Of a stretch of DNA of 64,000 bases, positions 1-64,000 are shown piece by piece. The translations under genes were made by a program, and so were the position numbers. Position 1 is the first letter of the stretch. Every line of letters starts with the position of its first letter. The stretch is from a phage. The notes under the pieces are model-generated. The model worked only from the letters and a program-made list of their open reading frames with translations. It did no database searches and was not told the origin of the DNA. The stretch lies in the sequence record PZ452583.1. One strand, given 5' to 3'.

Positions 1-88
1 CTACTGTCGATTTTGACCCACGCATCAAGGCGATAAACCATGGAAGCATGTATATAATAATAGCCAACACGCCTGAAACTAAAACCAT
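1..88 (-). CDS. Hypothetical membrane protein, N-terminal fragment (gene continues past window start); possibly the imm-position gene
   Basis: Reverse complement has ATG at 88..86 and stays open to the window edge; encoded N-terminus MVLVSGVLAIIIYMLPWFIALMRGSKSTV is strongly hydrophobic. Identity not established. Confidence 0.3.
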   Translation of the reverse strand, partial: MVLVSGVLAIIIYMLPWFIALMRGSKSTV

Positions 89-125
89 AAAAATTGAACC
101 TGCTACTAAAGTTTCCGTGTTTTCC

Positions 126-506
126 TCACTTAGTCAAATTTTTTACGCATGAATTATAAGAATTCACTACATACTCCATCGGAGCATTTTTACCAGTACG
201 CCATTGGTAATTATTAGCCCAATTAGCCCAAAGCTCGGCGCAGTAGTTTTCAATTTTTTCTTCGCGTGTAATTACATCCGAATTACGATATGCTTGAGCA
301 GATTCATCTGGACGAATAGCTTCGTCAAAATTCGCCTGCATTTGTTCGACTGTTTGCTTTGGAGCTTCTTTATAACACTTGACATTAGGATTATAAAACT
401 TGCTTGAACAGTTTACAATTTTTCCTACATCAGACTGATTTACTACCGGTCCTTGAGCCACACAACCAGTAAGACCTAATGCAATAACCAAAATAGCGAT
501 TTTCAT
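126..506 (-). CDS. Putative lipoprotein (signal peptide with lipobox LTGC)
   Basis: ORF track 126 aa; N-terminus MKIAILVIALGLTGC; ATG at 506..504 preceded by AGAGGAAA Shine-Dalgarno. Confidence 0.6.
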   Translation of the reverse strand: MKIAILVIALGLTGCVAQGPVVNQSDVGKIVNCSSKFYNPNVKCYKEAPKQTVEQMQANFDEAIRPDESAQAYRNSDVITREEKIENYCAELWANWANNYQWRTGKNAPMEYVVNSYNSCVKNLTK

Positions 507-518
507 AATAATTTCCTC

Positions 519-770
519 TTAAAACTTAACAAATAACTTTAAAGCATCTTCAGTTTTAATTCCTTTTCTTACACCCATAACAGAAATTGGCTGTGACTGA
601 AATTTTCCTTTACCATTATAAATTTCTAATCCAGTAACCATTCCATTTTGTTCTATAATACCGTAAGTGTTACCTTCATTTTCAAATTCTTTAACTTTAA
701 AGAGTTTATTAGCTTTTTCTGCGTTAACAACTTTTAAATTTTGAATAAAATTAGTTTGAATATTTTTCAT
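519..770 (-). CDS. Hypothetical protein (83 aa, hydrophilic)
   Basis: ORF track 519..953 reads through an upstream promoter; supported start is the internal ATG at 770..768 (MKNIQTNF...) preceded by GGAGG. Confidence 0.55.
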   Translation of the reverse strand: MKNIQTNFIQNLKVVNAEKANKLFKVKEFENEGNTYGIIEQNGMVTGLEIYNGKGKFQSQPISVMGVRKGIKTEDALKLFVKF

Positions 771-798
771 TTTGTGTTCCTCCGTAGTTGATAGTTGT

Positions 799-828
799 AT
801 AGTACCATGGAAGAACAGTCTTGTAAAC
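799..828 (-). promoter_or_regulatory. T4 early-promoter-like element (GTTTAC -35-like, 18-nt spacer, TACTAT -10-like)
   Basis: Minus strand reads GTTTACAAGACTGTTCTTCCATGGTACTAT followed by GGAGG and the ATG at 770; one copy of a reiterated element. Confidence 0.45.
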
Positions 829-910
829 AGTTTTGTGAAAAAATTTTTAATGAATTCAAAGGGTCCAGAATCATCTATTTTTCCTAAGTATAGATTTATA
901 TTACTTGTAT

Positions 911-932
911 GAAAAAGGGACCCGGAGGTCCC
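911..932 (-). terminator. Intrinsic terminator-like hairpin downstream of gene 43
   Basis: Minus-strand GGGACCUCCGGGUCCC hairpin followed by UUUUU, immediately after the gene 43 stop (946). Confidence 0.5.
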
Positions 933-945
933 TAGATTTATTCTA

Positions 946-3642
946 TCAGCCAAACAGGAAGTCTAACGAAGCTTTTTCTTCATAGTCCATACCAGCCGAT
1001 TCACACATGCCTGCAAGCGGTTTAACAAACGATTTTTGGAACAAAGTTGAGTAGTCAATCCAAGACAGTACGTCAGAACGAATTTCTTTTGGAAGTTCTG
1101 TGCCCGACGGCCAAGCAATGCACTTGTCACCAAATGGATTTCCTTCACGCAATGGAAGAACCATTACTTTATTTCCATCCAAAATTGGAGCTACACCTAA
1201 ACCGCTAACAGCTCGACGATAAGTTAGCACCCCACGAATATGGAACGGGCATTTAAATCCTGGCCAACCTTTATCATCATATTTCGCTATATCGTTCGCA
1301 GTTTTTACTTCAGCAATAACTTTATAGTCAAGTTGACGATATTCTTTCTCGAAGTTCTTGTAATATTCTTGGACAGACTCTTCACCTTCCTGAAGAATAC
1401 GACGAATACTTTCTTCGAGAGCTTCTTGGACCGCTTTAGGCGTTGAACTCTGCTGAGTTTCCATACCCATGATTTTTAGATGCGGTTCAGCAAATCGCTT
1501 ATCTTCCATATCATAAACGTTCAGAGCATAACGCTTTTTCGCTTTCCAAAATCCACCGACGCCCTTTGAACCAAGTGGAGGGCAAGAAATAGCTTCACGG
1601 TCCATATGCATCAGATGCTCGCGGTTATTCATATAATCACATAACTCACGATATGCAACATCAATCATAGGTTCCATCTTTTTCTTACCGAACTGATTCA
1701 TAAATTCAACCAAATCGTTCTGCTCTTTGAATCGGTCAAGACCAACTTTTTCAATAACTTTATCTACACAAACATATACCGAATCAGTATCACCTGCTGC
1801 AATGAAATCTTCGCCATTAGTTCCGCATACTTTATTCAGATATTCATTAATTTTACGAGCAATCCACTGAATACCAACTTGGCCGAAAATTGTGATAGCA
1901 GTAGCATTTCGCAAATCATAGTAGCGGAAATGAATATTACCAAGAGCACCGTAAAGGCTGTTAATAAGAATTTTACGGTTCAGCTGATTTGTATTAGCAA
2001 GTGTAGCTGCTTTTTCACATTCTTCAATCAAACTATTGAGAACAGATTCAGTATAATTCGATAGTTCATTTAAGAAATCATCACTGAACTTAACATATCG
2101 TTCAACTTCAGGTTTAGTTGAACAAGACCCTGCGCCTTTCATAATAATCTTTTTAATAGCTTCGGCATTCATTTCTTCAGCGAACATTTTCTTTTTCCAG
2201 TCTTTACGCTGGAAAAATACTTTAGCGATTTCCTTTGGAATGATACCTTCTTGATGCTTATCGTACATCCATCCATTCGGAGAACAAGAATATTCATCAC
2301 TCGGTTTAGGAGCTGTTCCTGTGATATATTCATGAATTGGATGAACTTTAAACTGACCACGAATAGTCTCAGGACTAATGTTAACCTGACGAATAATGCT
2401 CGGATACAGAGACGTCAAGTCAAAACTCATAATATATCGACGAGCAATTGGTTTAGGTTCAAACACAAATGCACCCGGAAAACTCTGTTTAACATGCGAA
2501 CCTTGTTGAGGAATAACCTTATGTTCACCTTTCAATGAGTTAAAAATAATGGCATCCCAGGTTTTAATAGGACTCATTACACCAGAAAAAGGCATTTTAG
2601 CGTAATAAGACATACTTAAAACTAGATCGATAAACCCGCGAATTTTATCAATTGCTTGAACTGATTCTACGTCAATGATGTTATAACTAATGTATCGTTG
2701 ATGATTAGTCTCACGAAGTTTATTAATAGGACCGTCGTATGGTAATTTACCTTTTTTGGTTTCATGCTGAGCAACTGATTCCAAAGAGAATGACGGCAAA
2801 TTAGTAAATGCGAATTTCTTATACAAATCTAAATAATCAAGAATAGATACGCCATCAATAGAATAAATTTCTTTGCTACCGTACATATTTTGGATAAGTT
2901 TAGATTTTACTCGACCGATTGGAGAGAAGCGTTTCATACTACGTTCACCGAGAACCATTTTAACGCGATTCATGATATACGGAACGTCAAATCCCTCAAT
3001 ATTCCAACCAGTAAAAATAGCAGGTCGTTTCTGTTCCCAAAGATTAATATATTCCATGAGCATATCACGCTCATTATCGAATGGCATATAAATTACTCGG
3101 TCAAGAATTTCTTGAGGAACTTCATCACCACCTTCACAGTCAAGCTTAGCAGCTAACTTTGCATCCCATTTTGATACTGAACCGTACATTGAATTCAAAA
3201 GGTCGAAAACATAAAAACGATCATCAATTGAATCGTAATGAGTGATAGCATCAATTTCATATTCAGCTTTCATTGGGTCAGGAAATTTATCACCAGTAAC
3301 CTCAATGTCACAGTTAGCTACACGAACAAATTTTCGGTCATAAACAATTTCTGAACCGTATGTATCACTGATATAAGCGAGTTTAAAATCGTTCATACCG
3401 AGAGCTTCGAGACCGATGTCTTCCATTCGTTTCATCCAATCTCGAGCATCTTTCATTGATGGAAATTTTTGAGGAGCGCAGTTTTTACCATAGATGTCTT
3501 TGTACTTTGACTCTTCCTTACAATGCCTAAACATAGTTGGAAGATATTCTACTTCACGAGTACGTTCATTTCCATTTTCATCAATATAACGCTCAACAAT
3601 GTTATTTCCGACTGTTTCAATAGAGATATAAAATTCTTTCAT
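946..3642 (-). CDS. 43: DNA polymerase gp43 (family B, with 3'-5' exonuclease)
   Basis: ORF track 898 aa; N-terminus MKEFYISIETVGNNIVERYIDENG as in T4 gp43; exonuclease DIE motif and polymerase GDTDS motif present; T4 size (898 aa). Confidence 0.97.
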   Translation of the reverse strand: MKEFYISIETVGNNIVERYIDENGNERTREVEYLPTMFRHCKEESKYKDIYGKNCAPQKFPSMKDARDWMKRMEDIGLEALGMNDFKLAYISDTYGSEIVYDRKFVRVANCDIEVTGDKFPDPMKAEYEIDAITHYDSIDDRFYVFDLLNSMYGSVSKWDAKLAAKLDCEGGDEVPQEILDRVIYMPFDNERDMLMEYINLWEQKRPAIFTGWNIEGFDVPYIMNRVKMVLGERSMKRFSPIGRVKSKLIQNMYGSKEIYSIDGVSILDYLDLYKKFAFTNLPSFSLESVAQHETKKGKLPYDGPINKLRETNHQRYISYNIIDVESVQAIDKIRGFIDLVLSMSYYAKMPFSGVMSPIKTWDAIIFNSLKGEHKVIPQQGSHVKQSFPGAFVFEPKPIARRYIMSFDLTSLYPSIIRQVNISPETIRGQFKVHPIHEYITGTAPKPSDEYSCSPNGWMYDKHQEGIIPKEIAKVFFQRKDWKKKMFAEEMNAEAIKKIIMKGAGSCSTKPEVERYVKFSDDFLNELSNYTESVLNSLIEECEKAATLANTNQLNRKILINSLYGALGNIHFRYYDLRNATAITIFGQVGIQWIARKINEYLNKVCGTNGEDFIAAGDTDSVYVCVDKVIEKVGLDRFKEQNDLVEFMNQFGKKKMEPMIDVAYRELCDYMNNREHLMHMDREAISCPPLGSKGVGGFWKAKKRYALNVYDMEDKRFAEPHLKIMGMETQQSSTPKAVQEALEESIRRILQEGEESVQEYYKNFEKEYRQLDYKVIAEVKTANDIAKYDDKGWPGFKCPFHIRGVLTYRRAVSGLGVAPILDGNKVMVLPLREGNPFGDKCIAWPSGTELPKEIRSDVLSWIDYSTLFQKSFVKPLAGMCESAGMDYEEKASLDFLFG

Positions 3643-3680
3643 AGATATTCCTTAGTTTATAGCCCGAGTTATTAGGCTCT
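3643..3680 (-). promoter_or_regulatory. Gene 43 translational operator (RNA hairpin plus Shine-Dalgarno, autoregulation site)
   Basis: Minus strand reads AGAGCCUAAUAACUCGGGCUAUAAACUAAGGAAUAUCUAUG directly upstream of the gene 43 AUG, matching the T4 gp43 operator as recalled. Confidence 0.6.
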
Positions 3681-3722
3681 TGATATATTATACTCCAAAT
3701 AAGGGGCCGAAGCCCCTTTGCT

Positions 3723-3959
3723 TTAAATTTCTATTGTACGACGCGATATAACGGACTTGCCATCTGTATTTGTGGTTTTGATAATCGCATGAAATGCGCG
3801 TTGGCGTGGGTAAACTAATCGTTGGAATTCTTTTTGGAATTCTATTTGTTTATCTTCCGGGAGGTCAAAAACCAGTTGGGTAGAAGACAGACCATATGTT
3901 TGTTTTAGATTTTCGAATATTAGAAAAGCTTCGGTAAACTGAATCTCTGATTGTGTCAT
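3723..3959 (-). CDS. Hypothetical small protein between regA and gene 43
   Basis: ORF track 3723..4010 overlaps regA; supported start is ATG 3959..3957 (MTQSEIQF...) with AAGGT Shine-Dalgarno; followed by a C(UUCG)G hairpin at 3702..3715. Confidence 0.4.
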   Translation of the reverse strand: MTQSEIQFTEAFLIFENLKQTYGLSSTQLVFDLPEDKQIEFQKEFQRLVYPRQRAFHAIIKTTNTDGKSVISRRTIEI

Positions 3960-3969
3960 ATAATTTACC

Positions 3970-4338
3970 TTAATTACCAATCGTATATTTAGGAACGAGT
4001 TTCCATTCATGTTTTTGTTTAAAAGAAATAACTCGGAAGTTATTAGTTAAATCTTTCATAAAAGTTCTTTGACCAGGAACGATTTCAATCAATCCCCAAT
4101 CTTCTAACAACCATGCAATCGAATCACGACGAACTTCATCTTCTTCTGTCATTTCAACTTGACGACCATCCATACGAAGCATTTCTTTAAAATGAACGAT
4201 ATAGTATAGTCCTTTTTTCTGAAGAATATGACAGGACTGATACAGAACTTTATCTTTATTATTAGCAATTCCCATACGAGTCAAAGTTTCTTTTACTTTC
4301 AGAAAATCTTCAGGTTTTTTAAGAGTAATTTCAATCAT
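3970..4338 (-). CDS. regA: RegA translational repressor
   Basis: ORF track 122 aa (T4 RegA size), N-terminus MIEITLKKPEDFLKVKETL; located between genes 62 and 43 as in T4. Confidence 0.9.
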   Translation of the reverse strand: MIEITLKKPEDFLKVKETLTRMGIANNKDKVLYQSCHILQKKGLYYIVHFKEMLRMDGRQVEMTEEDEVRRDSIAWLLEDWGLIEIVPGQRTFMKDLTNNFRVISFKQKHEWKLVPKYTIGN

Positions 4339-4339
4339 T

Positions 4340-4903
4340 TTACCATTCCAATGCTAGTTTTTTGAGTTGTTTCTGTTCTTTTACGTTCTTAGTCACTTCT
4401 TTCAAAAAATCATCCGTGACTAAACCTTTTAGTTCTTTTAATACTAAAGGAAGTTTTCCATTTTTAGTAAGAATTGATTTATAGTTAATTGCATCATTTG
4501 TATTAACTTGATACCGCTTAGCAATTAACTTAATAATCAATACTTCGGTGGAATCTTCAACTAGTTTTGCCCATTTACCATATCTTTTACCACGAGGAAC
4601 TGCAGCCATTAGATAATTAAAATGAGCTTCATCACTTAAGCCTGATCCAATTAAATTCATAGCATATACAGCTGGCATGCACTCTGGAAATTGTGATAAT
4701 GCATTTTCAACCATGAATTTTGAATAATCTTTTTGAGCAATAGAGCATTTAGTTTTATTATTAATAGCTCCAATTATTTCAAAAAATTCATTTTCAGCTT
4801 TTTCTTTAAAAGTATCAGCAGCAGATTGGACAGCTGTCCAATCTTTAGAATACCAAGCAACTTGATGCTCGTTTAATTGAATATCATCTTCAAATAAGCT
4901 CAT
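4340..4903 (-). CDS. 62: Clamp loader small subunit gp62
   Basis: ORF track 187 aa (T4 gp62 size); position between 44 and regA. Confidence 0.9.
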
Positions 4904-4904
4904 A

Positions 4905-5864
4905 TCACTTCCACTGCATTTCGCATGCTAATTGAATGAAAAGATAAGCTAGATGCAATTCAGTATTAGCTGCAATACCATGATACTGATTATTTTCGCC
5001 GACAATTTCGTACATACGAATAATACTTTGTGGAGTTACACGTGAATAGATTTCTTCGGCAAGTTTACCCACGAACCACGAATAATCGGCTGCATATTTT
5101 GGTGCTAAAGCTCTGAGTTGTTTAACATCTTTATTTTTGAGAGACTCAAGAACATCATCAATAGCACCACGATCGTTAGTAACCAGTGATAAAATACCAG
5201 CATCCAAAACACCTTTAGATGAATAACTATCGAGCTCGCCAATAGTTTTACGAAAATCAGGAAAATTCTTTTTAACCAAAGCTGCTACAACTTTCATATC
5301 AGCTATAGCAATACCTTCATGTTTACAGATTTCAGTCAATCGACGAATCATCTGCTTCATCATTTCAATTTTATCTTCATCGGTCGGTTGACCGAACGTA
5401 ATAACTCGGCAGCGTGACTGAAGTGGTTTAATAATACCATCAATATTGTTAGCAGTAATAATAATACTACAGTTTGAACTATAAGCTTCCATAAAGGAAC
5501 GAAGATGTCGCTGAGATTCTGCTAAACCTGAACGGTCAAATTCATCAATAACGATTACTTTTTGACGACCATCAAATGAAGCGGCGCTGGCAAAATTAGT
5601 CAAAGGACCACGAACGAAATCAATTTTACAATCTGAACCATTCACAAACATCATATCAGCATTTACATCATGACACAATGCTTTTGCTACAGTTGTTTTA
5701 CCTGTTCCTGGAGAAGGAGAATGAAGAATAATATGTGGAATCTTACCTTTACTTGTAATAGATTTAAAGGTTTCTTTATCAAAGGCGGGAAGAATACATT
5801 CATCGATAGTAGATGGACGATATTTCTGTTCAAGAATGTGTTCTTTTTCATTTACGGTAATCAT
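4905..5864 (-). CDS. 44: Clamp loader ATPase gp44
   Basis: Track ORF begins at a TTG; supported start is ATG 5864..5862 ([17 protein letters not shown], 319 aa) after GAGGAAA; Walker A GTGKT. Confidence 0.92.
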
Positions 5865-5915
5865 AATTTCCTCATTCAAGTTTTAGTGTAAATTATAAAG
5901 GGCCGAAGCCCTCTA

Positions 5916-6602
5916 TTAAAAATCGTGGGTAGAATCAGCTTCAAGAGCTACTACATAATTCGCATGTTCACCTTCAAATTTAGCAGCACCTTGTTTACCT
6001 TTTGCCCAGAGCAGAAGTTTATAATTTCCTGGTTGCATTTTCATATTTGCCATATTGATAATGAAATTAAATGTATTTTCACCATCATAATCACCAAGAG
6101 TCAAAGAATATTTAACACGGGTCAGAGCAGAATCTTCTACTTTATTAAAACCGTTAATTACGATTTTACCTTCTTTTACCGTGATAGCAATTGTATCAAT
6201 TTGCAGACCACGAGATACACGCAACAGTTGTTGAAGGTCTTCAGCTTTAATTTCAGTAACAACAGATGCTACCGGGAATGGAATTGGTTTATTAGGAGCA
6301 ACTACTGTACTCGGATCGGCTGCTGGCCAAAAAATTGTTGAACGGGCATCAGCAATTTTAATATTTCCATCTTCTGACTGGGAAATTTCTGCATCATCAT
6401 TAACTAGAGACAGAATACCAAGAAAACCGTTTAAATCGTAAATTGCTACATCAAAATCAATAACGTCAGAAATATTTGCTTCCGCATAAGTTGTACCATT
6501 AACTGCGCGAGTCATAATAAATTGACCGGATTTAAGCATAATACCGGAGTTAATAGTAGCGAAATTTTTAAGCAGAGCAGTAGTATCTTTAGACAGTTTC
6601 AT
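5916..6602 (-). CDS. 45: Sliding clamp gp45
   Basis: ORF track 228 aa (T4 gp45 size); T4 synteny. Confidence 0.92.
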   Translation of the reverse strand: MKLSKDTTALLKNFATINSGIMLKSGQFIMTRAVNGTTYAEANISDVIDFDVAIYDLNGFLGILSLVNDDAEISQSEDGNIKIADARSTIFWPAADPSTVVAPNKPIPFPVASVVTEIKAEDLQQLLRVSRGLQIDTIAITVKEGKIVINGFNKVEDSALTRVKYSLTLGDYDGENTFNFIINMANMKMQPGNYKLLLWAKGKQGAAKFEGEHANYVVALEADSTHDF

Positions 6603-6657
6603 GTAATTTCCTTCAATTCAAATGAGATTTAATTTTATAACTAATTTAATAAAGCAA

Positions 6658-7047
6658 TTAACGATTAAAATCAGCCGCAATTGTTTCCGCAACAATTTGA
6701 GCAGCAACAATTAGACGTTCATCTGCATTACCACAATAATCATCTTCAAGGCGTTCACCACATGAAGTCATAATAAATTTAGCACCGGCGTTTAGGGATT
6801 CTGTAGTATGTTTGCGCATTAGTTCAATCCATTTATTACTTACTTCACGATCGATAGCTTCATAATACGCATGACGAGCAGGTGCAGATTTAATTTTGTT
6901 CTGAATAACTTCCATTGCGTTATCAGAAAGAGACAAAACCCATGCGCGACGAATTTTATTTTGGTTTTGCGGATTTGAGTCAGAACGCACGTGTTTTGGC
7001 TGAATATCTTTTACATCAACAGTATAATTCACAGTAATTTTAGTCAT
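6658..7047 (-). CDS. rpbA: RNA polymerase-binding protein RpbA
   Basis: ORF track 129 aa, position immediately upstream (in transcription) of gene 45 as in T4. Confidence 0.7.
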
Positions 7048-7056
7048 AATACACCT

Positions 7057-7245
7057 TTAGTCATAATAATCAGTAACAGTCCAAGCTTCATTTCTATTGG
7101 ACATTATTTTTGTATATTCTGCTTTAAATGCATTCCTAAGCATAGATTCAGTAACTATATGCTCTTCATTAGAAAAATTATTTCTCAGAATATATCGTTT
7201 TATTTCAGGAAAAGTTAATAAATGCTGTCCAGTTGAATATTCCAT
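7057..7245 (-). CDS. Hypothetical protein (T4 45.2 position)
   Basis: ORF track 62 aa; ATG 7245 preceded by GGAGGAAAA. Confidence 0.6.
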   Translation of the reverse strand: MEYSTGQHLLTFPEIKRYILRNNFSNEEHIVTESMLRNAFKAEYTKIMSNRNEAWTVTDYYD

Positions 7246-7300
7246 GTTTTTCCTCCATAGAGATTATACTCTAATAAATTAAAGCATAATCTCTTATAAA

Positions 7301-8983
7301 TTAAACCATTACAGTAAATCGACCAACTTTCTTCATTTGAAGATGCTGACCGTATGCTTGTGGGTCATGGTCTCTATGCGAAATAACAAAAACATTAGTA
7401 TTTTTTAAACTATCTAAAATAGTTGAAATAGCTTTTACACCTTCAACGTCGGTCGCTGAATCAAAAACTTCATCAAGAATTAGTGTGTTTATTTTAACAC
7501 CTGAAACTTTTTCAGCAATATCACGCCAAGTAAATAAAAGAGCAATATCAATTCGCGCTTTTTCACCTTGACTGAATGAAGCATAACTAAAATCTTCACG
7601 ACCACGGGATTTAATTGTCTCATTAAATTCTTCATCTAATGTAAACACATAATCCGCTTCCATTATTTTAAGATAATGGTTAATCTGCTTATTAAATAAT
7701 GGAATGTACTTTTTAATAATAGCACCTTTAATACCAGAATCTTTGAGCATATCAGTCAAAATTCCTCGGTGGTATTTTTCCATTACTAAATTAGTTTTTG
7801 TCTTAACAATTTTATCAAGTTCTTCTTGAAGCAGTGCTATTTCATCAGCATGGTCAATAAACTCAGAAGATGCTTTTTCTATAGCTGCTTTAACTTTTTT
7901 AGCTTTATCTACTGTCGTGATTAGAGATTGCTTTTTATTGCGAATATCATTTGCCAACGACTGCTGGGTTTTAATATTATCTCGGTATTCATCAACAAGA
8001 ACTTTTAAATTATCACGGTGTGTTGAAAGCTGTTCAAACGAATGCGTGCATTCAGAAACTTTATCTTTAATTTTAGAAACAACTTTATCACCGGAACTCA
8101 ATTGTGACAAACAGGTTGGACATAATCCACCTTCGTGATACATATTAATGACTTTATTATACGAGTCAATTTTTGATTTAATTAAAACTGCTTCTTGACC
8201 GATTTTATTAAATGCATCAGTCGGGTCTTCGTCTAAAACAATATTAACTAATCTTTCATTAGCTTCTTCTATTTCCGATTTTAGCGTTCTAGCTTCTTTT
8301 GCCAAATCATCATACATATTTTGCAGACGAGTAAGATTGTCACCCGTTAATTTTTTCTGGCGTTCAACGTTATCATTATATATTTTAATTTGTTGGATAA
8401 TACTATCTTTTTTAACATCAAGCACTTGGTTTTGTGAATTTAATTCACGTATTAGTGCTTTATTAAGCTTATCCATTTCAGCTAATGTTCCTACCTCAAG
8501 CAGGTCTTCCACAAGCTTTCTTCGTGCAGGGGTCGACAAACCCATGAAAGGGGTATACCCTGCTGTACCAAGGACAACAATCTGCTTGAAACTGGCATAT
8601 GACATTCCGATAAGCTGTTCAAATTCTGCTTGGAAATCTTTACTGCTGGCAGATTCATTAAGACGTGTACCGTTAACGGTGATTTCGAAAACGTTTGGTT
8701 TTTGTCCTCTTTTGATATAGTACTTTTTCTCATCATATTCCATCCACAGTTCAACTAAAAGTTCTTTCTTATTTGTGCTGTTTATTAATTGACCTTTCTT
8801 TACATCACGAAATGGTTTGCCAAAAAGCCCAAATGTGATGGCTTCTAACATAGTAGACTTACCACCGCCATTTCGGCCAGTAATAAGAGTTTTTTGAACC
8901 TTATCTAATTGAATGTCAATAGGATTTCCACCTACTGACATTATATTTTGATACCTAACTCGGTTTAATTTAAAATTCTTCAC
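7301..8983 (-). CDS. 46: Recombination endonuclease subunit gp46 (Rad50/SbcC-like ATPase)
   Basis: ORF track 560 aa (T4 size); Walker A GRNGGGKST; apparent GTG start overlapping the upstream stop. Confidence 0.9.
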   Translation of the reverse strand: MKNFKLNRVRYQNIMSVGGNPIDIQLDKVQKTLITGRNGGGKSTMLEAITFGLFGKPFRDVKKGQLINSTNKKELLVELWMEYDEKKYYIKRGQKPNVFEITVNGTRLNESASSKDFQAEFEQLIGMSYASFKQIVVLGTAGYTPFMGLSTPARRKLVEDLLEVGTLAEMDKLNKALIRELNSQNQVLDVKKDSIIQQIKIYNDNVERQKKLTGDNLTRLQNMYDDLAKEARTLKSEIEEANERLVNIVLDEDPTDAFNKIGQEAVLIKSKIDSYNKVINMYHEGGLCPTCLSQLSSGDKVVSKIKDKVSECTHSFEQLSTHRDNLKVLVDEYRDNIKTQQSLANDIRNKKQSLITTVDKAKKVKAAIEKASSEFIDHADEIALLQEELDKIVKTKTNLVMEKYHRGILTDMLKDSGIKGAIIKKYIPLFNKQINHYLKIMEADYVFTLDEEFNETIKSRGREDFSYASFSQGEKARIDIALLFTWRDIAEKVSGVKINTLILDEVFDSATDVEGVKAISTILDSLKNTNVFVISHRDHDPQAYGQHLQMKKVGRFTVMV

Positions 8984-9243
8984 AAAAGATTCCTTTTAAT
9001 GTATCTTTTAGACCATTCTATCATATCATCATAATCTAAAAAGTATTCATCAAATTCAGCCATGCAAACAACACCTTGTGCTGCTTTTGATGTGATATAA
9101 ATTATTCCAACATATCTAGAATCTTCTTCGGTATAATCAATATTTGCTATGAATTCATCATTAATGTCAAATGTCGAAAACTTCACAGTATGCATCCTTA
9201 ATACAAGATACAGCCATATCTTGTAATGATTTAGGTGTGTCAT
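8980..9243 (-). CDS. Hypothetical protein (T4 46.1 position)
   Basis: ORF track 87 aa; overlaps neighbour, start uncertain. Confidence 0.45.
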   Translation of the reverse strand: MTHLNHYKIWLYLVLRMHTVKFSTFDINDEFIANIDYTEEDSRYVGIIYITSKAAQGVVCMAEFDEYFLDYDDMIEWSKRYIKRNLL

Positions 9244-9430
9244 TATCTAAAATGTTGAAGTTAAAAGATACAGCCCAGTCAGTGCAGACCGTAACCTTTT
9301 TAATACAATTATCTTCAACCTCTAACGGTTCAAACCAATATTCAATAATTTCTTTATGACCAATATCATCTTTTACTTCGCATTCAAAATGCTGACTCAT
9401 CATAACATTTTTAAATTCATCAAAAGTCAT
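9167..9430 (-). CDS. Hypothetical protein (T4 46.2 position)
   Basis: ORF track 87 aa, co-directional between 47 and 46. Confidence 0.5.
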   Translation of the reverse strand: MTFDEFKNVMMSQHFECEVKDDIGHKEIIEYWFEPLEVEDNCIKKVTVCTDWAVSFNFNILDNDTPKSLQDMAVSCIKDAYCEVFDI

Positions 9431-10446
9431 TGTGTTGCCTCTACATATAGCTGGTTTGCATATTGAATAAGTGCTTCACGGTCAGAATCAGTGATGTCTG
9501 GAATTGCATTAATGTATTCTTCCATCAACGTCTGAAGAGATTGAACTTCAACTTCTTCACTGTCATCTGACTCGACAGAGTTATCAATCTTTGACACAAC
9601 TCGTAATGAATGCACAACTTTTTCTAGTTCAGATTCGAACTTCGTCAGATTTTTGTCTACTTCAGTTACTATAACACGTACTGATAGATTTGTAAAATCT
9701 TTATAGTCAATTTTTCCTTTAAATGGATAATGAATTCTACGATGCCAGGTAGTATTGTTTGGAATAAATTCCATTCGTTCTGTTTCTGTATCAAACATCC
9801 AGAACCCACGAGGGTCATTCTCGTCACCTGCAGTTAGTGTCCATGGTGTCCCAATATATCTGACGTTAGCAGCCTCAGAGATAGTATGGAAGTGACCAGA
9901 CCACACTTCTTTATAAGTCTTAAGGAAATCAGGTTCAAGACCATGAGATTTCATTCCTTTATAAAAATAAAATCCGTTCAGTTCCCAGTGACCAACGCAA
10001 AAAGAAGCAGATGAAGTTTTGATGTGTTCAAGAATTTCACCAGTATTTTCTTCACACATCCAAGGAATTAAATCAATTAAACATCCGTCAAAATCTACTG
10101 TAGTAGGCTTATCATATACTTTAACATTAGGATATTTAGCCAAAAGCTCAGTAGAGGCATTTGGATGCATTACATTTTTGTAGTGGAGATCGTGATTTCC
10201 TACAATAGTATGTAATGTGATTCCAGCATCATCAAGCATTTGAACTATTTCGCGAGCGAACTCCATAGTTTTATGCGTGATTGCTTTTCGCACATCAAAA
10301 ATATCGCCGTATTGAATCCATGTAGTAATTCCATTTTTCTTAGAATATTCTATTGCTTGTTTAATTCCATCAATTTGAATACCGCGAATCCACTCATCAT
10401 CAGCTTTAACGCCTAAATGCCAATCACCTAAATTTAAAATTTTCAT
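9427..10446 (-). CDS. 47: Recombination nuclease subunit gp47 (Mre11-like phosphoesterase)
   Basis: ORF track 339 aa (T4 size); phosphoesterase motifs GDWHLG and GNHD. Confidence 0.92.
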   Translation of the reverse strand: MKILNLGDWHLGVKADDEWIRGIQIDGIKQAIEYSKKNGITTWIQYGDIFDVRKAITHKTMEFAREIVQMLDDAGITLHTIVGNHDLHYKNVMHPNASTELLAKYPNVKVYDKPTTVDFDGCLIDLIPWMCEENTGEILEHIKTSSASFCVGHWELNGFYFYKGMKSHGLEPDFLKTYKEVWSGHFHTISEAANVRYIGTPWTLTAGDENDPRGFWMFDTETERMEFIPNNTTWHRRIHYPFKGKIDYKDFTNLSVRVIVTEVDKNLTKFESELEKVVHSLRVVSKIDNSVESDDSEEVEVQSLQTLMEEYINAIPDITDSDREALIQYANQLYVEATQ

Positions 10447-10622
10447 ATATCAAGAACCGTCATTGAAATGCAAAATAAAATTATTGAAATAAACCCATCT
10501 GGTGTGCTAAAGAACCCAATCCAACATGCTCTAGTGAATAGATAAAATGCAAGAAAAAGTATCACATATCCAAGAAATATCATTATATCAAACTCCGTAT
10601 AAAGCTAAAGGGCCGAAGCCCT

Positions 10623-11825
10623 TTATTTTGTAATAATGTCAAACTGTTCTTTAAAGCAGAAGCTTGAATCTTGATGCTGATACAAAAATTCATAAGCTTT
10701 TTCGCGTTCACGGTCATAAAGAGTTCGGTCAGATGACAGTTCTTTAATACGCTCGAATGTTGATTCCATGTCATTTTCATCAAACCAAATGATACCGCTA
10801 TCATGCGAGGTCAAAGGAGTATTATCAACACGGAATTTTAAATTTTCGCCAGTAGATTTCCAAAATACCGGAATTGTTCCACATGCACCAAGCTCGAGAT
10901 GAGTATATTCTAAAGAACGTTGTAGATATTTTTTGTCCAACTTACTCAGCTGATAACCAAAACCGGATTTACTCATGCGTTCAAGCATTTCGCTATTTAC
11001 ATAACGGTCAAGAATTTGCGTTGGCAAATTAGGAGCAATTTTAATTTGGTCTACTTGATGAAGACGATAATACTCGTATGGAATTCCTTTTTCTTTAATA
11101 GGAATGAACGCTGGAGAACGTTCCAGACCTTCCATAATAGTACTTAGTCCTGCAGGTTTAAGATGTTTTTCATGAAAATCAAACATCTGATAAAAACCTT
11201 TCCATGTAGTCGTACGACCAATCCAACGGTTGATATTCATGTTAATTTCAGAAACATCTTTCCAGTAGGTTGACCGAACCTTCGCAATATCCATAGGAGG
11301 CTGAAAGTTATATACTGTCGGTGCTTCTTCAATATCATCAAACAGAGAAACTGTTTCAGGATACCATTCTTTCATCAGAACTTTATTAAAATCACCATTA
11401 TCAGAATGGCTAAAAATAACATCAGCTCGACGAACAGTTTCTTCTAATCCCAAATTTCGGCGCAAAGAAAGAGAAGAATGGTCATGTTGATAAACTACAA
11501 CACGAACAGAAGGTTTAATGTTATCAATAATTTTTTTATAGTTATTAATAGTGTCTTCTTCAACCGAAGTAGCAGGAACTGAATTGATAATTAGAATATC
11601 ACAATCATTTACCAGCTTAAGTGTTTTATCATATTCTTTTGCCAATAAAACCGGAATTGAAAATGATTTATAATCATGCGCGCAATTACGAGTAAATGAT
11701 TTATCTTTAGCATAAACCAAAGTTACTTCATGACCATTTTTAATAAACCAATCACGTTGCTCGAGTGAGAATTTTGTTACACCACAACCTTCAAGACCTC
11801 GAGCCATAAAAATACATACTTTCAT
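10623..11825 (-). CDS. a-gt: DNA alpha-glucosyltransferase
   Basis: ORF track 400 aa; N-terminus MKVCIFMARGLEGCGVTKFSLEQRDWFIKNGHEVTLVYAKDKSF closely matches T4 alpha-gt as recalled. Confidence 0.92.
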   Translation of the reverse strand: MKVCIFMARGLEGCGVTKFSLEQRDWFIKNGHEVTLVYAKDKSFTRNCAHDYKSFSIPVLLAKEYDKTLKLVNDCDILIINSVPATSVEEDTINNYKKIIDNIKPSVRVVVYQHDHSSLSLRRNLGLEETVRRADVIFSHSDNGDFNKVLMKEWYPETVSLFDDIEEAPTVYNFQPPMDIAKVRSTYWKDVSEINMNINRWIGRTTTWKGFYQMFDFHEKHLKPAGLSTIMEGLERSPAFIPIKEKGIPYEYYRLHQVDQIKIAPNLPTQILDRYVNSEMLERMSKSGFGYQLSKLDKKYLQRSLEYTHLELGACGTIPVFWKSTGENLKFRVDNTPLTSHDSGIIWFDENDMESTFERIKELSSDRTLYDREREKAYEFLYQHQDSSFCFKEQFDIITK

Positions 11826-12068
11826 TTAATATCCTCTTTGTTTTGGTTTATTTTACCAAAAATTTATAAAGCAATATAGGAGCCGAAGCTCCTATCCACA
11901 TAATACGCCATACAGAGGCTCATTAGAACTTTTAAATTTTATGCGCTTATATTTTATAGTTCCTTCTGCTTTAGCTTTATCATGAGACTCTTTAAAGAGT
12001 CTCATGATTTCCTCTTTAGAGGAACGAATTTTATTATAATCTATTTCAGAAGTCTGGGTGTTCATCTT

Positions 12069-12275
12069 TCATAACTGCCACCATTTTTTGACTTGATAAG
12101 AATCAACCCACACTTTCATATTAGGGTCTGCTCTTACAATAGGAGGATTAACTTCTTTAATTGAACTATCATGGTATTCTTTTTCAGAAATTTTCACACA
12201 AAGATGACCATTCAAAGATTCAGTAAATCCTGCATTAATTTTAAGACGCTTGAATTTTACGTGTGTAAGCATCAA
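12069..12275 (-). CDS. Hypothetical protein
   Basis: ORF track 68 aa; co-directional early-gene array between 55 and a-gt. Confidence 0.45.
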   Translation of the reverse strand: MMLTHVKFKRLKINAGFTESLNGHLCVKISEKEYHDSSIKEVNPPIVRADPNMKVWVDSYQVKKWWQL

Positions 12276-12558
12276 TCATATCCTCAATTTGCGATCTAGT
12301 AGTCTTCCAAAGAATACTGATGAGTTCATCGTTATATGGCTGTTTTAGAATATCCCGACTTTTCTTGATAGCATATTCGTATTGAGCAAAATTATTGTTT
12401 TCAGCTGCGATCTGAGCGTGCTTATAAAGACGATTCAGTTCGCGTTTGTTTTTAGACAATAACTTATTTGCTTTTCTTTCTGCTTCAAGACGGTTCTTTT
12501 CTTCAATAGAAGAAATAAGCTTTTCCACTTCATCATTAATTTCGGGTTTATCAGTCAT
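12241..12558 (-). CDS. Hypothetical protein (charged, helical)
   Basis: ORF track 105 aa. Confidence 0.55.
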   Translation of the reverse strand: MTDKPEINDEVEKLISSIEEKNRLEAERKANKLLSKNKRELNRLYKHAQIAAENNNFAQYEYAIKKSRDILKQPYNDELISILWKTTRSQIEDMIDAYTRKIQAS

Positions 12559-12559
12559 A

Positions 12560-12778
12560 TTATTTCTCTAATATAAAATAAAAATCATCATCTGTTAAAT
12601 GATACCTGTAATTTAATTCTACACCATTAGATTTAAAAGCGGTATCATACGGATTTTCTGGATCAATATCAATGTCAAGAGCTAAAACTTCCCTGAGATA
12701 CATTTTAAGTAAATAGGGAATAGCTTCAACTTCAGGTATTTCTTCCAAGAATCCGGAGAGGTTAATCGTTAGCCTCAT
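12560..12778 (-). CDS. Hypothetical protein
   Basis: ORF track 72 aa. Confidence 0.5.
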
Positions 12779-13319
12779 ATAAAAAATCCAAACTAGGAGA
12801 ATCGTCTACAACACTTTTCTTTTCAGCCCCCGGTGTTCTATAGGTTGATTCTTCGTAATGCGTCATTTTATCGTAGATGTCTTGAATAAAAGTTTCATCT
12901 ACTAACGCAACCATATCGTCGTCACGACTGTCATAGACATTGTGAACGAAGTAACTATATTTCTTTGCAACTTCCTTACGTTCTTTTTTAATACGCTGGA
13001 CGAATGCATTAAAACAAGCTTGAGTTATATATGCATGTGGGTTTTTATATTTCGTTTCATCAAAATTATGAAGCCCCTTAATAGAAGCTTCTATACCATC
13101 TGCAATCATTTCTTGTTTCCAAGACTGGGTGTATCCTGAAAAGTTGAAACGTTTAGATAAGCCTTCTGCAATAAGCATAATGGCTAATCCGATAGTATCA
13201 TTCTGACGAACTACTTTATTTGGGTCTTTATTATTTGCTAATTCTGTTTTCCAATCAATAATAGCTTGTAAAAGCTCTTTATTGTTTACGTAATTATATT
13301 TAGGCTTAGTTTCTGACAT
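12762..13319 (-). CDS. 55: Late-transcription sigma factor gp55
   Basis: ORF track 187 aa; supported start is ATG 13319..13317 ([17 protein letters not shown], 185 aa as in T4) after AAGAGGTGAA. Confidence 0.88.
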
Positions 13320-13397
13320 TTTCACCTCTTAGCTCAATTCATAGATCTATTATATCATAATATTTGAAGATCTATCTTAAAGCATAGAGGATATCAG

Positions 13398-13667
13398 TTA
13401 TCTAAGTAAACAGTATGCTTGGAACACTTTCTCCATCATCTTTTTAAATTCATGAATATCTATATAATGACTAGTTAAATCAGCATGATATAAAAAGTCT
13501 AAAAACTTTTCATGTGTGCTAACATATTCACTTTCATTTAATTCAGAAACATGACTTTCCCAATATCCAACACCAGTCTTATTTGGGAAAAATGAAATTT
13601 TCATGTATTGGTCAACATAGAAAATGCCATAATTTTCAATAGTAATAGAAATATTAATAAATTTCAT
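13398..13667 (-). CDS. Hypothetical protein
   Basis: ORF track 89 aa. Confidence 0.5.
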   Translation of the reverse strand: MKFINISITIENYGIFYVDQYMKISFFPNKTGVGYWESHVSELNESEYVSTHEKFLDFLYHADLTSHYIDIHEFKKMMEKVFQAYCLLR

Positions 13668-13879
13668 ACATTCATCAACTTAGCCGCTTCAAGAGCTGCA
13701 TCTAGTGAATCAAATTGGTCAACATATTCAATCAATTCGCCATAATTGGCATATAACCACCATTGGCTAAATTCATACTCAAGGATGAATCCGTTTCCTT
13801 CAATTTGAGTTAAACCAATGCCATTTGTATTTACTTCATACCCAGCAAGACGTAAATCGTTAATAAGAGCTTCGTTCAT
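13664..13879 (-). CDS. Hypothetical protein (acidic)
   Basis: ORF track 71 aa; start/stop overlap with neighbours. Confidence 0.5.
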   Translation of the reverse strand: MNEALINDLRLAGYEVNTNGIGLTQIEGNGFILEYEFSQWWLYANYGELIEYVDQFDSLDAALEAAKLMNV

Positions 13880-13881
13880 AA

Positions 13882-14208
13882 TTATACCTTAGTAATTTTC
13901 AGGTCTGCAAATTTTTTCTTGCGTTGATTTTTCATACGACGAATAGTTTTATCGGAAATTTCATGCTTTTGATAAGCTTTAGATTCTACGCCAAAAGCTT
14001 TAACATCAAATTCTGACAAGATATATTGAACCAACAATTCACGGACAGTATTGCGTCCAATCTTCTGATCATTCTGTTTCATCGTCTGATGAAGCTCTTT
14101 TTCCCATTTATCCAAAATTTGAGGAGTTACAATATCGCCTTTTTCTAGCAAAGAAACTACTTTATCATATGCGTAAGAATTGATGGCGTTTTTAATTTGA
14201 ATAGTCAT
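13882..14208 (-). CDS. Hypothetical protein (basic C-terminus)
   Basis: ORF track 108 aa. Confidence 0.55.
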   Translation of the reverse strand: MTIQIKNAINSYAYDKVVSLLEKGDIVTPQILDKWEKELHQTMKQNDQKIGRNTVRELLVQYILSEFDVKAFGVESKAYQKHEISDKTIRRMKNQRKKKFADLKITKV

Positions 14209-14259
14209 ACATTATCCTCAATTGCATTAAAATTTTATTATCCAAAAGGGCCGAAGCCC

Positions 14260-14460
14260 TTAGCTAAACTTTTTGGCACCCTTCCAGCCTTCGTACATCA
14301 TTGCGGCTGATATTAATATTGCTCCTGAGCAACTTGAATATTTGTGATTCCAAAACCAGTTTAGAAAAACTTCATCATCAATACCTTGGGCTATCATATT
14401 TTCAAAGAACTGACGACGAGCTTCGGCAATTCGTTGTGATAATTTAGATTCAGGATTCAT
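14260..14460 (-). CDS. Hypothetical protein
   Basis: ORF track 66 aa; stop overlapped by a C(UUCG)G hairpin at 14246..14261. Confidence 0.5.
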   Translation of the reverse strand: MNPESKLSQRIAEARRQFFENMIAQGIDDEVFLNWFWNHKYSSCSGAILISAAMMYEGWKGAKKFS

Positions 14461-14592
14461 TTAAATTTTCCAGTTACCATTTTCATCAATAAATTTAATC
14501 CAGTCATTTACTGACCACTTAGTTGTATCGCCTTTTGGAGTAACATTTAAAGTGTATAACCCCTGCTTAAAAAGCATTCGTTTAATATTCAT
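14461..14592 (-). CDS. Hypothetical small protein (43 aa)
   Basis: Track ORF 14461..14676 overlaps the upstream gene; internal ATG 14592..14590 is preceded by GAGGAAAAT. Confidence 0.35.
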   Translation of the reverse strand: MNIKRMLFKQGLYTLNVTPKGDTTKWSVNDWIKFIDENGNWKI

Positions 14593-14599
14593 ATTTTCC

Positions 14600-14893
14600 T
14601 CAGCTGTAACGATAACATTCGTTTGATTTGCGCTTAGCAACTCGTTGAGATGTATTATAATCAAAATCATCGTCAATGTAAACTGATTTTTTCAACTTTC
14701 TTACTTCACCACGCAGTTGACGATTCAATTCATTCTTAACCTCTGAATCAACACCTCGCATACGTCGCCATTTATCTGAACGAAAAATGTTTTCAACCAT
14801 ATCTTTATGACTTACCCCATCAGGAGCTTTACGCTTTCCGAAATAGTCATAATCACGAACTTTCAAGTCTTTACGACGATACGTTTTACCCAT
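14600..14893 (-). CDS. Hypothetical basic protein
   Basis: Track ORF 14600..14938; supported start ATG 14893..14891 (MGKTYRRKDL) after AAGGAAA; Lys/Arg-rich. Confidence 0.5.
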   Translation of the reverse strand: MGKTYRRKDLKVRDYDYFGKRKAPDGVSHKDMVENIFRSDKWRRMRGVDSEVKNELNRQLRGEVRKLKKSVYIDDDFDYNTSQRVAKRKSNECYRYS

Positions 14894-15068
14894 GGAGTTT
14901 AATTTCCTTAGCAACTGAACTAAATACAGCACGATCACAAATCATGTGTTTATGTAACTTAAGTATAAGATAATAAACATCATAACCATTTACGTAAGTA
15001 ACACGAACAACATTACCATTAATAAAATAATATTGTCCCTTTTTAATTTCTTTATCAACCACAACCAT
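14886..15068 (-). CDS. Hypothetical protein
   Basis: ORF track 60 aa; ATG 15068 after GAGGA; early-promoter-like element upstream at about 15090..15128. Confidence 0.5.
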   Translation of the reverse strand: MVVVDKEIKKGQYYFINGNVVRVTYVNGYDVYYLILKLHKHMICDRAVFSSVAKEIKLHG

Positions 15069-15226
15069 ATCAAATCCTCAAAGGCAATTCATATGTTAAT
15101 AATACCACGGTTTGAACTTGTTGTAAACAACTTTGTGAAAATTATTTTAGGGAATGATAAGAAGGGAACGATAGCTTAGAATGGTAATATACAGAATGTA
15201 AGAAAGAAAGGCCCAGAAGGCCCGTC

Positions 15227-15550
15227 TTAGTCTTCTATGATATCTCTATCATATCCAAGTGAAATGAGAGTTTCTTTGAAGTGTTTAATGTTCTTTTGTC
15301 TAGAATCATTAATGAAAATGACTGGATAACGAATGTTAAGAGATGTGAATCCAGCGCGTTTAGCAAGAGATACAATCAGCGGACGATCATACTCAATCTT
15401 ACCATTATTTGTAAGAACTTTATAGAAAGTAAAAGGAGCATTGAGCTCCTTTAGAAGTTTTGTAACTGATTGACATCCAGGACAACGACCAACTTCATCT
15501 GGAATTCCGTAGACTTCAATCTTATTCTTTAAGTTCGAGTTTTGTTCCAC
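15227..15550 (-). CDS. nrdH: Glutaredoxin-like protein (CPGC active site), NrdH-like
   Basis: ORF track 15227..15679; CxxC motif GRCPGCQ; start uncertain (candidate GTG at 15550 just after the upstream stop); T4 nrdH position. Confidence 0.5.
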   Translation of the reverse strand: MEQNSNLKNKIEVYGIPDEVGRCPGCQSVTKLLKELNAPFTFYKVLTNNGKIEYDRPLIVSLAKRAGFTSLNIRYPVIFINDSRQKNIKHFKETLISLGYDRDIIED

Positions 15551-15833
15551 GAGAAATAATTCCTTGGTAAGCCCAATAAGGAGGATTAACAGAATCCTCA
15601 CCAGAGTTTTCTTCAGGAAAATAAACCTGGATAACGAAGCCGGATTCATCAAAGGTGAAATAAGTAGTAGGCAGTTCACCTAACAAATCGGCACGAGCGT
15701 TGATTTCTTCGAGGTCTTGTTCACGTCCAGCCCAGAAGCTTGGGTTCAGACTACATTCATAGAAATAATAGTCATTACCGAACATATCAAAACCATTCCA
15801 ACTCTCTACTACATACCGCTCAAAACTAATCAT
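15522..15833 (-). CDS. Hypothetical protein
   Basis: ORF track 103 aa. Confidence 0.5.
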   Translation of the reverse strand: MISFERYVVESWNGFDMFGNDYYFYECSLNPSFWAGREQDLEEINARADLLGELPTTYFTFDESGFVIQVYFPEENSGEDSVNPPYWAYQGIISRGTKLELKE

Positions 15834-15835
15834 AA

Positions 15836-16051
15836 TTAAGCCTTTTTATCAAGAACAGCATTCAGCTTGTTAGTAATTTTATCCAGACGCTTATTGAACT
15901 CACTAGAAGATAAGCCCTTTTCTGGAGAAATTAAACTAATCACGAAAAATATAGCAATAAAAGGAATAAGGAAAATAGCTCCAACTGCCATAAACAGAAA
16001 GAATGTTACAGTTGTAAGAAAATCAGCTAAACCTTTACGAAATTTATACAT
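15836..16051 (-). CDS. Hypothetical membrane protein
   Basis: ORF track 71 aa; hydrophobic stretch FLFMAVGAIFLIPFIAIFFVISLI. Confidence 0.55.
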   Translation of the reverse strand: MYKFRKGLADFLTTVTFFLFMAVGAIFLIPFIAIFFVISLISPEKGLSSSEFNKRLDKITNKLNAVLDKKA

Positions 16052-16165
16052 ATTTACCCTTAATTAATTAACCAAGCATTGATAAGCACTAAACTATATT
16101 GCGAATAAAATTCTGGACCAAAATGAAAAATCATATCATTTATAGTATCCATAATGTAATTCAAT

Positions 16166-16636
16166 TTAATCATGTGTCCACACCCCATCGGTATTTGACC
16201 AAAGTCGCTGATTATCTGATCCTCGCCACAGCTTTTTGGTCGGAAGATTTTTCTCATACTTCCCATCAATAATAACATCAACATATTTAAGCATTTCTAG
16301 TTGTTTAATATCTTCAAACTTATATCCTGTCCACAACCAAATGCTTTTATTGGGATAAAGATTTTTAATAGTTTGAACCACAGAGTGAATCACGTCTCTG
16401 TTATCAGGATAAAGAGGGTCACCTCCGGTTATAGTTAATCCTTCTATATAATCATTATTCAAACATTCAATCAATTGTTCTAGTGTTTCACCAGTGAATG
16501 GAATACCATTTCTAGCATTCCATGTTGATTTATTATAACACCCTTCGCATTTATGCAAACAACCTGTAACGAAAAGAACGACCCTGCATCCAGGGCCATT
16601 CACAAAATCACAGGGATAAAATCTATCATAATTCAT
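16166..16636 (-). CDS. nrdG: Anaerobic ribonucleotide reductase activating protein (radical SAM)
   Basis: ORF track 156 aa (T4 size); CxxxCxxC motif CLHKCEGC. Confidence 0.9.
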   Translation of the reverse strand: MNYDRFYPCDFVNGPGCRVVLFVTGCLHKCEGCYNKSTWNARNGIPFTGETLEQLIECLNNDYIEGLTITGGDPLYPDNRDVIHSVVQTIKNLYPNKSIWLWTGYKFEDIKQLEMLKYVDVIIDGKYEKNLPTKKLWRGSDNQRLWSNTDGVWTHD

Positions 16637-18450
16637 TGGTGTTTAACCCTATGCATGATTTCTTTATTTTTACCGAGATTAAATCCGCGCTCGTTCGGAT
16701 TTCCCAAATAACCACATGTTCTTCTTATGGTATTCATCTTTTTAGGATCAGTTTCTCCACAAATAGAACAAACAAATCCGTTTTCAGTAGGAGTCATTTC
16801 ATGGGTACTTCCGCATGTAAAACACTTATCTACTGGCATGTTAACACCAAAATAATCTAAATGTTGTGCAGCATAATCCCACACGGCCTCAAGACCTTTT
16901 AAGTTATTTTTCATATCAGGAAGTTCAACATAAGAAATGTGACCACCTGTCGCAATGAAATGATATGGTGCTTCACGAGAAATCTTTTCAAACGGAGTAA
17001 CATTTTCTTCTACTGAAACGTGGAAACTGTTAGTGTACCAGCCTTTATCAGTAACATCCTTTACACTTCCATATTTTTCGGTATCAAGTTTACAGAAGCG
17101 ATAACACAAGTTTTCAGCAGGAGTAGAATACAAACTAAAAGCAAATCCGGTTCTTTCAGTCCATTGTTTAAGATGAGTATTCATTTTAGTTAAAATTTCT
17201 TGTCCAATATCACGACCGACAAGAATATTCAATTCGTGAATACCAATGTATCCTAGAGACACTGAACTTCTACCGTTTTTAAATAACTCAATTATGTCGC
17301 CATCAGGTTTAAGACGAACCCCGAATGCACCTTCTTGGTAAAGAATAGGAGCAACAGTTGCTTTAACTCCTTTTAAGGAACTAATTCTACACATCAAAGC
17401 TTCAAAACATAAATCCATTCGTTCATTGAACAATTCAACAAATTTCTGTTCATTGAATTGTGTTCCAATATAAGAATCTAACGCGATGCGAGGAAGATTC
17501 AATGTTACAACACCAAGATTATTACGTCCATCAAGAATTTCATTGCCAGTCGAATCTTTCCATACGCTCAAGAAACTACGGCAACCCATCGGAGAAACAG
17601 GAACAGATGAACCAGTGATAGCTTTATTGTTCTTAGCTGAAATAATATCAGGATACATCCTTTTGCTTGCACACTCTAGAGCAAGCTGCTTAATATCATA
17701 GTTCGGATCATCTTTATAAAGATTAACACCTTCTTCGACGAACATAACAAGCTTAGGGAAAATAGGAGTTATCCCATCACGACCGAGACCTTTAATACGA
17801 TTTTTCAGAATTGCTTTCTGAATCATTCGTTCAGTCCAGTCAGTTCCCGTACCAAATGTAATTGTTACAAAAGGAGTCTGTCCGTTTGAACTAAAGAGAG
17901 TATTTACTTCATATTCATACGCTTGGAATGCATCGTATACATCTTTTTCTGTTTTAGATTGAGCATAATTTAACGCATCAGCGATTTGCCATTTTTCTGC
18001 ATCCTCAATATGTTTTGCATAGGTGCGTTTAACATAAGGAGAAAGTACTTTATCTACATTAGCAAAAGTCGTTCCGCCATATTGATGGGAAGCAACTTGC
18101 GCAGTAATTTGTGCCATAATTGCAGTAGCAACACCGATTGATTTAGGAGTTTCAATCTGCGCATTACCAAGCTTAAATCCTTTCTCAAGCATTCCTTTTA
18201 AATCTACTAAACAACAATTAGTAAATGGAAGAGCAGGGGAATAATCAATATCGTGGAAATGGATAATTCCGCTTTCATGCGCTTTCATAATAAAAGACGG
18301 GACCATATTTTTGGCAATGTGTTTAGACACAATACCAGCCATAAGGTCCCGTTGAGTTGGAAAAACACGAGAATCTTTATTAGCATTCTCGTTTAAAAGG
18401 TCTTTATTAGTTTTATGAATCAATCCTTCAATTTCTTTTTCAATTGTCAT
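16633..18450 (-). CDS. nrdD: Anaerobic ribonucleoside-triphosphate reductase (glycyl radical enzyme), uninterrupted
   Basis: ORF track 605 aa continuous; C-terminal glycyl-radical motif RRTCGYLG. Confidence 0.95.
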   Translation of the reverse strand: MTIEKEIEGLIHKTNKDLLNENANKDSRVFPTQRDLMAGIVSKHIAKNMVPSFIMKAHESGIIHFHDIDYSPALPFTNCCLVDLKGMLEKGFKLGNAQIETPKSIGVATAIMAQITAQVASHQYGGTTFANVDKVLSPYVKRTYAKHIEDAEKWQIADALNYAQSKTEKDVYDAFQAYEYEVNTLFSSNGQTPFVTITFGTGTDWTERMIQKAILKNRIKGLGRDGITPIFPKLVMFVEEGVNLYKDDPNYDIKQLALECASKRMYPDIISAKNNKAITGSSVPVSPMGCRSFLSVWKDSTGNEILDGRNNLGVVTLNLPRIALDSYIGTQFNEQKFVELFNERMDLCFEALMCRISSLKGVKATVAPILYQEGAFGVRLKPDGDIIELFKNGRSSVSLGYIGIHELNILVGRDIGQEILTKMNTHLKQWTERTGFAFSLYSTPAENLCYRFCKLDTEKYGSVKDVTDKGWYTNSFHVSVEENVTPFEKISREAPYHFIATGGHISYVELPDMKNNLKGLEAVWDYAAQHLDYFGVNMPVDKCFTCGSTHEMTPTENGFVCSICGETDPKKMNTIRRTCGYLGNPNERGFNLGKNKEIMHRVKHQ

Positions 18451-18920
18451 TTTAAACTCTTTCTAAGCTGCTTCTTAAATGAAGCTATTAATTGTGTTTT
18501 AGTGTCAGATTCATTATATTCAAATCCTCTTTGAAGCATCTCAGCCATCATTTCCTCTTTTCCTAAACGAGAAAATTCCTTTGATTTATCTCCAACAAAG
18601 TTAGGGTGAATATTATTTTGGGTGTAATCGGATTTTAAATAAGTAAGTAAATTTTCTAACCATTCAAGATAATCAACACCTTGCCCCTTTAAGCCAGAAC
18701 GATTAAATTTATGTTTCATTTGACCTTCTGCGGCATTGCAGAGATTACAAAGCAATCCACGTACCTTTCCTGCTTTTGGTCCATTTAATTCATGGTCATG
18801 ATCAAGATGATTAGCTTGAACATCAGGATTTAGTTCTCGTTGGCAAATTAAACATTTACCATTTTGTGCATCATAAAATTTCTGTTTTTCTTCTTTATAT
18901 AATTTGCCAGTCAATAACAT
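18447..18920 (-). CDS. 49: Endonuclease VII (Holliday junction resolvase) gp49
   Basis: ORF track 157 aa (T4 size); Cys-rich zinc site CLICQ...CNLCN. Confidence 0.9.
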   Translation of the reverse strand: MLLTGKLYKEEKQKFYDAQNGKCLICQRELNPDVQANHLDHDHELNGPKAGKVRGLLCNLCNAAEGQMKHKFNRSGLKGQGVDYLEWLENLLTYLKSDYTQNNIHPNFVGDKSKEFSRLGKEEMMAEMLQRGFEYNESDTKTQLIASFKKQLRKSLK

Positions 18921-18961
18921 AATAAACCCTTACCTTAAATAGATAAGGGTATTTATTATTT

Positions 18962-19447
18962 TCAAGTATTGTAAAACACTTGATTCAATCGCTTATATTG
19001 CCGAATCTTTTGGTCAGAAAAAGAAATTTGGGTTTCAAGCCATTCAATATATTCTGCCGCAGCTTGCATCAAATTTCCTTCATAGCCATCGTTATTTTCT
19101 TGTGCAGCTAATTTAGCTAATGCATATGAAATACGTTCACCTTGAAAATCGGCTTTAGGCTTCTGAACAACTTGATTAGTTCTATCTACAACTTCTTCAA
19201 TTTCGCCATTTTCTACTGATTCAGTATTCCACAAGCACCAATACGTAATTGGCTTATCGTAGATGTTAATAATCTTTCCATCAGAAAGTTCAATTTCAAT
19301 AATTCCAGTATCAGGCTCTATATCATCTTCACATTCTTTTGCAAGTTCACGAACTTTAAAGACAGTACCTGCACTAAGTTCCGGCCAGTAATTACACAGC
19401 CCTGTATCAGCACGATTAATTCTAAACCACTTATCTACTGTAATCAT
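18962..19447 (-). CDS. pin: Protease inhibitor Pin (T4 pin position)
   Basis: Track ORF 18962..19465; supported start ATG 19447..19445 (MITVDKWF, 161 aa); follows gene 49 as in T4. Confidence 0.65.
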   Translation of the reverse strand: MITVDKWFRINRADTGLCNYWPELSAGTVFKVRELAKECEDDIEPDTGIIEIELSDGKIINIYDKPITYWCLWNTESVENGEIEEVVDRTNQVVQKPKADFQGERISYALAKLAAQENNDGYEGNLMQAAAEYIEWLETQISFSDQKIRQYKRLNQVFYNT

Positions 19448-19570
19448 GTCCCATCTCCATATCAATTAAGTCATTTATCGTTGGTTCATTATATATTGTT
19501 TCTTCATCAGTGTAAACCGGTTCTTCCGGCTCTGGCTCTACAGTTTCCCATCTAGCCGCCCACCAAGGTT

Positions 19571-19891
19571 TTATAGCGTAATCCATTCTCGTACTGTCTG
19601 AGTTACTACACGTTCACGGGGCTCGACTAGTTCAACAGTCGGAACTGCATAATACCAATCAGAATGATAAGAACCTGACCGAGATTCATTTACAGCCACA
19701 TGTACATTATGTTTTGGACTAAAGTAAACACACTGACGATATTGACATTTACCATCTTGCACCCAGTCTTCTATTTCGACAGGTTTAAGATAATCGGAAA
19801 AATCGAAATCATAGTTTTCCGAAAATGCATCATGGTCTTCAATGATTTCGCTCAGAACTGCATCAACATCTAATTTATTTTCAATAGTCAT
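19571..19891 (-). CDS. Hypothetical protein
   Basis: ORF track 106 aa. Confidence 0.55.
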   Translation of the reverse strand: MTIENKLDVDAVLSEIIEDHDAFSENYDFDFSDYLKPVEIEDWVQDGKCQYRQCVYFSPKHNVHVAVNESRSGSYHSDWYYAVPTVELVEPRERVVTQTVREWITL

Positions 19892-19901
19892 TTTTCACCA
19901 A

Positions 19902-20072
19902 TTAATTTCGCAATTTATTAAGTTCTTCATCATCAATCCAGGATTCTAGTCCTGATGGCAGGTCACATTCAATTTCCCAAAGAAGTTCTTCAATTTTCTG
20001 AAGACGATCTAGTTCTTCGGCTGGAATAGTAACCATTGACGGAGCTCGTGATACATTAATATCGTAAATCAT
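19902..20072 (-). CDS. Hypothetical small acidic protein (56 aa), below ORF-track threshold
   Basis: Reverse-complement reading gives ATG...MIYDINVSRAPSMVTIPAEELDRLQKIEELLWEIECDLPSGLESWIDDEELNKLRN-stop, filling an otherwise empty gap. Confidence 0.3.
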   Translation of the reverse strand: MIYDINVSRAPSMVTIPAEELDRLQKIEELLWEIECDLPSGLESWIDDEELNKLRN

Positions 20073-20074
20073 AT

Positions 20075-20290
20075 TTACCCCAATTTAACCATACAATCGC
20101 CGTATTTCCACTTAGAAATAGACTTTTCACCATTAGAATAATAAACTTCGAGTTTAGCACGATTATTTTTAATTTGAATAACCTTGGCTGTCATCAAAGT
20201 TCCATACCCATAATAAACTGCAACTTCATCACCTACATATACCGCGCTTCCGCGGTAATCATGAATATAGTCATTTCCTTCGAGCATCAT
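20075..20290 (-). CDS. Hypothetical protein
   Basis: ORF track 71 aa. Confidence 0.5.
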   Translation of the reverse strand: MMLEGNDYIHDYRGSAVYVGDEVAVYYGYGTLMTAKVIQIKNNRAKLEVYYSNGEKSISKWKYGDCMVKLG

Positions 20291-20550
20291 TTAAAATATT
20301 CTCGCAGCTGGTCAAATCCACCAATATGACTTCCATCAGGAGCAAATACCTGGGGCATTGTCAAGCCGATTTGAGTATCACGACCTAGTTTAGTCAGAAG
20401 CTCAGCGATTTTCTCATCATCAAAAACACCTTTTTCCGGCATAATGTTGATAAATTCAAACGGCTGTTTCTTCACGGTCAAAAGACGTTTTGCATTATCG
20501 CAATACACACATTTATGAATGTTGCTATCATAACCATATACTTTAAACAT
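20287..20550 (-). CDS. nrdC: Thioredoxin/glutaredoxin NrdC
   Basis: ORF track 87 aa; sequence MFKVYGYDSNIHKCVYCDNAKRLL with CVYC active site matches T4 thioredoxin as recalled. Confidence 0.92.
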   Translation of the reverse strand: MFKVYGYDSNIHKCVYCDNAKRLLTVKKQPFEFINIMPEKGVFDDEKIAELLTKLGRDTQIGLTMPQVFAPDGSHIGGFDQLREYFK

Positions 20551-20551
20551 A

Positions 20552-20794
20552 TTATTCCTTAATTCCTAGTACTTGTTTAAAAGTCTCGTCGTAATCAAGA
20601 CTTTGGCCCGTTTGTTCTTTATGTTTGTATATAATATCACTTACTTCTGATAGCATATTTTTATATGAACGAGTTAAAGCAGATTTAAGCACGCTGTATC
20701 TATCAGGAAATTTACCATGTTCATTATAATAAGCTATTGCTAATTCACGGACTGCCTTTTCAGCAGCCTCCATATATTCTTTACGCTTGGTCAT
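20552..20794 (-). CDS. Hypothetical protein (T4 nrdC.1 position)
   Basis: ORF track 80 aa. Confidence 0.55.
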
Positions 20795-20796
20795 TT

Positions 20797-21186
20797 TTAA
20801 TCCAAAATATTATTAGGCATTGGTTGAACACTCACAAGTTCTTTAAAGAACTCAGTAGAGTCAGGCAATTTAACCATTTCCGGAGCATGCTTACTGAATT
20901 TATGTTTACATTGACGGCATTTATATTCAAGCTCTGGTTTACGCCAGTTAATCAATTGAACTTGTTCAGTACCGCATTCAGGGCAATTAGGAACGTTTTT
21001 AGAAGCTCTTTCACGTCGTTCAACCATAGCCATAATAGCATCCCATGCTGGAGGTTTAAAATCTAAATCGTCGCAGCCGTGAATCTTTCCACGCATTTCC
21101 ATATCATCTTCCTCACCAGCCATAATAATTTTAATTAAACTAGAATTACTTGAAGCTGCAATGTCTTCTAATAAACGCTTTTTCAT
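20797..21186 (-). CDS. Hypothetical zinc-ribbon protein
   Basis: ORF track 129 aa; CPECG...x17...CRQC motif. Confidence 0.55.
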
Positions 21187-22112
21187 TTCAATACCTCAAT
21201 AGCATTACGTAAACCATTTGCTTTTGCATTAAGAGCTTTTAACAATTTGGTGTGTTCTGCAATTTGGGCTTCAACTTCAATCAAACGGGCATTGAGATAT
21301 TCACGTTCTTCACTCAGATTATCAACCTTTTCTACTTTAGGCTCTTTTACAACTGTCTTATATGTATTAGGGTTCTTCAGTTTAATTAGAATGCGTGAAC
21401 TGTATAACATTGAACCATTATCTTCGGTTTCGTCATACATTTCCACTACGTCCATAATTTTTAACATCATGCGGAGTTTATAAGACAACGAACGAATAGT
21501 TTTGTTGTGCTTATTAATTTCTTTAGCTGTCATGGTGCCAAGATTACGTGAGTAATAATAAGGAACCTGGATATTAATTAATACTGATGAACCACCTGGC
21601 TTGTGTGTTACTTCATCAGCAATAACCCAGTCCTTAACATGAACTGTATTTGTACGGTCATCGCCCGCGGTAAATAGTTTGCGAGCATGCTTAAAAAGCA
21701 TATTCACTTGGTCATTGAATTGACAAGCAAATTTATCAGCAAATTTAGTTTCAGGAATGGTAGAAAACCAATCAGCCAAATGAGTCTTTTTAACATCATT
21801 AACAATAGTAAATTCAACCAAATCGGTTATAGATGTCTCAGATTTAATGAAGCTCGGCTTCATAAAGTTTTTAATGTTCTCATGAGCTACAGTAGAAGAT
21901 AACATACGAGAACGTTTAAACCATTCAAGCAAATTGCCTAACGAATGAGAATAAGCGTTTTGAGTATCTTTACAGATATGATTTTCCTGACCAACATATT
22001 GAAGGAAATCACGAAGAATATTATTGATTACTGCTCTGTGCCCGATCTGATAATTACGGTGTTTAGTAATAAGACTGTCAAAATAATCAATATAATGTTT
22101 ACGAGTTTTCAT
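21183..22112 (-). CDS. Hypothetical protein with C-terminal coiled coil
   Basis: ORF track 309 aa; C-terminal heptad-like [39 protein letters not shown]. Confidence 0.6.
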   Translation of the reverse strand: MKTRKHYIDYFDSLITKHRNYQIGHRAVINNILRDFLQYVGQENHICKDTQNAYSHSLGNLLEWFKRSRMLSSTVAHENIKNFMKPSFIKSETSITDLVEFTIVNDVKKTHLADWFSTIPETKFADKFACQFNDQVNMLFKHARKLFTAGDDRTNTVHVKDWVIADEVTHKPGGSSVLINIQVPYYYSRNLGTMTAKEINKHNKTIRSLSYKLRMMLKIMDVVEMYDETEDNGSMLYSSRILIKLKNPNTYKTVVKEPKVEKVDNLSEEREYLNARLIEVEAQIAEHTKLLKALNAKANGLRNAIEVLK

Positions 22113-22164
22113 ATTCTTCTCACTTGGTTAATGGTTTATACTCCGAGCCATCCTTGGCTTTAAA

Positions 22165-23166
22165 TTACTTAATTAACTGTAAAGCTTGTTCAAGACGATC
22201 AAGACGATTAACAGATTCTTCCCAAATCCTTTTAGCCTGCTCATATTCTTTCTGCGCTTTATTAGAAATTTCTAGAACTTCTTTATAAGCTTTTTCTAGT
22301 GCAATAACTTCTGGACGAATTTCTACCGGTTCAGGTGAATCGTCAAGATTATCCATTAGTTCCTCAAGGGTAGTTTCTTCTTTAGAAGTATTCACAATTT
22401 CCTCACATTTTTGTTGATAAATTTCTTTATCAGTAGGTGAATAAGCACATTTCACTTCACGAAGACTAATTACAATTTTATATCCTTCCCATCCGCATAT
22501 ATTCTTAAAAGGATATGTATGAATATTTTCTACTGTTTCCATACAAAGTAGTGCAGTCTCTAATTGTCGAGTTATATCACTAGCAATTGAGAAAAATTTA
22601 TTAATATTCTTTTGGTTAGCGTTTGGTGTAAAAAATCCATAATTCACAAAAATAGCTACTTTATTTTCATCAAGCTCATATTCTTTTACGATAATCATAT
22701 CAGAAGCCAAAGGATGAATTTGACGATAATCGCCATAACATAATTTAGAAGCTGATTTTAGAATTTGTCCTTTGAAAAGTCTGAAATTACTAATCCAACG
22801 ACGAGTAAAAATATTCTCAGGGTCTTCTTTATTATTAAGATGATAAGAATTAACATCACCGAACCAATTATATCCTACTACATCTTTAGTTCGTTTAATT
22901 TCTTTCCCAAATTTACTAAGAATATCTCTGTTGACTAAGTATGAAAGAAGACGAGACCCTTTAAAGGTTTTCTTAATGTCATCTTTATCTGTACGACTAG
23001 AAATTTCACGAACTTCATGAATAAATTTGCCGGAAGAAACAATACTTGCATTAGTATTATTGAGCCATTGATTGATAATAGAAATCACACTATTCTTACT
23101 AGACATAGGTTTAACTTTATCATCAATAACGCTGTTGAACGATTTAATATATTCGTTGCGAGTCAT
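22165..23166 (-). CDS. Hypothetical protein with C-terminal coiled coil
   Basis: Track ORF 22165..23217; supported start ATG 23166..23164 (MTRNEYIKSF) after GAGGAG, with an early-promoter-like element upstream. Confidence 0.6.
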   Translation of the reverse strand: MTRNEYIKSFNSVIDDKVKPMSSKNSVISIINQWLNNTNASIVSSGKFIHEVREISSRTDKDDIKKTFKGSRLLSYLVNRDILSKFGKEIKRTKDVVGYNWFGDVNSYHLNNKEDPENIFTRRWISNFRLFKGQILKSASKLCYGDYRQIHPLASDMIIVKEYELDENKVAIFVNYGFFTPNANQKNINKFFSIASDITRQLETALLCMETVENIHTYPFKNICGWEGYKIVISLREVKCAYSPTDKEIYQQKCEEIVNTSKEETTLEELMDNLDDSPEPVEIRPEVIALEKAYKEVLEISNKAQKEYEQAKRIWEESVNRLDRLEQALQLIK

Positions 23167-23223
23167 ATTAATCTCCTCAGTAGAAAGTAAGAACATTATA
23201 CCACATCCTTGTGGCAAAGTAAA

Positions 23224-24228
23224 CTAGTTCAGTGCATTTAGTGCATTGTTCAATTTAGAACGTTGCTTCGTGAGATTTTTTACTTTTTCTTGAGCTTTTT
23301 CTAGCATCTTTTCAGCTTCTAACACTTCATTAGTTGCTTTAACGAGTTCATCATCTACTGCCTTAAGGGACTTCTCAATCGCATCCGCGTGCCATTTTTC
23401 AACAGGTTTAAGACTCGGATTTTCAACAGGAAGAAAATTCACTTTATTGAATTTCCATGCATCTTTATTACCTGAACTATACATCCAAAATTTAGGATCG
23501 TTTGATGAGTAATTAGTTTGGGGTTCAGGTTTTTTCTCTTGTGTAACTTCGTCCTTTCTCAAAAAATCATATTTAAATGAAACGATCATATCAAGTTCAT
23601 ATGTTGTCGTATCTAATTTAAATCGTTCGAAATGCTGCGAAATCTTAGATTGAACAGCATCAACAACATCCATATACTTAAATGCTTCTGTCAACTGTGA
23701 TTTAAGGCATTCACAAATTGAAAGAGAATTTTTTGTATTAGGTTTAAAGCTAATTCGTGCAGTTCTATTATTTTCTTTTAACGGTCTTACTTCCATCTGA
23801 AGAGTATAACCATCAAATTTCAGATTCTTTAAGTTAATATCAGAACCTTTTAATCGACTAGCCGTAGACAAAATTTGCTTTAATTGTTTACGGAATAGAG
23901 CAATAAATCTCCATTCAAGACGATAATGATTTGGATTAAAAAATCCTGTTGATAAATCAACCTTACTCTGACCAACGCCTTGAACAAATAGAGGATTTTT
24001 ATAATCAATAGTTTTACAGAAATCGGTGAGCTGCTCACGAGCAGTCATTTGAGTAATATACCCTGCTTCATTAAAATGACGTAACCATTCACTGCTATTC
24101 ATATACTTAAAGTGAATATCACGATTAACTTTATCAGGGTCTAAATTATTTTGGCACAAAAATGTCATAACATTACGGGTATAGCTGGCATTACGAACCA
24201 TATCTTCAATTTGAGAACGAGTTTTCAT
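23224..24228 (-). CDS. Hypothetical protein with C-terminal coiled coil
   Basis: ORF track 334 aa. Confidence 0.6.
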   Translation of the reverse strand: MKTRSQIEDMVRNASYTRNVMTFLCQNNLDPDKVNRDIHFKYMNSSEWLRHFNEAGYITQMTAREQLTDFCKTIDYKNPLFVQGVGQSKVDLSTGFFNPNHYRLEWRFIALFRKQLKQILSTASRLKGSDINLKNLKFDGYTLQMEVRPLKENNRTARISFKPNTKNSLSICECLKSQLTEAFKYMDVVDAVQSKISQHFERFKLDTTTYELDMIVSFKYDFLRKDEVTQEKKPEPQTNYSSNDPKFWMYSSGNKDAWKFNKVNFLPVENPSLKPVEKWHADAIEKSLKAVDDELVKATNEVLEAEKMLEKAQEKVKNLTKQRSKLNNALNALN

Positions 24229-24236
24229 AGTGTTCC

Positions 24237-25145
24237 TTAAGATTTAAGTAAATCAACAATTTTAATTAATTTTTCACGCTCAGATTTAGCTTTACTACTC
24301 AATCCAGATAGTCTGAAAATTTCATCGTCATACTGTTGAATAGAAATATTCAGCTCTTCAATTTGCTTATTAAAATAATCAATTTGTTCAGAATGTTTTT
24401 CGTTACTACGAACTGGTACAGGTTTTGTAGGAAATTTAGTTAAACTGGATTCATCCGGGCGATAAATTAAAATGCAATTTGAACCAATCGAGCATTTAGC
24501 ACCAGATGAATATTCTAACGTTCCAGCTTCTTTTAAAACTTCAAAAGCTAAACAGAGATGATGCCCCATATTAACATAATCAGTAGAGCGAGCTCTGATA
24601 TAATAATCATCGCCGCGAATACTAAATTTAAAGCATTTAAGGTCTTCTGTATTATTGGTCTTAAAAATCATTTGTTTATCTAGACCTTTAGCTAATCGAG
24701 CGCCTAATGCTAATAATCGTCGTTGATTTTCCCACAAATCTGCGATCATTTGGTCAAATGATAATTTCGGCATTAGTCGACCGTAAAGATCATAGCCTTT
24801 ATTATAATTGCGAAGAATTTCACTTGCATTAATACGAGACAATGCTCCAATTTTATTAAGGGCTTTCATAATGCGATTAGATAAACCCATTCCAGACCCG
24901 TTTGTTCGCTGTAAATGTTTTTCTAATCCAAATCCAATATCAACTTTAAACTTATCTAAAATTTCTGCATGAACATCTCTGTCAATAACATTCAAATCCA
25001 AAGTTGGGTTAAATCTATGAAAAAATTTATCTGGCTCTCCACGACGAAGTACAGTCCATTCATTCAATTTTTTATTAACTAAAGATTTAATTACTGCATT
25101 GACATTATTAATTACTACTGACATATTTTCCTCACTCAATTTCAA
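24237..25145 (-). CDS. Hypothetical protein with C-terminal coiled coil
   Basis: ORF track 302 aa. Confidence 0.6.
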   Translation of the reverse strand: MKLSEENMSVVINNVNAVIKSLVNKKLNEWTVLRRGEPDKFFHRFNPTLDLNVIDRDVHAEILDKFKVDIGFGLEKHLQRTNGSGMGLSNRIMKALNKIGALSRINASEILRNYNKGYDLYGRLMPKLSFDQMIADLWENQRRLLALGARLAKGLDKQMIFKTNNTEDLKCFKFSIRGDDYYIRARSTDYVNMGHHLCLAFEVLKEAGTLEYSSGAKCSIGSNCILIYRPDESSLTKFPTKPVPVRSNEKHSEQIDYFNKQIEELNISIQQYDDEIFRLSGLSSKAKSEREKLIKIVDLLKS

Positions 25146-25539
25146 TTTTACTAAATACGCAGAATATGATGGAAAAGACTATATAAGCACCGCATACAGA
25201 TTGAACTAATACCATTCCAAAGAACCAAACAATATTATCAAACAATGTCTGTTTTACGTCGAAAGGACGTAAACTTACAGTAATATTATCGCCTTTTTCT
25301 ATTGATGAATACATCTCTGGGGAAATATATTCGCTAAATCTATAACCGTCTTTGAGTTCATATACGGCAATAAACGATAAACTAGACCCCTTTCCTTGAG
25401 TTCCTGTAAGGGTATTAACTACAGTAACATCATAATCTTTATAATGCATATAATCATTAATTGCGTAATAACCATATGCAACTACTACGCATAAACAACA
25501 TATCAATAAATTCAATCTTTTAATTATCAACTGTTTCAT
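25132..25539 (-). CDS. Hypothetical membrane protein
   Basis: ORF track 135 aa; hydrophobic N- and C-terminal segments. Confidence 0.55.
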   Translation of the reverse strand: MKQLIIKRLNLLICCLCVVVAYGYYAINDYMHYKDYDVTVVNTLTGTQGKGSSLSFIAVYELKDGYRFSEYISPEMYSSIEKGDNITVSLRPFDVKQTLFDNIVWFFGMVLVQSVCGAYIVFSIIFCVFSKIEIE

Positions 25540-25594
25540 AATAATCTCAATTAAAAGGGCTTAGAACCATTATACCATCCTTGGTATAAAGCGG

Positions 25595-26122
25595 TTATGC
25601 GAGTACCGTCTTTAACCGTTCTTCAAACTTCCGAAGAGTATTCTGGCGTTCAGCTCTTTGCTTTTTGTAAGTTTCAATACGCTCTGAAATGAGAGTGTAT
25701 CGTTCATTTACTGATTCTTTCATAAAATCAGGAATTTCACGAGAAGCTTTAATCTCGTCAAATTTATCAATAACAGCTTGCTCTTCAGCAATTAAGTTAT
25801 CATACATCAAAATATCTTTCTTGATGAACTCAATATCTTCTTGAGTTACACGAGATAATTTAGATGCTTTATCCTTTTTGTACTGTTCGTTAGTATCACG
25901 AGACCAGTGTAATGTACGATTTTTATTCGTATTCTTGTAAATTTCTACAATACCAATCTCATCGATAATAACGATCCAATTCCAACGGGATTTGTAAATT
26001 TGTCCTCCATCAACCGTGATTTCACCACCGATTGAGACATCATTAAAGAACTTGCTTTGAGCTTCAGATTTAAATTTACCATCATTGTAGTTTACCAAGT
26101 TGAAAATATCTTTAGCATTCAT
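25595..26122 (-). CDS. Hypothetical protein
   Basis: Track ORF 25595..26182 reads through a promoter; supported start ATG 26122..26120 (MNAKDIF) after GGAGG. Confidence 0.55.
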   Translation of the reverse strand: MNAKDIFNLVNYNDGKFKSEAQSKFFNDVSIGGEITVDGGQIYKSRWNWIVIIDEIGIVEIYKNTNKNRTLHWSRDTNEQYKKDKASKLSRVTQEDIEFIKKDILMYDNLIAEEQAVIDKFDEIKASREIPDFMKESVNERYTLISERIETYKKQRAERQNTLRKFEERLKTVLA

Positions 26123-26150
26123 TTTCTGTTCCTCCGTAGTTGATAGTTGT

Positions 26151-26180
26151 ATAATACCACAGAGGAACAGTCTTGTAAAC
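26151..26180 (-). promoter_or_regulatory. T4 early-promoter-like element
   Basis: Minus strand GTTTACAAGACTGTTCCTCTGTGGTATTAT then GGAGG and ATG at 26122. Confidence 0.45.
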
Positions 26181-26182
26181 AA

Positions 26183-26497
26183 CTAAAAGAAACTTCTTTC
26201 ACAATTTTTTCCACTGAACCAAGCGCTCACTGCTTTCTTAGTCTCAGGAGCAGTGTTATCCATAAACCATTCAAAGGCAGCCTTTTTATGATTCTGGAGG
26301 GCTTCTCGGGCTTTAATCTGCTCACGGTCTATTAACACTAACATATGAGCCTTTCTTGTCACCAAGGGCTTCTTATGATTTTTTGAATACTCCCAATCAT
26401 TTGTCCAACGCATTGTCGTTGCGAACTGATGAACCGCGTCTTTAATTTTAGTTTCATAAATTTCACGAGCTTTTGAGTATAACATCTTTACCTCCAT
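26183..26497 (-). CDS. Hypothetical protein
   Basis: ORF track 104 aa. Confidence 0.55.
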   Translation of the reverse strand: MEVKMLYSKAREIYETKIKDAVHQFATTMRWTNDWEYSKNHKKPLVTRKAHMLVLIDREQIKAREALQNHKKAAFEWFMDNTAPETKKAVSAWFSGKNCERSFF

Positions 26498-26586
26498 TTA
26501 CTAGTTTAATTCTAGTCATCTTTTTAATGGCAGTCCATATAATCTATTTCTGAACTGCCTTTTTGTCTTAGAAGTCCTCTTATGAA

Positions 26587-27555
26587 TTATTTCAGAAGAG
26601 TAACCTCAGCGATTTCTTCCCAACCGTTTTTGTCGGTCATAATAAAGTCAGCAAGATAAAGCGCAGTACGCAGTGAAACATTGCGTAAACGATTAACATT
26701 GACTTTCATCCATGATAATGCTTTATAAGTTTCTTCATCAGAAAGACCGCGCTTTTGCATCATGTCAGTTGAAAGAATAACATCTTCAACCCTGACCATA
26801 ATTTCTTCATTAGTGTGAACACCCAAATCCAAATAAACTGAGCGGGACACTAATGCTTGTAAATGTGGAGCAAGTTTAGTACCACGGTCTAATTCGCGGT
26901 CAATGTCAACGTTTGTGATAAAAACAATCGTTCCTTTAAATTCAAACTCACGCTCAATGCCTTTTTCTTCTAAGTAAGAAGATGCGGTGCTCCAGCAGAC
27001 TTTACGGGTCTCTCCGGTGTCCAGAGCAGCTTTCAGAAGATTAAGAATGTCCATATCAGAGAAAACATCCACATCATCAATCAAAAGGACAGAATTCTCT
27101 TCACGATTATTCCAAAGCTGTTCATAAAGACCGATACCAGAGATTTTACCATTAATGCTTTTATATTCAATGTATCCAATATCATTTGCTTTATTTAAAG
27201 CTTTATCTAAAGAATATGTTTTACCTATACCTGCCGCGCCAGAGATAATTAATGAACGAATATTTCCATTAATAATACCATTCGTCATCATTCCCATAAC
27301 ATTAAATCTTTTATTAATGCGGGTTTTCATATCTTCATATGATTCTTTAACTTCTTCAACTTTTACACCATCATATGAAATGTCTGATTTGTAAACCCAA
27401 ACACCGCGACGTTTACCATCAATTTCAACAAAAACTTTACCATCTCCTTGTGCATCTACCGGAGCATTATCTGGGAACCATTCACCTAAGAGCTCAAAAG
27501 TTCCAGAGATTTCTTTACCGAAGTAGATACCCTTATTGATAGTTACAGTTTTCAT
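26587..27555 (-). CDS. Predicted P-loop ATPase (AAA-like)
   Basis: Track ORF 26587..27621; supported start ATG 27555..27553 (MKTVTINKG) after GGAGAA; Walker A GAAGIGKT, Walker B-like LLIDDVD. Confidence 0.65.
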   Translation of the reverse strand: MKTVTINKGIYFGKEISGTFELLGEWFPDNAPVDAQGDGKVFVEIDGKRRGVWVYKSDISYDGVKVEEVKESYEDMKTRINKRFNVMGMMTNGIINGNIRSLIISGAAGIGKTYSLDKALNKANDIGYIEYKSINGKISGIGLYEQLWNNREENSVLLIDDVDVFSDMDILNLLKAALDTGETRKVCWSTASSYLEEKGIEREFEFKGTIVFITNVDIDRELDRGTKLAPHLQALVSRSVYLDLGVHTNEEIMVRVEDVILSTDMMQKRGLSDEETYKALSWMKVNVNRLRNVSLRTALYLADFIMTDKNGWEEIAEVTLLK

Positions 27556-27589
27556 TTTATTCTCCAAATCCGTATCAGTTGATAGTTGT

Positions 27590-27619
27590 ATAGTACCATA
27601 AAGCTTTATGCTTGTAAAC
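27590..27619 (-). promoter_or_regulatory. T4 early-promoter-like element
   Basis: Minus strand GTTTAC, 18-nt spacer, TACTAT, upstream of the ATPase gene start. Confidence 0.45.
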
Positions 27620-27640
27620 AACTTTGTGAAAAATTTTTGA

Positions 27641-27667
27641 AATAAAAAAGGGAGCCCGAAGGCTCCC
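27641..27667 (-). terminator. Intrinsic terminator (C(UUCG)G-type hairpin plus U-tract)
   Basis: Minus strand GGGAGCCUUCGGGCUCCC followed by UUUUUUAUUU, just downstream of the 27670..28683 gene. Confidence 0.6.
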
Positions 27668-27669
27668 TA

Positions 27670-28683
27670 TCATTTATAATAACTTCGATGGTTTTCAAGA
27701 TAGACCTTCTCAAGGAAGTCATCCCAGAAACCCATGTCTACTGTTTTAGGCATACCATTCTTAGAAGCGTCAGTAGATGCTGCTTCTACTTGATCGACCA
27801 CATCTTCCAAAAACTCTTGAACTGTTTTAAATGGATGTTTACCCAACTTCACGTCGAGAATAAATGGAGCATCTTGGAGTGGATAAACCAAGTCACCAGT
27901 TTTGTAAATTTCCAATAGTTGAAGTCCACCACGACAAGCATGACTCAGAGCTTTCCAGTCAATACCTTCATTGGCTTCGGCCTTACGAGCACGTTCACCA
28001 TATTCAGCATCTAATTTGTTCAGTGACTGCTTAAGCTCAATAAGAGAAAGCGTTGTCTGATATTTACGACCCAACACAGTGTAGAACGTTTGTGGGCCTG
28101 TTTTCTCATGATTATGGAACACCCATTCACAGAATTCGTTTTCTGGAAGACGATGCTTAATATCTTCAACTTTAGTGCGACGCTGCTTAATGGAACCGTC
28201 TTCTTGGTAATCAACCCATTGCTCAGGGATTTGATTAACTACTTTCAATACATCACGTAATGCAGCCAAACGAGAACCCTTGACACCGTATTTAGAAGCT
28301 TGCTTGCGGACATATCCTAAATATGATTTCATGTTAGTCGTATAAAAACGAGAACGGTTGTCTTGAATAAACTTCCACACATCAGGCAAATCTGATTTAA
28401 CTACTAGTTCAGGTGGAGTGTGAAGCATATCTAATGCTACGGTTTCACCATCTGCTGCTAATTTAAAGAAATATTTAAGACTGTATAGTTCATGGTCAAT
28501 ATCATCTTTAGTGTTTTTAGATGATGTGTTGTTAGTGTTTTTACTCATGTGCTCTTTGACATTTCCGATAAGAATATCGCGAGCAGGAGGAACAAAGATT
28601 TCTTTAAAATCTACATCAGATTCTGGGGTAGAAGTTCCATAAAGATGACTACCAAAATAGCTTTTCATTACTGTTTTCATCAT
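27670..28683 (-). CDS. Predicted nucleotidyltransferase-fold protein
   Basis: ORF track 337 aa; N-terminal GS-x10-DVD pattern (YFGSHLYGTSTPESDVDF) typical of Pol-beta-type nucleotidyltransferases. Confidence 0.55.
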   Translation of the reverse strand: MMKTVMKSYFGSHLYGTSTPESDVDFKEIFVPPARDILIGNVKEHMSKNTNNTSSKNTKDDIDHELYSLKYFFKLAADGETVALDMLHTPPELVVKSDLPDVWKFIQDNRSRFYTTNMKSYLGYVRKQASKYGVKGSRLAALRDVLKVVNQIPEQWVDYQEDGSIKQRRTKVEDIKHRLPENEFCEWVFHNHEKTGPQTFYTVLGRKYQTTLSLIELKQSLNKLDAEYGERARKAEANEGIDWKALSHACRGGLQLLEIYKTGDLVYPLQDAPFILDVKLGKHPFKTVQEFLEDVVDQVEAASTDASKNGMPKTVDMGFWDDFLEKVYLENHRSYYK

Positions 28684-29141
28684 TCAGCCTTATATTCAAT
28701 AACAGGACATACTTTAGCTTTACGAGCTTTTAAAAATTCAACGATAACCGATTTCTTGGGTTGAATAGGAGGTAAACCTTTATACGCCCTATCAATATTT
28801 TCTACGTGTAAAGCATAATCCTTTTTCCATTTATAATCTTTATATTTTTCACGCAAATGTGCAGGAATAACAAATGAACCGATAATAAGTAAAACAACCA
28901 AAAGCGCAAGTATAAATGCTGATGGAAGCAAAGTCCATAAACTACCAAAAATAAGCCAACGTTGTAGGCTTTCTGCACAAATAATTGTTAGCCCTACGAG
29001 TATAGCACATCCAAAAATAGAAACGAAAAATGTAGGAATGGCAATAGACCAAAAATATGCGCATAGTGTCTTAGGTCGTTGCCATTCATCGTTAAACAAT
29101 TTGAATAATTTATAGTGCCAAGAGTTTTCATTAATAATCAT
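28680..29141 (-). CDS. Hypothetical membrane protein
   Basis: ORF track 153 aa; multiple hydrophobic segments. Confidence 0.55.
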   Translation of the reverse strand: MIINENSWHYKLFKLFNDEWQRPKTLCAYFWSIAIPTFFVSIFGCAILVGLTIICAESLQRWLIFGSLWTLLPSAFILALLVVLLIIGSFVIPAHLREKYKDYKWKKDYALHVENIDRAYKGLPPIQPKKSVIVEFLKARKAKVCPVIEYKAE

Positions 29142-29143
29142 AA

Positions 29144-29665
29144 TTATCCTCTCATTGAAGGCGTAACAGTTGTTAAATACTTAATCATAGCTTCAGCTTC
29201 TGATTTTGATAATGAAATTTCTCCATTGTTTTGACGAATAGAAATAAAATCCGGATGACGGTCACCACCAGCTTTTAAAACACACATATAAGTATCAACT
29301 TCATCTTCAATATTTGAAATGATTGAAGCAGTTCCACATGAATGCGGTTTTTGATAAATCAATGCAGCTTTTCTTCCGCCATTTGACTGTTCATAAACTT
29401 TTAATACATCAAACAAATCACTTCTTTTATCAATAGCTAAAATGTTATTTTCATCTTCAATGTTAAATCCTTCGGATACTTCATAAAGTGTCACCCATAA
29501 ATCGCCAATATCAATAACAGCGTTCACTTTTCCATGACTTTCAAGAGCATGACAAATTTTCTTGATTTCGTCATAACTCATTTTAATAATATCATCTCCT
29601 TGAATAAGAAAGATGTCATTTTTAAATTCAACACGAATTAAACCACTTCCACTTGAAATAAACAT
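29144..29665 (-). CDS. Hypothetical protein (paralog-like to 29672..30226)
   Basis: ORF track 173 aa; C-terminus EAEAMIKYLTTVTPSM resembles the neighbour's EAIALKTYLDSVIPTM. Confidence 0.55.
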   Translation of the reverse strand: MFISSGSGLIRVEFKNDIFLIQGDDIIKMSYDEIKKICHALESHGKVNAVIDIGDLWVTLYEVSEGFNIEDENNILAIDKRSDLFDVLKVYEQSNGGRKAALIYQKPHSCGTASIISNIEDEVDTYMCVLKAGGDRHPDFISIRQNNGEISLSKSEAEAMIKYLTTVTPSMRG

Positions 29666-29671
29666 ATTTCC

Positions 29672-30226
29672 TCACTTTGAAATCATAGTTGGAATGACAG
29701 AATCAAGATAAGTCTTTAGCGCAATAGCTTCGTCTTTGGTAAATGTGACAATATGTGCTCGAGAATCATCATTTTGGCGAACAAGTACGACATCGCCATC
29801 TTCATAAGAAGTCTTGACATCCAAAGTCGTAGTATAATTTGCAGCTACTGGATTAATAATGTTAGCACCGCGATCTTTAGCCCATTGAAGTTTAGCCTTT
29901 TCAGGTGTTTCGACTGTTTCAGATTCCAAGAATTCTTTCACCTTGGCAACGAATGTTGCCCAATTGTTAATAGAAAGACACATAAATTCAGTTTCAATAT
30001 TACCGCCGTAAAGGCCACGATAAAAACGAACTTGGAGGTCGTCTGTAATATTAGTTACACCGGTAACTCCTGAGGGAGCATAAGATAAAATCGCAGCCAG
30101 TTCCATAGGAAGAATAGTAATACTATCGTCTTCCTGCGTCAGAACGTATACATTACCGCGTTTTTCGATAACTAGGTCACCGAACAAATCAGTTGTTTCA
30201 ATTACAGCTTTCATATTATTTACCAA
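29672..30226 (-). CDS. Hypothetical protein (paralog-like to 29144..29665)
   Basis: ORF track 184 aa. Confidence 0.55.
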   Translation of the reverse strand: MVNNMKAVIETTDLFGDLVIEKRGNVYVLTQEDDSITILPMELAAILSYAPSGVTGVTNITDDLQVRFYRGLYGGNIETEFMCLSINNWATFVAKVKEFLESETVETPEKAKLQWAKDRGANIINPVAANYTTTLDVKTSYEDGDVVLVRQNDDSRAHIVTFTKDEAIALKTYLDSVIPTMISK

Positions 30227-30401
30227 TTAAAGTTTCAATATAAGAATCGAGATTTACTTTAGCTTCTTCCATAAGAGTTTTGTATTTAATCTTGTTGGCA
30301 TGTCCGGAAAAAGCTGATTCATCAATAATTGTTGATGTATGAACAGCTTTACTATACGTCTCAATTAATTCTCTTAATTTAAAAGCCTGCTCACTTGTCA
30401 T
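30216..30401 (-). CDS. Hypothetical protein
   Basis: ORF track 61 aa; ATG overlaps the stop of an upstream small ORF. Confidence 0.45.
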   Translation of the reverse strand: MTSEQAFKLRELIETYSKAVHTSTIIDESAFSGHANKIKYKTLMEEAKVNLDSYIETLIGK

Positions 30402-30505
30402 TACATACTCCTCTGAATCATATCAATAATGTTATTCACCAAATTATAAGTAAACATTGGGTAATTATATTGAATCATTACATACACAACAAACAAAACT
30501 TTCAT
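30401..30505 (-). CDS. Hypothetical small hydrophobic peptide (34 aa), below ORF-track threshold
   Basis: Reverse complement reads GGAGAAGAGA-ATG...MKVLFVVYVMIQYNYPMFTYNLVNNIIDMIQRSM-stop, stop overlapping the next ATG; early-promoter-like element upstream at about 30510..30550. Confidence 0.3.
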   Translation of the reverse strand: MKVLFVVYVMIQYNYPMFTYNLVNNIIDMIQRSM

Positions 30506-30728
30506 TCTCTTCTCCTTGACAGTTGACAAGATTACTATACCATAACCTTGCCAACTTGTAAACCGTTAAATGTTGTTTTCAATAAAATTTTGAAGCTTTG
30601 TGTGAGCATCAACCATGATTTTCATTTCTTCCTTTGCGAAAGCTGTACCTCTTTCCCGAGAAGAACACTCATAGTCAGAAACTGCATTAGCATATTCTTC
30701 AATTAGTTTCATTAAAAACATCTGCTTT

Positions 30729-30923
30729 TCAGTTTTCATTATTCCACCTAATCATTTCAAGATATTGAACTAACTTAGCTTTAGATTTGTCCAAATCCTT
30801 TTTAGCTGCTTCTATACCGTCGTATGAATATCCTTCACAATGCTCAACTGCTAATTGGTATGAATCTATTTCAATATCATGCGCTAATTTAATGATTTTT
30901 TCAAACTGTTCGCGTGTTAGCAT
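30729..30923 (-). CDS. Hypothetical protein
   Basis: ORF track 64 aa. Confidence 0.45.
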   Translation of the reverse strand: MLTREQFEKIIKLAHDIEIDSYQLAVEHCEGYSYDGIEAAKKDLDKSKAKLVQYLEMIRWNNEN

Positions 30924-30925
30924 AA

Positions 30926-31129
30926 TTAAACTCTCGTATTATGATCGATAATTTCATCAAGAAACATATCTAACGCTTCTAAAGCATTATCAACTTTAGC
31001 TTCAAGTTCATCAATGCCTTTATTTGCAATGCCTGACGAAAACCAAGCAAAGTCACTAAGTTCCTCGTCTGCTTTACGAATTAAAGCTACCAATTCCTTA
31101 ATTTTATCCGCTTGTTCGATACTAATCAT
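30926..31129 (-). CDS. Hypothetical protein
   Basis: Track ORF 30926..31165; supported start ATG 31129..31127 ([11 protein letters not shown]) overlapping the upstream stop. Confidence 0.45.
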   Translation of the reverse strand: MISIEQADKIKELVALIRKADEELSDFAWFSSGIANKGIDELEAKVDNALEALDMFLDEIIDHNTRV

Positions 31130-31317
31130 TATTCCACCACATATGAAAGAGAGAATATTGCACACGCCATGTGAGTTGCAACTTCATCACACATATTATA
31201 ACGTTTCTTAAGAAGTTCTACAAGTTCTTCACTAGTAACTTCATCCATGTCGACGAAAAAATCACCATTAATGATGACGTAGATATTTCCTTCTTGATTA
31301 AGTGCTTCAATTTTCAT
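31129..31317 (-). CDS. Hypothetical protein
   Basis: Track ORF 31129..31362; supported start ATG 31317..31315 ([10 protein letters not shown]) after GAGGAGAA; early-promoter-like element upstream at about 31330..31372. Confidence 0.45.
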
Positions 31318-31384
31318 GATGTTCTCCTCTTTATCCGATGGTTGTATAGTATCACAGCTCAAATGGAAAGTAAACCGGTAAAAT

Positions 31385-31408
31385 GAAAAAAGTCTCCCGA
31401 AGGAGACT
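31385..31408 (-). terminator. Intrinsic terminator (C(UUCG)G-type hairpin plus U-tract)
   Basis: Minus strand AGUCUCCUUCGGGAGACU followed by UUUUUUCAUUUU, downstream of the 31413..31799 gene. Confidence 0.55.
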
Positions 31409-31412
31409 AACG

Positions 31413-31799
31413 TTATTCGAGGGAAAGAAGATATTTACTCTGGTAAAACATTCCAGTAATATCATCTATCGTGCTTTGAATGGCTGGAGGCATTTCTTTG
31501 TAAATGCTGTTAGATTGGTCTAGTATGCGATCAATCATTTTAATTGTGTCGGTAGGAAGTTTACTGGCATCTGGAATTGAAGGTGTGTATTTTCTACCAG
31601 AATACCCCAAATATTGCTCACCAAATTTATCAATCAAATCTGGCAACTCGGAGAAAATAAAATCGTATGCTTTGTGTCTAGCATAACTTTTAGTTTCAAA
31701 ATGTGCAGAATGAAAATAAGTTTGTGCAGCCATTAATAAACCTAAGTATTCATCTGCCTTTGAAGGTTTTCCACTTTGTGAAAAGTCGCTGAATTTCAT
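31413..31799 (-). CDS. Hypothetical protein (T4 rI.-1 position)
   Basis: ORF track 128 aa; immediately downstream of rI. Confidence 0.55.
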
Positions 31800-32089
31800 T
31801 CAGTCTCCAATTTAATGTTCATAATTCTAGCGTATGATTGTGCCATCTCCGCGCATCGCTCTATACATTCAAAATCAGAAGAGCACGGGTCATTTTTATA
31901 GGTCGTTCTCATAAAACTATAGAATTGTTCAGACGATTCTACGCTTTTATTTTCAAAAAGCATATAAACGTGCCTAATACCAGATTCCATAAATTTATCA
32001 AAATGAGGATCGACATTCGCTTCAATCGATGGAGATAAAACAAATGACAATCCTAGCATGGCAAATAGTGCCGTTGCTTTTAAGGCCAT
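31796..32089 (-). CDS. rI: Lysis-inhibition regulator rI (periplasmic/membrane)
   Basis: ORF track 97 aa; sequence MALKATALFAMLGLSFVLSPSIEANVDPHFDKFMESGIRHVYML matches T4 RI as recalled. Confidence 0.88.
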   Translation of the reverse strand: MALKATALFAMLGLSFVLSPSIEANVDPHFDKFMESGIRHVYMLFENKSVESSEQFYSFMRTTYKNDPCSSDFECIERCAEMAQSYARIMNIKLETE

Positions 32090-32101
32090 AAAGGCCTCCT
32101 A

Positions 32102-32314
32102 TCATTTTTGTCCTGTATTTACTTTATGCCGGTGCACGGCCTTAACTTTATCAAGGTATTTTTCAAAATTTCGCAATCTAGTATAGTCTGCCGGAGATTG
32201 GTTGAGCGATACTTCTCGACGCAAAGCTGAAATGATATTTCCAACTTCCCTACGAATTTCATCTAATTGAAGCACAGTAAGATTGCGAAGTTGCTTTTCA
32301 GTTAATTGTAGCAT
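32102..32314 (-). CDS. Hypothetical protein (T4 rI.1 position)
   Basis: ORF track 70 aa. Confidence 0.5.
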
Positions 32315-32356
32315 ATATACCCCTTTAGTTAGATAAACCTATTTATAACTTTTGCA

Positions 32357-32938
32357 CTAACCAAGCTTTTTAGTTAATTCATTCCAATGTTTTCTGCACA
32401 AAGAAACATAAATTTCATCACCAATACAGATTTGATTACCTTCTTTAACTGGTGTTCCATCTTCCATTAATCGAGCTGTCATAATCGCTTTTTTGCCGCA
32501 ATGACAAACTGCCTTTAGTTCAATAAGTTTATCTGCAATCGCTAAAAGTTCTTTAGAACCTTCAAACAATTTTCCAGCGAAATCAGTCCTTAATCCATAA
32601 GCCATAACAGGAACATTATATGTATCAACAATTCGGCTTAATTGGTGCACCTGTTCAGTTTTTAAAAACTGAGCTTCATCTACAAATACGCAATGAATAT
32701 CTTTTTGTGCTTCAGCCCATTTATAGAACTCGAAAATATCCATATCATCTGTAATAATATTCGCTTCCTGTTTAATTCCAATGCGAGAAACAACTTCACA
32801 GACAGAATCGCGAGTATCAATAGCAGGCTTAAGAACTAATACACTCATTCCACGTTCTTTATAATTATGTGCAGCAGTCAAAAGAGAAGCAGATTTTCCA
32901 GCATTCATTGCTGCATAAGTAAAAATTAAACTCGCCAT
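32357..32938 (-). CDS. tk: Thymidine kinase
   Basis: ORF track 193 aa (T4 size); P-loop MNAGKSASLL; C-terminal zinc-site cysteines. Confidence 0.92.
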   Translation of the reverse strand: MASLIFTYAAMNAGKSASLLTAAHNYKERGMSVLVLKPAIDTRDSVCEVVSRIGIKQEANIITDDMDIFEFYKWAEAQKDIHCVFVDEAQFLKTEQVHQLSRIVDTYNVPVMAYGLRTDFAGKLFEGSKELLAIADKLIELKAVCHCGKKAIMTARLMEDGTPVKEGNQICIGDEIYVSLCRKHWNELTKKLG

Positions 32939-32947
32939 ATCACCTTC

Positions 32948-33133
32948 TTAAAGCGTATTCACATAAGCTATTAATTCATTTTCTTTCTTATCAAACCGAT
33001 CAGCAAATTCTTCCTGCTGTTCGGGAGATAGCGGGCCGTATTCATCATAAAAGGTGTTTGCTTCTGCATGCTCATCTAGAAGTTCATGGATAAGCTCAAA
33101 CAATTTATCTTTTTGTTCTTTGCTTAGGCTCAC
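32948..33133 (-). CDS. Hypothetical protein
   Basis: ORF track 61 aa, acidic. Confidence 0.5.
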   Translation of the reverse strand: MSLSKEQKDKLFELIHELLDEHAEANTFYDEYGPLSPEQQEEFADRFDKKENELIAYVNTL

Positions 33134-33302
33134 AGTATGTCAATCCCCAAAAGTTTTAAAATGACTCGTTTCTGATTCATAACCGCTACGATTGAATGAC
33201 CGTTGGGGTCTTTTTGACCCGATCCAATTATAAATCCTTTTTGTGCAGAAAGTTCAATCAAAACATCAAGTTCACGTAATAATTGATATTTTAAATCATC
33301 AT

Positions 33303-33509
33303 TCATTTTGGTTTACCTTCTTTAACGAAATCAGGATAAGGATAAAATCCCGAATAAAATCCTTCACCTTTATGATTGATGCATCCTTTATTAGAACAAT
33401 AGCACCAATAATCGAAATCACAAGCCATTTCATCATTACATAAAGCAAAAACAACAGGCCACTTACACTTTTCACAGTGGGCATTTTTAAGAATACTAGT
33501 TTGGCTCAT
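33303..33509 (-). CDS. Hypothetical Cys-rich protein
   Basis: Track ORF 33303..33530; supported start ATG 33509..33507 in an ATGA overlap with the upstream stop; multiple Cys pairs (CEKC, CYC). Confidence 0.45.
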   Translation of the reverse strand: MSQTSILKNAHCEKCKWPVVFALCNDEMACDFDYWCYCSNKGCINHKGEGFYSGFYPYPDFVKEGKPK

Positions 33510-33718
33510 AACCATGTAACCTTTAAGCAATATTCTTCTACATGTTGTTTACGACCTTTCTTATCAATAAAGGTATATTCAACGAATGTTCCAATGTAGT
33601 CTTTATCTACATCATGTGGACTATTAATTGGACATTTAGTACGGCAAATGCGTTCCCATTGACGAATAATTACTGCTTTGTTTTTAGGATCAAACGGATG
33701 CGGGTAATGTACTTTCAT
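33506..33718 (-). CDS. Hypothetical protein
   Basis: ORF track 70 aa. Confidence 0.45.
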   Translation of the reverse strand: MKVHYPHPFDPKNKAVIIRQWERICRTKCPINSPHDVDKDYIGTFVEYTFIDKKGRKQHVEEYCLKVTWL

Positions 33719-34169
33719 AATCCACCACTATTAAATCAATATCAGGAGTAAACATGTCGATTAATTTAGAAACCTTATCCCAATCGCCGCCAGCAATACC
33801 ACAACCTATGCGTGGAATGTAAATTACCGGTTTAAACAAAAGGGTTTCTGCCTGTAGATTTAATTCTATCATGCAGTTTACTAAAGCACCATAATCAAGA
33901 TTAGGACCTGGTTCGTATTGCGTATACAAGTTATAACATATGCCAAAACCATTAGGTTTATGTTTAAAAACAATAGACATATCGCCTAATTTATCACGAG
34001 AACCGTACTCAGTAGTGGTTTTATCTATTTCTAAAATTTTGGGATAGGCTCTTGCTAATTGACCCGCTACACCTGAACCCATAGTATGAAAACAATTGCA
34101 CCCGTGCGCAATAATATTACCTTGAAGAAATAGGGCGACAATATCGCCCTTGATATATTTTACAATCAT
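33690..34169 (-). CDS. Macrodomain-like protein (predicted ADP-ribose binding/hydrolase)
   Basis: ORF track 159 aa; N-terminal KGDIVAL...GNIIAHGCNCFHTMGSGVAGQLA and C-terminal IPRIGCGIAGGDW resemble macrodomain signature regions. Confidence 0.55.
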   Translation of the reverse strand: MIVKYIKGDIVALFLQGNIIAHGCNCFHTMGSGVAGQLARAYPKILEIDKTTTEYGSRDKLGDMSIVFKHKPNGFGICYNLYTQYEPGPNLDYGALVNCMIELNLQAETLLFKPVIYIPRIGCGIAGGDWDKVSKLIDMFTPDIDLIVVDYESTLPASV

Positions 34170-34507
34170 CTAGTACTCAATCCTCGATTATAAGAATCTA
34201 CCAAACGGTCAACCATTGAATGACAAGCGGCTTTATCTTTCTCCTCCGCAACTGAACATTCTAAGGTATTCCACTTTTTAGCATATCGTTTTAACAGTGT
34301 ATCATTTTTGTATCTGCTTGATTTATCTCTTTCTCCGTCTTTATATGCATATATTAATTTCTGCGCAAATTCAGCTTGGCATGCTTTATTTTTCCCGCAA
34401 TAATCCGCTGCAGTACGGTTTACATACTCTCTAATTTCAGTATATGATGTATCTGCTAACGCAGAAAATGAAATTAATCCTATACATAAAACCAAAATTT
34501 TAGTCAT
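34166..34507 (-). CDS. Hypothetical exported protein (signal peptide), T4 vs position
   Basis: ORF track 113 aa; N-terminus MTKILVLCIGLISFSALADTSY is a typical Sec signal peptide. Confidence 0.55.
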   Translation of the reverse strand: MTKILVLCIGLISFSALADTSYTEIREYVNRTAADYCGKNKACQAEFAQKLIYAYKDGERDKSSRYKNDTLLKRYAKKWNTLECSVAEEKDKAACHSMVDRLVDSYNRGLSTR

Positions 34508-35045
34508 TTACTATTTCCAAAAGTTTATTATTTTTAAGGTAATTAGCCTTTTCTAGGACTTCAGAAGCATATTTAGAACCTGCTTTAACATTCCATCCCG
34601 AATTATAAGAGGATATTGCTTTTCTTATATCGCCCTTATGTATATTTAACCAATAAGAAAGTTCAATGTACGCCCAGGAAGCTGAATTGGACCGTTTATT
34701 CAACATTCTTTTTATTTCAGCATCGGTCATATTATAACCAAGTTCCTTAACTCTTGCTCGCATAGTAGGCAAATAATTTTGGAACATTCCATAAGCGTGA
34801 TGCTTTGGTTTAGATTTTAAATTAACTCCGCCAGAGCTTTCTTGCCATAAAATAGCAGCCATTATATGACCTAATCCGCTCTTGTGGATATTTTTGTGTG
34901 TTTTATATTTTCCATCCTTAGAAAATTGTTCCCCGAATTGATACGCGTAACGCATGTTATCGAGTTGGACATTACTGAAAGTATGCTCGGAGCTATGTGC
35001 CATCATTGAAATGGCCAATAGACCAGCGAGTAGTGCTTTTCTCAT
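34500..35045 (-). CDS. Predicted periplasmic lytic transglycosylase (SLT-like)
   Basis: ORF track 181 aa; signal peptide MRKALLAGLLAISMMAHS; SLT-like motifs ILWQESSGG, YGMFQ, SSYNSG. Confidence 0.6.
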   Translation of the reverse strand: MRKALLAGLLAISMMAHSSEHTFSNVQLDNMRYAYQFGEQFSKDGKYKTHKNIHKSGLGHIMAAILWQESSGGVNLKSKPKHHAYGMFQNYLPTMRARVKELGYNMTDAEIKRMLNKRSNSASWAYIELSYWLNIHKGDIRKAISSYNSGWNVKAGSKYASEVLEKANYLKNNKLLEIVND

Positions 35046-35052
35046 GCTTACC

Positions 35053-35514
35053 TCATTGAGTTTTAATTACTGCTTTAGAAGCCTTTCCTGGTAAACGACG
35101 ACTGTTGATAATTGCCATCCTGCATTGAAGTGACGGGTTTTTGAACTTCTCATTAGGCTTACAAACCGTAAATCCAAGCCAAAGATTTCCATCTGTGATT
35201 TCTAAACGTCCAGGACGATATTCAACCCCATCAATAAAATCCTCGTCAATGTCAGGACGCGGAGGCATACTCAGGAATTCATTAACTTCTAAAACATGGT
35301 CTTTTATTTTATGGAATAATTCAAAAACATATGTCTCATCAATCTCCCGTTGAATTGCACGATCAAGAAGATGCTGAGAATATTTTAGATGAAACGATGA
35401 GACCCCTGCTGCTTTTGATGCCTCACGAATCTCATTGTTAATTTGACGAAACTCCGACTCAAAGTGACGACGAAGCTTATTTCGACGGATAAAAACTTCT
35501 GTATTGATAGTCAT
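35053..35514 (-). CDS. regB: RegB site-specific endoribonuclease
   Basis: ORF track 153 aa (T4 size); T4 synteny (between the vs region and denV). Confidence 0.8.
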   Translation of the reverse strand: MTINTEVFIRRNKLRRHFESEFRQINNEIREASKAAGVSSFHLKYSQHLLDRAIQREIDETYVFELFHKIKDHVLEVNEFLSMPPRPDIDEDFIDGVEYRPGRLEITDGNLWLGFTVCKPNEKFKNPSLQCRMAIINSRRLPGKASKAVIKTQ

Positions 35515-35541
35515 GTTATTCTCCTCTTAACTGATAGAAAA

Positions 35542-35571
35542 ATTATACCACAGTCAAGAGGAAAAGTAAAC
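35542..35571 (-). promoter_or_regulatory. T4 early-promoter-like element upstream of regB
   Basis: Minus strand GTTTAC, 18-nt spacer, TATAAT, then GAGGAG and the regB ATG. Confidence 0.5.
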
Positions 35572-35573
35572 AG

Positions 35574-35852
35574 TTATTCTTTAAATCTAATCAATTTATT
35601 CATAGACTTTGAAACTTCTGCACGAACCTCATGTAAGTTTTTAAGCTGTTCAAGACGCTGCTCATAGTAAGCAATTTCATCTTCTTCGAGACAGTCCTGT
35701 GAATCTTCTTTAAGATAACGTGCATAGTCCTGAAAAGCTTTACGGACTACTTCCTGGAAGTCATCAAGACTTTGAATTTTCTTAGGAGCGGCAGATACAC
35801 GACGAGGTGCAGTATAATACTCATAACCAAACCCTGCACTTAATTGAGCCAT
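35574..35852 (-). CDS. Hypothetical protein
   Basis: Track ORF 35574..35894; supported start ATG 35852..35850 overlapping the upstream stop. Confidence 0.5.
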
Positions 35853-36118
35853 TAGTATTTTTCCTCTGGTTGGAACACTGCACGACAAGCCCACATACTG
35901 GCTTCTTTGAGTTTCGTTTTAGCAATAGTTAACTGATCGAGGCTTTCAGCATAATTCTTCGCGAGTTCATCATCTTCACAATTATCTAGTGCTTCCCAGA
36001 ATTCATCGTATAAAGCGTCAAAGATAAGTCCTAAACGAACTTCAGCGTCTTTAATAGCATTCACTTTACCGATTTTCTCTTCAGTATGCGGCTTATAACC
36101 TTTAATGTCTTCAATCAT
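35852..36118 (-). CDS. Hypothetical protein
   Basis: Track ORF 35852..36154; supported start ATG 36118..36116 ([15 protein letters not shown]). Confidence 0.5.
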
Positions 36119-36332
36119 ATTTGACTTCCTCACCAGTACATAAATCATATTCAACTAAACGAATAGGTTCATGAATGCCATATCCTTGAACAGAAATTTC
36201 TGTCGTAGGATAAATTCCATCAATATCACCCATATTCCAGGCTTCATTAAATTGCTGTTCGCCTGAATTACTAAACCACTCGGCGAAAGCATTTAGCACA
36301 TCTTTAGAACCTTCAATAATTATCTTTGCCAT
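36111..36332 (-). CDS. Hypothetical protein
   Basis: ORF track 73 aa. Confidence 0.5.
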   Translation of the reverse strand: MAKIIIEGSKDVLNAFAEWFSNSGEQQFNEAWNMGDIDGIYPTTEISVQGYGIHEPIRLVEYDLCTGEEVKYD

Positions 36333-36694
36333 TACAAACTCTCAGTAAAGGTACGAGCAATAACGTCGCGCTGCTGTTCCGGAGTCAGAGAGTTAAAGCG
36401 AACTGCATAACCTGATACACGGATGGTCAGCTGCGGATATTTTTCCGGATGCTTAACTGCATCTTCCAGAGTTTCACGACGCAGAACGTTAACGTTCAGG
36501 TGTTGACCACCTTCAATTTTAACTGTAGGCTGTTGCTCAATTTCAATTTCACGGGCATGCAAACCATAGAAAATTTCTGGGTCTACAAAAGAGTCCTCTT
36601 TAAAGGTTTTAGAGACAATAATTCGTGCTTGAATACCATCTTCAAAATAAATAGTACCTTTATGTGTGCCTTCAAGAATTTGATATGCTTTCAT
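36332..36694 (-). CDS. Autonomous glycyl-radical cofactor-like protein (GrcA/YfiD-like)
   Basis: ORF track 120 aa; glycyl-radical signature RVSGYAVRF near the C-terminus; size and layout as for a PFL C-terminal domain homolog. Confidence 0.75.
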
Positions 36695-36701
36695 ATAAAC
36701 C

Positions 36702-37031
36702 TCAATTAGAAAATAAATTTATCCAAGATTGTTCTTTAATTAAAAATGGCTCAGAATCATATGCCATTAAACTTTGGGTGATTAGTCCTTTAAAAGGCCC
36801 ATCAATAAATTCCATGGTAAAATATGGAATTTTATTCATTAGCCGTGCATTAGGAGCAGTACACAAAACTCTGCATCCTTTGAATACGCCTTTTTGTAAT
36901 TTGTATTGCTTGGGATAAAATTCGCTCAAAATGTTATTATTTGCTAAAATTTCAAAATGATTCACCAATTTATTTTTAATAGTTTTTGGCGAAAAATAAA
37001 GATATTCGAAAAGCTGAGTGTCTGTCATCAT
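36702..37031 (-). CDS. Hypothetical protein
   Basis: Track ORF 36702..37082; supported start ATG 37031..37029 ([13 protein letters not shown]). Confidence 0.5.
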
Positions 37032-37624
37032 TGCATTCCGATTACGAAAAACTGTGGACGAGTAATACCACCAATGCAACATTTACTATTGCAGCAGTGT
37101 TGCACAGTTTCAATATGAATATCGTAAATTTTATCCATATCAGGAGATTTAACAGGCTCATCAATTATATACAAAATTCGTGAAAGCGATAAACCTCTGA
37201 ACTTGCTACCTCTATTACCAATAAAACTGCGCACAGAATCAGTAAATAAACGAAAACGTATATCATCATTAGAATAACGCGAAAATTCCTTTTTAATGTT
37301 ATTTGCAGAAATTTTAGCGTAAGCTGAAGTATTAGATAGAACAATAACTGTTCCGCCATCATACAGCCAATTAGCAGCAAAGTTAGTCACAGCAATTGAT
37401 TTACCGGATTGACGTCCACCATCTATACGAAGTGTACAGTACTGTTTAAGTAATTCTTCAAATGGCGGGATATATTCGTTTTTACAAATTTCTTCTACTC
37501 TAGCATCAGAATGGTGTGTAAAAGCATTCATCAGGGATAGATACGGGCCAGTTAAAAATGTTCTCATATTTTCTCTCTTAATTTTTGGGCCATTCCATGG
37601 CACATGAGTTGTCCATTCCTGCAT
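37028..37624 (-). CDS. Predicted P-loop NTPase
   Basis: ORF track 198 aa; Walker A-like GGRQSGKS; start ambiguous (ATG 37624 or 37567). Confidence 0.5.
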   Translation of the reverse strand: MQEWTTHVPWNGPKIKRENMRTFLTGPYLSLMNAFTHHSDARVEEICKNEYIPPFEELLKQYCTLRIDGGRQSGKSIAVTNFAANWLYDGGTVIVLSNTSAYAKISANNIKKEFSRYSNDDIRFRLFTDSVRSFIGNRGSKFRGLSLSRILYIIDEPVKSPDMDKIYDIHIETVQHCCNSKCCIGGITRPQFFVIGMQ

Positions 37625-37702
37625 TACCCATTACCGCGCTTTGGCTCGACCTTATCACAGGTTGGCGGGAATACCTCAAATGAGGTCCAGGCTGTTCCCA
37701 TA

Positions 37703-38176
37703 TTATTTGAACGATTTAACGTACTGAATAGAACCCTTACTATTCACAAAGGCAATTTTACCATTTTTATTATACATGGTAGCAGTACGCTGATAACCAT
37801 AGGTTTGTTTACCAGATTGATAACCAACTAATGCAAAATTATCTTCACCCATTTTATTCTGTTTAGCGCGAATGCGTTCATGACCATGTGCCATAAGAAC
37901 CTTAGCATCACCAGTTGCAATGGATCGACGAGTTTTTTCATCTTCAACTGTATTAACAAAGTCGTCAAATGAATCAAATTTAGCATGAGATTTATTATAC
38001 AGTTTTCCATCTACTGCATAATTATATCCTTGTACATCCATCTCAACTTCTGTACCATCATCCAATACAGCAGTGATTTTTTGACCTTTTTTAAATTTCA
38101 AAAGATCAGTAAAAGATTCAGCAATAATTTGAGAATTAATAGCTGCTTCAGTAATAAATTCTTGATATGTTTTCAT
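37703..38176 (-). CDS. Internal-protein-like (capsid-targeting sequence) protein
   Basis: ORF track 157 aa; N-terminus MKTYQEFITEA nearly identical to the T4 IPIII capsid-targeting sequence MKTYQEFIAE, with an I-T-E gp21-type cleavage motif; AAAGGAAA Shine-Dalgarno. Confidence 0.65.
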   Translation of the reverse strand: MKTYQEFITEAAINSQIIAESFTDLLKFKKGQKITAVLDDGTEVEMDVQGYNYAVDGKLYNKSHAKFDSFDDFVNTVEDEKTRRSIATGDAKVLMAHGHERIRAKQNKMGEDNFALVGYQSGKQTYGYQRTATMYNKNGKIAFVNSKGSIQYVKSFK

Positions 38177-38185
38177 GGGTTTCCT

Positions 38186-38602
38186 TTAAATGTAAATATT
38201 TTTACCGTAATACTTATACCAATGTGGTTTCATTAAAATTTTTTCATCAAGTCGTTGTTGACTCAATTTAATAGCTGATTTGCATGGATTATAATCATTT
38301 TTCCATTCTACTGGAATATCGCTGATGTCAGGAACTTCAGTATCTTTTATACTGAACCCGCGTTTTAAGCATTCCGTTATAATGTCTAATTGACGCTTTC
38401 GCAAAAATTCTAACTTATCGTAAAAGAACGTAACATGACCAGAACCTAAAATAAACTCGGAAGATATTTTAAAATCTTTAACGCGCTTACCGTTTGCCAC
38501 ATGCTTACGAACTATACCAAAAACACGCGGCAATTCACGGTATTCTGCGATTAAATGTTGATCAGCAAGTTCAGATACTAAAGTCAAATTAATACGAGTC
38601 AT
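38186..38602 (-). CDS. denV: Endonuclease V (pyrimidine-dimer DNA glycosylase)
   Basis: ORF track 138 aa; N-terminus [29 protein letters not shown] matches T4 endo V as recalled. Confidence 0.92.
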
Positions 38603-38627
38603 TTTATCCCTCCAATTAACTGTGAAT

Positions 38628-38657
38628 ATACTATCACAATTCTAGGAGAAAGTAAAC
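38628..38657 (-). promoter_or_regulatory. T4 early-promoter-like element upstream of denV
   Basis: Minus strand GTTTAC, 18-nt spacer, TAGTAT, then GGAGGG and the denV ATG. Confidence 0.45.
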
Positions 38658-38661
38658 AACT

Positions 38662-39630
<969 letters not shown>

Positions 39631-39634
<4 letters not shown>

Positions 39635-40119
39635 TTTAATTTCCTGCATTCAGTGATAAAGTTATTTAAATTTTGAGTATATTTCTTTTCATCAAAAATC
39701 TTTTGCTGTCTGCGTAACCGCCATGGCATTTCAATGAACACGCACCATATCCCAGATAATATTGCTGCTGTAAAAATATTAACAAGTATGGTTAAAAGAA
39801 TCCAATCTCCTATTCTGTCCATTGGATTTTTTATAAAAAAGTAAAATACGAATGATGTCACAGGAAGACTAATAATATACCACAGAATCATAATTTTATC
39901 TGTGAACCAATCAGCGTTCGTTAACTTAGCGCGACCATTATGAATACATACGAACTTATCATCTGTTATAGTAGATGGCTTAGCTGCTTGATATCCCATT
40001 CTAAACTCCCTAATTAACATTTTTTTCATATCTTCGGAACAGCCACTCCAGTCAACTCTATCAACTGAAATGCCATCATCCCCATCATCTAAATCATACC
40101 AGCGAGTTTTTAAAATCAT
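39631..40119 (-). CDS. Hypothetical membrane protein
   Basis: ORF track 162 aa; two or more hydrophobic helices. Confidence 0.55.
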
Positions 40120-40490
40120 TTAATTTTCCTACAATCACTCACAAACTCTTCCATTGATTCTTTTTCAATATAAGACATGTAGCTATTATATTCCTTTAAT
40201 TGTATTTTGTAATCCTTTTTTCTTTGCCAATTTATTTTAAAATTATCATAATGAAAATATAACATTGTACCAAAGAATGAAAATAATGAAATCGCTATAG
40301 TATAATGAAGTTCACTCCAAACTTCTATTATATCTATTATACCGCTGACGTTACTACGGATGTTTAAAATAAAACAGTCAATTAACAATCCAATAAGACT
40401 ACCTGCAAGAGCTGCAAATGCTGATACGGCAAGAATTAATAGTGCCTCTGGAAACGAATATTTAACTTTATTTAGTTTTGGCTTTTGCAT
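40116..40490 (-). CDS. Hypothetical membrane protein
   Basis: ORF track 124 aa. Confidence 0.55.
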   Translation of the reverse strand: MQKPKLNKVKYSFPEALLILAVSAFAALAGSLIGLLIDCFILNIRSNVSGIIDIIEVWSELHYTIAISLFSFFGTMLYFHYDNFKINWQRKKDYKIQLKEYNSYMSYIEKESMEEFVSDCRKIK

Positions 40491-40864
40491 CGTGATTCCT
40501 TAACAAATTTCATAATTTCATCAAATTCATACGCAGCAAGTTTAAGCTGGTGTTCATTTTTAATCTTTTTACACTGAGCTTTCCATTCGCGTACGCGTTT
40601 ACGATAATGTCTTCCTTGATACCAGTATCCTACCCAATTTATAGGTACTAATAAAAATGGAACTACTAATGGAAGAATTAATACTAACAGAAATATTACG
40701 CCAGATTCAATATCAGTCATAAAGTCTATAATCATTCCAACAATCAATAGAATTACAAATGATATAGCTGTCACAGGACCTATTAATACATCAGTAGAAA
40801 TTAGCTGGCGCTTTAATTCATACTTTAAGGGTTTACTTGGAAGATACATTGATGGCTTTGACAT
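40472..40864 (-). CDS. Hypothetical membrane protein
   Basis: ORF track 130 aa. Confidence 0.55.
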   Translation of the reverse strand: MSKPSMYLPSKPLKYELKRQLISTDVLIGPVTAISFVILLIVGMIIDFMTDIESGVIFLLVLILPLVVPFLLVPINWVGYWYQGRHYRKRVREWKAQCKKIKNEHQLKLAAYEFDEIMKFVKESRCKSQN

Positions 40865-41441
40865 ATTCTCTGCATTCCTTCACAAATTTTTCTAGTAATA
40901 AATCGCTTTCAAAATTGGGATTTTCTACGAATTTATCAAAAAGATCATCAACAATAGTTAAGATATTCTTTTTACTAAGAATACGTTTATTTTCATGCTT
41001 CGTTTCAGAATCAACTATAAGAGTAAAGAAATATTTCTTGCCCTGAAATTTTACAGTAGTATCAATATAAAATAAATTTGACTTTTGTAAATTACGTTTA
41101 AACCGTGCATCACTTAAACTATAAACGCCAAGATAATCATAATCGTCGTTTAAATAACAGACCGTCCATTCAGGAGAAACAAAATCAGTAAATTCAACGT
41201 CAAAATCGCATGTTAATAAATGAATTGATTCAATACTGTTAATAAGTATTCCAGGACGTATTAAAGACTTTTTACCTCTAGAAAATCCTCTAGAAAGACT
41301 TTCATCAGTTTCATATGAAGAACCCCAATAATAATTACGTCCTTCTGCCATACGTTTAAGAGCATTTAATAATTGATCTGGAACATCAACCTGTCTTTGG
41401 AACTCTTCAAACATTGAATTGAAATCACTTTGCATTTTCAT
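40833..41441 (-). CDS. Hypothetical protein
   Basis: ORF track 202 aa. Confidence 0.55.
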   Translation of the reverse strand: MKMQSDFNSMFEEFQRQVDVPDQLLNALKRMAEGRNYYWGSSYETDESLSRGFSRGKKSLIRPGILINSIESIHLLTCDFDVEFTDFVSPEWTVCYLNDDYDYLGVYSLSDARFKRNLQKSNLFYIDTTVKFQGKKYFFTLIVDSETKHENKRILSKKNILTIVDDLFDKFVENPNFESDLLLEKFVKECREYVKAINVSSK

Positions 41442-41482
41442 TCCTACTTACTCCAAGTAATAGGGGCCGAAGCCCCTTATCA

Positions 41483-42076
41483 TTATTTCAGAGAATTAAT
41501 ATATTCCTGAACATCGGCAGAGGTAGTTTCAACCCCAGAAATATTGCCATTAAAGGTTTCAACTCGGGCAAGAGTATCTTCAATATCAACCTTAGTCAGC
41601 GCTGCAATTTCAACTACATCATCAGCAGTACTAATTCCGAGGGCATTCGCAGCACGAGTTTCACGGATATATTCCAATTTAACTGCAAGTTCTTGGCGAG
41701 CATCATCTAACTCAACTACTTTCTTGGCAATTTCAATTCGCATTTCAGCATAACCATCAGCTTTAGTAGTCAACTGCTCAGCTGTTCGACGATATAGTAA
41801 ACCGAGTTTAGCATGCATTGTTACATCTTGACCTTCAGAAAGAAGCTTGCGAATTTCACGCTCTTTTGATTCGGCCTGCTTATTCTTTTCGACAATAAGT
41901 TCACGAATACGCTTTTCTTCATTAATAGATTTAACAGAAGCAGTTTTTAGATCTTTAATCTTATCAAGTAGTTTTGCTGCCGCAGCAGTATACTGTTCTT
42001 CAACAGATAGATTTTTAGCCATAGCAGAACCAAGTTTAGTGCGAATAAACTCAACAATTTTCTTCAGCATGTTCAT
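41483..42076 (-). CDS. Hypothetical coiled-coil protein
   Basis: ORF track 197 aa; long charged heptad-like regions. Confidence 0.55.
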
Positions 42077-42150
42077 AGCATTTCCTTTAGTTAATTAAGG
42101 GTTTTATAATCCGTGGGAGTATTATACTCTACTCCCAAGAGTTTGTAAAC

Positions 42151-42483
42151 TTATTCTTCGTCCAATTCATCAATAAATTTATCGATACTACTATTAATAG
42201 ACTCATCAATGATTAACAAAGCATCATCATCCATAATATTAATATTTTCTAAAGCATCAATATAAGCTTGATTGACTGTAGACCATGCCCTTTGAAAATA
42301 TGGGGCTTCATCATCAGGACTGAACCAACGCACACCTTCAAAGATACGTTTGGCATAATCTAACACCCATTGTACAGGCATGTTTTGAGAGCGTTCATTA
42401 AACTCTTCAAAGTCCTTAGATTCAAAAAGCTCTTCAGGATAATAATTTCTATTACAAAAAGCTTTACTAAAGTTGCGTTTCAT
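42151..42483 (-). CDS. Hypothetical protein
   Basis: ORF track 110 aa. Confidence 0.5.
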   Translation of the reverse strand: MKRNFSKAFCNRNYYPEELFESKDFEEFNERSQNMPVQWVLDYAKRIFEGVRWFSPDDEAPYFQRAWSTVNQAYIDALENINIMDDDALLIIDESINSSIDKFIDELDEE

Positions 42484-42539
42484 AATGTTCTCCTCAAAGT
42501 TATAGGCTCATAATATCTCAATCATGAGCCTGTGTAAAC

Positions 42540-42803
42540 TTATTTCATATTATTGAAATATTCTTCAGCAATTTCATCATTATCATGATAAACTTTAGAA
42601 GACAGTTTAACATAACTTTCAGCAGTGAACATGTTAATCACAACCTTTACAGTATACCACTGACCGTCTTCATTACCCATTACTGCGTAAGTTTCAAACA
42701 TCGGATGATCAGGACCGATAACTTTAATATCATTCACTGTACGACCAAAATCTTCTGAAACACATTTCATAAAGAAGTTGAACAGTTCACCATAATTATC
42801 CAT
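42540..42803 (-). CDS. Hypothetical protein
   Basis: Track ORF 42540..42938 reads through a promoter; supported start ATG 42803..42801 (MDNYGELFNF) after GGAGA. Confidence 0.5.
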   Translation of the reverse strand: MDNYGELFNFFMKCVSEDFGRTVNDIKVIGPDHPMFETYAVMGNEDGQWYTVKVVINMFTAESYVKLSSKVYHDNDEIAEEYFNNMK

Positions 42804-42846
42804 TTCATTCTCCAAGTTGTTTTCTGTATCAGTAGTTGATAGTTGT

Positions 42847-42876
42847 ATAGTACCATGGAAGGACAAGGATGTAAAC
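42847..42876 (-). promoter_or_regulatory. T4 early-promoter-like element
   Basis: Minus strand GTTTAC, 18-nt spacer, TACTAT. Confidence 0.45.
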
Positions 42877-43010
42877 CGTTTTGTGAAAAAAATTTTTAAA
42901 AAGTTTTGGGGAATTCTAGGGCAGGGAGGGGAAATCAAAGGATAGGATAATATATTATAAAGGGTAGAAACTAAATGATGTCTAGAGAGGCCTGGAAAGG
43001 CCTAGATACC

Positions 43011-43038
43011 AAAAAGCCCCAACCTTTCGGCTAGGGCT
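43011..43038 (-). terminator. Intrinsic terminator (long stem, GAAA tetraloop, U5), copy A
   Basis: Minus strand AGCCCUAGCCGAAAGGUUGGGGCUUUUU immediately downstream of the 43046..43519 gene. Confidence 0.6.
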
Positions 43039-43045
43039 AAGAATG

Positions 43046-43519
43046 TTATTTGATTTGTTTAGCAGACCAAATGCGGTCTTTAATAATTTTTTGGATGTCT
43101 TCAACATACTCAAGAGAGTGAGCATGTGGGTTATCTTTGAAACTATAAGCACGAGCTAGCTTTTGGCCTTCAGTTTTGATTACTAAAAGCTCTTTAAGGA
43201 TAGCTTCATATTTGGAGATAATTCCTTTAACAATATTTTTCTCTTGTGCGACTTTAGGATCTGCTTTAGGAGCAGGTTTACCTGAAGCCTTTGCAAAAGC
43301 AGCGCCAGTAGCAACTAAACTTTTCCAGGCCATACTAACAGCATTCCCCGTAAATCCTTCTGCTTTCATGTCGCGAGCAAATTGGAATCGTGATTCATCA
43401 GAAGCATCTTTATAGGAATATTTACCCGCTGCAATGGCTGCTTTTGCGACAGCTTGAATTTCGGTGCTAGACGCTTCATTTAACACCGCTTCATTTAAAA
43501 ATTGAGCATATGATTTCAT
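43046..43519 (-). CDS. Internal-protein-like (capsid-targeting sequence) protein, late-promoter driven
   Basis: ORF track 157 aa; N-terminus MKSYAQFLNEA fits the CTS pattern; TATAAATA late-promoter octamer on the minus strand at plus 43556..43563. Confidence 0.6.
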   Translation of the reverse strand: MKSYAQFLNEAVLNEASSTEIQAVAKAAIAAGKYSYKDASDESRFQFARDMKAEGFTGNAVSMAWKSLVATGAAFAKASGKPAPKADPKVAQEKNIVKGIISKYEAILKELLVIKTEGQKLARAYSFKDNPHAHSLEYVEDIQKIIKDRIWSAKQIK

Positions 43520-43555
43520 CTTATTTCCTGTTTTAATTTGTAGATTTAATATACT

Positions 43556-43563
43556 TATTTATA
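43556..43563 (-). promoter_or_regulatory. Late-promoter octamer TATAAATA upstream of the internal-protein-like gene
   Basis: Plus-strand tatttata at 43556..43563, about 37 nt upstream of the ATG at 43519. Confidence 0.5.
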
Positions 43564-43565
43564 CT

Positions 43566-43593
43566 AAAAAGCCCCAACCTTTCGGCTGGGGCT
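43566..43593 (-). terminator. Intrinsic terminator (long stem, GAAA tetraloop, U5), copy B
   Basis: Minus strand AGCCCCAGCCGAAAGGUUGGGGCUUUUU; near-identical to copy A at 43011..43038. Confidence 0.6.
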
Positions 43594-43904
43594 AAGCCTT
43601 GCGGCAACCTTGTCGGGGTTCCACCTGCTAAGGCAAGTGTTTGTACGAAACGCCGGGATTCGAACCCGGTTATCAAGCAGTTGACGCTACTCAATATTTT
43701 TAAAAGGCCATATCTCGACCATATCCGAACGTTCCGTCAAAAACGCTACTCGGCTTACGGCAAAGATATTTCCTCGAATCGATAATTCGGTGCGCCGTTT
43801 CTGCTGTGATATAAGGGGACATTAACAAAACATAAAGATTTATTAATGCCAGTCCTTAAACAGGGAACATCAGTCCGACGACTTACCGGTAGCGACCCGG
43901 TTTC
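43594..43904 (-). ncRNA. Candidate structured non-coding RNA region downstream of the tRNA operon (contains a tRNA-like T-arm)
   Basis: About 310 nt with no ORF of 60 aa or more on either strand, between the 43905..44255 gene and terminator copy B; minus strand contains CCGGGUUCGAAUCCCGG (plus 43651..43667). No acceptor stem or CCA found, so not a canonical tRNA. Confidence 0.25.
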
Positions 43905-44255
43905 TTAATATTCTTTTAAAGCATCAATCTGTTCACGGCGTTTACGCCATAAATCAATTGCTTCATACGCAGATTCAGCATTTCGAATTAGCCGGCATTT
44001 ATGTAAAGACTTATGATTTTGATATTGTGTAGATAATGGAATTGTATCTAAAAGGTCTTTACGATCAAAGTATTCGTAACCATCTAAACCAAATGAACGA
44101 TTTTTGAGAAATTGCCAATGGCCAAATTCATTTTCAACATAAACATAATCTGCATGCTGATAAAGTAAATTAATTACACGTTCAGAAATAACAGTATCAT
44201 TATGATTAAAATAGAATGTTAAATCATGAACTACTAAATAAACATTACCTTTCAT
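43905..44255 (-). CDS. Hypothetical protein
   Basis: ORF track 116 aa; ATG 44255 preceded by GAGGAAAA, 18 nt downstream of tRNA-Arg. Confidence 0.55.
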   Translation of the reverse strand: MKGNVYLVVHDLTFYFNHNDTVISERVINLLYQHADYVYVENEFGHWQFLKNRSFGLDGYEYFDRKDLLDTIPLSTQYQNHKSLHKCRLIRNAESAYEAIDLWRKRREQIDALKEY

Positions 44256-44273
44256 ATTTTCCTCACTTATAAT

Positions 44274-44349
44274 TGGTCGAGGCAGTAGGGATCGAACCTA
44301 CGACCTAGGACTTAGAAGGTCCTTGCTCTTCCTTCTGAGCTATGCCCCG
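44274..44349 (-). tRNA. tRNA-Arg (anticodon UCU)
   Basis: Hand-folded cloverleaf from reverse complement: T-arm GUAGG-UUCGAUC-CCUAC, anticodon loop CUUCUAA, encoded CCA. Confidence 0.8.
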
Positions 44350-44353
44350 TAAT

Positions 44354-44429
44354 TGGGGTGACCGATGGGAGTCGAACCCATGACTACGAGAATCACAATC
44401 TCGAGTTCTACCAACTGAACTACGGCCAC
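44354..44429 (-). tRNA. tRNA-His (anticodon GUG)
   Basis: Hand-folded: acceptor GUGGCCG/CGGUCAC, D-stem GUUC/GAAC, anticodon stem CGAGA/UCUCG with loop UUGUGAU, T-arm AUGGG-UUCGACU-CCCAU, discriminator C, CCA; no encoded G-1. Confidence 0.65.
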
Positions 44430-44543
44430 ATTAATATCTACTCCAACAATCATGATGTCTTCACACGAAATTAAGAGAAGAGTGATCAGTTAAACCCTTA
44501 TAATCGCGTCAAGTAGATATTAATGTGACAGTTGTCACAAATT

Positions 44544-44618
44544 TGGCGGACGTGATAGGATTCGAACCTATAACCAATCGCTTAACAGGCGATCGCTCTG
44601 CCATTGAGCTACACATCC
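44544..44618 (-). tRNA. tRNA-Asn (anticodon GUU)
   Basis: Hand-folded: acceptor GGAUGUG/CACGUCC, anticodon stem AUCGC/GCGAU with loop CUGUUAA, T-loop UUCGAAU, CCA. Confidence 0.7.
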
Positions 44619-44622
44619 AAAT

Positions 44623-44709
44623 TGGTGGGGAGTGGTGGAGTCGAACCACCCGAGTCGCAATGACAATGAATTTACAGTCCACACCGCTACCTCTACGGGA
44701 TAACTCCCC
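44623..44709 (-). tRNA. tRNA-Tyr (anticodon GUA), type II with long variable arm
   Basis: Hand-folded: acceptor GGGGAGU/ACUCCCC, anticodon loop CUGUAAA, variable arm hairpin, T-arm GGUGG-UUCGACU-CCACC, CCA; anticodon stem has two G-U pairs. Confidence 0.6.
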
Positions 44710-44721
44710 TAATTCATAATT

Positions 44722-44796
44722 TGGTGGCCCTGGGTGGAATTGAACCACCATCTGGCGATTATGAGTCGCTTGCTTGAACCTTCCAGCTACAGGGCC
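44722..44796 (-). tRNA. tRNA with CAU anticodon (Ile by analogy to T4 tRNA-Ile; Met by anticodon alone)
   Basis: Hand-folded: acceptor GGCCCUG/CAGGGCC, anticodon loop CUCAUAA, T-arm GGUGG-UUCAAUU-CCACC, CCA. Confidence 0.7.
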
Positions 44797-44797
44797 T

Positions 44798-44873
44798 TGG
44801 TGCTGATTGACGGAATCGAACCGCCGACCTTCTCATTACAAGTGAGTTGCTCTACCTACTGAGCTAAATCAGC
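44798..44873 (-). tRNA. tRNA-Thr (anticodon UGU)
   Basis: Hand-folded: acceptor GCUGAUU/AAUCAGC, D-stem GCUC/GAGC, anticodon loop CUUGUAA, T-loop UUCGAUU, CCA. Confidence 0.75.
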
Positions 44874-44878
44874 AAAAC

Positions 44879-44968
44879 TGGCGGAGGCGATAGGATTTGA
44901 ACCTATGAGTCGCCGGAGCGACTGCCGGTTTTCAAGACCGGTGCATTAAACCACTCTGCCACGCCTCC
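44879..44968 (-). tRNA. tRNA-Ser (anticodon UGA), type II
   Basis: Hand-folded: acceptor GGAGGCG/CGCCUCC, anticodon stem CCGGU/ACCGG with loop CUUGAAA, long variable arm, T-loop UUCAAAU, CCA. Confidence 0.75.
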
Positions 44969-44970
44969 AG

Positions 44971-45044
44971 TCTCCATACAAGGATTTGAACCTTGGACCT
45001 CCTGATCCCAAATCAGGCGCTCTACCAAACTGAGCTACACGGAG
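44971..45044 (-). tRNA. tRNA-Pro (anticodon UGG), CCA not encoded
   Basis: Hand-folded: anticodon stem CCUGA/UCAGG with loop UUUGGGA, T-arm CAAGG-UUCAAAU-CCUUG; 3' end abuts tRNA-Ser (Pro-Ser dimeric arrangement as in T4). Confidence 0.75.
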
Positions 45045-45054
45045 TAAATTAAAT

Positions 45055-45128
<74 letters not shown>

Positions 45129-45133
45129 AAATT

Positions 45134-45220
45134 TGGTGCGAGAAGTGGGACTCGAACCCACAAGGAAATCATTCCGCAGCATTTTAAGTGCTGTGCCTTT
45201 ACCAATTTGACCATTCTCGC
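45134..45220 (-). tRNA. tRNA-Leu (anticodon UAA), type II
   Basis: Hand-folded: acceptor GCGAGAA/UUCUCGC, anticodon stem CAGCA/UGCUG with loop CUUAAAA, long variable arm, T-arm GUGGG-UUCGAGU-CCCAC, CCA. Confidence 0.75.
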
Positions 45221-45226
45221 GTTATA

Positions 45227-45835
45227 TTATTTATTACGTGAAAAAGACTGTTCTATCAATTCTGGACACTTTCGTTCTATCCATTTTCTAGCTTTTTGTG
45301 GGCTTATACCTATTATTTTAGCAGCTTTACTAACCCATCCAAATTTAGAATAATCGATTTTAACTAATTCTTCGTAAATTTCATTAGTTAAAATCTTTTC
45401 ATTAATATTTACCAGTAAATGATATAATTTGTTATCATTAGCAATTTTAATGAATCTTTTATAGTTTCCGCCTTTACTTAAACCTAATGAAGTAATTGCA
45501 GATGATATAGTAGCCGAATTTAATAATGCGTTTAAAATTTCTTCATCACTAACATTATAACGCTTTTTATTATTTTTAATATTTTTACCAGCAAAAGTAT
45601 CAGTTTGCGAATGACAGTTTGGACATAATAATCTTAAATTTGATTTAAGATGATTTTTGTTATTTCCATCAATATGGTCTAATTGCAGAACAATATGCTT
45701 ATTTTGCCATTTTGAAATTTTACAAATTGCACACTCATATGGAAAAATATTTTCTTTTATTATTTTGTCTTTCAGCTTTCCTGTACTAAAATTTGGATGT
45801 TTTCCTTCAAAAATTTCAGCTAATTTAGTATCCAT
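45227..45835 (-). CDS. HNH homing-endonuclease-like protein (free-standing, adjacent to tRNA array)
   Basis: Track ORF 45227..45859 (TTG); supported start ATG 45835..45833 (MDTKLAEIF); HNH core LDHIDGNNKNHLKSNLRLLCPNCH with paired Cys (CAIC...CPNC). Confidence 0.7.
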   Translation of the reverse strand: MDTKLAEIFEGKHPNFSTGKLKDKIIKENIFPYECAICKISKWQNKHIVLQLDHIDGNNKNHLKSNLRLLCPNCHSQTDTFAGKNIKNNKKRYNVSDEEILNALLNSATISSAITSLGLSKGGNYKRFIKIANDNKLYHLLVNINEKILTNEIYEELVKIDYSKFGWVSKAAKIIGISPQKARKWIERKCPELIEQSFSRNK

Positions 45836-45934
45836 AATATGATTCCCAATTATTAACAAAGGCTCTCAAATAAGAACCCTTGATGATAGAGGGTATTAAT
45901 CAGTGCGGTATGAGTTAATAATAACAAATAATTC

Positions 45935-46450
45935 TTAAAGCAAATCAACCATTTTAACAGTCGGCAAAACAATTTCTTCTTCGATATAAGCAAATTCTAC
46001 ATGTTCAACTACACGCAAGAAATCATATTCATAGTATTCAGAAGCATGACCAAGAATATCAATGAGGCCTTCAGATATCTTATTACCATTCACAAAGAAT
46101 AAATCAAATACACGTTCTTCATCTTCTTCGGATTTATTACCAAGGTCAACTTCTATATCAAAGACCTTTTTAATGAATTCTGGATAAAGTTGGTCTGAGA
46201 ACAGTCCTTCAACCAAATATTCATATATAAAAAGCTCTTGCTCGCTGAACAACCCATTACCACAATAACGGTCAGCTTTAGTGCTAGAATGACGACTCTT
46301 AAACTTCTTCAAAAGATATTTAAATTGTTGGAGCTCATGCTCTTCTACGCCAAACAGTGTTTTGGTTTTATAGTTATCACCATCATTTTCCCAGGTAGTG
46401 ACATCAATTACGTAACCCTTAGGAATTGTGCTGCCTAAACGAATATTCAT
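45935..46450 (-). CDS. Hypothetical protein
   Basis: ORF track 171 aa. Confidence 0.55.
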   Translation of the reverse strand: MNIRLGSTIPKGYVIDVTTWENDGDNYKTKTLFGVEEHELQQFKYLLKKFKSRHSSTKADRYCGNGLFSEQELFIYEYLVEGLFSDQLYPEFIKKVFDIEVDLGNKSEEDEERVFDLFFVNGNKISEGLIDILGHASEYYEYDFLRVVEHVEFAYIEEEIVLPTVKMVDLL

Positions 46451-46746
46451 TTGCTCACCATATTAATGTAAGTATATTCAATACATTCAAGACCCAAAGG
46501 ATTCTTGAAAATATCATATTCAAGAGGACCTTTTTCTGTTTCAATAAAGAAATCAAAATTTACTGTATTAAATTTACGGTCTTCCTTCACTAATTTAACT
46601 TGAGAAGATGAACGGTCAACATAAACCTTTTCAACTTCAAAACACGTTAAAACGCCATAATCATCAATCAAGGCTTTAGCCGCGTCTTGATCATATTTAT
46701 ATCCATTTTCAATGGATGATACTTTTGCATAAAGAATCATTATCAC
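46447..46746 (-). CDS. Hypothetical protein
   Basis: ORF track 99 aa. Confidence 0.5.
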   Translation of the reverse strand: MIMILYAKVSSIENGYKYDQDAAKALIDDYGVLTCFEVEKVYVDRSSSQVKLVKEDRKFNTVNFDFFIETEKGPLEYDIFKNPLGLECIEYTYINMVSK

Positions 46747-47123
46747 ACTCCGTAGTCTATCTTGACCAATCTACCTTTGTAGTAGCCAAAGTTCTTTGGA
46801 AAGGCATCATACTCAAAGAAATCACGGTCAAGCGTTCTACATTCATCACCATCAACATCATTATAGAGCTTTTGCAAATCAGATTTAAAAAGCTCCTTAT
46901 CCTCAACTGGCTCTGCTTTGTGCATCACAACCATGAGACCAAATCTGTTTGAGTATGCTATTGGGCATAGGTGCTTGTTATCATACCCCTTCCACTGACC
47001 TTCTGTAAGATTGCTGAGCATACCCTGCACGAAGTATTTCCATGTCTTGGGGATAGGGAACTTAATAGCATACTTACGTGTTAGTAGTACCCATCTGGTT
47101 CCACCCGATTTAATTAATTTCAT
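46743..47123 (-). CDS. Hypothetical protein
   Basis: ORF track 126 aa. Confidence 0.5.
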   Translation of the reverse strand: MKLIKSGGTRWVLLTRKYAIKFPIPKTWKYFVQGMLSNLTEGQWKGYDNKHLCPIAYSNRFGLMVVMHKAEPVEDKELFKSDLQKLYNDVDGDECRTLDRDFFEYDAFPKNFGYYKGRLVKIDYGV

Positions 47124-47197
47124 AGTCTCAGCTACCTCAATATTAATTTAAGCAATATCATTCCTATAAGGTAGTACTTTAGCATAAAGAATCATTG

Positions 47198-47608
47198 TCA
47201 GCCTCTATCAACGATAGCATGAGTATGGGCATTTACGATTTGCCACCAGTCGAAACGATTGGAACCATAATCTGGTTTATTTTCATTTTCTTTAATGATA
47301 TCACGCAGCTTATCTTCTGTTTCAGCATACGCAATTAAATCATCATATCCACCGCAAGGATAATAATTATCACCTGCGAATAAAAGAAAATTTACCTTAG
47401 ATGGATTTACGTAATAATGGTCTTTAGGATATTTAGTTCCTCTCCAATCAGTTACTTCAACATAACGGTAAGAAAATCCATTTTTACTTTCAATCCAACT
47501 CCACGCTTCAAAAGGAGTATTAAAAACTTTATCAGGTATTAAATTACCTTCAAAATGAGAAGGATTTGCATAATCCCCGGCATAAACATAATATTCGTTA
47601 ATACTCAT
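47198..47608 (-). CDS. Hypothetical protein
   Basis: ORF track 136 aa. Confidence 0.55.
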   Translation of the reverse strand: MSINEYYVYAGDYANPSHFEGNLIPDKVFNTPFEAWSWIESKNGFSYRYVEVTDWRGTKYPKDHYYVNPSKVNFLLFAGDNYYPCGGYDDLIAYAETEDKLRDIIKENENKPDYGSNRFDWWQIVNAHTHAIVDRG

Positions 47609-47794
47609 TTATTCACCTTTAGAAATTTTATCCATAACGATAGCGATTAAACCAATTAAAAATGCTACTACAAGCGAAAACACATTTTCTGCTGTAGTTA
47701 ATAATCCGCATATAAATCCAACAAACATTGAAAAACTAAAAGCGGAAGCAGAAATTGCAATAGCAACATTTCGAATTAATTCACAACGTTTCAT
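47609..47794 (-). CDS. Hypothetical small membrane protein
   Basis: Track ORF 47609..47854 reads through a promoter; supported start ATG 47794..47792 (MKRCELIRN) after GAGGAG; hydrophobic helix FSMFVGFICGLL...VVAFLIGLIAIV. Confidence 0.5.
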   Translation of the reverse strand: MKRCELIRNVAIAISASAFSFSMFVGFICGLLTTAENVFSLVVAFLIGLIAIVMDKISKGE

Positions 47795-47822
47795 TTTATT
47801 CTCCTCAGTAGTTGATAGGGTA

Positions 47823-47852
47823 ATAGTATCACTACTAAAACCCCGTGTAAAC
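47823..47852 (-). promoter_or_regulatory. T4 early-promoter-like element
   Basis: Minus strand GTTTAC, 18-nt spacer, TACTAT. Confidence 0.45.
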
Positions 47853-47864
47853 AACTTTGTGAAA

Positions 47865-48122
47865 TTATTTTAAATCTTCTAATCGTTTCTTCATCTTAGA
47901 ACCATTTTTAGCGATTTCTCCTGCGTCAGAGCATAATGCTAAAAGTGCTTTAACTTTAGTTTGGTCTCCTTTAAAAGACGAAGGATCGACTGCAGCAGCA
48001 AGTTCTTTAATACGAGAGAAAAGACGCTCAGCTTCAGCTAAAGCCATTCCAAGCTTTACTTCCATACCATGAGAAGATTCAGTGATAATAGTTTCTGTAG
48101 CAAACTCTTTATAAGTTTTCAT
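47865..48122 (-). CDS. Internal-protein-like (capsid-targeting sequence) protein at the T4 ipI position
   Basis: ORF track 85 aa; N-terminus MKTYKEFATETIITE fits the CTS pattern; immediately downstream (in transcription) of 57B as ipI is in T4. Confidence 0.6.
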   Translation of the reverse strand: MKTYKEFATETIITESSHGMEVKLGMALAEAERLFSRIKELAAAVDPSSFKGDQTKVKALLALCSDAGEIAKNGSKMKKRLEDLK

Positions 48123-48153
48123 TTTATTTTTCCTAATTAATTTTGATGAGGTA

Positions 48154-48183
48154 ATAGTATCACTACCTCATCAGTGTGTAAAC
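48154..48183 (-). promoter_or_regulatory. T4 early-promoter-like element upstream of the ipI-position gene
   Basis: Minus strand GTTTAC, 18-nt spacer, TACTAT. Confidence 0.45.
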
Positions 48184-48195
48184 AACTTTGTGAAA

Positions 48196-48892
<697 letters not shown>

Positions 48893-48893
<1 letters not shown>

Positions 48894-49618
48894 TATAGTA
48901 CCTTTAGTGTATTTTTAATTTTAGAAAAAAGTTCTTCAAGAGAACCATCGTTTGTAATTACTAAATCGCCATCACGAATTGGCAATCCAGCTTCTGTAAT
49001 ATGTGTATCATTGGATTTTTGACCAGGACGAACTACATGAATTACTGTAGCACCCATCGCCCTAGCCGCATCCATTTCATGATCTTGACGAGTATCAGGA
49101 ACGATATAATAATCATAACCTGAGTTAAATTTATCAAGATAATCTAAAGCAAATAATTTTACCCAGTACATGCGGTCGAAGTTATTAACAATCAAATCCG
49201 TACCTAGGGCTTGCATCAGACGACGGACTGACCATTGATCTTCAATATTATTTATAACGTCAATAATCTTGTTAAATGCTACGGAATTAACTGATTCTTG
49301 TCCTTCGTCATCAAAAACAAACACACCTTTAATCGGGCTTTTACCATTAAGATAGCAAAATGCTTGTTCCATAATCGTGATTACTTCTAATTTAGTCAGA
49401 TTTAAATTAGTCTCACGATCATAGTCAATTCCTTCAAACTCTTTACGAGTTAAGCAAGGATAGTCAGTGTTTGCTGCAAATACTCCCCATGCATAAGCCA
49501 ATGCATCCTTAATAGGACCAGCAAGTTGGTATTTAACTGCAGAATAATTGCTCATGATAAAATCAGCAGTAGTATCTTTTCCACTACGCTTTACACCGCT
49601 TAAAAAGATTAGTTTCAT
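48893..49618 (-). CDS. 1: Deoxynucleoside monophosphate kinase gp1
   Basis: Track ORF 48893..49657; supported start ATG 49618..49616 (MKLIFLSGVKRSGKDT, 241 aa) after GAGGAGAAAC; P-loop GVKRSGKDT. Confidence 0.9.
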
Positions 49619-49667
49619 GTGTTTCTCCTCAAATTTAATTAAGATTATAACACACAAAACTGAAGCA

Positions 49668-50198
49668 TTAAACTTCTGCTATAATTTTTCCATCTTTTTC
49701 TACTTGAAAATAGGTGTAAGGAATCGTTGCAGTACATACTAAAGCCGGGTCTGAATCTTCCGTATAGCTAAATTCTACTTCAGATAGGTCAGAAACCCAA
49801 GGCTTATAAAAATTTATTGACATCACGATTTCAGTTTTGCTATTATCTAAGATGTAAAGCGTAATGTACTCAGGACCTGTTTTTTGGGCAGTATTTTCAC
49901 CTGTAAGATAGTTGCTAGTTCCTAGCATCCATTCATACATTCCTATCCACGACTTAAGTTCTTCATCAACTATAAATCTCACAATGAGTGGATCATACTC
50001 AAATGTAACACCTGGACGTTGTGCTCGACCCAGTCCAAACGGCCCAGTCACGGTATCAGTAACAGGTATTCTAATTCCTGGAATAGGAACTGACTGAGCA
50101 TTTAAAGTAAAAGCAGATGTAGTATTACTATGTGGTATTGATACTACAAAGTTAGTTGTATTTGCTTGGTTAAAAATTTGTTGCAGAGCTTGCGACAT
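49668..50198 (-). CDS. 3: Tail completion/sheath stabilizer gp3
   Basis: Track ORF 49668..50279; supported start ATG 50198..50196 (MSQALQQIFNQ, 176 aa) after GAGGAA. Confidence 0.8.
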   Translation of the reverse strand: MSQALQQIFNQANTTNFVVSIPHSNTTSAFTLNAQSVPIPGIRIPVTDTVTGPFGLGRAQRPGVTFEYDPLIVRFIVDEELKSWIGMYEWMLGTSNYLTGENTAQKTGPEYITLYILDNSKTEIVMSINFYKPWVSDLSEVEFSYTEDSDPALVCTATIPYTYFQVEKDGKIIAEV

Positions 50199-50304
50199 AT
50201 ATTCCTCATAATGCTTTATAACTGTTGGTGGTATAATGGGTCTAAGTCCCTTCCATTCAATTCCATTTAGAACAAACAACAGAAAAGAATGGAAGATAAT
50301 AGAA

Positions 50305-51129
50305 TTAGATATTTGACCAGACTTTGTTTGCAGAGAAACGTTTTCCTTTTGAAACGAACTGCTGAAGTGGCATCAACACAACGTTCGCCCAGTCTTTCGG
50401 GGCGATTTCAACAAGACTACCCATAATATTACCGGGTATATATGCCTTAATCATTTGGTCTGCACCCCTAAATCCTTTCACTTGACTCCAATCAATTTTT
50501 AATTTCGTTTTATTAGTAATAGTAGGTGTATTTGAATATTGCTTTAAAAGCTCTTCTAGAAATTGCTGACGAGCTTTAGGTGGAATATAGTGCAAGTTCA
50601 ATCCGTACATTAAATTATGCTTACCTAAACCAAGGTAAATTATCAAAGGAAATTTATCCCAGTAAGGAAGAGTTTCCTTGTGTTTAGCATCATAAGCAAA
50701 AGCATATATTCGTCCCGGCTGCGGGCGAACAACTTTATGTCCTTTTACTTGCTTAATAGTTTCAGCAAACCATTTTCTGGTTTTATTATTAATTGCTGCG
50801 CCTTCATTACGAATTTTATCGCGCAATGTTTGTCTGAATGAATTTATCATAAGCAGTTGTCTTTCTTGCTTATTGAGCTTATTCATTGGTTTTGATTCAA
50901 GCTTTTGAATCTTTTCAGCCGTTTTAATTCCTGAAGCATATTTTGACATTGCCGAAGTAAACGTAGAGTATTTGATTCCTCTTTCTTCAGCAAATTGTTT
51001 TCCTGTCATTCCTTTTGCTTTGGCCTTTTTATATTCAAGACCTATCTGAATCCATTTCTTTTCGTTTAATGATTGCTTAACCTTTGGAACTTGGGGAGTG
51101 CTTTCATTAATTATTTGAAAAATAGCCAT
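50305..51129 (-). CDS. 2: DNA end-protector protein gp2
   Basis: ORF track 274 aa (T4 size); start overlaps the gene 4 stop. Confidence 0.88.
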
Positions 51130-51581
51130 TATGCCCCCTTAAAGCCAAGAGCTCGTAATCCATCTTCTGTTAGAATTCTAAATTTTATTCCACGCTTTTC
51201 AGCTAAAGATTGTGCTGCTTTCCATTTGTCAGTGTTCACAGACCAGGTATAAATTTCATTCATAAATCTTTTCTTCGCTGCGGTTGTTAGATGTGCTGGT
51301 TTAACTGGTGGTTGTGTTTCTTTTTTAGGTTTTATTTCAATAAAAAATTCTTGTCCAGAAGAATCTTTCATCCAAATATCCATGAAGTATCTACGTTTTT
51401 TCCCTTCTGCATTACAAAAATAAGGAATTACTGCTGTTTCACTACCCCATGCAATAATTTCTGGATTTTTATCTAACCATTCAAAAAAGAATTTTTCCCA
51501 ATTTGATCTATACGTAATTTTTTTAGGGTCACCTCTATACTTTGATATATTTTTAGGAACCCATTTTCCAGAATATGCCAT
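51129..51581 (-). CDS. 4: Head completion protein gp4
   Basis: ORF track 150 aa (T4 size); divergent from gene 53. Confidence 0.88.
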
Positions 51582-51592
51582 TGGATTCTCCT

Positions 51593-51600
51593 TATAAATA
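51593..51600 (+). promoter_or_regulatory. Late-promoter octamer TATAAATA for gene 53
   Basis: tataaata at 51593..51600, 28 nt upstream of the gene 53 ATG. Confidence 0.6.
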
Positions 51601-51607
51601 GATAATA

Positions 51608-51615
51608 TATTTATA
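51608..51615 (-). promoter_or_regulatory. Late-promoter octamer TATAAATA for gene 4 (divergent)
   Basis: Plus-strand tatttata at 51608..51615, about 27 nt upstream of the gene 4 ATG. Confidence 0.55.
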
Positions 51616-51628
51616 AACAGGAGGGCCC

Positions 51629-52219
51629 ATGCTCTTTACATTTTTTGATCCGATTGAATATGCGGCCAAAACGGTGAATAAAAACGCGCCGACTATTCCT
51701 ATGACAGATATTTTTAGAAACTATAAAGACTATTTTAAACGCGCTCTTGCGGGATACCGCTTACGTACTTATTATATTAAAGGTTCACCACGCCCGGAAG
51801 AATTAGCAAATACTATATATGGAAATCCACAGTTGTATTGGGTTTTATTGATGTGTAATGATAATTATGACCCGTATTATGGATGGATTACTTCACAAGA
51901 AGCTGCTTATCAAGCATCTATACAAAAATACAAAAACGTAGGTGGAGACCAAATAGTATATCATGTGAATGAAAACGGTGAAAAATTTTATAATTTAGTA
52001 TCATACGATGATAATCCATATGTTTGGTATGATAAAGGCGATAAAGCTAAAAAATATCCTCAATATGAAGGAGCGCTTGCTGCGGTCGATACGTATGAAG
52101 CTGCTGTTCTTGAAAATGAAAAACTTCGTCAAATAAAAATAATAGCAAAATCAGACATCAATTCATTTATGAACGACCTTATACGTATAATGGAGAAATC
52201 TTATGGAAATGATAAGTAA
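51629..52219 (+). CDS. 53: Baseplate wedge protein gp53
   Basis: ORF track 196 aa (T4 size); GGAGGG Shine-Dalgarno; late promoter upstream. Confidence 0.9.
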   Translation: MLFTFFDPIEYAAKTVNKNAPTIPMTDIFRNYKDYFKRALAGYRLRTYYIKGSPRPEELANTIYGNPQLYWVLLMCNDNYDPYYGWITSQEAAYQASIQKYKNVGGDQIVYHVNENGEKFYNLVSYDDNPYVWYDKGDKAKKYPQYEGALAAVDTYEAAVLENEKLRQIKIIAKSDINSFMNDLIRIMEKSYGNDK

Positions 52220-53930
52220 TAACCTTAATTGGTTTGTTGGTGTTGTTGAAGATAGAATGGACCCATTAAAATTAGGTCGTGTTCGTGTTCGTGTTGTTGG
52301 TCTGCATCCACCTCAAAGAGCACAAGGTGATGTAATGGGTATTCCAACTGAAAAATTACCGTGGATGTCAGTTATTCAACCTATAACTTCTGCAGCAATG
52401 TCAGGAATTGGAGGTTCTGTTACTGGACCAGTAGAAGGAACTAGAGTTTATGGTCATTTTTTAGACAAATGGAAAACTAACGGAATTGTCCTTGGCACGT
52501 ATGGTGGAATAGTTCGCGAAAAACCGAATAGACTTGAAGGATTTTCTGATCCAACTGGACAATATCCTAGACGTTTAGGAAATGATACTAACGTACTAAA
52601 CCAAGGCGGTGATGTAGGATATGATTCCTCTTCTAATGTTATTCAAGATAGTAACTTAGACACTGCAATAAATCCTGATGATAGACCACTATCAGAGATT
52701 CCAACTGATGATAATCCAAACATGTCAATGGCTGAAATGCTTCGCCGTGATGAAGGATTAAGACTAAAAGTTTATTGGGATACTGAAGGATATCCGACAA
52801 TTGGTATTGGTCATCTTATCATGAAGCAGCCAGTTCGTGATATGGCTCAAATTAATAAAGTTTTATCAAAACAAGTTGGTCGTGAAATTACAGGAAATCC
52901 AGGTTCTATTACAATGGAAGAAGCGACGACTTTATTTGAGCGTGATTTGGCTGATATGCAACGTGATATTAAATCACATTCTAAAGTAGGACCAGTCTGG
53001 CAAGCTGTCAACCGTTCTCGCCAAATGGCATTAGAAAATATGGCATTTCAGATGGGTGTTGGCGGCGTAGCTAAATTTAACACAATGTTAACTGCTATGT
53101 TAGCAGGAGATTGGGAAAAAGCATATAAAGCCGGTCGTGATTCATTGTGGTATCAACAAACAAAAGGCCGTGCATCCCGTGTTACCATGATTATTCTTAC
53201 GGGAAATTTGGAATCATATGGTGTTGAAGTGAAAACTCCGGCTAGGTCTTTATCGGCAATGGCTGCGACTGTAGCTAAATCTTCTGATCCAGCTGATCCT
53301 CCTATTCCAAATGACTCAAGAATTTTGTTCAAAGAACCAGTTTCTTCATATAAAGGCGAATATCCTTATGTGCATACAATGGAAACTGAAAGTGGACATA
53401 TTCAGGAATTTGATGATACCCCTGGGCAAGAACGATACAGATTAGTTCATCCAACTGGAACTTATGAAGAAGTATCACCGTCAGGAAGAAGAACAAGAAA
53501 AACTGTTGATAATTTGTATGATATAACCAACGCTGATGGTAATTTTTTGGTAGCCGGTGATAAAAAGACTAACGTCGGTGGATCAGAAATTTATTACAAC
53601 ATGGATAATCGTCTTCACCAGATAGATGGAAGCAATACAATATTTGTACGTGGCGATGAAACTAAGACGGTTGAAGGTAATGGAACTATCCTAGTTAAAG
53701 GTAATGTTACTATTGTAGTTGAAGGTAATGCTGACATTACAGTTAAAGGAGATGCTACCACTTTAGTTGAAGGTAATCAAACTAACACAGTAAATGGAAA
53801 TCTTTCTTGGAAAGTTGCTGGGACAGTTGATTGGGACGTTGGTGGTGATTGGACAGAAAAAATGGCATCTATGAGTTCTATTTCATCTGGTCAATACACA
53901 ATTGATGGATCGAGGATTGACATTGGCTAA
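52203..53930 (+). CDS. 5: Baseplate hub/central spike with lysozyme domain gp5
   Basis: ORF track 575 aa (T4 size); internal lysozyme domain MAEMLRRDEGLRLKVYWDTEGYPTIGIGHL; C-terminal VxGxxxxxV beta-helix repeats. Confidence 0.95.
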   Translation: MEMISNNLNWFVGVVEDRMDPLKLGRVRVRVVGLHPPQRAQGDVMGIPTEKLPWMSVIQPITSAAMSGIGGSVTGPVEGTRVYGHFLDKWKTNGIVLGTYGGIVREKPNRLEGFSDPTGQYPRRLGNDTNVLNQGGDVGYDSSSNVIQDSNLDTAINPDDRPLSEIPTDDNPNMSMAEMLRRDEGLRLKVYWDTEGYPTIGIGHLIMKQPVRDMAQINKVLSKQVGREITGNPGSITMEEATTLFERDLADMQRDIKSHSKVGPVWQAVNRSRQMALENMAFQMGVGGVAKFNTMLTAMLAGDWEKAYKAGRDSLWYQQTKGRASRVTMIILTGNLESYGVEVKTPARSLSAMAATVAKSSDPADPPIPNDSRILFKEPVSSYKGEYPYVHTMETESGHIQEFDDTPGQERYRLVHPTGTYEEVSPSGRRTRKTVDNLYDITNADGNFLVAGDKKTNVGGSEIYYNMDNRLHQIDGSNTIFVRGDETKTVEGNGTILVKGNVTIVVEGNADITVKGDATTLVEGNQTNTVNGNLSWKVAGTVDWDVGGDWTEKMASMSSISSGQYTIDGSRIDIG

Positions 53931-53964
53931 TATACTTCCAATGAGCGCTGATTTAGGAGAATCC

Positions 53965-54459
53965 ATGGAAGGTTCTTCTATCGACGTCACCTTTACCGCT
54001 CAATTAGAAACAGGTGAAACGTTAGTATCTATAAATATAACTAGTTACGAAGAAACTCCTGGGGTTTTAGTAGAAGAAAATCGCTTATACGGAACATATG
54101 AATCTGTGTTTGGATTTGGAAATGACGCGTTGAAATATCGTTTAGGTGATGAATTTAAAACTGCTGCTTCATGGGAAGAACTTCCTACTGATTCTGACAC
54201 TCAGTTGTATTTGTGGAAAGCTCCTAAAAACCTCCAGAAGACATTCACTTACGAAGTAACATTAATATATGACTACCAAGAACAAAGTGAATCTGGAGGT
54301 TCTGGCAGTAATTCTAGGTCATCTTCTGATACTACTGAACCAACGGATCCTCCTGCTCCAATAAGAAAAACTCTCGTTAAAAATTATACTAAAACTATAG
54401 TTGGAAATTGGAGTCGTTGGGCTAATAAATTGAGAAGCTATGTGTATGAGAGGCCATAA
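53965..54459 (+). CDS. Hypothetical protein (T4 5.1 position)
   Basis: Track ORF 53902..54459; best-supported start ATG 53965 after AGGAGAA; start uncertain. Confidence 0.5.
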
Positions 54460-54753
54460 ATGTCAGGATTAAGTTATGATAAGTGTGTTACTGCTGGCCA
54501 TGAAGCGTGGCCTCCAACAGTTGTGAATGCTACACAAAGTAAAGTATTCACTGGAGGAATTGCTGTTCTAGTAGCAGGCGATCCAATTACAGAACATACA
54601 GAAATTAAAAAGCCATATGAAACACATGGCGGAGTGACACAACCTAGAACTTCTAAGGTATATGTCACAGGAAAGAAAGCTGTTCAAATGGCTGATCCAA
54701 TATCATGCGGTGATACTGTGGCTCAGGCATCATCTAAAGTATTCATTAAATAG
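54460..54753 (+). CDS. 5.4: PAAR-repeat spike-tip protein gp5.4
   Basis: ORF track 97 aa (T4 gp5.4 size); ATG overlaps the upstream stop. Confidence 0.8.
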
Positions 54754-54761
54754 GATTTAAA

Positions 54762-56744
54762 ATGGCAAATACCCCTGTAAATTATCAATTAACAAGAACA
54801 GCAAATGCTATTCCCGAGATATTCGTCGGGGGTACGTTTGCTGAAATAAAACAAAACCTCATTGAATGGCTTAATGGCCAAAATGAATTTTTGGATTATG
54901 ATTTTGAAGGCTCAAGATTAAACGTTCTGTGTGACCTTTTGGCTTATAATACGCTGTACATTCAGCAGTTTGGTAATGCTGCTGTGTATGAAAGCTTTAT
55001 GCGTACTGCTAACTTACGAAGTTCAGTTGTTCAAGCTGCACAAGATAACGGATATTTACCTACTTCAAAATCCGCTGCGCAGACCGAAATTATGTTAACA
55101 TGCACCGACGCATTGAATAGGAATTACATTACTATTCCTCGCGGAACTCGCTTTTTAGCATATGCAAAAGATACTTCTGTTAATCCATATAACTTCGTTT
55201 CTACCGAAGACGTTATTGCTATTCGTGATAAAAATAACCAATATTTTCCACGTTTAAAATTGGCCCAGGGACGTATAGTAAGAACTGAAATCATTTATGA
55301 TAAATTAACACCTATTATCATTTATGATAAAAATATTGATAGAAACCAGGTTAAATTATATGTTGATGGAGCGGAATGGATTAACTGGACGAGAAAGTCA
55401 ATGGTTCATGCTGGTTCAACATCAACGATTTACTATATGCGTGAAACTATTGATGGAAACACTGAATTCTATTTTGGCGAAGGTGAAATTTCTGTTAATG
55501 CTTCTGAAGGAGCTTTGACCGCTAATTATATCGGAGGTCTTAAACCTACCCAGAACTCTACGATTGTTATTGAGTACATCAGTACTAACGGTGCAGATGC
55601 GAATGGCGCAGTCGGATTTTCATATGCAGATACATTAACAAATATAACTGTCATCAATATTAATGAAAATCCAAACGACGACCCAGATTTTGTCGGAGCA
55701 GATGGCGGCGGTGATCCAGAAGATATTGAACGTATTCGCGAATTGGGTACTATTAAACGCGAAACTCAGCAACGATGCGTAACTGCGACTGACTACGATA
55801 CATTCGTTTCAGAGAGATTTGGTTCTATTATTCAAGCTGTTCAGACTTTCACTGATTCTACTAAACCTGGGTATGCATTTATTGCTGCTAAACCTAAATC
55901 AGGTCTGTATTTAACTACTGTGCAACGTGAAGATATTAAAAATTATCTCAAAGACTATAATTTAGCTCCTATTACGCCATCAATTATTTCTCCTAATTAT
56001 CTTTTTATTAAGACTAATTTAAAAGTCACATATGCTTTAAATAAGCTGCAAGAATCCGAACAGTGGCTCGAAGGTCAAATAATTGATAAAATTGATCGTT
56101 ATTATACCGAAGATGTAGAAATTTTCAACTCGTCTTTTGCCAAGTCTAAGATGTTGACATATGTAGATGATGCAGATCATTCTATCATTGGTTCATCAGC
56201 GACAATTCAAATTGTTCGTGAAGTACAAAACTTCTATAAAACGCCTGAAGCGGGTATTAAATACAATAATCAAATAAAAGATCGTTCTATGGAATCTAAT
56301 ACGTTTTCATTTAATTCTGGACGAAAGGTTGTAAATCCTGATACTGGTTTAGAAGAAGATGTATTATACGATGTTCGTATAGTATCAACAGACCGAGATT
56401 CTAAAGGAATTGGTAAAGTTATTATTGGTCCATTTGCTTCTGGCGATGTTACAGAAAATGAAAACATTCAGCCGTATACAGGCAACGATTTTAACAAATT
56501 AGCAAATTCTGATGGACGCGACAAATACTATGTTATCGGTGAAATAAATTATCCAGCTGACATGATTTATTGGAATATCGCTAAAATTAATTTAACATCT
56601 GAAAAATTTGAAGTTCAGACTATTGAATTATATTCTGACCCAACCGATGATGTTATCTTTACTCGCGATGGTTCACTGATTGTATTTGAAAATGACTTAC
56701 GTCCACAATACTTAACTATCGATTTGGAGCCTATATCACAATGA
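54762..56744 (+). CDS. 6: Baseplate wedge protein gp6
   Basis: ORF track 660 aa (T4 size); T4 synteny. Confidence 0.93.
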   Translation: MANTPVNYQLTRTANAIPEIFVGGTFAEIKQNLIEWLNGQNEFLDYDFEGSRLNVLCDLLAYNTLYIQQFGNAAVYESFMRTANLRSSVVQAAQDNGYLPTSKSAAQTEIMLTCTDALNRNYITIPRGTRFLAYAKDTSVNPYNFVSTEDVIAIRDKNNQYFPRLKLAQGRIVRTEIIYDKLTPIIIYDKNIDRNQVKLYVDGAEWINWTRKSMVHAGSTSTIYYMRETIDGNTEFYFGEGEISVNASEGALTANYIGGLKPTQNSTIVIEYISTNGADANGAVGFSYADTLTNITVININENPNDDPDFVGADGGGDPEDIERIRELGTIKRETQQRCVTATDYDTFVSERFGSIIQAVQTFTDSTKPGYAFIAAKPKSGLYLTTVQREDIKNYLKDYNLAPITPSIISPNYLFIKTNLKVTYALNKLQESEQWLEGQIIDKIDRYYTEDVEIFNSSFAKSKMLTYVDDADHSIIGSSATIQIVREVQNFYKTPEAGIKYNNQIKDRSMESNTFSFNSGRKVVNPDTGLEEDVLYDVRIVSTDRDSKGIGKVIIGPFASGDVTENENIQPYTGNDFNKLANSDGRDKYYVIGEINYPADMIYWNIAKINLTSEKFEVQTIELYSDPTDDVIFTRDGSLIVFENDLRPQYLTIDLEPISQ

Positions 56745-59700
56745 CAGTAAAAGCACCTTCAGTCACTAGTCTCAGAATTTCCAAGTTATCCGCAAATCAG
56801 GTGCAAGTACGCTGGGATGACGTTGGTGCTAATTTCTACTATTTTGTAGAAATCGCTGAGACAAAAACAAACTCGGGGGAAAATCTCCCGAGTAATCAAT
56901 ACAGATGGATTAACTTAGGATATACTGCAAATAACAGCTTCTTTTTTGATGATGCTGATCCATTGACATCATATATTATCAGAGTAGCTACAGCTGCGCA
57001 AGATTTTGAGCAGTCTGATTGGATTTATACTGAAGAGTTTGAAACTTTTGCTACGAATGCTTACACATTTCAAAACATGATTGAAATGCAATTAGCCAAT
57101 AAATTCATTCAGGAAAAATTTACTCTTAATAATTCTGATTATGTTAATTTTAATAATGACACTATAATGGCTGCATTGATGAATGAATCATTTCAATTCA
57201 GCCCATCGTATGTTGATGTCTCATCAATCAGTAATTTTATTATTGGTGAAAATGAGTATCATGAAATACAAGGTTCTATTCAGCAAGTATGTAAGGATAT
57301 TAACCGAGTTTATTTGATGGAATCAGAAGGAATTCTATATCTTTTTGAGCGCTATCAACCTGTAGTTAAAGTATCCAATGATAAAGGACAAACCTGGAAA
57401 GCTGTAAAGCTCTTCAATGACCGTGTAGGATATCCTCTATCTAAGACAATATATTACCAATCTGCGAACACAACATACGTTCTAGGATACGACAAGATTT
57501 TCTATGGCCGCAAATCTACTGATGTTAGATGGTCAGCCGATGATGTCAGATTTAGTTCTCAGGATATAACATTTGCTAAACTTGGCGACCAACTTCATTT
57601 AGGATTTGATGTAGAAATTTTTGCCACTTACGCGACTTTGCCAGCGAATGTATACCGCATTGCAGAAGCTATTACTTGCACCGATGATTACATTTACGTT
57701 GTCGCCAGAGACAAAGTTAGATACATAAAAACGAGTAATGCACCTATAGATTCTGATCCATTATCTCCAACATATTCGGAAAGACTTTTTGAACCTGATA
57801 CTATGACTATAACCGGAAATCCTAAAGCGGTATGCTATAAAATGGATTCTATCGGTGATAAAGTTTTTGCTCTTATTATTGGTGAAGTTGAAACATTAAA
57901 TGCTAATCCTAGAACATCAAAAATAATTGATTCCGCTGATAAAGGAATATATGTTTTAAATCATGACGAAAAAACATGGAAAAGAGTTTTTGGTAATACC
58001 GAAGAAGAAAGAAGACGTATTCAACCCGGATATGCGAATATGTCAACTGATGGTAAATTAGTTTCTCTGTCTTCGAGTAATTTTAAATTTTTAAGTGATA
58101 ATGTTGTTAATGACCCTGAAACTGCAGCAAAATATCAGTTAATTGGTGCTGTCAAATATGAATTTCCTCGTGAATGGCTAGCTGATAAGCATTATCATAT
58201 GATGGCATTTATAGCGGATGAAAAATCTGATTGGGAGACTTTTACTCCTCAACCAATGAAATACTACGCAGAACCGTTCTTTAACTGGTCTAAAAAATCT
58301 AACACACGCTGTTGGATAAACAACTCCGATAGGGTTGTAGTAGTTTATGCTGATTTAAAATACACTAAAGTTATAGAAAATATTCCGGAAACATCACCAG
58401 ATAGATTAGTTCATGAATACTGGGATGATGGCGATTGTACTATAGTAATGCCAAATGTTAAATTCACTGGATTTAAAAAATATGCATCTGGGATGCTTTT
58501 CTATAAAGCCTCTGGTGAAATAATTTCTTACTATGATTTTAACTATCGTGTGAGAGATACAGTAGAAATTATTTGGAAGCCAACTGAAGTATTTTTAAAA
58601 GCATTTTTACAAAACCAAGAGCGTGAAACTCCTTGGTCACCAGAAGAAGAACGTGGATTAGCTGACCCTGATTTAAGACCATTAATTGGCACAATGATGC
58701 CTGATTCTTATTTGTTACAAGATTCTAATTTTGAGGCATTTTGTGAAGCATATATTCAATATCTTTCTGACGGATATGGAACTCAGTATAACAATTTACG
58801 AAATTTAATTCGTAACCAATATCCACGAGAAGAGCATGCGTGGGAATATTTGTGGTCAGAGATATATAAAAGAAACATTTATTTAAATGCTGACAAACGT
58901 GATGCTGTTGCAAGATTTTTCGAATCACGTAGCTATGATTTTTATTCTACTAAAGGAATTGAAGCATCATACAAATTTCTTTTTAAAGTTCTTTATAATG
59001 AAGAAGTCGAAATTGAAATTGAATCGGGAGCAGGTACTGAATATGATGTAATCATTCAATCTGATTCTCTTACAGAAGATTTAGTAGGACAAACGATTTA
59101 TACAGCTACAGGAAGATGTAATGTTACTTATATAGAAAGAAGCTATTCTAATGGTAAATTGCAATGGACCGTAACTATTCATAATCTTTTGGGACGATTA
59201 ATTGCTGGCCAAGAAGTTAAAGCAGAAAGACTTCCTAGTTTTGAAGGCGAAATTATTCGTGGGGTTAAAGGAAAGGATTTGCTTCAAAATAATATAGACT
59301 ATATTAATAGAAGTCGATCATATTATGTAATGAAAATTAAATCCAATTTACCTTCTTCTCGTTGGAAATCTGACGTTATTCGTTTTGTTCATCCAGTAGG
59401 ATTTGGATTTATAGCAATTACCCTTTTAACGATGTTTATTAATGTCGGTTTAACTCTTAAACACACAGAGACAATAATTAATAAATATAAAAACTACAAA
59501 TGGGATTCTGGATTGCCTACTGAATATGCTGATAGAGTAGCTAAATTAACTCCTACCGGTGAAATTGAACACGATTCAGTAACAGGCGAAGCAATTTATG
59601 AGCCTGGCCCAATGGCTGGTGTAGAATATCCTCTTCCTGATGACTATAATGCTGAAAATAATAATTCAATATTTCAAGGTCAATTGCCGTCTGAACGACG

Positions 59701-59839
59701 TAAATTAATGAGTCCTTTATTTGATGCATCTGGAACAACATTTGCGCAATTTAGAGATTTAGTTAATAAACGTCTAAAAGATAATATAGGAAATCCAAGA
59801 GACCCTGAAAATCCAACACAGGTTAAAATAGATGAATGA
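56741..59839 (+). CDS. 7: Baseplate wedge protein gp7
   Basis: ORF track 1032 aa (T4 size); ATGA start/stop overlap with gene 6. Confidence 0.93.
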   Translation: MTVKAPSVTSLRISKLSANQVQVRWDDVGANFYYFVEIAETKTNSGENLPSNQYRWINLGYTANNSFFFDDADPLTSYIIRVATAAQDFEQSDWIYTEEFETFATNAYTFQNMIEMQLANKFIQEKFTLNNSDYVNFNNDTIMAALMNESFQFSPSYVDVSSISNFIIGENEYHEIQGSIQQVCKDINRVYLMESEGILYLFERYQPVVKVSNDKGQTWKAVKLFNDRVGYPLSKTIYYQSANTTYVLGYDKIFYGRKSTDVRWSADDVRFSSQDITFAKLGDQLHLGFDVEIFATYATLPANVYRIAEAITCTDDYIYVVARDKVRYIKTSNAPIDSDPLSPTYSERLFEPDTMTITGNPKAVCYKMDSIGDKVFALIIGEVETLNANPRTSKIIDSADKGIYVLNHDEKTWKRVFGNTEEERRRIQPGYANMSTDGKLVSLSSSNFKFLSDNVVNDPETAAKYQLIGAVKYEFPREWLADKHYHMMAFIADEKSDWETFTPQPMKYYAEPFFNWSKKSNTRCWINNSDRVVVVYADLKYTKVIENIPETSPDRLVHEYWDDGDCTIVMPNVKFTGFKKYASGMLFYKASGEIISYYDFNYRVRDTVEIIWKPTEVFLKAFLQNQERETPWSPEEERGLADPDLRPLIGTMMPDSYLLQDSNFEAFCEAYIQYLSDGYGTQYNNLRNLIRNQYPREEHAWEYLWSEIYKRNIYLNADKRDAVARFFESRSYDFYSTKGIEASYKFLFKVLYNEEVEIEIESGAGTEYDVIIQSDSLTEDLVGQTIYTATGRCNVTYIERSYSNGKLQWTVTIHNLLGRLIAGQEVKAERLPSFEGEIIRGVKGKDLLQNNIDYINRSRSYYVMKIKSNLPSSRWKSDVIRFVHPVGFGFIAITLLTMFINVGLTLKHTETIINKYKNYKWDSGLPTEYADRVAKLTPTGEIEHDSVTGEAIYEPGPMAGVEYPLPDDYNAENNNSIFQGQLPSERRKLMSPLFDASGTTFAQFRDLVNKRLKDNIGNPRDPENPTQVKIDE

Positions 59840-60836
59840 TTCAAGTGTTATCTATCGTGCGATAGTTACTTCAAAATTTAGAACAGAAAAAATGTTGAAT
59901 TTTTATAATTCAATTGGAAGTGGTCCGGATAAAAACACTATCTTTATCACATTTGGAAGATCAGAACCGTGGTCATCAAATGAAAATGAGGTGGGCTTTG
60001 CCCCACCTTATCCTACCGATTCTGTATTAGGTGTAACTGACATGTGGACTCATATGATGGGAACAGTAAAAGTTCTTCCATCAATGCTTGATGCTGTTAT
60101 TCCTCGCAGAGATTGGGGAGATACTAGATATCCGGATCCATACACATTTAGAATTAACGATATTGTAGTGTGTAACTCAGCTCCTTACAACGCTACTGAA
60201 TCAGGCGCAGGCTGGTTAGTATATCGTTGTTTAGATGTTCCTGATACCGGAATGTGTTCAATCGCATCTTTAACTGATAAGGATGAATGCCTTAAGTTAG
60301 GTGGAAAATGGACTCCTTCTGCTAGGTCAATGACTCCTCCTGAAGGTCGAGGAGATGCTGAAGGAACAATTGAACCTGGGGACGGGTATGTGTGGGAATA
60401 TCTATTTGAGATTCCGCCTGATGTATCTATAAATAGATGTACGAATGAATATATCGTGGTTCCTTGGCCTGAGGAATTAAAAGAAGACCCGACTAGATGG
60501 GGATATGAAGATAATCTCACTTGGCAACAAGATGATTTTGGATTAATTTACCGTGTTAAGGCAAATACTATCCGTTTTAAAGCATATTTAGATTCAGTTT
60601 ATTTTCCTGAAGCTGCATTGCCAGGAAATAAAGGATTTAGACAAATATCAATAATCACGAATCCTCTTGAAGCTAAAGCTCATCCAAATGACCCAAACGT
60701 TAAAGCTGAAAAGGATTATTATGATCCGGAAGATTTAATGAGGCATTCGGGCGAAATGATTTATATGGAAAATAGGCCACCTATTATTATGGCAATGGAT
60801 CAGACAGAAGAAATCAATATTCTGTTTACATTTTAA
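59832..60836 (+). CDS. 8: Baseplate wedge protein gp8
   Basis: ORF track 334 aa (T4 size). Confidence 0.93.
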   Translation: MNDSSVIYRAIVTSKFRTEKMLNFYNSIGSGPDKNTIFITFGRSEPWSSNENEVGFAPPYPTDSVLGVTDMWTHMMGTVKVLPSMLDAVIPRRDWGDTRYPDPYTFRINDIVVCNSAPYNATESGAGWLVYRCLDVPDTGMCSIASLTDKDECLKLGGKWTPSARSMTPPEGRGDAEGTIEPGDGYVWEYLFEIPPDVSINRCTNEYIVVPWPEELKEDPTRWGYEDNLTWQQDDFGLIYRVKANTIRFKAYLDSVYFPEAALPGNKGFRQISIITNPLEAKAHPNDPNVKAEKDYYDPEDLMRHSGEMIYMENRPPIIMAMDQTEEINILFTF

Positions 60837-60841
60837 ATTAA

Positions 60842-60865
60842 GGGAGCCCATGGGCTCCCTTTTTC
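60842..60865 (+). terminator. Intrinsic terminator after gene 8
   Basis: Palindrome GGGAGCCCATGGGCTCCC followed by TTTTTCTTT. Confidence 0.55.
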
Positions 60866-60867
60866 TT

Positions 60868-60875
60868 TATAAATA
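60868..60875 (+). promoter_or_regulatory. Late-promoter octamer TATAAATA for gene 9
   Basis: tataaata 24 nt upstream of the gene 9 ATG; AAGGAAA Shine-Dalgarno between. Confidence 0.6.
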
Positions 60876-60899
60876 CTATAAACTCATAAGGAAACCGCT

Positions 60900-61766
60900 A
60901 TGTTCATTCAAGAACCAAAGAAATTGATTGATACCGGCGAAATTGGTAACGCTTCTACTGGTGATATCTTATTCGACGGTGGTAATAAAATTAATAGTGA
61001 TTTTAACGCAATTTATAATGCGTTTGGCGATCAACGTAAAATGGCAGTAGCAAATGGCACCGGAGCAGATGGTCAAATTATCCATGCTACTGGATATTAT
61101 CAAAAACACTCTATTGCAGAGTATGCAACTCCAGTAAAAGTTGGCACTAGGCATGATATTGATACCTCTACTGTAGGTGTTAAAGTTATCATTGAAAGAG
61201 GCGAACTCGGCGATTGTGTTGAATTCATTAATTCTAACGGATCAATATCAGTTACTAATCCTTTGACAATTCAAGCTATTGATTCAATTAAAGGTGTTTC
61301 AGGTAATTTAGTAGTAACTAGCCCATATAGTAAAGTTACTTTACGCTGTATTTCATCTGATAATTCTACGTCGGTTTGGAATTATTCTATTGAAAGTATG
61401 TTTGGACAAAAGGAATCACCAGCTGAAGGTACATGGAATATTTCTACATCTGGATCAGTTGATATTCCACTATTTCATCGCACTGAATACAATATGGCTA
61501 AATTACTAGTTACATGCCAATCGGTAGATGGAAGAAAAATTAAAACAGCAGAAATAAATATTCTTGTGGATACTGTCAATTCAGAGGTAATTTCTTCTGA
61601 ATATGCTGTCATGCGAGTTGGGAATGAAACCGAAGAAGACGAAATCGCTAATATTGCATTTAGTATTAAAGAAAATTACGTAACGGCGACTATAAGTTCT
61701 TCAACTGTCGGTATGAGAGCAGCAGTTAAAGTTATCGCTACGCAGAAAATCGGGGTGGCTCAATAA
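60900..61766 (+). CDS. 9: Baseplate protein gp9 (long tail fiber socket)
   Basis: ORF track 288 aa (T4 size). Confidence 0.92.
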   Translation: MFIQEPKKLIDTGEIGNASTGDILFDGGNKINSDFNAIYNAFGDQRKMAVANGTGADGQIIHATGYYQKHSIAEYATPVKVGTRHDIDTSTVGVKVIIERGELGDCVEFINSNGSISVTNPLTIQAIDSIKGVSGNLVVTSPYSKVTLRCISSDNSTSVWNYSIESMFGQKESPAEGTWNISTSGSVDIPLFHRTEYNMAKLLVTCQSVDGRKIKTAEINILVDTVNSEVISSEYAVMRVGNETEEDEIANIAFSIKENYVTATISSSTVGMRAAVKVIATQKIGVAQ

Positions 61767-63574
61767 TGAAACAAAATATTAATATCGGTAATGTTGTAGA
61801 TGATGGTACCGGTGACTACCTGCGTAAAGGTGGTATAAAAATAAATGAAAACTTTGATGAGCTTTATTATGAACTCGGTGATGGTGATGTTCCATATTCA
61901 GCCGGTGCCTGGAAAACTTATAATGCTTCATCAGGACAAACATTAACAGCAGAATGGGGAAAATCATACGCTATTAATACATCTTCTGGAAGAGTGACTA
62001 TAAATCTTCCAAAGGGCACAGTTAATGATTACAACAAGGTAATTAGAGCTAGAGACGTATTTGCTACATGGAACGTCAACCCAGTTACACTAGTAGCTGC
62101 TTCCGGAGATACGATTAAAGGGTCTGCAGTACCAGTTGAAATTAATGTTCAATTCAGCGATTTAGAACTAGTGTATTGTGCCCCAGGACGTTGGGAATAT
62201 GTCAAAAATAAACAAATTGACAAAATTACCAGTTCAGACATTAGTAATGTAGCTCGTAAAGAATTTTTAGTCGAAGTCCAAGGACAAACAGACTTTTTAG
62301 ATGTTTTCCGTGGAACCAGTTATAATGTAAATAACATCAGAGTAAAACATCGTGGTAACGAATTGTATTATGGCGATGTGTTTAGCGAAAACAGTGATTT
62401 TGGCTCTCCAGGTGAAAATGAAGGAGAACTGGTTCCTCTTGATGGATTTAATATTCGATTAAGACAGCCTTGTAATATTGGTGACACTGTTCAAATTGAA
62501 ACATTTATGGATGGTGTATCGCAGTGGAGAAGTTCATATACAAGACGTCAAATTAGATTGTTAGATTCAAAATTAACGTCAAAAACTTCTTTAGAAGGAA
62601 GCATTTACGTTACTGATTTATCAACAATGAAATCAATTCCATTTTCTGCTTTTGGATTAATTCCAGGAGAACCTATTAATCCTAACTCTCTTGAGGTTCG
62701 TTTTAACGGGATTTTGCAGGAATTGGCTGGCACAGTTGGAATGCCATTATTTCATTGTGTTGGTGCCGATTCAGACGATGAAGTAGAATGCTCTGTTTTA
62801 GGTGGAACTTGGGAACAATCTCATACCGATTATTCAGTTGAAACTGATGAAAACGGCATACCGGAAATTTTACATTTCGATAGAGTATTTGAGCATGGTG
62901 ACATTATCAATATCACCTGGTTTAATAATGATTTGGGTACATTATTAACAAAAGATGAGATTATTGATGAAACTGATAATCTCTATGTATCGCAAGGACC
63001 AGGGGTAGATATTTCAGGTGATGTAAATTTAACAGACTTCGATAAAATTGGTTGGCCAAATGTAGAAGCAGTTCAATCTTATCAACGCGAATTTAATGCT
63101 GTTTCAAATATCTTTGATACGATTTATCCTATTGGAACTATATATGAAAACGCTGTTAATCCAAACAACCCTGTTACATATATGGGATTCGGCTCATGGA
63201 AATTATTTGGGCAAGGAAAAGTTTTAGTTGGATGGAATGAAGATATTTCGGATCCGAATTTTGCTCTAAATAACAACGATTTAGATTCTGGCGGAAATCC
63301 TTCGCATACTGCAGGTGGAACAGGTGGTTCTACTTCTGTTACATTGGAAAATGCTAATCTTCCTGCAACTGAAACAGATGAAGAAGTTCTAATAGTTGAT
63401 GAAAATGGATCAGTCATTGTTGGTGGGTGTCAATACGATCCAGATGAATCCGGTCCAATTTACACTAAATACCGTGAAGCTAAAGCATCTACTAACTCTA
63501 CTCACACTCCGCCAACATCAATAACTAACATTCAACCATATATTACAGTTTATCGTTGGATAAGGATTGCATAA
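61766..63574 (+). CDS. 10: Baseplate wedge/short-tail-fiber attachment protein gp10
   Basis: ORF track 602 aa (T4 size). Confidence 0.92.
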
Positions 63575-64000
63575 TGAGTTTACTTAATAATAAAGCGGGA
63601 GTTATTTCCCGCTTAGCCGATTTTCTTGGTTTTAGACCTAAAGCTGGTAATATAGATGTAATGAATCGTCAATCAGTTGGGTCAGTGACAATTTCTCAAT
63701 TAGCGAAAGGATTCTATGAACCAAACGTAGAATCAGCTATTAATGATGTTCATAATTTTTCTATAAAAGACATTGGTACAATTATTACTAATAAAACTGG
63801 TGTTTCTCCTGAGGGTGTTTCTCAAACTGATTATTGGGCATTTTCTGGAACTGTAACAGACGATTCTCTTCCTCCGGGTTCTCCTGTCACAGTATTAGTA
63901 TTTGGTCTTCCAGTTTCAGCAACAACTGGAATGACGGCAATTGAGTTTGTTGCAAAAGTTCGTGTTGCCCTTCAAGAAGCTATTGCGTCATTTACTGCTA
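63574..64000 (+). CDS. 11: Baseplate wedge protein gp11, N-terminal part (runs off window end)
   Basis: ATG at 63574 overlapping the gene 10 stop; reading frame open to the window end ([20 protein letters not shown]...). Confidence 0.8.

Follow-up and report, generated by a model that had tools for sequence, protein, structure and literature searches.

A T4-like vs.6 gene that very likely encodes a phage autonomous glycyl radical cofactor and appears to carry a 3' half derived from host grcA

Two small proteins, YfiD (GrcA) of Escherichia coli and Y06I of phage T4, are described as ~14-kDa spare parts that obtain their radical from PFL-AE and with which oxygen-cleaved pyruvate formate-lyase (PFL) regains activity (Wagner et al. 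2001, via PMC8683613 and PMC13450708); the two latter articles also give them as the sole spare parts validated so far. The N-terminus of YfiD is characterized in a 2026 review (PMC13450708) as disordered, as promoting the installation of the radical by PFL-AE and as enigmatic in other respects. On the phage side, the Vs.6 family with its Gly_radical match was found in 6 of 6 T4-like genomes, and a role of vs.6 in nucleotide metabolism was proposed from the shared Pfam domain (Nolan et al. 2006, PMC1524935). The gene belongs to the few phage auxiliary genes with a demonstrated biochemical activity; its in vivo role in anaerobic or micro-oxic infection, which is the situation in the gut, is a gap in the searchable literature, in which an in vivo phenotype of a vs.6 mutant is likewise absent. 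The Y06I of the literature we take to be the product of vs.6.

We analyzed a stretch of 64,000 nt of phage DNA (sequence record PZ452583.1, in the following called the window) and focused on one ORF on its minus strand, which is very likely the T4-like gene vs.6 (Y06I), coding for a phage autonomous glycyl radical cofactor that would restore host PFL and whose 3' half would have been overwritten by host grcA. The features of the locus are collected in Table 1. A previous reading of the letters alone (the sequence-only reading) had named a 120-aa protein carrying the motif RVSGYAVRF, and both the ORF (36332..36694, minus strand) and the motif, which occupies residues 92–100, were borne out. We observed that the 1.1 kb around the gene is 98–99% identical to about 490 T4-like (Tequatrovirus) genomes, the closest match of the locus being Salmonella phage Jbel (99.1%). 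In phage AR1, where the gene order is vs.8, vs.7, vs.6, vs.5-like ORF, vs.4, vs.3, regB, vs.1, vs, tk.4, the syntenic gene is vs.6 and is labelled ‘autonomous glycyl radical cofactor GrcA’. The T4 genome contains one match only, with a protein of 99.2% identity (a single difference in 120 residues). By tblastn, homologues were found in 1589 of 50,697 phage records, including those of T5-like, jumbo, Aeromonas and Vibrio phages. The gene as such is already known and already annotated, with the label GrcA in many phage records, so that with regard to function our analysis rediscovers a characterized T4 gene and brings nothing new.

Table 1. Positions of vs.6, its parts and neighbours, and the anaerobic ribonucleotide reductase genes in the window
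Feature	Coordinates	Strand	Basis
vs.6 (T4 Y06I) CDS, 120 aa + TAA	36332..36694	minus	ORF list, Pfam, PDB matches, AR1 synteny
RVSGYAVRF glycyl-radical fingerprint, aa 92–100	36395..36421	minus	alignments to GrcA and PflB
Gly95 (radical glycine equivalent), codon GGT	36410..36412	minus	corresponds to GrcA Gly102, PflB Gly734
3' block, codons 61–120, glycyl radical domain	36335..36514	minus	alignment to grcA
5' half, codons 1–60, phage-specific	36515..36694	minus	alignment to grcA, composition
Exact-identity run with E. coli grcA, 157 nt, core of the presumed conversion tract	36360..36516	minus	longest common run
Shine-Dalgarno GAGG, 5 nt 5' of the vs.6 ATG	36700..36703	minus	read from sequence
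vs.7, ORF upstream of vs.6	36702..37082	minus	TGA stop overlapped by vs.6 Shine-Dalgarno
TAATG overlap, vs.6 stop / next ORF start	36330..36334	minus	ORF list and sequence
ORF after vs.6, 73 aa	36111..36332	minus	ORF list
nrdD, anaerobic ribonucleotide reductase, 605 aa	16633..18450	minus	NCBIfam NF006732, 906 bits
nrdG, radical-SAM activase of NrdD, 156 aa	16166..16636	minus	TIGR02491, 199.8 bits, cutoff 126.1

The ORF runs from ATG to TAA and is separated from vs.7 by a gap of 7 nt with a GAGG Shine-Dalgarno sequence. From the TAATG overlap with the next ORF we conclude that vs.6 is co-transcribed and translationally coupled with its neighbours in the leftward vs cluster. Promoter and terminator scans of the surroundings were uninformative: generic sigma-70-like sites around vs.6 occurred at chance level in the promoter scan (15 versus 16.7 expected), the terminator scan around the gene likewise gave chance level only, and a motif scan found no MotA-box-like site between vs.6 and 42.2 kb.

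The sequence-only reading had assigned the protein to the GrcA/YfiD-like autonomous glycyl-radical proteins, and this assignment held. The Pfam model PF01228 (Gly_radical) matches Vs.6 with an E-value of 2.5e-18 (67 bits, cutoff 22.2), the PDB entry 6OWR (E. coli GrcA) with 9.3e-42 over query residues 22–120, and the PflB structures 1H16 and 1CM5 with 5e-26, where query residues 58–120 align to PflB 697–759; such scores are well outside the range of chance. Residues 61–120 of Vs.6 correspond to GrcA 68–127 with 100% protein identity, while the C domain is 78% identical to PflB. Aligned with E. coli GrcA and the PflB C-terminus, the conserved glycine lies in the exact PFL/GrcA context and homology to GrcA is present; at the protein level this homology extends over the whole length, with Q5, K29, D34 and R48 nearly invariant in phage and bacterial proteins. 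The fingerprint RVSGYAVRF is invariant across an alignment of 19 phage and bacterial homologues, and Vs.6 retains each of the positions that are invariant in the radical domain (36/36). With 120 aa, its own Shine-Dalgarno sequence and its own stop, Vs.6 has the format of a stand-alone small protein (about 120–130 aa), and its C-terminus is formed by a glycyl radical domain that bears the fingerprint RVSGYAV of the PFL type.

The family models define the class more closely. The top NCBIfam model for Vs.6 is TIGR04365 (GrcA), which covers residues 20–120 and is reached with 154.9 bits, below the equivalog cutoff of 170, a shortfall caused by divergence of the first ~20 residues and of the N-terminal half. 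By this model Vs.6 would thus be classed as a divergent GrcA homologue and not as a strict equivalog. To the pyruvate formate-lyase model TIGR01255 it aligns only at profile positions 680–744 of 744 (89 bits, cutoff 994), and it has neither similarity to the glycyl radical domain of class III RNR (NrdD) nor the RxCGY motif. In some phage records the gene is mislabelled as ‘pyruvate formate-lyase’, ‘ribonucleotide reductase subunit’ or ‘acetyltransferase-related’; since Vs.6 covers only the C-terminal end of TIGR01255, the labels ‘pyruvate formate-lyase’ are misnomers.

For the action of the protein we propose the following course. The gene would be transcribed leftward together with its small vs neighbours, as suggested by the strand, the 7-nt gap with GAGG and the TAATG overlap. 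Since genes for PFL and for PFL activase are both missing from the phage, Vs.6 must use host PflA and host PflB. A radical would be placed on Gly95 by the host radical-SAM enzyme PflA, which is reported for T4 Y06I and is expected here from the 99% identity of the two proteins. Where oxygen cleaves host PFL at Gly734, the radical domain of Vs.6 would dock in the place of the lost fragment and activity would come back, again as reported for Y06I. The probable benefit lies in the fact that T4 shuts off the host and degrades its DNA: GrcA and PflB would then not be resupplied, the phage copy could substitute, and it may in this way sustain the supply of acetyl-CoA, formate and ATP in micro-oxic or anaerobic infection. 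At some point homologous recombination would have replaced the 3' half of vs.6 by the host grcA allele, with the 5' half and the last 3–4 codons still of phage type. The function given here for the protein of the window phage is a presumptive one, transferred from T4 Y06I.

The N-terminus of YfiD affects radical installation and the phage N-terminus differs from it, so that kinetics or partner preference could differ as well. Carried further, this leads to the idea that Vs.6 is a decoy which competes for PflA or occupies PflB, its phage-type N-terminal half serving to throttle or redirect host fermentation. The strong divergence of this half from GrcA (42.5% nucleotide identity) fits such a role, as does the influence of the YfiD N-terminus on radical installation (PMC13450708). 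Against it stand the retention of 36 of 36 invariant radical-domain positions and the statement in PMC8683613 and PMC13450708 that T4 Y06I reconstitutes PFL activity like YfiD. We regard the decoy role as very improbable and retain the restoration of host PFL.

The sequence-only reading had also placed the gene near those for NrdD and NrdG and spoken of a full glycyl-radical toolkit. Both genes are indeed encoded in the window and score above the NCBIfam cutoffs, but ‘near’ applies at window scale only, as the distance between vs.6 and nrdD/nrdG is 17,882 bp with many genes between. The toolkit turned out to be overstated, given that PFL and PFL activase are missing from the phage and that Vs.6 is unlike NrdD: BLASTP of Vs.6 against the NrdD of the window gave no similarity (E of at least 4), and the glycyl motif of NrdD reads RRTCGYLG at G580, unlike RVSGYAVRF. 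A MotA-box-like middle-promoter motif precedes nrdD at 18513..18538 and none was found near vs.6; the two genes do not belong to one unit. On the PFLA model TIGR02493 the phage NrdG reaches 50.9 bits (cutoff 231.75); judged by these profiles it is an NrdG orthologue and not a PflA. NrdD/NrdG and Vs.6 are two unrelated systems, a self-contained class III RNR on the one hand and a host-dependent spare part on the other.

A connection between the two has nevertheless to be considered, in which Vs.6 would serve the phage anaerobic RNR, either as a spare part for oxygen-cleaved NrdD or as a radical acceptor or regulator for NrdG. In Aeromonas phage Ah1 the gene order is nrdD-nrdG-vs.6-nrdC-nrdH, and Yersinia jumbo phage fHe-Yen9-04 has the homologue placed between nrdD and an nrdG-type activase; the position inside the nrd clusters of Ah1 and fHe-Yen9-04 speaks for such a role, together with the suggestion from the shared Pfam domain by Nolan et al. 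2006 (PMC1524935). This placement in two distant phages we read as co-regulation of anaerobiosis functions; the clustering could reflect no more than co-expression of such functions. Against an RNR role stand the dissimilarity of Vs.6 and phage NrdD, the two different radical motifs, a C domain that equals host GrcA and is 78% identical to PflB, and the 17.9 kb between the genes in the window phage; moreover, published biochemistry ties Y06I to PFL and PFL-AE (PMC8683613). A spare part for NrdD in particular was rejected for lack of NrdD similarity and because of the different radical motif, and a role in the phage RNR as a whole is in our estimation very improbable.

In order to characterize the relation between the phage gene and its bacterial counterpart we compared both at the nucleotide level. 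In a blastn search of vs.6 that covered 5,426 complete genomes of E. coli, only nt 179–363 matched, with 97.8% identity and always to grcA (5426/5426). In a codon-by-codon comparison with E. coli grcA, codons 2–60 were essentially unalignable at the DNA level, every nucleotide of codons 61–111 was the same, and the last nine codons contained four synonymous differences; the differences within the tract are synonymous throughout, and the domain is without any nonsynonymous change. Identity to grcA thus amounts to 42.5% in the 5' half and 97.8% in the 3' block (Fisher P = 1.6e-34), and an exact run of 157 nt would have a chance probability of about 1e-12 at the typical per-site identity of 84%. 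The composition changes along with the identity. GC and GC3 are 33 and 20% in the 5' half versus 48 and 40% in the 3' block, and a local GC peak of 49% lies between flanks of 26–36%, while GC3 of E. coli grcA is uniform (39% and 42% in its two halves). The 5' half (ATGAAAGCATATCAAATTCTTGAAGG...) is common to the other Tevenvirinae genera examined (Mosigvirus, Jiaodavirus and Karamvirus).

For the assignment of a donor, the 180-nt 3' block was compared with grcA of 80 species taken from genome assemblies. Identity to E. coli grcA was 97.8% for the window phage, 98.3% for T4 and 95.6–96.7% for Mosigvirus, and the median for the window phage against 81 bacterial grcA sequences was 84%. Between bacteria, E. 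coli grcA was 92.8% identical to that of Citrobacter amalonaticus and 83.9% to that of Salmonella over the same block. The corresponding dS was 0.07–0.10 between phage and E. coli; the bacterial pairs E. coli/Citrobacter and E. coli/Salmonella gave 0.36 and 0.9, respectively. These comparisons argue that the 3' block of vs.6 came specifically and recently from E. coli. As a possible donor, pflB was rejected: E. coli pflB is about 81% identical to the phage allele tested, and grcA is 96–98% identical with E. coli phages, which makes grcA the donor of the 3' block. Transfer from phage to E. coli was discarded on the basis of GC3, which is uniform in E. coli grcA (39%, 42%) and not in vs.6 (20%, 40%); as heterogeneity of composition is confined to the phage gene, the direction is from host to phage. 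We found no description of this mosaic in the searchable literature, a scope that leaves aside the T4 genome review PMC150520.

The near identity of the 3' half with host DNA might also lead one to take the whole ORF for a non-functional scrap of recently captured host DNA. We consider this extremely improbable, since the reading frame is unbroken, is preceded by a Shine-Dalgarno sequence of its own and is coupled in translation to the neighbouring ORF, and since the phage-type 5' half is kept across Straboviridae genera including Tequatrovirus, Mosigvirus, Jiaodavirus and Karamvirus; homologues in 1589 phage records and a domain free of nonsynonymous changes point in the same direction.

A second donor became apparent in the Jiaodavirus homologues (Klebsiella phage K65_evo9, Salmonella phage PSE-D1 and Raoultella phage Ra_O-1), in which a phage-type 5' half with a GC3 of 23–25% is followed by a 3' block with a GC3 of 60–63%. 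Compared to K. pneumoniae grcA, for which the reference was taken from a chromosome mislabelled as a plasmid in PLSDB, these genes show 94.5–97.6% identity over the 165 nt from the start of the block, and in PSE-D1 the first 104 nt of the 3' block equal K. pneumoniae grcA exactly. Identity of the Jiaodavirus 3' blocks is 85.5–87.9% to E. coli grcA and 86–87% to Salmonella grcA; the E. coli phages, conversely, show 97–99.4% to E. coli grcA and 87–88% to K. pneumoniae grcA. Two of these Klebsiella-type patches are carried by a Salmonella phage (PSE-D1) and a Raoultella phage (Ra_O-1). Co-divergence without exchange was dismissed: dS between phage and host (0.07–0.35) is below that between the hosts E. 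coli and K. pneumoniae (0.56), and each phage group is near to one host species only. An artefact of the laboratory isolation host is also unlikely, as PSE-D1, which was isolated on Salmonella, is 97.6% Klebsiella-type versus 86.1% Salmonella-type, and as the E. coli-type gene occurs in roughly 490 independent isolates.

At its 5' edge the exchanged tract begins with the start of a strongly conserved GAAGG(T/C)GG block, and the last 3–4 codons are phage-type in all groups (GAG AGT YTR or GAG GCA CTA versus bacterial GAA AGC CTG). Both ends of the tract thus lie within the gene, a signature of gene conversion and not of the capture of a gene end. Among the Jiaodavirus genes, identity is 97.8–99.4% in the 5' halves and 94.4–96.1% in the 3' blocks; the higher variability of the 3' blocks, based on small counts, hints that exchange may be ongoing. 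From the patterns in the aligned genes it appears that host grcA has overwritten the 3' half of vs.6 at least twice, from different donor species. That this is a recurrent conversion, with the E. coli allele in Tequatrovirus and Mosigvirus and a K. pneumoniae-like allele in Jiaodavirus, seems to us somewhat more probable than the contrary.

Host-tracking of this kind was absent from Karamvirus CC31, Slopekvirus, Pseudotevenvirus, Aeromonas phage 31, Vibrio QD01 and the T5-like AKFV33, whose homologues are 66–84% identical to the bacterial genes available. For the T5-like, Aeromonas and Vibrio phage homologues the identity to any bacterial grcA or pflB available is 66–77%, in the case of Vibrio to the extent that the data at hand permit the comparison, and Aeromonas phage 31 shows 73.7% to its best match in an A. 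caviae chromosome. Conversion would accordingly be episodic, and is so far documented in two Tevenvirinae groups. In Tequatrovirus phages from Yersinia, Hafnia and Salmonella, we noted vs.6 proteins that are 98–100% identical to the type with the E. coli patch.

Whether the conversions serve the phage is a separate matter. The host-identical 3' half may be a neutral by-product that arises when the very active T4 recombination converts the gene, the only one of the phage with sufficient similarity to host DNA, from degraded host DNA, a process that would be self-reinforcing, as every conversion favours a further one; this explanation concerns the mosaic only. It agrees with the purely synonymous differences of the tract from E. 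coli, with the location of both tract ends inside a conserved block and with the near invariance of the radical domain across Enterobacterales. Host-type residues are, on the other hand, found in the phage proteins, LEDAVKH in E. coli phages and LLDAVEH in Klebsiella-type phages, and the fact that these residues track the two phage types speaks against a purely neutral origin. The matching at the protein level is imperfect, however, as Enterobacter phage HK6 has the E. coli-type LEDAVKH and Enterobacter grcA alleles have LMDAVEH; because of this mismatch an adaptive role of the conversions is unproven. We hold a neutral origin of the mosaic for a real possibility, though one we would put slightly below an even chance, and it is compatible with our best explanation, according to which vs.6 is a spare part with a host-converted 3' half.

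The mosaic presents a clean and datable case of a T-even phage gene converted by host sequence, with two donor species in sister genera. If it were general and adaptive, conversion would keep the spare part matched to PFL and PflA of the host and would record the recent host history of a phage lineage. It makes testable the natural rate at which T4-type phages recombine with host DNA, the use of the patches as markers of recent host history, and the division of GrcA into a half that has to fit the host, namely the radical domain, and an N-terminal half that may diverge freely.

Taken together, Vs.6 of the window can be placed among known systems as follows. T4 Vs.6/Y06I (Wagner et al. 2001, BBRC 285:456) is the same gene in the same position (vs.8-vs.7-vs.6-...-regB-vs.1-vs) and differs by P54 in T4 versus Q54 in the window and by a few synonymous sites, so that the window phage is a relative of T4 and not T4 itself. 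E. coli GrcA (YfiD, 6OWR) is, like Vs.6, a stand-alone protein of ~14 kDa, and its C-terminal 60 residues including the radical glycine are the same; compared to it Vs.6 is 7 residues shorter, with a diverged and AT-rich N-terminal half, and it comes from a phage early-region gene cluster, whereas E. coli grcA is found at the host locus with ung as upstream neighbour. PflB (1H16) shares with Vs.6 the region aligned between residues 58–120 and PflB 697–759, with the same RVSGYAVRF around Gly734, but Vs.6 lacks the ~760-aa catalytic barrel and Cys418/Cys419 and therefore cannot be an enzyme alone. T4 NrdD/NrdG are also a glycyl radical protein and its radical-SAM activase, both encoded in the window; unlike Vs.6, NrdD has another radical motif, shows no sequence similarity to it and lies 17.9 kb away. 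With respect to the mosaic, the nearest parallel is psbA of cyanophages, in which mosaics arose by intragenic recombination between host and phage. It resembles vs.6 in being an auxiliary metabolic gene with host-like patches that point to repeated host-to-phage exchange, and differs in the protein, the hosts and the phage lineages, the tract in vs.6 being one defined block with both ends inside the gene.

The vs.6 gene, which encodes the 120-aa GrcA homologue, was observed to be composed of two different halves. Its 5' half is AT-rich and phage-specific, while the 3' half is a patch of host origin. It contains a stretch of 157 nt that matches E. coli grcA, the host gene for the autonomous glycyl radical cofactor, with 100% identity. 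The same patch is of K. pneumoniae-like instead of E. coli type in the Jiaodavirus relatives.

Several database records show anomalies. In the plasmid collection a number of entries (CP125156.1, NZ_OL790696.1, NZ_CP141089.1 and others) are complete chromosomes under a plasmid label, one example being a 'K. pneumoniae plasmid unnamed2' of 5.37 Mb. A chromosome mislabelled in this way supplied the K. pneumoniae grcA for the comparison with vs.6, but such entries are a pitfall for plasmid statistics. A grcA of enterobacterial type, whose product shares 91% identity with E. coli GrcA, was found in NZ_JBQPOM010000029.1, a contig labelled as the Gram-positive Vagococcus sp. WN89Y; this assembly is probably contaminated or mislabelled. 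Finally, the grcA CDS of Klebsiella aerogenes NCTC10006 (324 nt; locus L100, 200-574) is annotated as truncated and in blastn 174 nt of it align to 173 nt of the phage gene, which suggests a sequencing error or a frameshift in this record.

Features located in the window (coordinates of the whole window)
Feature	Coordinates	Strand	Basis
MotA-box-like site just upstream of nrdD	18513..18538	-	pattern match
nrdD	16633..18450	-	ORF
Host-derived patch in the 3' half of vs.6	36335..36516	-	identity to E. coli grcA
157-aa ORF, then 138-aa ORF, between vs.8 and e (lysozyme gene)	37703..38602	-	ORFs

Scanning the whole window for a MotA-box-like middle-promoter pattern (TGCTTNA-N11-13-TANNNT) gave 22 matches where 4.5 were expected, 18 of them on the minus strand. 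One match lies just upstream of nrdD, and from vs.6 to 42.2 kb the pattern scan returned none. In T4, nrdD (sunY) carries a group I intron; since nrdD of the window is a single, uninterrupted ORF of 605 aa, the phage appears to possess an intron-less allele.

The internal-protein region evidently differs among close relatives: in AR1, an annotated T4-like phage, e directly follows the internal protein gene Ip4, whereas in the window the ORF equal in size to Ip4 is followed by an additional ORF, which we take to be denV-like.

In two distant phages the vs.6 homologue is found within the anaerobic RNR cluster. The gene order in Aeromonas phage Ah1 (locus L003, 1367-4666) is nrdD-nrdG-vs.6-nrdC-nrdH, and in Yersinia phage fHe-Yen9-04 (locus L010, 779-5043) the homologue is flanked by nrdD and the activase gene, whereas in the window 17.9 kb separate vs.6 from the RNR genes.

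Follow-up and report, generated by a model that had tools for sequence, protein, structure and literature searches.

The window is a stretch of phage DNA of 64,000 nucleotides (sequence record PZ452583.1). Table 1 lists the features found between nudE and vs.8, where every gene is encoded by the minus strand. The order of transcription is nudE, e, a 59-nt spacer, denV, a 9-nt gap, ip4, a spacer of ~135 nt and vs.8. In phage AndreasVesalius, the vs.8 homologue is annotated as a 540-nt CDS.

An original prediction, made from the letters of the window, held that the ORF at 37703..38176 starts MKTYQEFITEA, that this internal-protein-type ORF lies downstream of denV, and that about 59 bp separate denV and e. 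Our ORF calls agree (minus strand, 157 aa). The ORF follows denV after a gap of 9 nt, and the distance between denV and e measures exactly 59 nt. The prediction also placed ipII and ipIII between denV and e in T4. We checked whether T4 might instead share the order of the window. The annotated T4 record reads e-ipIII-ipII-denV-vs.8. Hence, the T4 order given in the prediction is right and the window differs from T4.

Table 1. Features of the e-vs.8 locus and its flanks, in the order of transcription
Feature	Coordinates	Strand	Basis
nudE	39649..39194	-	Pfam NUDIX match
Exact T4 late-promoter motifs TATAAATA (two copies), upstream of e	39170..39190	-	Motif scan
e (T4 lysozyme), conserved left anchor of the variable cassette	38662..39156	-	Pfam Phage_lysozyme, E = 1.4e-13; 96.0% DNA identity to T4 e
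e-denV spacer, exactly 59 nt	38603..38661	-	Between ORFs e and denV
denV (pyrimidine-dimer DNA glycosylase, endonuclease V), divergent allele	38186..38602	-	Pfam Pyr_excise PF03013, E = 2e-13
Internal-protein leader module AAAAATATTTACATTTAAAGGAAAC	38177..38201	-	denV 3' end and ip4 ribosome-binding site
ip4 (ipIV), internal head protein precursor, 157 aa, ATG start	37703..38176	-	Pfam DUF7412, phrog_3155
ip4 capsid-targeting sequence (CTS), codons 1-10	38176..38147	-	MKTYQEFITE
GC-rich spacer, right anchor of the cassette	37568..37702	-	Alignment of 8 loci
vs.8 homologue, conserved right flank, start placed at conserved MRTFLTG	37028..37567	-	94.6% DNA identity to T4 vs.8; phrog_1488

The product of the ORF belongs to curated families. 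Residues 1-157 align with the 158-position Pfam profile PF24183 (DUF7412; E = 5.7e-96, 319.4 bits against a cut-off of 27), and the protein matches phrog_3155, "internal virion protein" (E = 6e-102, 339 bits). Nothing in NCBIfam scored above threshold. Proteins of T2, RB18 and RB33 match the ORF product at 100% identity, an RB51 protein labelled Ip4 at 99.4% and phage K3 Ip4 (UniProt Q38388) at 99%. One T2 record names the same gene ipIV ("IpIV internal head protein"). Judged by these matches, the gene is the already-named ip4 (ipIV), and not a relative of ipIII. The original description, an IPIII-type gene, holds for the 10-residue targeting peptide but not for the mature region. With BLASTP, residues 1-13 of Ip4 align with T4 IPIII and nothing significant follows. 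The alignment with T4 IPII is driven by the same targeting peptide; the mature part is at best marginally similar. A displaced ipIII, that is an IPIII orthologue, was ruled out by the lack of mature-region homology to T4 IPIII in the BLASTP comparison.

Across our phage collection, 291 records hold Ip4 at a protein identity of at least 99%. Homologues at 60-80% identity occur in a further 160 records, largely from Klebsiella phages. Identity in other genera is ~70%, and Ip4 is detectable also in distant T4-like phages. A profile search against 1.8 billion representative proteins returned only seven matches. The distant homologues among those seven have MNFxxFLNE/S at the N-terminus, which is the same targeting signal in another form. 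The expectation that genes of this kind are fast-evolving is not borne out for Ip4 itself, given the 291 near-identical copies; it is presence and position that vary.

The N-terminus of Ip4 is identical to MKTYQEFIAEA of T4 IPIII and IPII at 10 of 11 residues, and at 9 of 10 within the CTS alone. The near-exact match to the IPIII targeting sequence, as first noticed, is thereby confirmed. In a six-frame scan of all 64 kb for CTS-like peptides, two ORFs only were recovered: ip4 and 48122..47865. Both are at canonical internal-protein loci. Hence, the motif in ip4 is no chance match. The second ORF (47865..48122, minus strand, 85 aa) starts MKTYKEFATE/T and matches phrog_3499, "internal head protein". 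It immediately follows the 57B homologue, at the position of ipI in T4, and so occupies the second canonical Ip locus. Hence, at each of its two Ip loci the phage of the window encodes a non-T4 internal protein.

In T4 IPIII, Y4 and F7 are needed for targeting whilst I8 and E10 are needed for processing (PMC9026906). All four are retained in the CTS of Ip4. The prohead protease gp21 recognises the motif (L/I)-X-E (PMC9026906), and Ip4 has two candidate sites. The first, I8-T9-E10/A11 (ITE/A), fits the motif. The second is I18-A19-E20/S21 (IAE/S), in which E20 is nearly invariant across 15 family members. Propeptides of T4 internal proteins are 10-19 residues long (T4 review, PMC9026906). Given the second motif, with its nearly invariant E20, the propeptide of Ip4 may be 20 residues. 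The predicted mature protein is ~16.5 kDa, with a pI of 9.1 and 22 Lys+Arg, and is basic like IPII and IPIII. Ip4 has the marks of a CTS-bearing internal head protein: a CTS with Y4 and F7, a gp21 motif and a location in the Ip locus of the e-denV region. By analogy, Ip4 is probably packaged via its targeting sequence, trimmed by gp21 and injected with the DNA. Briefly, on the model of T4 work, MKTYQEFITE would bind the scaffolding core so that Ip4 enters the prohead. There gp21 would cut behind E10 and perhaps, in addition, behind the conserved E20, and the mature protein, which is basic, would then be injected along with the DNA.

We modelled Ip4 with AlphaFold. A run with 13 close homologues gave an unusable model (pLDDT 50). 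With three distant homologues from the profile search included, pLDDT rose to 83.8 and pTM was 0.78. The resulting model is a compact alpha/beta domain that begins after residues 1-20, which are poorly modelled (pLDDT ~45-54). Using Foldseek, we found no significant neighbour of the model in the PDB, and viral models in BFVD matched only Ip4 itself. A PDB sequence search returned nothing meaningful; the best match, with E = 5.8e-4, is an unrelated designed protein.

Many independently sequenced phages share the 2.7 kb of the window around ip4, colinear and at 96-98% identity. AndreasVesalius, wV7 and teqhad are among the many phages with the order e-denV-ip4-vs.8. A direct e-denV junction, counted where at least 80% of the probe matched in one place, is present in 245 records. 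The denV-ip4 junction, counted also where an extra internal-protein gene intervenes, is present in 165 and the T4-type e-ipIII junction in 52. The count for a direct e-ip4 junction is confounded, and was not used, because the search joins pieces across the 417-nt denV insertion. T4 is a minority arrangement, and the layout of the window is the majority form among sequenced T4-like coliphages.

Other layouts differ from that of the window by single insertions or deletions. Phages of the teqsoen type have an extra CTS gene, ipX, and read e-denV-ipX-ip4-vs.8. T2 and SHBML-50-1 lack denV (e-ip4-vs.8), fPS-65 lacks ip4 (e-denV-vs.8), and in T6 the whole block between regB and e is missing so that e directly adjoins regB. 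Gelderlandvirus Melville and a Jiaodavirus Klebsiella phage have e, then an Ip4 homologue, then another internal protein, with no denV. The ipX product of teqsoen (L002, 2694..3011) has 105 aa, starts MKTYQEFIAE/S and matches phrog_3966, a family annotated as of unknown function; the gene is found between denV and ip4 in many relatives. T2 is classically more UV-sensitive than T4. The lack of denV at the e-vs.8 locus of T2 fits this greater sensitivity.

The denV gene of the window is itself unlike that of T4. It has 78% protein and 72.5% DNA identity to T4 denV, whereas the flanking genes nudE, e, vs.8 and vs.7 have 95-98% DNA identity to their T4 counterparts. The identity profile is therefore mosaic. 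Residues T2, R3, R22, E23 and R26 are present and align with those of T4 DenV. In T4 endonuclease V, T2, R22, E23 and R26 (and R3) have a catalytic role. Only 55 of the 747 records with a denV match have the T4-type allele (at least 90% identity). The collection contains several denV allele classes, which relative to T4 are at ~77-80%, 90-95% and at least 99% identity. To judge from these identities, denV was not simply left in place but is a different allele from that of T4.

The alignments indicate that the e-to-vs.8 interval is a swapped cassette, with no local inversion of gene order. The original prediction had the locus reshuffled or replaced relative to T4. Replacement describes the content well, the mature ORF being unrelated to IPIII, but the gene was not merely moved or reshuffled. 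The idea of exchangeable payloads is sound: natural variants of the cassette at this site are numerous, among them those of AndreasVesalius, teqsoen, T4, T2, T6, SHBML-50-1 and fPS-65. In our view, the window very probably holds a common natural form of the variable e-vs.8 cassette of a Tequatrovirus, a T4-like coliphage, carrying the known CTS-bearing gene ip4. Both the gene and the layout are already known, as a named gene, as curated families and from hundreds of genomes.

An alternative, and the direction implied in the original prediction, is that the lineage of the window is derived. An e-ipIII-ipII-denV ancestor, like T4, would have rearranged so that the internal-protein gene moved past denV. 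The gene order does differ from that of the reference phage, and T4 contains repeated modules able to mediate such a rearrangement. However, Ip4 has no homology to IPIII or IPII beyond the targeting peptide, and the adjacent denV is a different allele, 72.5% identical. Moreover, the T4 arrangement accounts for some 52-55 records against 245 for the e-denV junction, and e and ip4 are adjacent in two other genera. We consider a derived window improbable. An assembly artefact, or an ORF that is a chance reading frame, has nothing in its favour and can be dismissed as next to impossible: it is refuted by the colinear 2.7 kb at 96-98% identity in many independently sequenced relatives, by full-length matches of the ORF to curated family models and by the counts of Ip4 and of the e-denV and denV-ip4 junctions.

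The junctions of the cassette can be described base by base. The original prediction called the e-denV junction empty, apart from a promoter-like element. It is not empty: the spacer is a conserved module of hairpin, promoter and ribosome-binding site. The hairpin has two tiers (38651..38607, minus strand). In its outer stem, UUUCUCC pairs with the denV ribosome-binding site, GGAGGG (38613..38608). The folded spacer RNA has a free energy of -16.8 kcal/mol (z = -3.4). The sigma-70-like promoter comprises TTTACT (38656..38651), a 17-nt spacer, and TG followed by TAGTAT (38633..38628).

The first ~45 nt of the e-denV spacer are ~90% identical to the first half of the T4 e-ipIII spacer. With the e-ip4 spacer of SHBML-50-1, 48 of 49 nt are shared. 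The ipII-denV spacer of T4 has the same architecture and a different sequence. For T4 (record X04567), the depositors annotated stem-loops and overlapping potential -10 regions in all three spacers. The homologous position in Yersinia phage fPS-65 is annotated "predicted early promoter". Measured by the E. coli consensus, the promoter of the window scores 8/12. A generic promoter and terminator scan, which had a threshold of 9/12 and gave overall counts no higher than for shuffled sequence, did not report it. Hence, with a score below the scan threshold, the call draws on homology with the annotated T4 and fPS-65 elements. The "promoter-like element" of the original prediction gains from that homology but not from the generic scan. 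The promoter appears to be real but weak by generic criteria.

The second junction is the leader of ip4. Over 25 nt, AAAAATATTTACATTTAAAGGAAAC is identical to the leader of T4 ipII, and it differs by one base from the ip4 leader of SHBML-50-1, AAAATATTTACATTTAAAGGATAC. This leader encodes the last codons and stop of denV (NIYI*; AIYA* in T4 denV) as well as the ip4 ribosome-binding site. Within T4, the leader and CTS coding sequence of ipII and ipIII form a direct repeat of 74 nt, the two copies being 84% identical. Such a repeat is an obvious place for unequal crossing-over. Two leader/CTS repeats exactly bound the 334 bp by which the teqsoen type and the window type differ. On the right side, every variant regains homology at GGGAACA..CCTGGACCTCA, immediately 3' of the stop codon of the last gene.

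In the proposed reading, the cassette would be built of short repeated modules. A promoter-bearing hairpin would stand after each gene, and a leader of ~25 nt with 30 nt of CTS coding sequence would precede each internal-protein gene. Recombination at these modules could then add, delete or swap units of the cassette. The window looks like the product of a denV ORF inserted into an e-ip4 spacer. Seemingly, the denV ORF alone entered a spacer of the kind found in T2 and SHBML-50-1, although the event may also have run the other way, with denV lost in T2-type phages. The left half of the former spacer would now drive denV. The right half would supply the last five codons and stop of denV, together with the ip4 ribosome-binding site.

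Beyond ip4 is a GC-rich spacer of ~130-135 nt (minus strand), with a local GC content of 51% against ~33%. It is conserved in every cassette variant and follows the last gene, be it ip4 (window, T2 and SHBML-50-1) or denV (T4 and fPS-65). An alignment of 8 loci contains indels of 1, 6 and 7 nt. Hence, the spacer has no common reading frame. The T4 record treats it as the N-terminus of vs.8; conservation places the start at MRTFLTG (37567). Folding gave z = -0.2 and -1.4, so that a structured RNA in 37568..37702 is unsupported, and an Rfam scan of 36500..40000 assigned no family to the spacer. The same scan gave one sub-threshold snoRNA match, which we dismissed.

Two further observations concern the neighbourhood. 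The vs.8 homologue (37028..37624, minus strand) contains a P-loop-like GGRQSGKS and has a weak match to the terminase large subunit (phrog_2, E = 2.5e-6). Elsewhere in the window, a 210-aa ORF (45227..45859, minus strand) that contains the HNH-like motif CPNCH sits just upstream of 10 clustered tRNA genes (44274..45220). The ORF has the look of a homing-endonuclease-type gene.

The consensus of the T4 late promoter is well established. On the minus strand of 37600-39300, exact copies of TATAAATA were found only as a pair upstream of e, and T4 has the same pair in the same place. No exact late promoter precedes ip4. A one-mismatch TAAAAATA alone is found in its leader, as in that of T4 ipII. 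The ip4 gene lacks a separate promoter module and is probably co-transcribed with denV from the promoter in the e-denV spacer. Late in infection, read-through of e, denV and ip4 would start at the two TATAAATA promoters, which are the likely source of late transcripts through all three genes. If the genes of the cassette share promoters, gene order matters little, which would explain why shuffling is tolerated.

What Ip4 does in the host can be considered in the light of its relatives by location. T4 Ip1 (IPI*) inhibits the type IV restriction enzyme GmrSD (PMC3012670, PMC9391042, PMC12373910). In 2025, Ip2 and Ip3 were each described to inhibit a different GmrSD variant (PMC12373910). Enzymes of this type attack glucosyl-hydroxymethylcytosine DNA. 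In the view of the authors, variants of the GmrSD family are the targets of every protein from the two Ip loci (PMC12373910). In the papers searched, no experiments on Ip4/IpIV were found, virion proteomics and injection assays included. No sequence or fold similarity of Ip4 to the inhibitors Ip1, Ip2 and Ip3 was detected, and its likeness to Ip2 and Ip3 is essentially the targeting peptide. Since there is no convincing sequence similarity and no structural relative, the argument for an anti-restriction role is wholly one of analogy. T2 has Ip4 and lacks Ip2 and Ip3. The likeliest reading, to which we give not quite an even chance, is that Ip4, like Ip1-3, is an injected anti-restriction protein that blocks one GmrSD-type variant.

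Somewhat more tentatively, Ip4 could be an injected orphan-fold inhibitor of a defence still to be named. The target might be a modification-dependent nuclease, of the GmrSD/BrxU type or another, with a wide distribution in Enterobacteriaceae. Such an inhibitor would explain why Ip4 is conserved from Tequatrovirus to Jiaodavirus, Gelderlandvirus and distant phages, while T4 lacks it.

Ip4 is unusually conserved for a counter-defence protein, and this conservation would also fit a structural or DNA-packing role. A further alternative casts Ip4 chiefly as a head protein, structural or DNA-associated, that contributes to the scaffolding core or neutralises DNA charge, and not as a dedicated anti-defence protein. 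The protein is basic (pI 9.1, 22 Lys+Arg). It is highly conserved in Tequatrovirus and present in other Tevenvirinae genera and distant relatives, unlike a typical arms-race protein. Furthermore, in IPIII mutants heads assemble more slowly and the burst is smaller (PMC9026906). However, ip4 is dispensable in nature, as T4, T6 and fPS-65 have no such gene. All three T4 internal proteins tested so far are specific GmrSD inhibitors (PMC12373910), and the model of Ip4 is a folded globular domain, not a disordered polycation. We regard a mainly structural role as unlikely, though it is the main rival to an anti-restriction role.

As a discovery, the locus matters little: the gene is named, its families are curated and the layout is the majority form. 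It is a reminder that T4 is unrepresentative of its genus at the e-vs.8 locus. The junctions neatly illustrate, on a small scale, how phages can shuffle accessory genes with expression intact by means of short repeated promoter and leader modules. Only two points are mildly new. One is the description of the junctions at base level. The other is that, of the internal proteins still lacking a known target, Ip4 is the most widespread, in a group where Ip1, Ip2 and Ip3 block restriction enzymes.

Ip4 is proposed to follow the same delivery route as IPI* (Ip1), Ip2 and Ip3, being packaged by means of a targeting peptide and injected with the DNA. The genes occupy the same two accessory loci. The difference is that no sequence or structural similarity was detected in Ip4. 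At least 10 Ips have been reported among the T-even phages (PMC12373910, PMC3012670). With T4 ipIII and ipII, ip4 shares the 10-residue CTS, the gp21 motif, the leader with its ribosome-binding site, the e-to-vs.8 interval and a small, basic product. However, the mature sequences are unrelated and the position relative to denV is reversed. Each of the two T4 genes also has its own hairpin/promoter module upstream, whereas ip4 in the window begins only 9 nt after the denV stop.

Ip4/IpIV of the T-even phages K3, T2 and RB51 is the same protein, with 99-100% identity over its full length and the same targeting peptide. In T2 and SHBML-50-1, ip4 is directly after e, rather than after denV as in the window, because denV is absent there; otherwise nothing substantial is different. 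Polymorphism of the internal-protein genes among T-even phages was reportedly described by Repoila et al. in 1994, in EMBO J 13:4181. The cassette of the window is the same phenomenon: many unrelated ORFs that share only the CTS replace each other at fixed loci.

Follow-up and report, generated by a model that had tools for sequence, protein, structure and literature searches.

Gene content of the rnaC–e.8 gap

The window, that is, the whole 64,000-nucleotide stretch analysed here, comes from a Tequatrovirus with 97–98.6% identity to RB51, RB68 and TadeuszReichstein. In the gap between the stable RNA rnaC, which closes the tRNA cluster, and the early gene e.8, its minus strand carries an open reading frame (ORF) preceded by a T4-type late-promoter octamer and flanked by two terminator repeats, T1 and T2. 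The features are listed below in the direction of transcription.

43644..43782, minus strand: rnaC (species 1 stable RNA), last gene of the tRNA cluster; 97.8% identical to annotated T4 rnaC over all 139 nt and also annotated in RB68
43597..43643, minus strand: 3' trailer of the rnaC/tRNA transcript, upstream of T1; collinear with the T4 stretch from rnaC to the terminator, with small hairpins ahead of T1
43561..43596, minus strand: direct repeat copy 1, containing T1, the tRNA/rnaC operon terminator and the only copy that T4 has; stem 43570-43593, GAAA loop, U5 at 43565-43569; -20.6 kcal/mol, z -3.8
43556..43563, minus strand: TATAAATA, -10 octamer of a T4-type late promoter; begins 2 nt past the T1 U-run and is separated from the ATG by 36 nt
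43524..43529, minus strand: Shine-Dalgarno-like AGGAAA, 4 nt before the ATG, by direct reading of the sequence
43046..43519, minus strand: coding sequence of 157 aa, internal-protein (IP)-like, with leader, four-helix N-domain, PAPKADPK linker and C-terminal helical hairpin; PHROG 2280 (unknown function), dN/dS 0.02-0.10, pI 9.5
43490..43519, minus strand: codons 1-10, MKSYAQFLNE; putative capsid-targeting sequence with the prohead-protease motif L-x-E at its end, by comparison with T4 IPII/IPIII MKTYQEFIAE and with Ip4 and Ip5 of the window
43472..43498, minus strand: 12-nt repeat found by repeat search, two copies 15 bp apart (TTAAATGAAGCG, coding strand), creating a second L-N-E-A site at residues 13-16
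43006..43041, minus strand: direct repeat copy 2, cassette terminator T2; stem 43015-43038, GAAA loop, U5 at 43010-43014; -18.3 kcal/mol, z -4.0
42847..42875, minus strand: early-type promoter of e.8 (TTTACA-17-TACTAT), a block kept in T4
42540..42803, minus strand: e.8, first conserved gene downstream of the cassette; 96.2% identical to T4 e.8 over 264 nt and annotated in RB68

An earlier reading made from the DNA letters alone (hereafter the sequence-only reading) had placed the gene at a locus known to be hypervariable in T-even phages. We found otherwise: the rnaC–e.8 gap is distinct from both of the described polymorphic IP loci, 57B–trna.4 and denV–e, and two Ip loci are likewise what PMC12373910 speaks of. 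The gap would thus be a third IP locus, and as a site for IP-like genes it is apparently new, not having been described before. An Rfam scan of 42000-46000 returned tRNAs only, with rnaC, rnaD and the terminator assigned to no family. A foreign origin on compositional grounds was considered and rejected, the GC content (~0.40) not being distinctive against the protein-coding flanks (~0.29-0.41).

Two homologous terminators flank the gene

T1 and T2 are 36 nt each, 94% identical and 555 bp apart. On the minus-strand RNA both form a 10-bp hairpin stem capped by a GAAA loop, with U5 behind it, so that the near-identical hairpin elements recognised by the sequence-only reading are present where it had located them and fold as it had described. 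The 31-nt core of the repeat occurs exactly twice in the 64 kb, versus no occurrence in 100 shuffles, and identity runs past the stem into flanks that do not pair (TTAG upstream, TTTTT[A/G]GTAT downstream). The picture of a gene bracketed by duplicated terminators therefore holds in that the copies are homologous and the accompanying synteny break is real; the upstream copy, however, is the tRNA/rnaC operon's own terminator.

The stem variants CCGACC, CCAGCC, CTAGCC and CCTTCC are shuffled between the upstream and the downstream terminator from one genome to another. The two terminators around the homologue in Jiaodavirus and in Muldoonvirus differ in sequence, and GAAA-tetraloop terminators with nearly the same stem also occur in unrelated viral contigs of ~38 kb. 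Concerted evolution within genomes was considered in view of the matching pairs in the window, fPS-90 and PhAPEC2, but was rejected because the copies in RB68 and at locus L037 carry different stem variants.

The module is absent, single or stacked among relatives

Direct reading and BLAST mapping against T4 revealed that the window corresponds to T4 plus a 555-bp unit composed of late promoter, ORF and terminator. At rnaC–e.8, T4 has a single terminator copy and no gene, with collinear flanks on both sides, and this empty site holds just the one chimeric copy that recombination between T1 and T2 should leave. Comparison of the locus across T-even genomes, suggested earlier as a check, thus exposed a genuine break in synteny. 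Contiguous matches to the empty site were found in RB5, ACG-C40 and GEP001, and PST has no annotated gene at the site, the gap being too short for one. The ORF is non-essential and patchy among close relatives, being absent from these four phages and from T4.

The interior of the module was found in 495 phage records, at one place in each, and the site is polymorphic in module number, with none in T4, one in the window and two in fPS-90 and PhAPEC2, where each module has its own terminator. Mosigvirus, Jiaodavirus and Muldoonvirus also have homologues in this position, and the order terminator, late promoter, gene, terminator recurs at this site in Jiaodavirus, Muldoonvirus and a metagenomic relative. 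Because of these same-site homologues, the T4 state more likely arose when recombination between the terminator copies removed the module precisely. The footprint of cassette gain or exchange inferred by the sequence-only reading was therefore correct as to the break itself, T4 having one copy and no gene, while recent gain does not agree with homologues at the same site in three other genera.

The N-domain of the protein is conserved across genera, with the C-terminal half exchanged between them. By BLASTP and hhalign, the protein of the neighbouring module aligns with the ORF protein over residues 1–11 only (8/11 identical). The proteins of modules A and B both belong to phrog_2280 (PHROGs), yet comparison of A with B by BLASTP/hhalign, including via the intermediates P0011 and P0017, aligned the leader alone. 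T4 IPI, IPII and IPIII, as well as Ip4 and Ip5 of the window, fall into PHROGs other than that of the ORF protein. Sharing of the leader alone is a hallmark of Ip1-3 (PMC12373910).

An IP-like leader on a protein annotated as hypothetical

The protein encoded by ORF 43046..43519 (minus strand) begins MKSYAQFLNEAVLNEA. Its dN/dS of 0.02-0.10 indicates a real gene. Searches of Pfam, NCBIfam and PDB sequence profiles with the protein gave nothing above noise, and its predicted fold is all-helical with no informative match, so that the profile and fold searches envisaged earlier as a check proved uninformative. Neither sequence nor predicted fold linked the product to IPI*, Ip2, Ip3 or any anti-defence protein. 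The ORF is annotated as hypothetical throughout the 495 phage records, with one location per genome, and none of the records compared annotates its homologue as an IP. RB32ORF132c or its synonyms are mentioned in no paper found, and the supplements of a 2025 screen do not contain the ORF sequence.

The leader, MKSYAQFLNE, is identical to MKTYQEFIAE at M1, K2, Y4, F7 and E10 (5/10), with conservative replacements at S3, Q6 and L8. Of the 499 frames in the window that start with Met and reach 50 aa or more, 3 carry the motif ^M..[YF].[EQD]F..E, compared to 0.024 expected; besides the ORF, these frames are the two that RB68's annotators named Ip4 and Ip5. In Mosigvirus, Jiaodavirus and Muldoonvirus, the homologues that occupy this site retain x-x-x-[Y/F]-x-[E/Q/D]-F-[L/V]-x-E. 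The leader is kept in all distant family members examined, and its conservation at the amino-acid level persists in homologues whose DNA identity has fallen as low as 59%. Taken together, these observations bear out the sequence-only reading's recognition of an IP-type capsid-targeting sequence at the start of the ORF. The prohead protease gp21 of T4 cleaves at the consensus L/I-x-E. As a sequence motif, this candidate site occurs twice in the ORF protein, at L8-N-E10 and L13-N-E15; the 12-nt repeat is missing in the homologues P0004, P0005 and P0011.

By itself, the octamer TATAAATA is no more frequent in the window than chance predicts, with 11 occurrences versus 10.4 expected. Its placement upstream of the gene, to which the sequence-only reading had drawn attention at a distance of about 37 nt, is nevertheless conserved in the homologous loci. 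In the full-length (157-aa) Tequatrovirus copies examined, an exact match to the octamer is found 44-48 nt ahead of the ATG, and in a divergent 153-aa homologue 36 nt ahead of it. The octamer is also found at the Jiaodavirus and Muldoonvirus loci, and Mosigvirus and one metagenomic relative have variants matching 7 of its 8 positions. T4 ipI, ipII and ipIII have early-type promoter blocks upstream rather than TATAAATA, and regulation of the ORF thus differs from that of the reference IPs.

A close homologue was detected in a virion preparation

The Yersinia phage fD1 protein g140 was reported as particle-associated by LC-MS/MS of purified virions at the strict threshold, as were the two IP-locus head proteins of that phage (PMC8309999 Table S3). 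The fD1 g140 gene is 96% identical in nucleotides to the ORF of the window. The preparation was not clean: DenV, lysozyme e, NudE and dNMP kinase were likewise scored as particle-associated, in a total of 113-137 out of 277 proteins (PMC8309999). Because non-virion proteins were present, detection of g140 is weak evidence. For the two genes that come next downstream, g139 (e.8) and g138, no product was detected in the same data (PMC8309999). The earlier proposal of a virion-packaged product finds weak support in a homologue in a virion proteome, as this preparation contained non-structural proteins.

Proposed function and alternative explanations

We propose that the 555-bp unit is an autonomous late module whose product is IP-like, that is, packaged through its leader, cleaved and co-injected, and most plausibly directed against host defence; on balance we consider this the probable reading. 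The layout of the locus, selection on the coding sequence, the break in synteny, the varying module number, the conserved leader and the occurrence of a homologue in a virion preparation are observations; we infer promoter use, packaging via the leader, cleavage, injection and the target of the protein as follows. The module lies directly behind the tRNA/rnaC terminator and ahead of the e.8 early promoter. Late in infection, the phage late RNA polymerase would initiate a few bases after TATAAATA, giving a monocistronic mRNA of ~0.55 kb that would end at T2. The MKSYAQFLNE leader would carry the product into the prohead core, where the prohead protease would cut it off after Glu10 and/or Glu15. 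The mature basic protein (~15.5–16 kDa, pI 9.5) would remain in the head and enter the next cell with the DNA, and could act there before any phage gene expression, most plausibly against host defence. Since T2 duplicates T1, homologous recombination between them could delete the module precisely, giving the T4 arrangement; modules are also stacked head to tail.

An anti-restriction role of the product is suggested purely by analogy, and the protein is unusually conserved for an arms-race effector (dN/dS ≤0.1, with the N-domain kept across genera), which counts against the anti-defence reading. These features would suit a protein that is packaged and processed like an IP and serves a structural or DNA-associated role, such as charge neutralisation, organisation of the packaged DNA or protection of its ends. 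Such a role would be in line with the basic pI, with a Lys/Ala/Pro-rich linker that is conserved in character (PAPKADPK, AKPKPAKAEPKK, AAPKPAPAKPAPTPAK), with a C-terminal helical hairpin that gives generic matches only, and with strong purifying selection at the same locus in four genera, unlike the patchy, unrelated classical IPs. We nevertheless regard it as unlikely: the gene is dispensable, T4, PST, RB5 and ACG-C40 lacking it, all three characterised T4 IPs are specific defence inhibitors (PMC12373910), and the swapping of the C-terminal half between genera suggests adaptation.

Two further explanations dispense with packaging or with the repeats. The ORF could encode a late, non-packaged product whose leader resembles those of IPs through a shared 5' recombination or translation-initiation block and not through capsid targeting. 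The contaminated fD1 proteome and a leader just 5/10 identical to that of T4 would permit this, but retention of the leader as amino acids where homologue DNA has fallen to 59% identity, restriction of the motif in the window to Ip4 and Ip5 otherwise, late timing compatible with prohead assembly, and detection of g140 without g139 and g138 make it improbable. We give still less credence to two independent, strong terminators that converged in sequence and had no part in gene gain or loss. Similar GAAA-tetraloop stems do exist in the unrelated ~38-kb contigs, and in Jiaodavirus, as in Muldoonvirus, the two flanking terminators are unlike each other. Convergence would, however, leave unaccounted for the identity that extends into non-pairing flanks (36 nt, 94%), the reshuffling of stem variants between upstream and downstream copies across genomes, and a T4 empty site that is exactly the single chimeric copy predicted by recombination.

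Beyond the IP-like late module that we favour, a more far-reaching version is conceivable, if rather doubtful at present: the rnaC–e.8 gap may be a third, unrecognised IP locus, made up of stackable late-promoter modules encoding a conserved, head-packaged and co-injected family that was missed because it is deleted in T4, the mature protein neutralising a host defence other than the GmrSD variants blocked by Ip1-3. If so, this would be a conserved injected family aimed at defence beyond those variants. T4 Ip1, Ip2 and Ip3 were shown in 2025 to inhibit each a different GmrSD type IV restriction enzyme (PMC12373910), which makes further leader-bearing proteins candidate anti-defence effectors with a known delivery route. 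The ORF family occurs in ~500 T-even-like phages with sequenced genomes, among them many candidates for therapy, is "hypothetical" throughout and is absent from the model phage T4, which can therefore serve as a natural knockout. The locus also provides a clear case from nature in which a module was probably lost between repeated terminators, and extends the modular-shuffling idea, known for promoter blocks, to terminator repeats.

Comparison with known systems

As an IP-like cassette shuffled between repeated regulatory elements, the module is of a kind already known, of which it is a new member. Reportedly, T-even internal proteins Ip4–Ip13 were treated by Repoila et al. in 1994. With T4 IPI, IPII and IPIII the ORF shares a short N-terminal leader like MKTYQEFIAE with L/I-x-E at its end, a remaining sequence that is unrelated to any other IP, and a small, basic, non-essential and patchy product. 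Repeated regulatory DNA flanks both, being a terminator for the ORF and a promoter block for the IPs. A homologue of the ORF has been seen in a virion preparation (fD1), although packaging by the leader is only predicted for the ORF. The two differ in location (rnaC–e.8 versus 57B–trna.4 and denV–e), in promoter (TATAAATA versus the early-type blocks of ipI, ipII and ipIII) and in conservation across genera, which is far higher for the ORF.

Morons of lambdoid phages (Hendrix/Juhala) are self-contained promoter-ORF-terminator units lying between conserved transcription units and present or absent among relatives. The 555-bp unit matches them as an autonomous promoter-ORF-terminator unit between conserved genes; in contrast to morons, which use a host promoter active in lysogens and benefit the lysogen, it resides in a virulent Tequatrovirus, has a phage late-type promoter and probably serves the phage particle.

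In T4-type phages, variable ORFs are excised and inserted by way of the repeated regulatory elements around them (PMC2839356, PMC4122927). In the PeSL (promoter-early stem-loop) cassettes of Arbiol et al. 2010 and Comeau et al. 2014, tandem regulatory copies lie on either side of a variable ORF, which is missing from a close relative that retains one chimeric element; the same applies to T4 versus the window, with both empty and occupied states in the database. The mechanism proposed there, homologous recombination with mini-circle excision and insertion, is proposed likewise here. The PeSL element is a composite of a stem-loop and an immediate sigma-70-like early promoter, Shine-Dalgarno and ATG, whereas here only the stem-loop terminator is repeated: after copy 1 comes TATAAATA, and after copy 2 there are ~135 nt before the e.8 early promoter, so the repeat is not the composite PeSL element. 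The injected GmrSD inhibitors Ip1, Ip2 and Ip3 (PMC12373910) resemble the ORF protein only in the leader and the presumed route of delivery, with no sequence or predicted-fold similarity otherwise.

A late-promoter module between two terminator copies

The candidate internal-protein (IP) gene, here termed the ORF, lies between rnaC and e.8, and the hairpins bracketing it are termed T1 (upstream) and T2 (downstream).

44274..45220: ten tRNA genes
43789..43905 (-): rnaD, T4 feature mapped by BLAST
43644..43782 (-): rnaC, T4 feature mapped by BLAST (97.8% identity)
43561-43596 (-): T1, 36-nt direct repeat
43556..43563 (-): late-promoter octamer TATAAATA, starting 2 nt past the U-run of the T1 hairpin and ending 36 nt before the ATG
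43046..43519 (-): ORF, 157 aa, N-terminus MKSYAQFLNEAVLNEA, with Shine-Dalgarno AGGAAA 4 nt before the ATG
43006-43041 (-): T2, 36-nt direct repeat
42875..42847 (-): e.8 early promoter, TTTACA-17-TACTAT
42540..42803 (-): e.8, T4 feature mapped by BLAST (96.2% identity)

A sequence-only reading had described a late module flanked by terminators, and both this layout and the positions of its elements were borne out, with the octamer, the ORF and two hairpins in place; its interpretation found support in part. The two repeats share 94% identity and lie 555 bp from each other; their 31-nt core has exactly two copies in the 64 kb and none in any of 100 shuffles. Folding of the minus-strand RNA predicted for each a 10-bp stem with a GAAA loop followed by U5 (-20.6 and -18.3 kcal/mol, z-scores near -4). 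The octamer occurs 11 times in the AT-rich window against 10.4 expected, a chance frequency, and its weight rests on conserved placement across loci, not on frequency.

In T4, the window (43001-43010, minus strand), the second module of Yersinia phage fPS-90 (L004 ~2743-2752) and a distant metagenomic relative, terminator U-runs at this locus are immediately followed by a GGTATCTA[A/G]G motif; the relative carries GGTATCTA after both of its terminators. The remaining positions of the motif are L003 ~4821-4830 and L041 ~685-695 and ~1325-1335. T1 has AGTATAAATA in its place. The motif may mark a recombination junction or serve as a processing signal.

A database search with region 42500-44300 matched 776 phage records, the best being Tequatrovirus TadeuszReichstein, SHBML-50-1, RB51 and RB68 (97-98.6% identity). 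According to the RB68 annotation, the minus-strand order is 57B, Ip5, trna.4, trna.3, trna.2 and the tRNA cluster, followed by a hypothetical ORF, rnaD, rnaC, RB68_138, e.8 through e.2, nudE (e.1) and e; RB68_138, the counterpart of the ORF, is labelled "hypothetical protein". Between tRNA-Arg and rnaD, a 116-aa ORF (43905..44255, minus strand), hypothetical in RB68 and R5505 and without a Pfam family, ends in a stop that overlaps the rnaD homology at its first base. The otherwise tightly packed tRNA array has a 114-nt gap between tRNA-His and tRNA-Asn (44430-44543), also present in R5505. At the tRNA-Gln position of RB68, R5505, T4 and PST, 45222-45841 in the window, lies a 210-aa ORF (45227..45859, minus strand) whose match to HNH endonuclease is weak and below threshold; relative to R5505, ~620 bp stand in place of tRNA-Gln, of which all but roughly the first 7 nt are gone, and no tRNA-Gln was found anywhere in the window.

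The ORF carries an internal-protein-like leader

N-termini of the ORF, internal proteins and the second leader-bearing gene of fPS-90
T4 IPII: MKTYQEFIAE-ARV
T4 IPIII: MKTYQEFIAE-ASV
Window Ip4, 37703..38176 (-): MKTYQEFITE-AAI
Window Ip5, 47865..48122 (-): MKTYKEFATE-TII
fPS-90 second gene: MKTYAEFLTE-AAK
ORF: MKSYAQFLNE-AVLNE-ASS

The proposed resemblance of the N-terminus to a capsid-targeting sequence held up. Among the 499 frames in the window that start with Met and reach at least 50 aa, three begin with the pattern ^M..[YF].[EQD]F..E (0.024 expected): the ORF and the two ORFs called Ip4 and Ip5 in RB68, which PHROGs labels "internal virion/head protein". The motif is kept in every distant family member (MLKFNEFLAEG, MINFSDFLNEG, MKSFSSFLNEG, MLEYSEFLKE, MKFKEFLAE). 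L-x-E, the prohead-protease consensus in the T4 literature, occurs at residues 8-10 and again at 13-15. The second copy stems from a tandem duplication with a 15-bp period at 43472-43498 (minus strand), where a 12-nt repeat occurs twice (TTAAATGAAGCG-GTG-TTAAATGAAGCG) and doubles L-N-E-A. Two candidate protease sites result, where homologues P0004, P0005 and P0011 have just one.

Of the two classical IP genes of the window, Ip4 abuts denV, the T4 genes ipII and ipIII being absent, and Ip5 occupies the ipI position, with a copy of an early-promoter block (tttcacaaagttgtttaca...gtgatactatta) on either side, as in T4 ipI.

A conserved protein with a homologue detected in a particle preparation

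The ORF is a real gene, with dN/dS against homologues of 0.02-0.10 (dS 0.13 to 2.0). Its family is a small one, with 14 clusters in a set of 5.8 billion sequences (90% identity) and 13 representatives in a set of 1.84 billion proteins (50% identity). PHROGs assigned it to phrog_2280 (function unknown), and Pfam, NCBIfam and PDB sequence searches were empty. In the AlphaFold2 model (pLDDT 75.5), residues 18-71 form a four-helix N-domain that all homologues keep; a disordered Lys/Ala/Pro linker connects it to a long helical hairpin at the C-terminus (residues 88-155). Unrelated sequence replaces the C-terminal half in Klebsiella and Yersinia homologues. Fold searches with the model returned only self-hits and generic helical hairpins. 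The predicted mature protein is ~15.5-16 kDa with a pI of 9.5.

The product of Yersinia phage fD1 g140, a gene 96% identical to the ORF in nucleotides, was detected by LC-MS/MS in purified particles at a strict threshold, as were the IP-locus "head proteins" g129 and g146; g139 (e.8) and g138, the next two genes downstream by transcription, went undetected (PMC8309999 Table S3). As experimental evidence this is indirect, and supportive rather than decisive, because 113-137 of the 277 fD1 proteins, DenV, lysozyme and NudE among them, were called particle-associated (PMC8309999 Table S3).

The empty site of T4 and the direction of change

The suspected synteny break at the duplicated terminators is real. 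In T4 (NC_000866), rnaC is followed by its 3' trailer, one terminator copy and GGTATCTAAGCCTTTCCAG... up to the e.8 early promoter, with no gene between that terminator and promoter. Since the window is collinear with T4 on the left flank as far as T1 and on the right from T2 on, it corresponds to T4 with one additional 555-bp unit ([A/G]GTATAAATA..., the ORF and the second terminator copy). T1 had been read as a cassette terminator; as the sole T4 copy follows rnaC, it is instead the terminator of the tRNA/rnaC operon. Put the other way round, a crossover within the 36-nt repeat yields the T4 arrangement. A 156-nt probe spanning the T4 junction matched 671 records, 231 of them with one place covering at least 80% of the probe. 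Evenly sampled rows of the latter were either contiguous, representing the empty site (T4, RB5, ACG-C40, GEP001), or in two pieces spanning ~711-715 bp, representing one module. PST has no annotation between tRNA-Arg and e.8, and its 540-nt gap is too short for the gene.

The module interior is present in 495 phage records, once in each. Yersinia phage fPS-90 and Mosigvirus PhAPEC2 have two modules: the first holds an ORF homologue between two copies of the terminator, and the second a 187-aa gene (N-terminus MKTYAEFLTEAAKL; fPS-90 g135c, L004 2147-2710; PhAPEC2_133, L039 3026-3589) with its own, different terminator, whose ...CTTTTT is again joined to GGTATCTAGG. This second gene, found in 165 phage records, also falls in phrog_2280. 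In Klebsiella Jiaodavirus phiKp_22, the tRNAs are followed by a terminator, AGTATAAATA, a homologue (MKFKEFLAEASS...), a different terminator and an early promoter; in Muldoonvirus Cronobacter phage VP8, a terminator and GGTATAAATA precede a 72-aa ORF (MKSFTEFLTES), an overlapping homologue (MKSFSSFLNEG...) and a terminator. A metagenomic relative has the same layout upstream of an MDN... gene resembling e.8.

Because homologues occupy this position in several Straboviridae genera, the ORF is an old resident there. The direction of the event, originally proposed to be cassette gain or exchange, needs correcting: the empty state of T4 is most simply explained by loss. Terminator stems vary (CCGACC, CCAGCC, CTAGCC, CCTTCC), and their upstream/downstream pairings differ among genomes, a pattern that speaks for continuing recombination inside the repeats and against strict homogenisation.

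In a T4-like metagenomic contig (L034 12438-13060), the rnaC terminator and TATAAATA precede a divergent leader-bearing gene (MYTVNEFLAETEIITEA...) built alike from N-domain, AKP linker and helical C-terminus and broken in a run of A's by a frameshift or sequencing error. Small phage contigs that are unrelated (L005, L006, L009-L013 and others; viral contigs of ~5-42 kb, several ~38 kb) carry a near-identical terminator with a GAAA tetraloop (GCCCCGGCCGAAAGGTTGGGGCTTTTT), set in a conserved GTGTGAAATT...CTTTTT context, probably by convergence on a strong terminator design.

Proposed function and comparison with known systems

T1 would end tRNA/rnaC transcripts and T2 the module's own transcript before the e.8 early promoter, insulating the module on both sides. 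The octamer of T4 late promoters is recognised by gp55-modified polymerase. Late transcripts made from TATAAATA would provide the protein during prohead assembly. The leader would load it into the prohead core and the prohead protease would trim it, after which the basic mature protein would accompany the DNA to the next host. The basic charge, the AKP-type linker and the strong conservation of the protein would fit a DNA-associated role. Analogy with Ip1-3, all specific GmrSD inhibitors (PMC12373910), favours an anti-defence role. The gene is widespread, unannotated and absent from T4, and this role is testable now, IPs being known anti-restriction effectors.

The ORF is most aptly placed in the T-even IP class, as a new member encoded at a third locus. 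The site had been taken for one known as hypervariable, an attribution that needs correction: the rnaC-e.8 gap is not among the described Ip loci, which number two (PMC12373910), and IP specialists annotating PST named IpIII-IpVI only at those two. Ip1-3 share no homology beyond the N-terminal leader, which directs packaging (PMC12373910); likewise, pairwise and profile comparisons of the ORF protein with its second-module neighbour found only the 11 leader residues in common. The flanking-repeat logic matches that of the conserved blocks around ip genes, T4 ipI lying between two copies of an early-promoter block, and that of the PeSL model of modular shuffling, for which mini-circles were shown experimentally (PMC2839356, PMC4122927). 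In contrast to both, a bare terminator forms the repeated unit here, and the module has a late promoter. Structurally, as promoter, ORF and terminator, the module is also a moron.

What the first reader, a model, noticed from the sequence alone, without database searches (positions are those of the whole stretch)
43594..43904. About 310 nt of non-coding sequence downstream of the tRNA operon with a tRNA-like T-arm, ending at a strong terminator
No ORF of 60 aa or more on either strand in a genome that is otherwise tightly packed. The minus strand contains CCGGGUUCGAAUCCCGG (perfect T-stem-loop) without a recognisable acceptor stem or CCA, and the region ends at the GAAA-tetraloop terminator at 43566..43593. 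This looks like a tRNA-derived or tRNA-like stable RNA (compare T4 species 1/2 RNAs), possibly a decoy or processing substrate.
Basis: partly seen in the sequence, partly recalled or inferred. Interest (0 to 1): 0.5.

Follow-up and report, generated by a model that had tools for sequence, protein, structure and literature searches.

The report
Phage T4 small RNAs C and D
This non-coding stretch holds this phage's copies of two small stable RNAs of phage T4 (RNA D, then the tRNA-shaped RNA C) that have been known since the 1970s but whose function has never been found, so the finding is real but not new.

Summary
There is no ORF of 60 aa or more, a perfect T arm lies at 43653..43669 (-) with 0 expected by chance, and an intrinsic terminator lies at 43593..43570. 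The stretch is three things, not one. First comes the orthologue of T4 rnaD (species 2 RNA, about 43908..43788). Second comes the orthologue of T4 rnaC (species 1 RNA, 43782..43644; 97.8% identical to T4, 98.5% to RB69). Third comes a 3' trailer ending at the terminator. GenBank records for T4 and RB3 annotate rnaD and rnaC at the aligned positions. Rfam has no family for either. Function is unknown in every paper I could read.

New here:
- RNA C has a covariation-supported cloverleaf-like fold (51 pairs, 94.5% paired, 32 with compensatory change).
- The tips of its two non-tRNA arms are complementary (UUGACG/CGUCAA) and co-vary in two lineages.
- RNA C and RNA D are separate modules. In other genera each sits alone between tRNAs.
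- A published adaptive mutation in phage BW-1 restores a base pair in RNA D's tip. This suggests RNA D matters on some hosts.

Verdict: already known entity; modest interest.

The parts
43788..43908 (-). RNA D (orthologue of T4 rnaD, species 2 RNA), about 119-121 nt. The ends are transferred from the T4 and RB3 annotations and are uncertain by 1-3 nt. The 3' end reads CACCG here, against CACCA in T4 and RB3.
   Evidence: Alignment to annotated T4 and RB3. Identity is 96.6% to RB3, 92.4% to RB69 and 85.8% to T4. 735 phage records match.
43885..43901 (-). RNA D 5' hairpin: 5-bp stem (ACCGG/CCGGU) with the 7-nt loop GUCGCUA.
   Evidence: RNAalifold consensus. The outermost pair co-varies between A-U and G-C in 4 of 16 sequences.
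43807..43862 (-). RNA D variable tip hairpin. Its sequence comes in several types among phages while the flanking core is invariant. The BW-1 adaptive mutation maps to the equivalent hairpin.
   Evidence: 8 of 16 pairs with compensatory change. (BW-1 mapping).
43790..43882 (-). RNA D core helices. The closing helix pairs 43882..43876 (GUCGUCG) with 43797..43790 (CGGCGCAC). An inner 4-bp helix pairs 43869..43866 (UGUU) with 43805..43802 (AGCA).
   Evidence: The inner helix has a U-A to A-U swap in dhakaviruses and a U-G to C-G change in UP19. The closing helix never varies, so it is predicted by energy only.
43783..43787 (-). Spacer AAUUA between RNA D and RNA C.
43644..43782 (-). RNA C (orthologue of T4 rnaC, species 1 RNA), 139 nt by transfer of the T4 and RB3 annotation. 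It is tRNA-shaped.
   Evidence: Alignment to annotated T4 and RB3. Identity is 97.8% to T4 and 98.5% to RB69. 748 phage records match, 681 of them at 95% or more. MFE z-score is -3.8. The covariance model gives 159.8 bits, the only hit in the window.
43775..43781 (-). RNA C acceptor-stem 5' strand CGAUUCG. It pairs with 43652..43646.
   Evidence: Pair 3 is G-C in 17 and A-U in 9 sequences. The two U.U positions are U-A and C-G in Tegunavirus.
43705..43774 (-). RNA C long arm (70 nt) in the position of a tRNA D arm. Its tip loop UUGACG lies at 43740..43735.
   Evidence: 19 of its 23 pairs show compensatory change. The sequence is almost wholly replaced in Karamvirus, Gelderlandvirus and Marfavirus while the pairing is kept.
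43697..43704 (-). RNA C conserved A-rich single-stranded linker (UUUAAAAA; the AAAAU core is near-invariant).
43671..43696 (-). RNA C third arm: a 10-bp stem with the 6-nt loop CGUCAA (43686..43681) in the position of an anticodon arm. The loop is the reverse complement of the long-arm tip loop.
   Evidence: 8 of 10 stem pairs co-vary. The loop-loop helix pairs in 100% of cells across 26 distinct sequences and has compensatory changes in Tegunavirus (UUGAUG/CAUCAA) and Marfavirus (UUGGCG/CGCCAA).
43653..43669 (-). RNA C T arm: 5-bp stem with the canonical loop UUCGAAU.
   Evidence: unique, 0 expected by chance. (2 of 5 pairs co-vary, 100% paired).
43642..43652 (-). RNA C acceptor-stem 3' strand CGUUUCG (43652..43646), unpaired U at the discriminator position (43645), then ACA (43644..43642) where a tRNA would have CCA.
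   Evidence: The triplet is ACA in most, UCA in Tegunavirus and CCA in Klebsiella phage Kpn BM7.
43594..43643 (-). 3' trailer with small hairpins. It is conserved with T4 and RB3. In phages lacking RNA C it follows RNA D directly.
   Evidence: (z = -4.15 including the terminator).
43565..43593 (-). Intrinsic terminator of the tRNA/small-RNA transcription unit: 10-bp stem, GAAA loop and U run.
   Evidence: Conserved in T4 and RB3.

Best explanation
The stretch encodes this phage's copies of the two classical small stable RNAs of bacteriophage T4, in the order RNA D (species 2) then RNA C (species 1), followed by a trailer and the terminator of the tRNA transcription unit. Both are passengers of the tRNA operon. 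They are transcribed with the tRNAs and are most likely cut out by the host's tRNA-processing enzymes (inferred). RNA C is a four-arm, tRNA-shaped molecule. It keeps a 7-position acceptor stem, a canonical T arm and a single unpaired base after the stem. Together these form the half of a tRNA that RNase P, 3' trimming enzymes, the CCA-adding enzyme and T-loop modification enzymes recognise. Its decoding half is replaced by a 70-nt arm and a 10-bp arm whose tip loops are complementary and very probably pair with each other, so no anticodon is on display. RNA D is not tRNA-shaped. It has an invariant core (a 5' hairpin plus two helices) carrying a tip hairpin that differs between phage lineages. 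Function (inferred, about 0.3 probability): both act as protein-binding structured RNAs that matter only on certain hosts. RNA C would mimic a tRNA to engage a tRNA-binding host or phage factor. The leading candidate role is countering a host defence. The identity part of this statement is near certain. The processing route is inferred from layout and from what is established for T4. The function part is a hypothesis.
For: Identity: the stretch aligns without rearrangement to T4 and RB3, where rnaD and rnaC are annotated at the aligned positions. RNA C is 97.8% identical to T4 and RNA D is 96.6% identical to RB3. The published T4 RNAC northern-probe template is identical to the first 58 bases of the window's RNA C. 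Non-coding: there is no ORF of 60 aa or more. Structure of RNA C: in 26 distinct sequences from at least 9 phage genera or lineages, 51 pairs are 94.5% paired, against 36-47% when partners are slid. 32 pairs show compensatory change against 6-9 when slid, and 0 of 500 shuffles reach the observed values. The loop-loop helix is 100% paired with two independent compensatory events. Strong constraint: 681 of 748 records are at least 95% identical in RNA C, including 98.5-98.6% to RB69, which is a different genus. Operon-passenger layout: in Karamvirus, Moonvirus, Gelderlandvirus, Tegunavirus and Erwinia phages RNA C lies 6-9 nt from a tRNA on each side. In Providencia phage PSTCR6 RNA D lies between tRNA-Arg and tRNA-Ile with gaps of 7 and 3 nt. 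RNA C is preceded by U at position -1. Discrete stable RNAs: T4 RNAC and RNAD were classified as late-accumulating, validated by a northern assay (an RNAC probe is described) (PMC9697503). Host-dependent role: the only mutation shared by three BW-1 lines adapted to E. coli ECOR34 raised virulence from 0.17 to 0.98 (PMC12685909). It maps to RNA D position 74 and changes A to G. This restores a C-G pair present in all 6 other phages with that tip type, and the hairpin energy goes from -0.7 to -5.8 kcal/mol. Context: T-even tRNA clusters are known to carry counter-defence functions, for example phage tRNA-Tyr against Septu (PMC13096335). Phage-specific: neither RNA's signature occurs in 185,579 bacterial and archaeal species genomes.
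Against: No experiment on this phage is available, so transcript ends, stability and CCA status are transferred from T4. Function is stated as unknown in every paper found. The loop-loop pairing rests on two compensatory events only, and it could be intermolecular (dimer) rather than intramolecular. RNA C is absent from dhakaviruses and several other lineages, and RNA D is absent from many genera, so neither is essential. The BW-1 result is one SNP in one phage on one host. The authors read it as regulatory and did not test RNA D function. It could act through transcription or processing of neighbouring genes rather than through RNA D itself. RNA D's closing helix never varies, so it has no comparative support. 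Nothing found here identifies a binding partner.
Confidence: 0.85

Rival explanations
1. The stretch encodes one or more short proteins, as many GenBank records annotate ('hypothetical protein' over this region).
For: Automated annotations place 1-3 hypothetical proteins over the homologous region in many phages. ORFs of 53 and 42 aa with TTG starts exist on the minus strand.
Against: There is no ORF of 60 aa or more and no ATG start. Substitutions are of the paired, compensatory kind that preserves helices, not reading frames. In other genera the homologue is wedged 6-9 nt from a tRNA on both sides, leaving no room for translation signals. In T4 the products are detected as RNAs by northern blot.
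Confidence: 0.02
2. RNA C is a decayed pseudo-tRNA and RNA D is spacer sequence. Both would be evolutionary debris of the tRNA cluster with no function of their own.
For: RNA C has a T arm and acceptor stem but no anticodon loop and no encoded CCA. Some pipelines call part of it 'tRNA-Lys' or 'tRNA-OTHER'. Each RNA is missing from some lineages.
Against: RNA C is 98.5% identical between this phage and RB69, a different genus, and at least 95% identical in 681 of 748 records. 32 pairs are kept by compensatory change, including in the non-tRNA arms. Loop sequences, the A-rich linker and the 3' tail are conserved across genera. The BW-1 adaptive mutation repairs an RNA D helix.
Confidence: 0.04
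3. The RNAs work only in cis. They would be processing, stability or termination modules that help the upstream tRNAs mature or protect the transcript's 3' end, and the stable products would be by-products.
For: In this phage and in T4 they sit at the 3' end of the tRNA transcription unit, just before the terminator. Structured 3' modules can block exonucleases (general knowledge). The BW-1 authors favour a regulatory reading.
Against: In most other genera RNA C is internal to the array, between tRNA-Trp (or tRNA-Met) and tRNA-Gly, and not at its end. A cis role does not explain conserved loops that pair with each other, or a canonical T loop. The products accumulate as discrete stable species late in T4 infection.
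Confidence: 0.1
4. RNA C is charged with an amino acid and acts in translation or a related reaction, in the manner of a tmRNA-like or otherwise unusual tRNA.
For: It has an acceptor stem, a T arm and a single unpaired base. An N-C-A triplet follows that base, and it is a true CCA in Klebsiella phage Kpn BM7. The weak sub-threshold tRNA-Sec match is 16.4 bits.
Against: ARAGORN and Rfam find no tRNA or tmRNA here. The arm in the anticodon position has a 6-nt loop that is complementary to another loop of the same RNA. There is no G3:U70 (pair 3 is A-U or G-C) and no tag reading frame. The acceptor stem has two U.U mismatches in most members.
Confidence: 0.05

Closest known systems
Bacteriophage T4 rnaC (species 1 RNA, RNA C)
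   Same: It has the same sequence (97.8% identity over the full length), the same place after rnaD and before the terminator of the tRNA cluster, and the same length (139 nt by annotation transfer).
   Different: There are only three base differences from T4. Nothing functional distinguishes it. It is an orthologue.
Bacteriophage T4 rnaD (species 2 RNA, RNA D)
   Same: It has the same invariant core and the same position upstream of rnaC. It is 96.6% identical to RB3 rnaD and 85.8% to T4 rnaD.
   Different: The tip hairpin is the RB3 type rather than the T4 type. The 3' end reads CACCG, not CACCA. In T4 and RB3, rnaD abuts tRNA-Arg, whereas here a 116-aa ORF lies between them, so the 5' end cannot arise from tRNA-Arg 3' processing alone.
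tRNA-like domain of tmRNA
   Same: In both, the acceptor stem is formed by the 5' and 3' ends, there is a canonical T arm, the D arm is replaced, and the rest of the molecule is closed on itself by tertiary pairing.
   Different: RNA C has no encoded CCA, no G3:U70 alanine identity pair, no tag reading frame and no pseudoknot ring. It is not detected by ARAGORN or Rfam tmRNA models.
Bacterial Y RNA-like YrlA (Rfam RF02553) and other tRNA mimics such as mascRNA or plant-virus tRNA-like structures
   Same: These are non-decoding RNAs that copy the acceptor/T-arm half of a tRNA and are handled by tRNA enzymes or bound by tRNA-recognising proteins. This is the general way I think RNA C works.
   Different: No sequence or model match exists (the only YrlA hit is sub-threshold and lies on real tRNAs). 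The architecture of the non-tRNA half differs. No Ro/Rsr-type partner is known in T4-like phages.

Membership tests
T4 rnaC (species 1 RNA) | Full-length sequence homology to the T4 rnaC gene | tested here: met
   134 of 137 aligned positions are identical to T4. The window aligns to annotated rnaC in T4 and RB3.
T4 rnaC (species 1 RNA) | Location in the phage tRNA cluster, directly after rnaD and before the cluster's terminator | tested here: met
T4 rnaC (species 1 RNA) | tRNA-like fold with T arm and acceptor stem | tested here: met
   Covariation analysis.
T4 rnaC (species 1 RNA) | Accumulates as a discrete stable RNA of about 140 nt during infection | not testable with these tools
   Shown for T4 by northern blot (PMC9697503). 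There are no expression data for this phage.
T4 rnaD (species 2 RNA) | Sequence homology to annotated rnaD | tested here: met
   96.6% identity to RB3 rnaD and 85.8% to T4 rnaD. The core is invariant and the tip is variable.
T4 rnaD (species 2 RNA) | Location immediately downstream of tRNA-Arg and upstream of rnaC | tested here: inconclusive
   It lies upstream of rnaC with the same 5-6 nt spacer. However, a 116-aa ORF separates it from tRNA-Arg, as in RB69, BW-1, OE5505 and others.
T4 rnaD (species 2 RNA) | Accumulates as a discrete stable RNA of about 120 nt | not testable with these tools
   Reported for T4. Not available for this phage.
Canonical tRNA (Rfam RF00005) | Detected as a tRNA by ARAGORN or by the Rfam model at its gathering score | tested here: not met
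   ARAGORN finds 10 tRNAs, none in 43594..43908. Rfam finds none at gathering. At E up to 10 there is only a tRNA-Sec match of 16.4 bits against a cut-off of 47.
Canonical tRNA (Rfam RF00005) | 5-bp anticodon stem with a free 7-nt anticodon loop | tested here: not met
   The stem is 10 bp and the loop is 6 nt. The loop is complementary to, and co-varies with, the tip loop of the long arm.
Canonical tRNA (Rfam RF00005) | 3' CCA end, encoded or added | tested here: inconclusive
   ACA is encoded in the window. UCA occurs in Tegunavirus and CCA in Kpn BM7. Post-transcriptional addition cannot be tested here.
tmRNA | Detected by ARAGORN or Rfam tmRNA models, with a G3:U70 pair and a tag-peptide reading frame | tested here: not met
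   No tmRNA call was made. Pair 3 is A-U or G-C in all 26 sequences.
YrlA / bacterial Y RNA | Match to Rfam RF02553 | tested here: not met
   The only match (17.7 bits against a cut-off of 69) lies at 44324..44386, on the tRNA-His/tRNA-Arg genes and not in the finding.

The most novel reading that the evidence does not exclude
RNA D, and by extension RNA C, are phage counter-defence RNAs. They would be structured passengers of the tRNA operon that neutralise or evade a host immunity factor found in some E. coli strains such as ECOR34. RNA D's lineage-specific tip hairpin would act as the specificity element. RNA C would act as a self-locked tRNA mimic that occupies a tRNA-recognising host protein. 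This would finally give a function to two RNAs that have had none for some 50 years.
Probability: 0.2. Interest if true: 0.8.

Novelty: already known. Interest (0 to 1): 0.3.

Why it matters
As a genome feature it is ordinary, because every close relative of T4 carries these genes. It matters only because RNA C and RNA D are among the oldest orphan RNAs in molecular biology, and no curated model (Rfam) exists for them. As a result, annotation pipelines miss them or mis-call them as hypothetical proteins or odd tRNAs. The comparative results here give a usable structural model for each RNA. They show that the two are independent modules spread over many phage genera. They also point to an existing experimental system, phage BW-1 on E. 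coli ECOR34, in which RNA D appears to have a phenotype. That turns 'function unknown' into something that can be tested directly.

Tried and rejected
- Rfam at gathering and at E up to 10 found no family for either RNA.
- ARAGORN found no tRNA or tmRNA in the stretch.
- A viral-contig pattern scan with a mis-set gap returned nothing and was repeated correctly.
- A metagenome scan used a pattern fixing only the T arm and 3' tail, so as not to bias the loops. It returned eight T4-type copies plus unrelated sequences. The weaker covariance-model hits (36 to 17 bits) turned out to be ordinary tRNA-Cys genes or unclear, so they were not accepted as distant homologues.
- Bacterial and archaeal genome scans for RNA D's core and RNA C's 3' signature returned nothing.
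- Literature searches for the classical biochemistry found nothing readable. This covered the Paddock and Abelson sequence, the 'p2Sp1' precursor and the Miller 2003 review. Statements about RNase P processing and mature ends of the T4 RNAs therefore rest on my recollection and are marked as inferred.
- Searches for a described phage tRNA-like decoy gave no direct precedent.
- I considered that RNA C's loop (C-GUC-AA) might mimic a tRNA-Asp anticodon loop, or that RNA C descends from tRNA-Cys because of the unpaired U. I dropped both. The loop is 6 nt and pairs with another loop, and the acceptor-stem resemblance is out of register.
- I considered an alternative pairing of RNA D (CUGAUG with CAGCAG) and rejected it, because the dhakavirus changes break it while they preserve the UGUU/AGCA register.
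- Pfam found nothing for the two flanking ORFs. PHROGs placed them in families of unknown function.

Full report
**What is there.** The window carries a T4-type tRNA array of ten tRNAs on the minus strand (44274..45220). A 116-aa ORF (43905..44255) follows it, and then comes the flagged stretch. No ORF of 60 aa or more overlaps 43594..43904 on either strand. The motif CCGGGTTCGAATCCCGG occurs once, at 43653..43669 (-), with zero matches expected by chance. A terminator with a 10-bp stem, a GAAA loop and a T run lies at 43593..43570.

**Identity.** A BLAST search of the stretch against 50,697 phage records finds 806 records, 680 of them covering at least 80% of the query. Almost all are T4-like phages of enterobacteria. 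In phage RB3 (97.7% identical) the matching DNA is annotated rnaD and rnaC. The T4 reference record shows the same two genes directly after tRNA-Arg: 'small, stable RNA; species 2 RNA' and 'species 1 RNA'. A three-way alignment is collinear from the start of rnaD to the terminator. Transferring the annotations gives these coordinates, all on the minus strand:
- RNA D: about 43908..43788
- Spacer: 5 nt
- RNA C: 43782..43644
- Trailer: 43643..43594

RNA C is 97.8% identical to T4 and 98.5% to RB69. RNA D is 96.6% identical to RB3 and 85.8% to T4.

[quoted passage not shown] A 2022 transcriptome study classifies them as late-accumulating RNAs 'of yet unknown functions', validated by a northern assay. 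A 2025 paper again calls their functions unknown (PMC12685909). Rfam 15 has no family for them. Nothing in the stretch reaches a gathering score, and the best sub-threshold hit is tRNA-Sec at 16.4 bits on the 3' part of RNA C. The classical sequencing and processing papers are not in the searchable library. From memory, T4 species 1 and 2 derive from a common precursor cut by host tRNA-processing nucleases. I treat that as background, not as evidence.

**Structure of RNA C.**
- I collected 26 distinct RNA C sequences. They come from Tequatrovirus, Mosigvirus, Kanagawavirus, Moonvirus, Tegunavirus, Gelderlandvirus, Karamvirus, Marfavirus and Erwinia phages.
- The consensus fold is a four-arm cloverleaf. 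It has a 7-position acceptor stem, a 70-nt arm in the D-arm position, an A-rich linker, a 10-bp arm in the anticodon-arm position, and a canonical T arm directly abutting the acceptor 3' strand.
- On the model-guided alignment, 51 pairs are 94.5% paired against 36-47% when partners are slid. 32 pairs show compensatory change against 6-9 when slid, and no shuffle out of 500 reaches the observed values. The independent MAFFT alignment gives the same picture.
In Tegunavirus both become Watson-Crick pairs, and pair 3 switches between A-U and G-C.
- After the stem comes one unpaired U and then ACA. This triplet is UCA in Tegunavirus and a true CCA in Klebsiella phage Kpn BM7.

**A loop-loop pairing.** The tip loop of the long arm (UUGACG, 43740..43735) is the exact reverse complement of the loop of the 10-bp arm (CGUCAA, 43686..43681). 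All six positions can pair in all 26 sequences. Two lineages changed both loops together: Tegunavirus to UUGAUG/CAUCAA and Marfavirus to UUGGCG/CGCCAA. Both flanking stems co-vary strongly, so the hairpins are real, and the complementarity most likely makes a kissing contact that locks the two arms. A dimer contact is not excluded. The support is two events, which is suggestive rather than conclusive. The consequence is that the arm in the anticodon position does not present a free loop. RNA C keeps the half of a tRNA that enzymes grip and discards the half that decodes.

**Structure of RNA D.**
- Sixteen distinct sequences give four elements: a 5' hairpin, a closing helix near the 3' end, a short inner helix, and a tip hairpin that exists in several unrelated sequence types.
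- Overall, 94.3% of cells are paired against 29-56% when slid. Ten pairs show compensatory change against 1-4 when slid. The closing helix never varies, so it is only an energy prediction.
- RNA D is not tRNA-shaped.
- The CCA that ends T4 RNA D is not conserved. The window and many others have CCG, and some have CAG.

**Independent modules that ride in tRNA operons.**
- In Karamvirus, Moonvirus, Gelderlandvirus, Tegunavirus and Erwinia phages, RNA C sits inside the array. It typically lies between tRNA-Trp and tRNA-Gly with 6-9 nt on each side, and there is no RNA D.
- In Providencia phage PSTCR6, RNA D sits alone between tRNA-Arg and tRNA-Ile.
- Dhakaviruses and several other contigs have RNA D followed directly by the trailer. 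The junction reads ...CACCG|AACACTTGCC, which is exactly where other phages carry AATTAT plus RNA C.
- Neither RNA's signature occurs in 185,579 bacterial and archaeal species genomes.
- This layout, together with the U just before RNA C's acceptor stem, fits release by RNase P and 3' trimming. That step is inferred.

**A functional hint for RNA D.** Phage BW-1 has the same gene order as the window. [quoted passage not shown] Virulence rose from 0.17 to 0.98. The authors placed the SNP in rnaD and judged that it did not drastically alter the fold. Mapping it shows that it is A-to-G at RNA D position 74, inside the tip hairpin. All six other phages with this tip type have G there. The ancestor's A breaks a C-G pair. 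With G the hairpin is restored (-0.7 to -5.8 kcal/mol), and the whole-molecule prediction returns to the family fold. The adaptive change is therefore a repair of RNA D. I read this as the first indication that an intact RNA D is needed on some hosts. It is indirect, because a cis effect on neighbouring genes is not excluded. Separately, the T-even tRNA cluster is already known to supply counter-defence functions, for example tRNA-Tyr against Septu (PMC13096335).

**Rivals.**
- Protein-coding, as many automated annotations say: this is contradicted by the ORF content, the helix-preserving substitution pattern and the tight tRNA flanks.
- Decayed pseudo-tRNA: this is contradicted by the extreme conservation and the covariation in the non-tRNA arms.
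- Cis-only processing module: this is weakened by RNA C's internal position in other genera and by the accumulation of the products.
- Chargeable tRNA- or tmRNA-like role: there is no free anticodon loop, no identity pair and no model match.

**Verdict.** The finding is real and correctly interpreted in outline, but it is an already known pair of genes. The added value is a tested fold for each RNA, a probable loop-loop lock in RNA C, their modular distribution, and a re-reading of a published mutation that offers a phenotype for RNA D.

Noticed in passing
window 44430..44543 (-): The 114-nt spacer between tRNA-Asn and tRNA-His is conserved across genera. 352 phage records cover it, and it is about 81% identical in Klebsiella phages, where it lies between tRNA-Gln and tRNA-His. 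It folds significantly (z = -3.8) into a small hairpin plus a long hairpin closed by a 13-bp stem that ends 1 nt before tRNA-His. That stem shows two compensatory changes against Erwinia phage COW86c and Klebsiella phage KaAlpha. It is unannotated and may be a third structured passenger RNA of the tRNA array. It also contains UUGACG, the same hexamer as RNA C's tip loop, which may be chance.
   Followed up: partly
window 43905..44255 (-): A 116-aa ORF (PHROG 3355, unknown function, no Pfam match) lies between tRNA-Arg and RNA D, and its stop codon overlaps the start of RNA D. The same ORF is present in RB69 (ORF150c), BW-1, OE5505, slur03 and SG1. It is absent from T4 and RB3, where tRNA-Arg abuts RNA D.
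   Followed up: partly
window 43556..43563 (-): The T4 late-promoter consensus TATAAATA sits immediately after the terminator's T run. It is 37 nt upstream of the 157-aa ORF 43046..43519 (PHROG 2280, unknown function). Across the whole window the motif is no more frequent than chance (11 found, 10.4 expected), so only the position is suggestive.
   Followed up: no
window 45221..45480 (-): Unlike T4 and RB3, this phage has no tRNA-Gln in front of tRNA-Leu. A coding region runs up to about 20 nt before tRNA-Leu. The array instead contains tRNA-Met, Tyr, Asn and His, which T4 lacks.
   Followed up: no
L084, L088-L091, L027-L029 versus window 43783..43643: RNA C behaves as a clean presence/absence cassette. 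Phages without it join RNA D to the trailer at ...CACCG|AACACTTGCC, and phages with it have AATTAT plus RNA C plus AA at that point. The absence occurs with several different RNA D tip types, which suggests repeated loss, gain or recombination.
   Followed up: partly
L003, L012, L019 (Kanagawavirus) and L073 (Klebsiella phage Kpn BM7): Kanagawavirus RNA C has a non-canonical T loop (UGCAUGC instead of UUCGAAU) while the rest is conserved. Kpn BM7 RNA C is the only one with a genuine CCA after the unpaired U.
   Followed up: no
GenBank records matching window 43560..43910: Most deposited genomes leave RNA C and RNA D unannotated or cover them with 1-3 'hypothetical protein' calls. A few call the 3' part of RNA C 'tRNA-Lys' or 'tRNA-OTHER'. 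Only the RB-series, T4 and a few other records name rnaC and rnaD.
   Followed up: no
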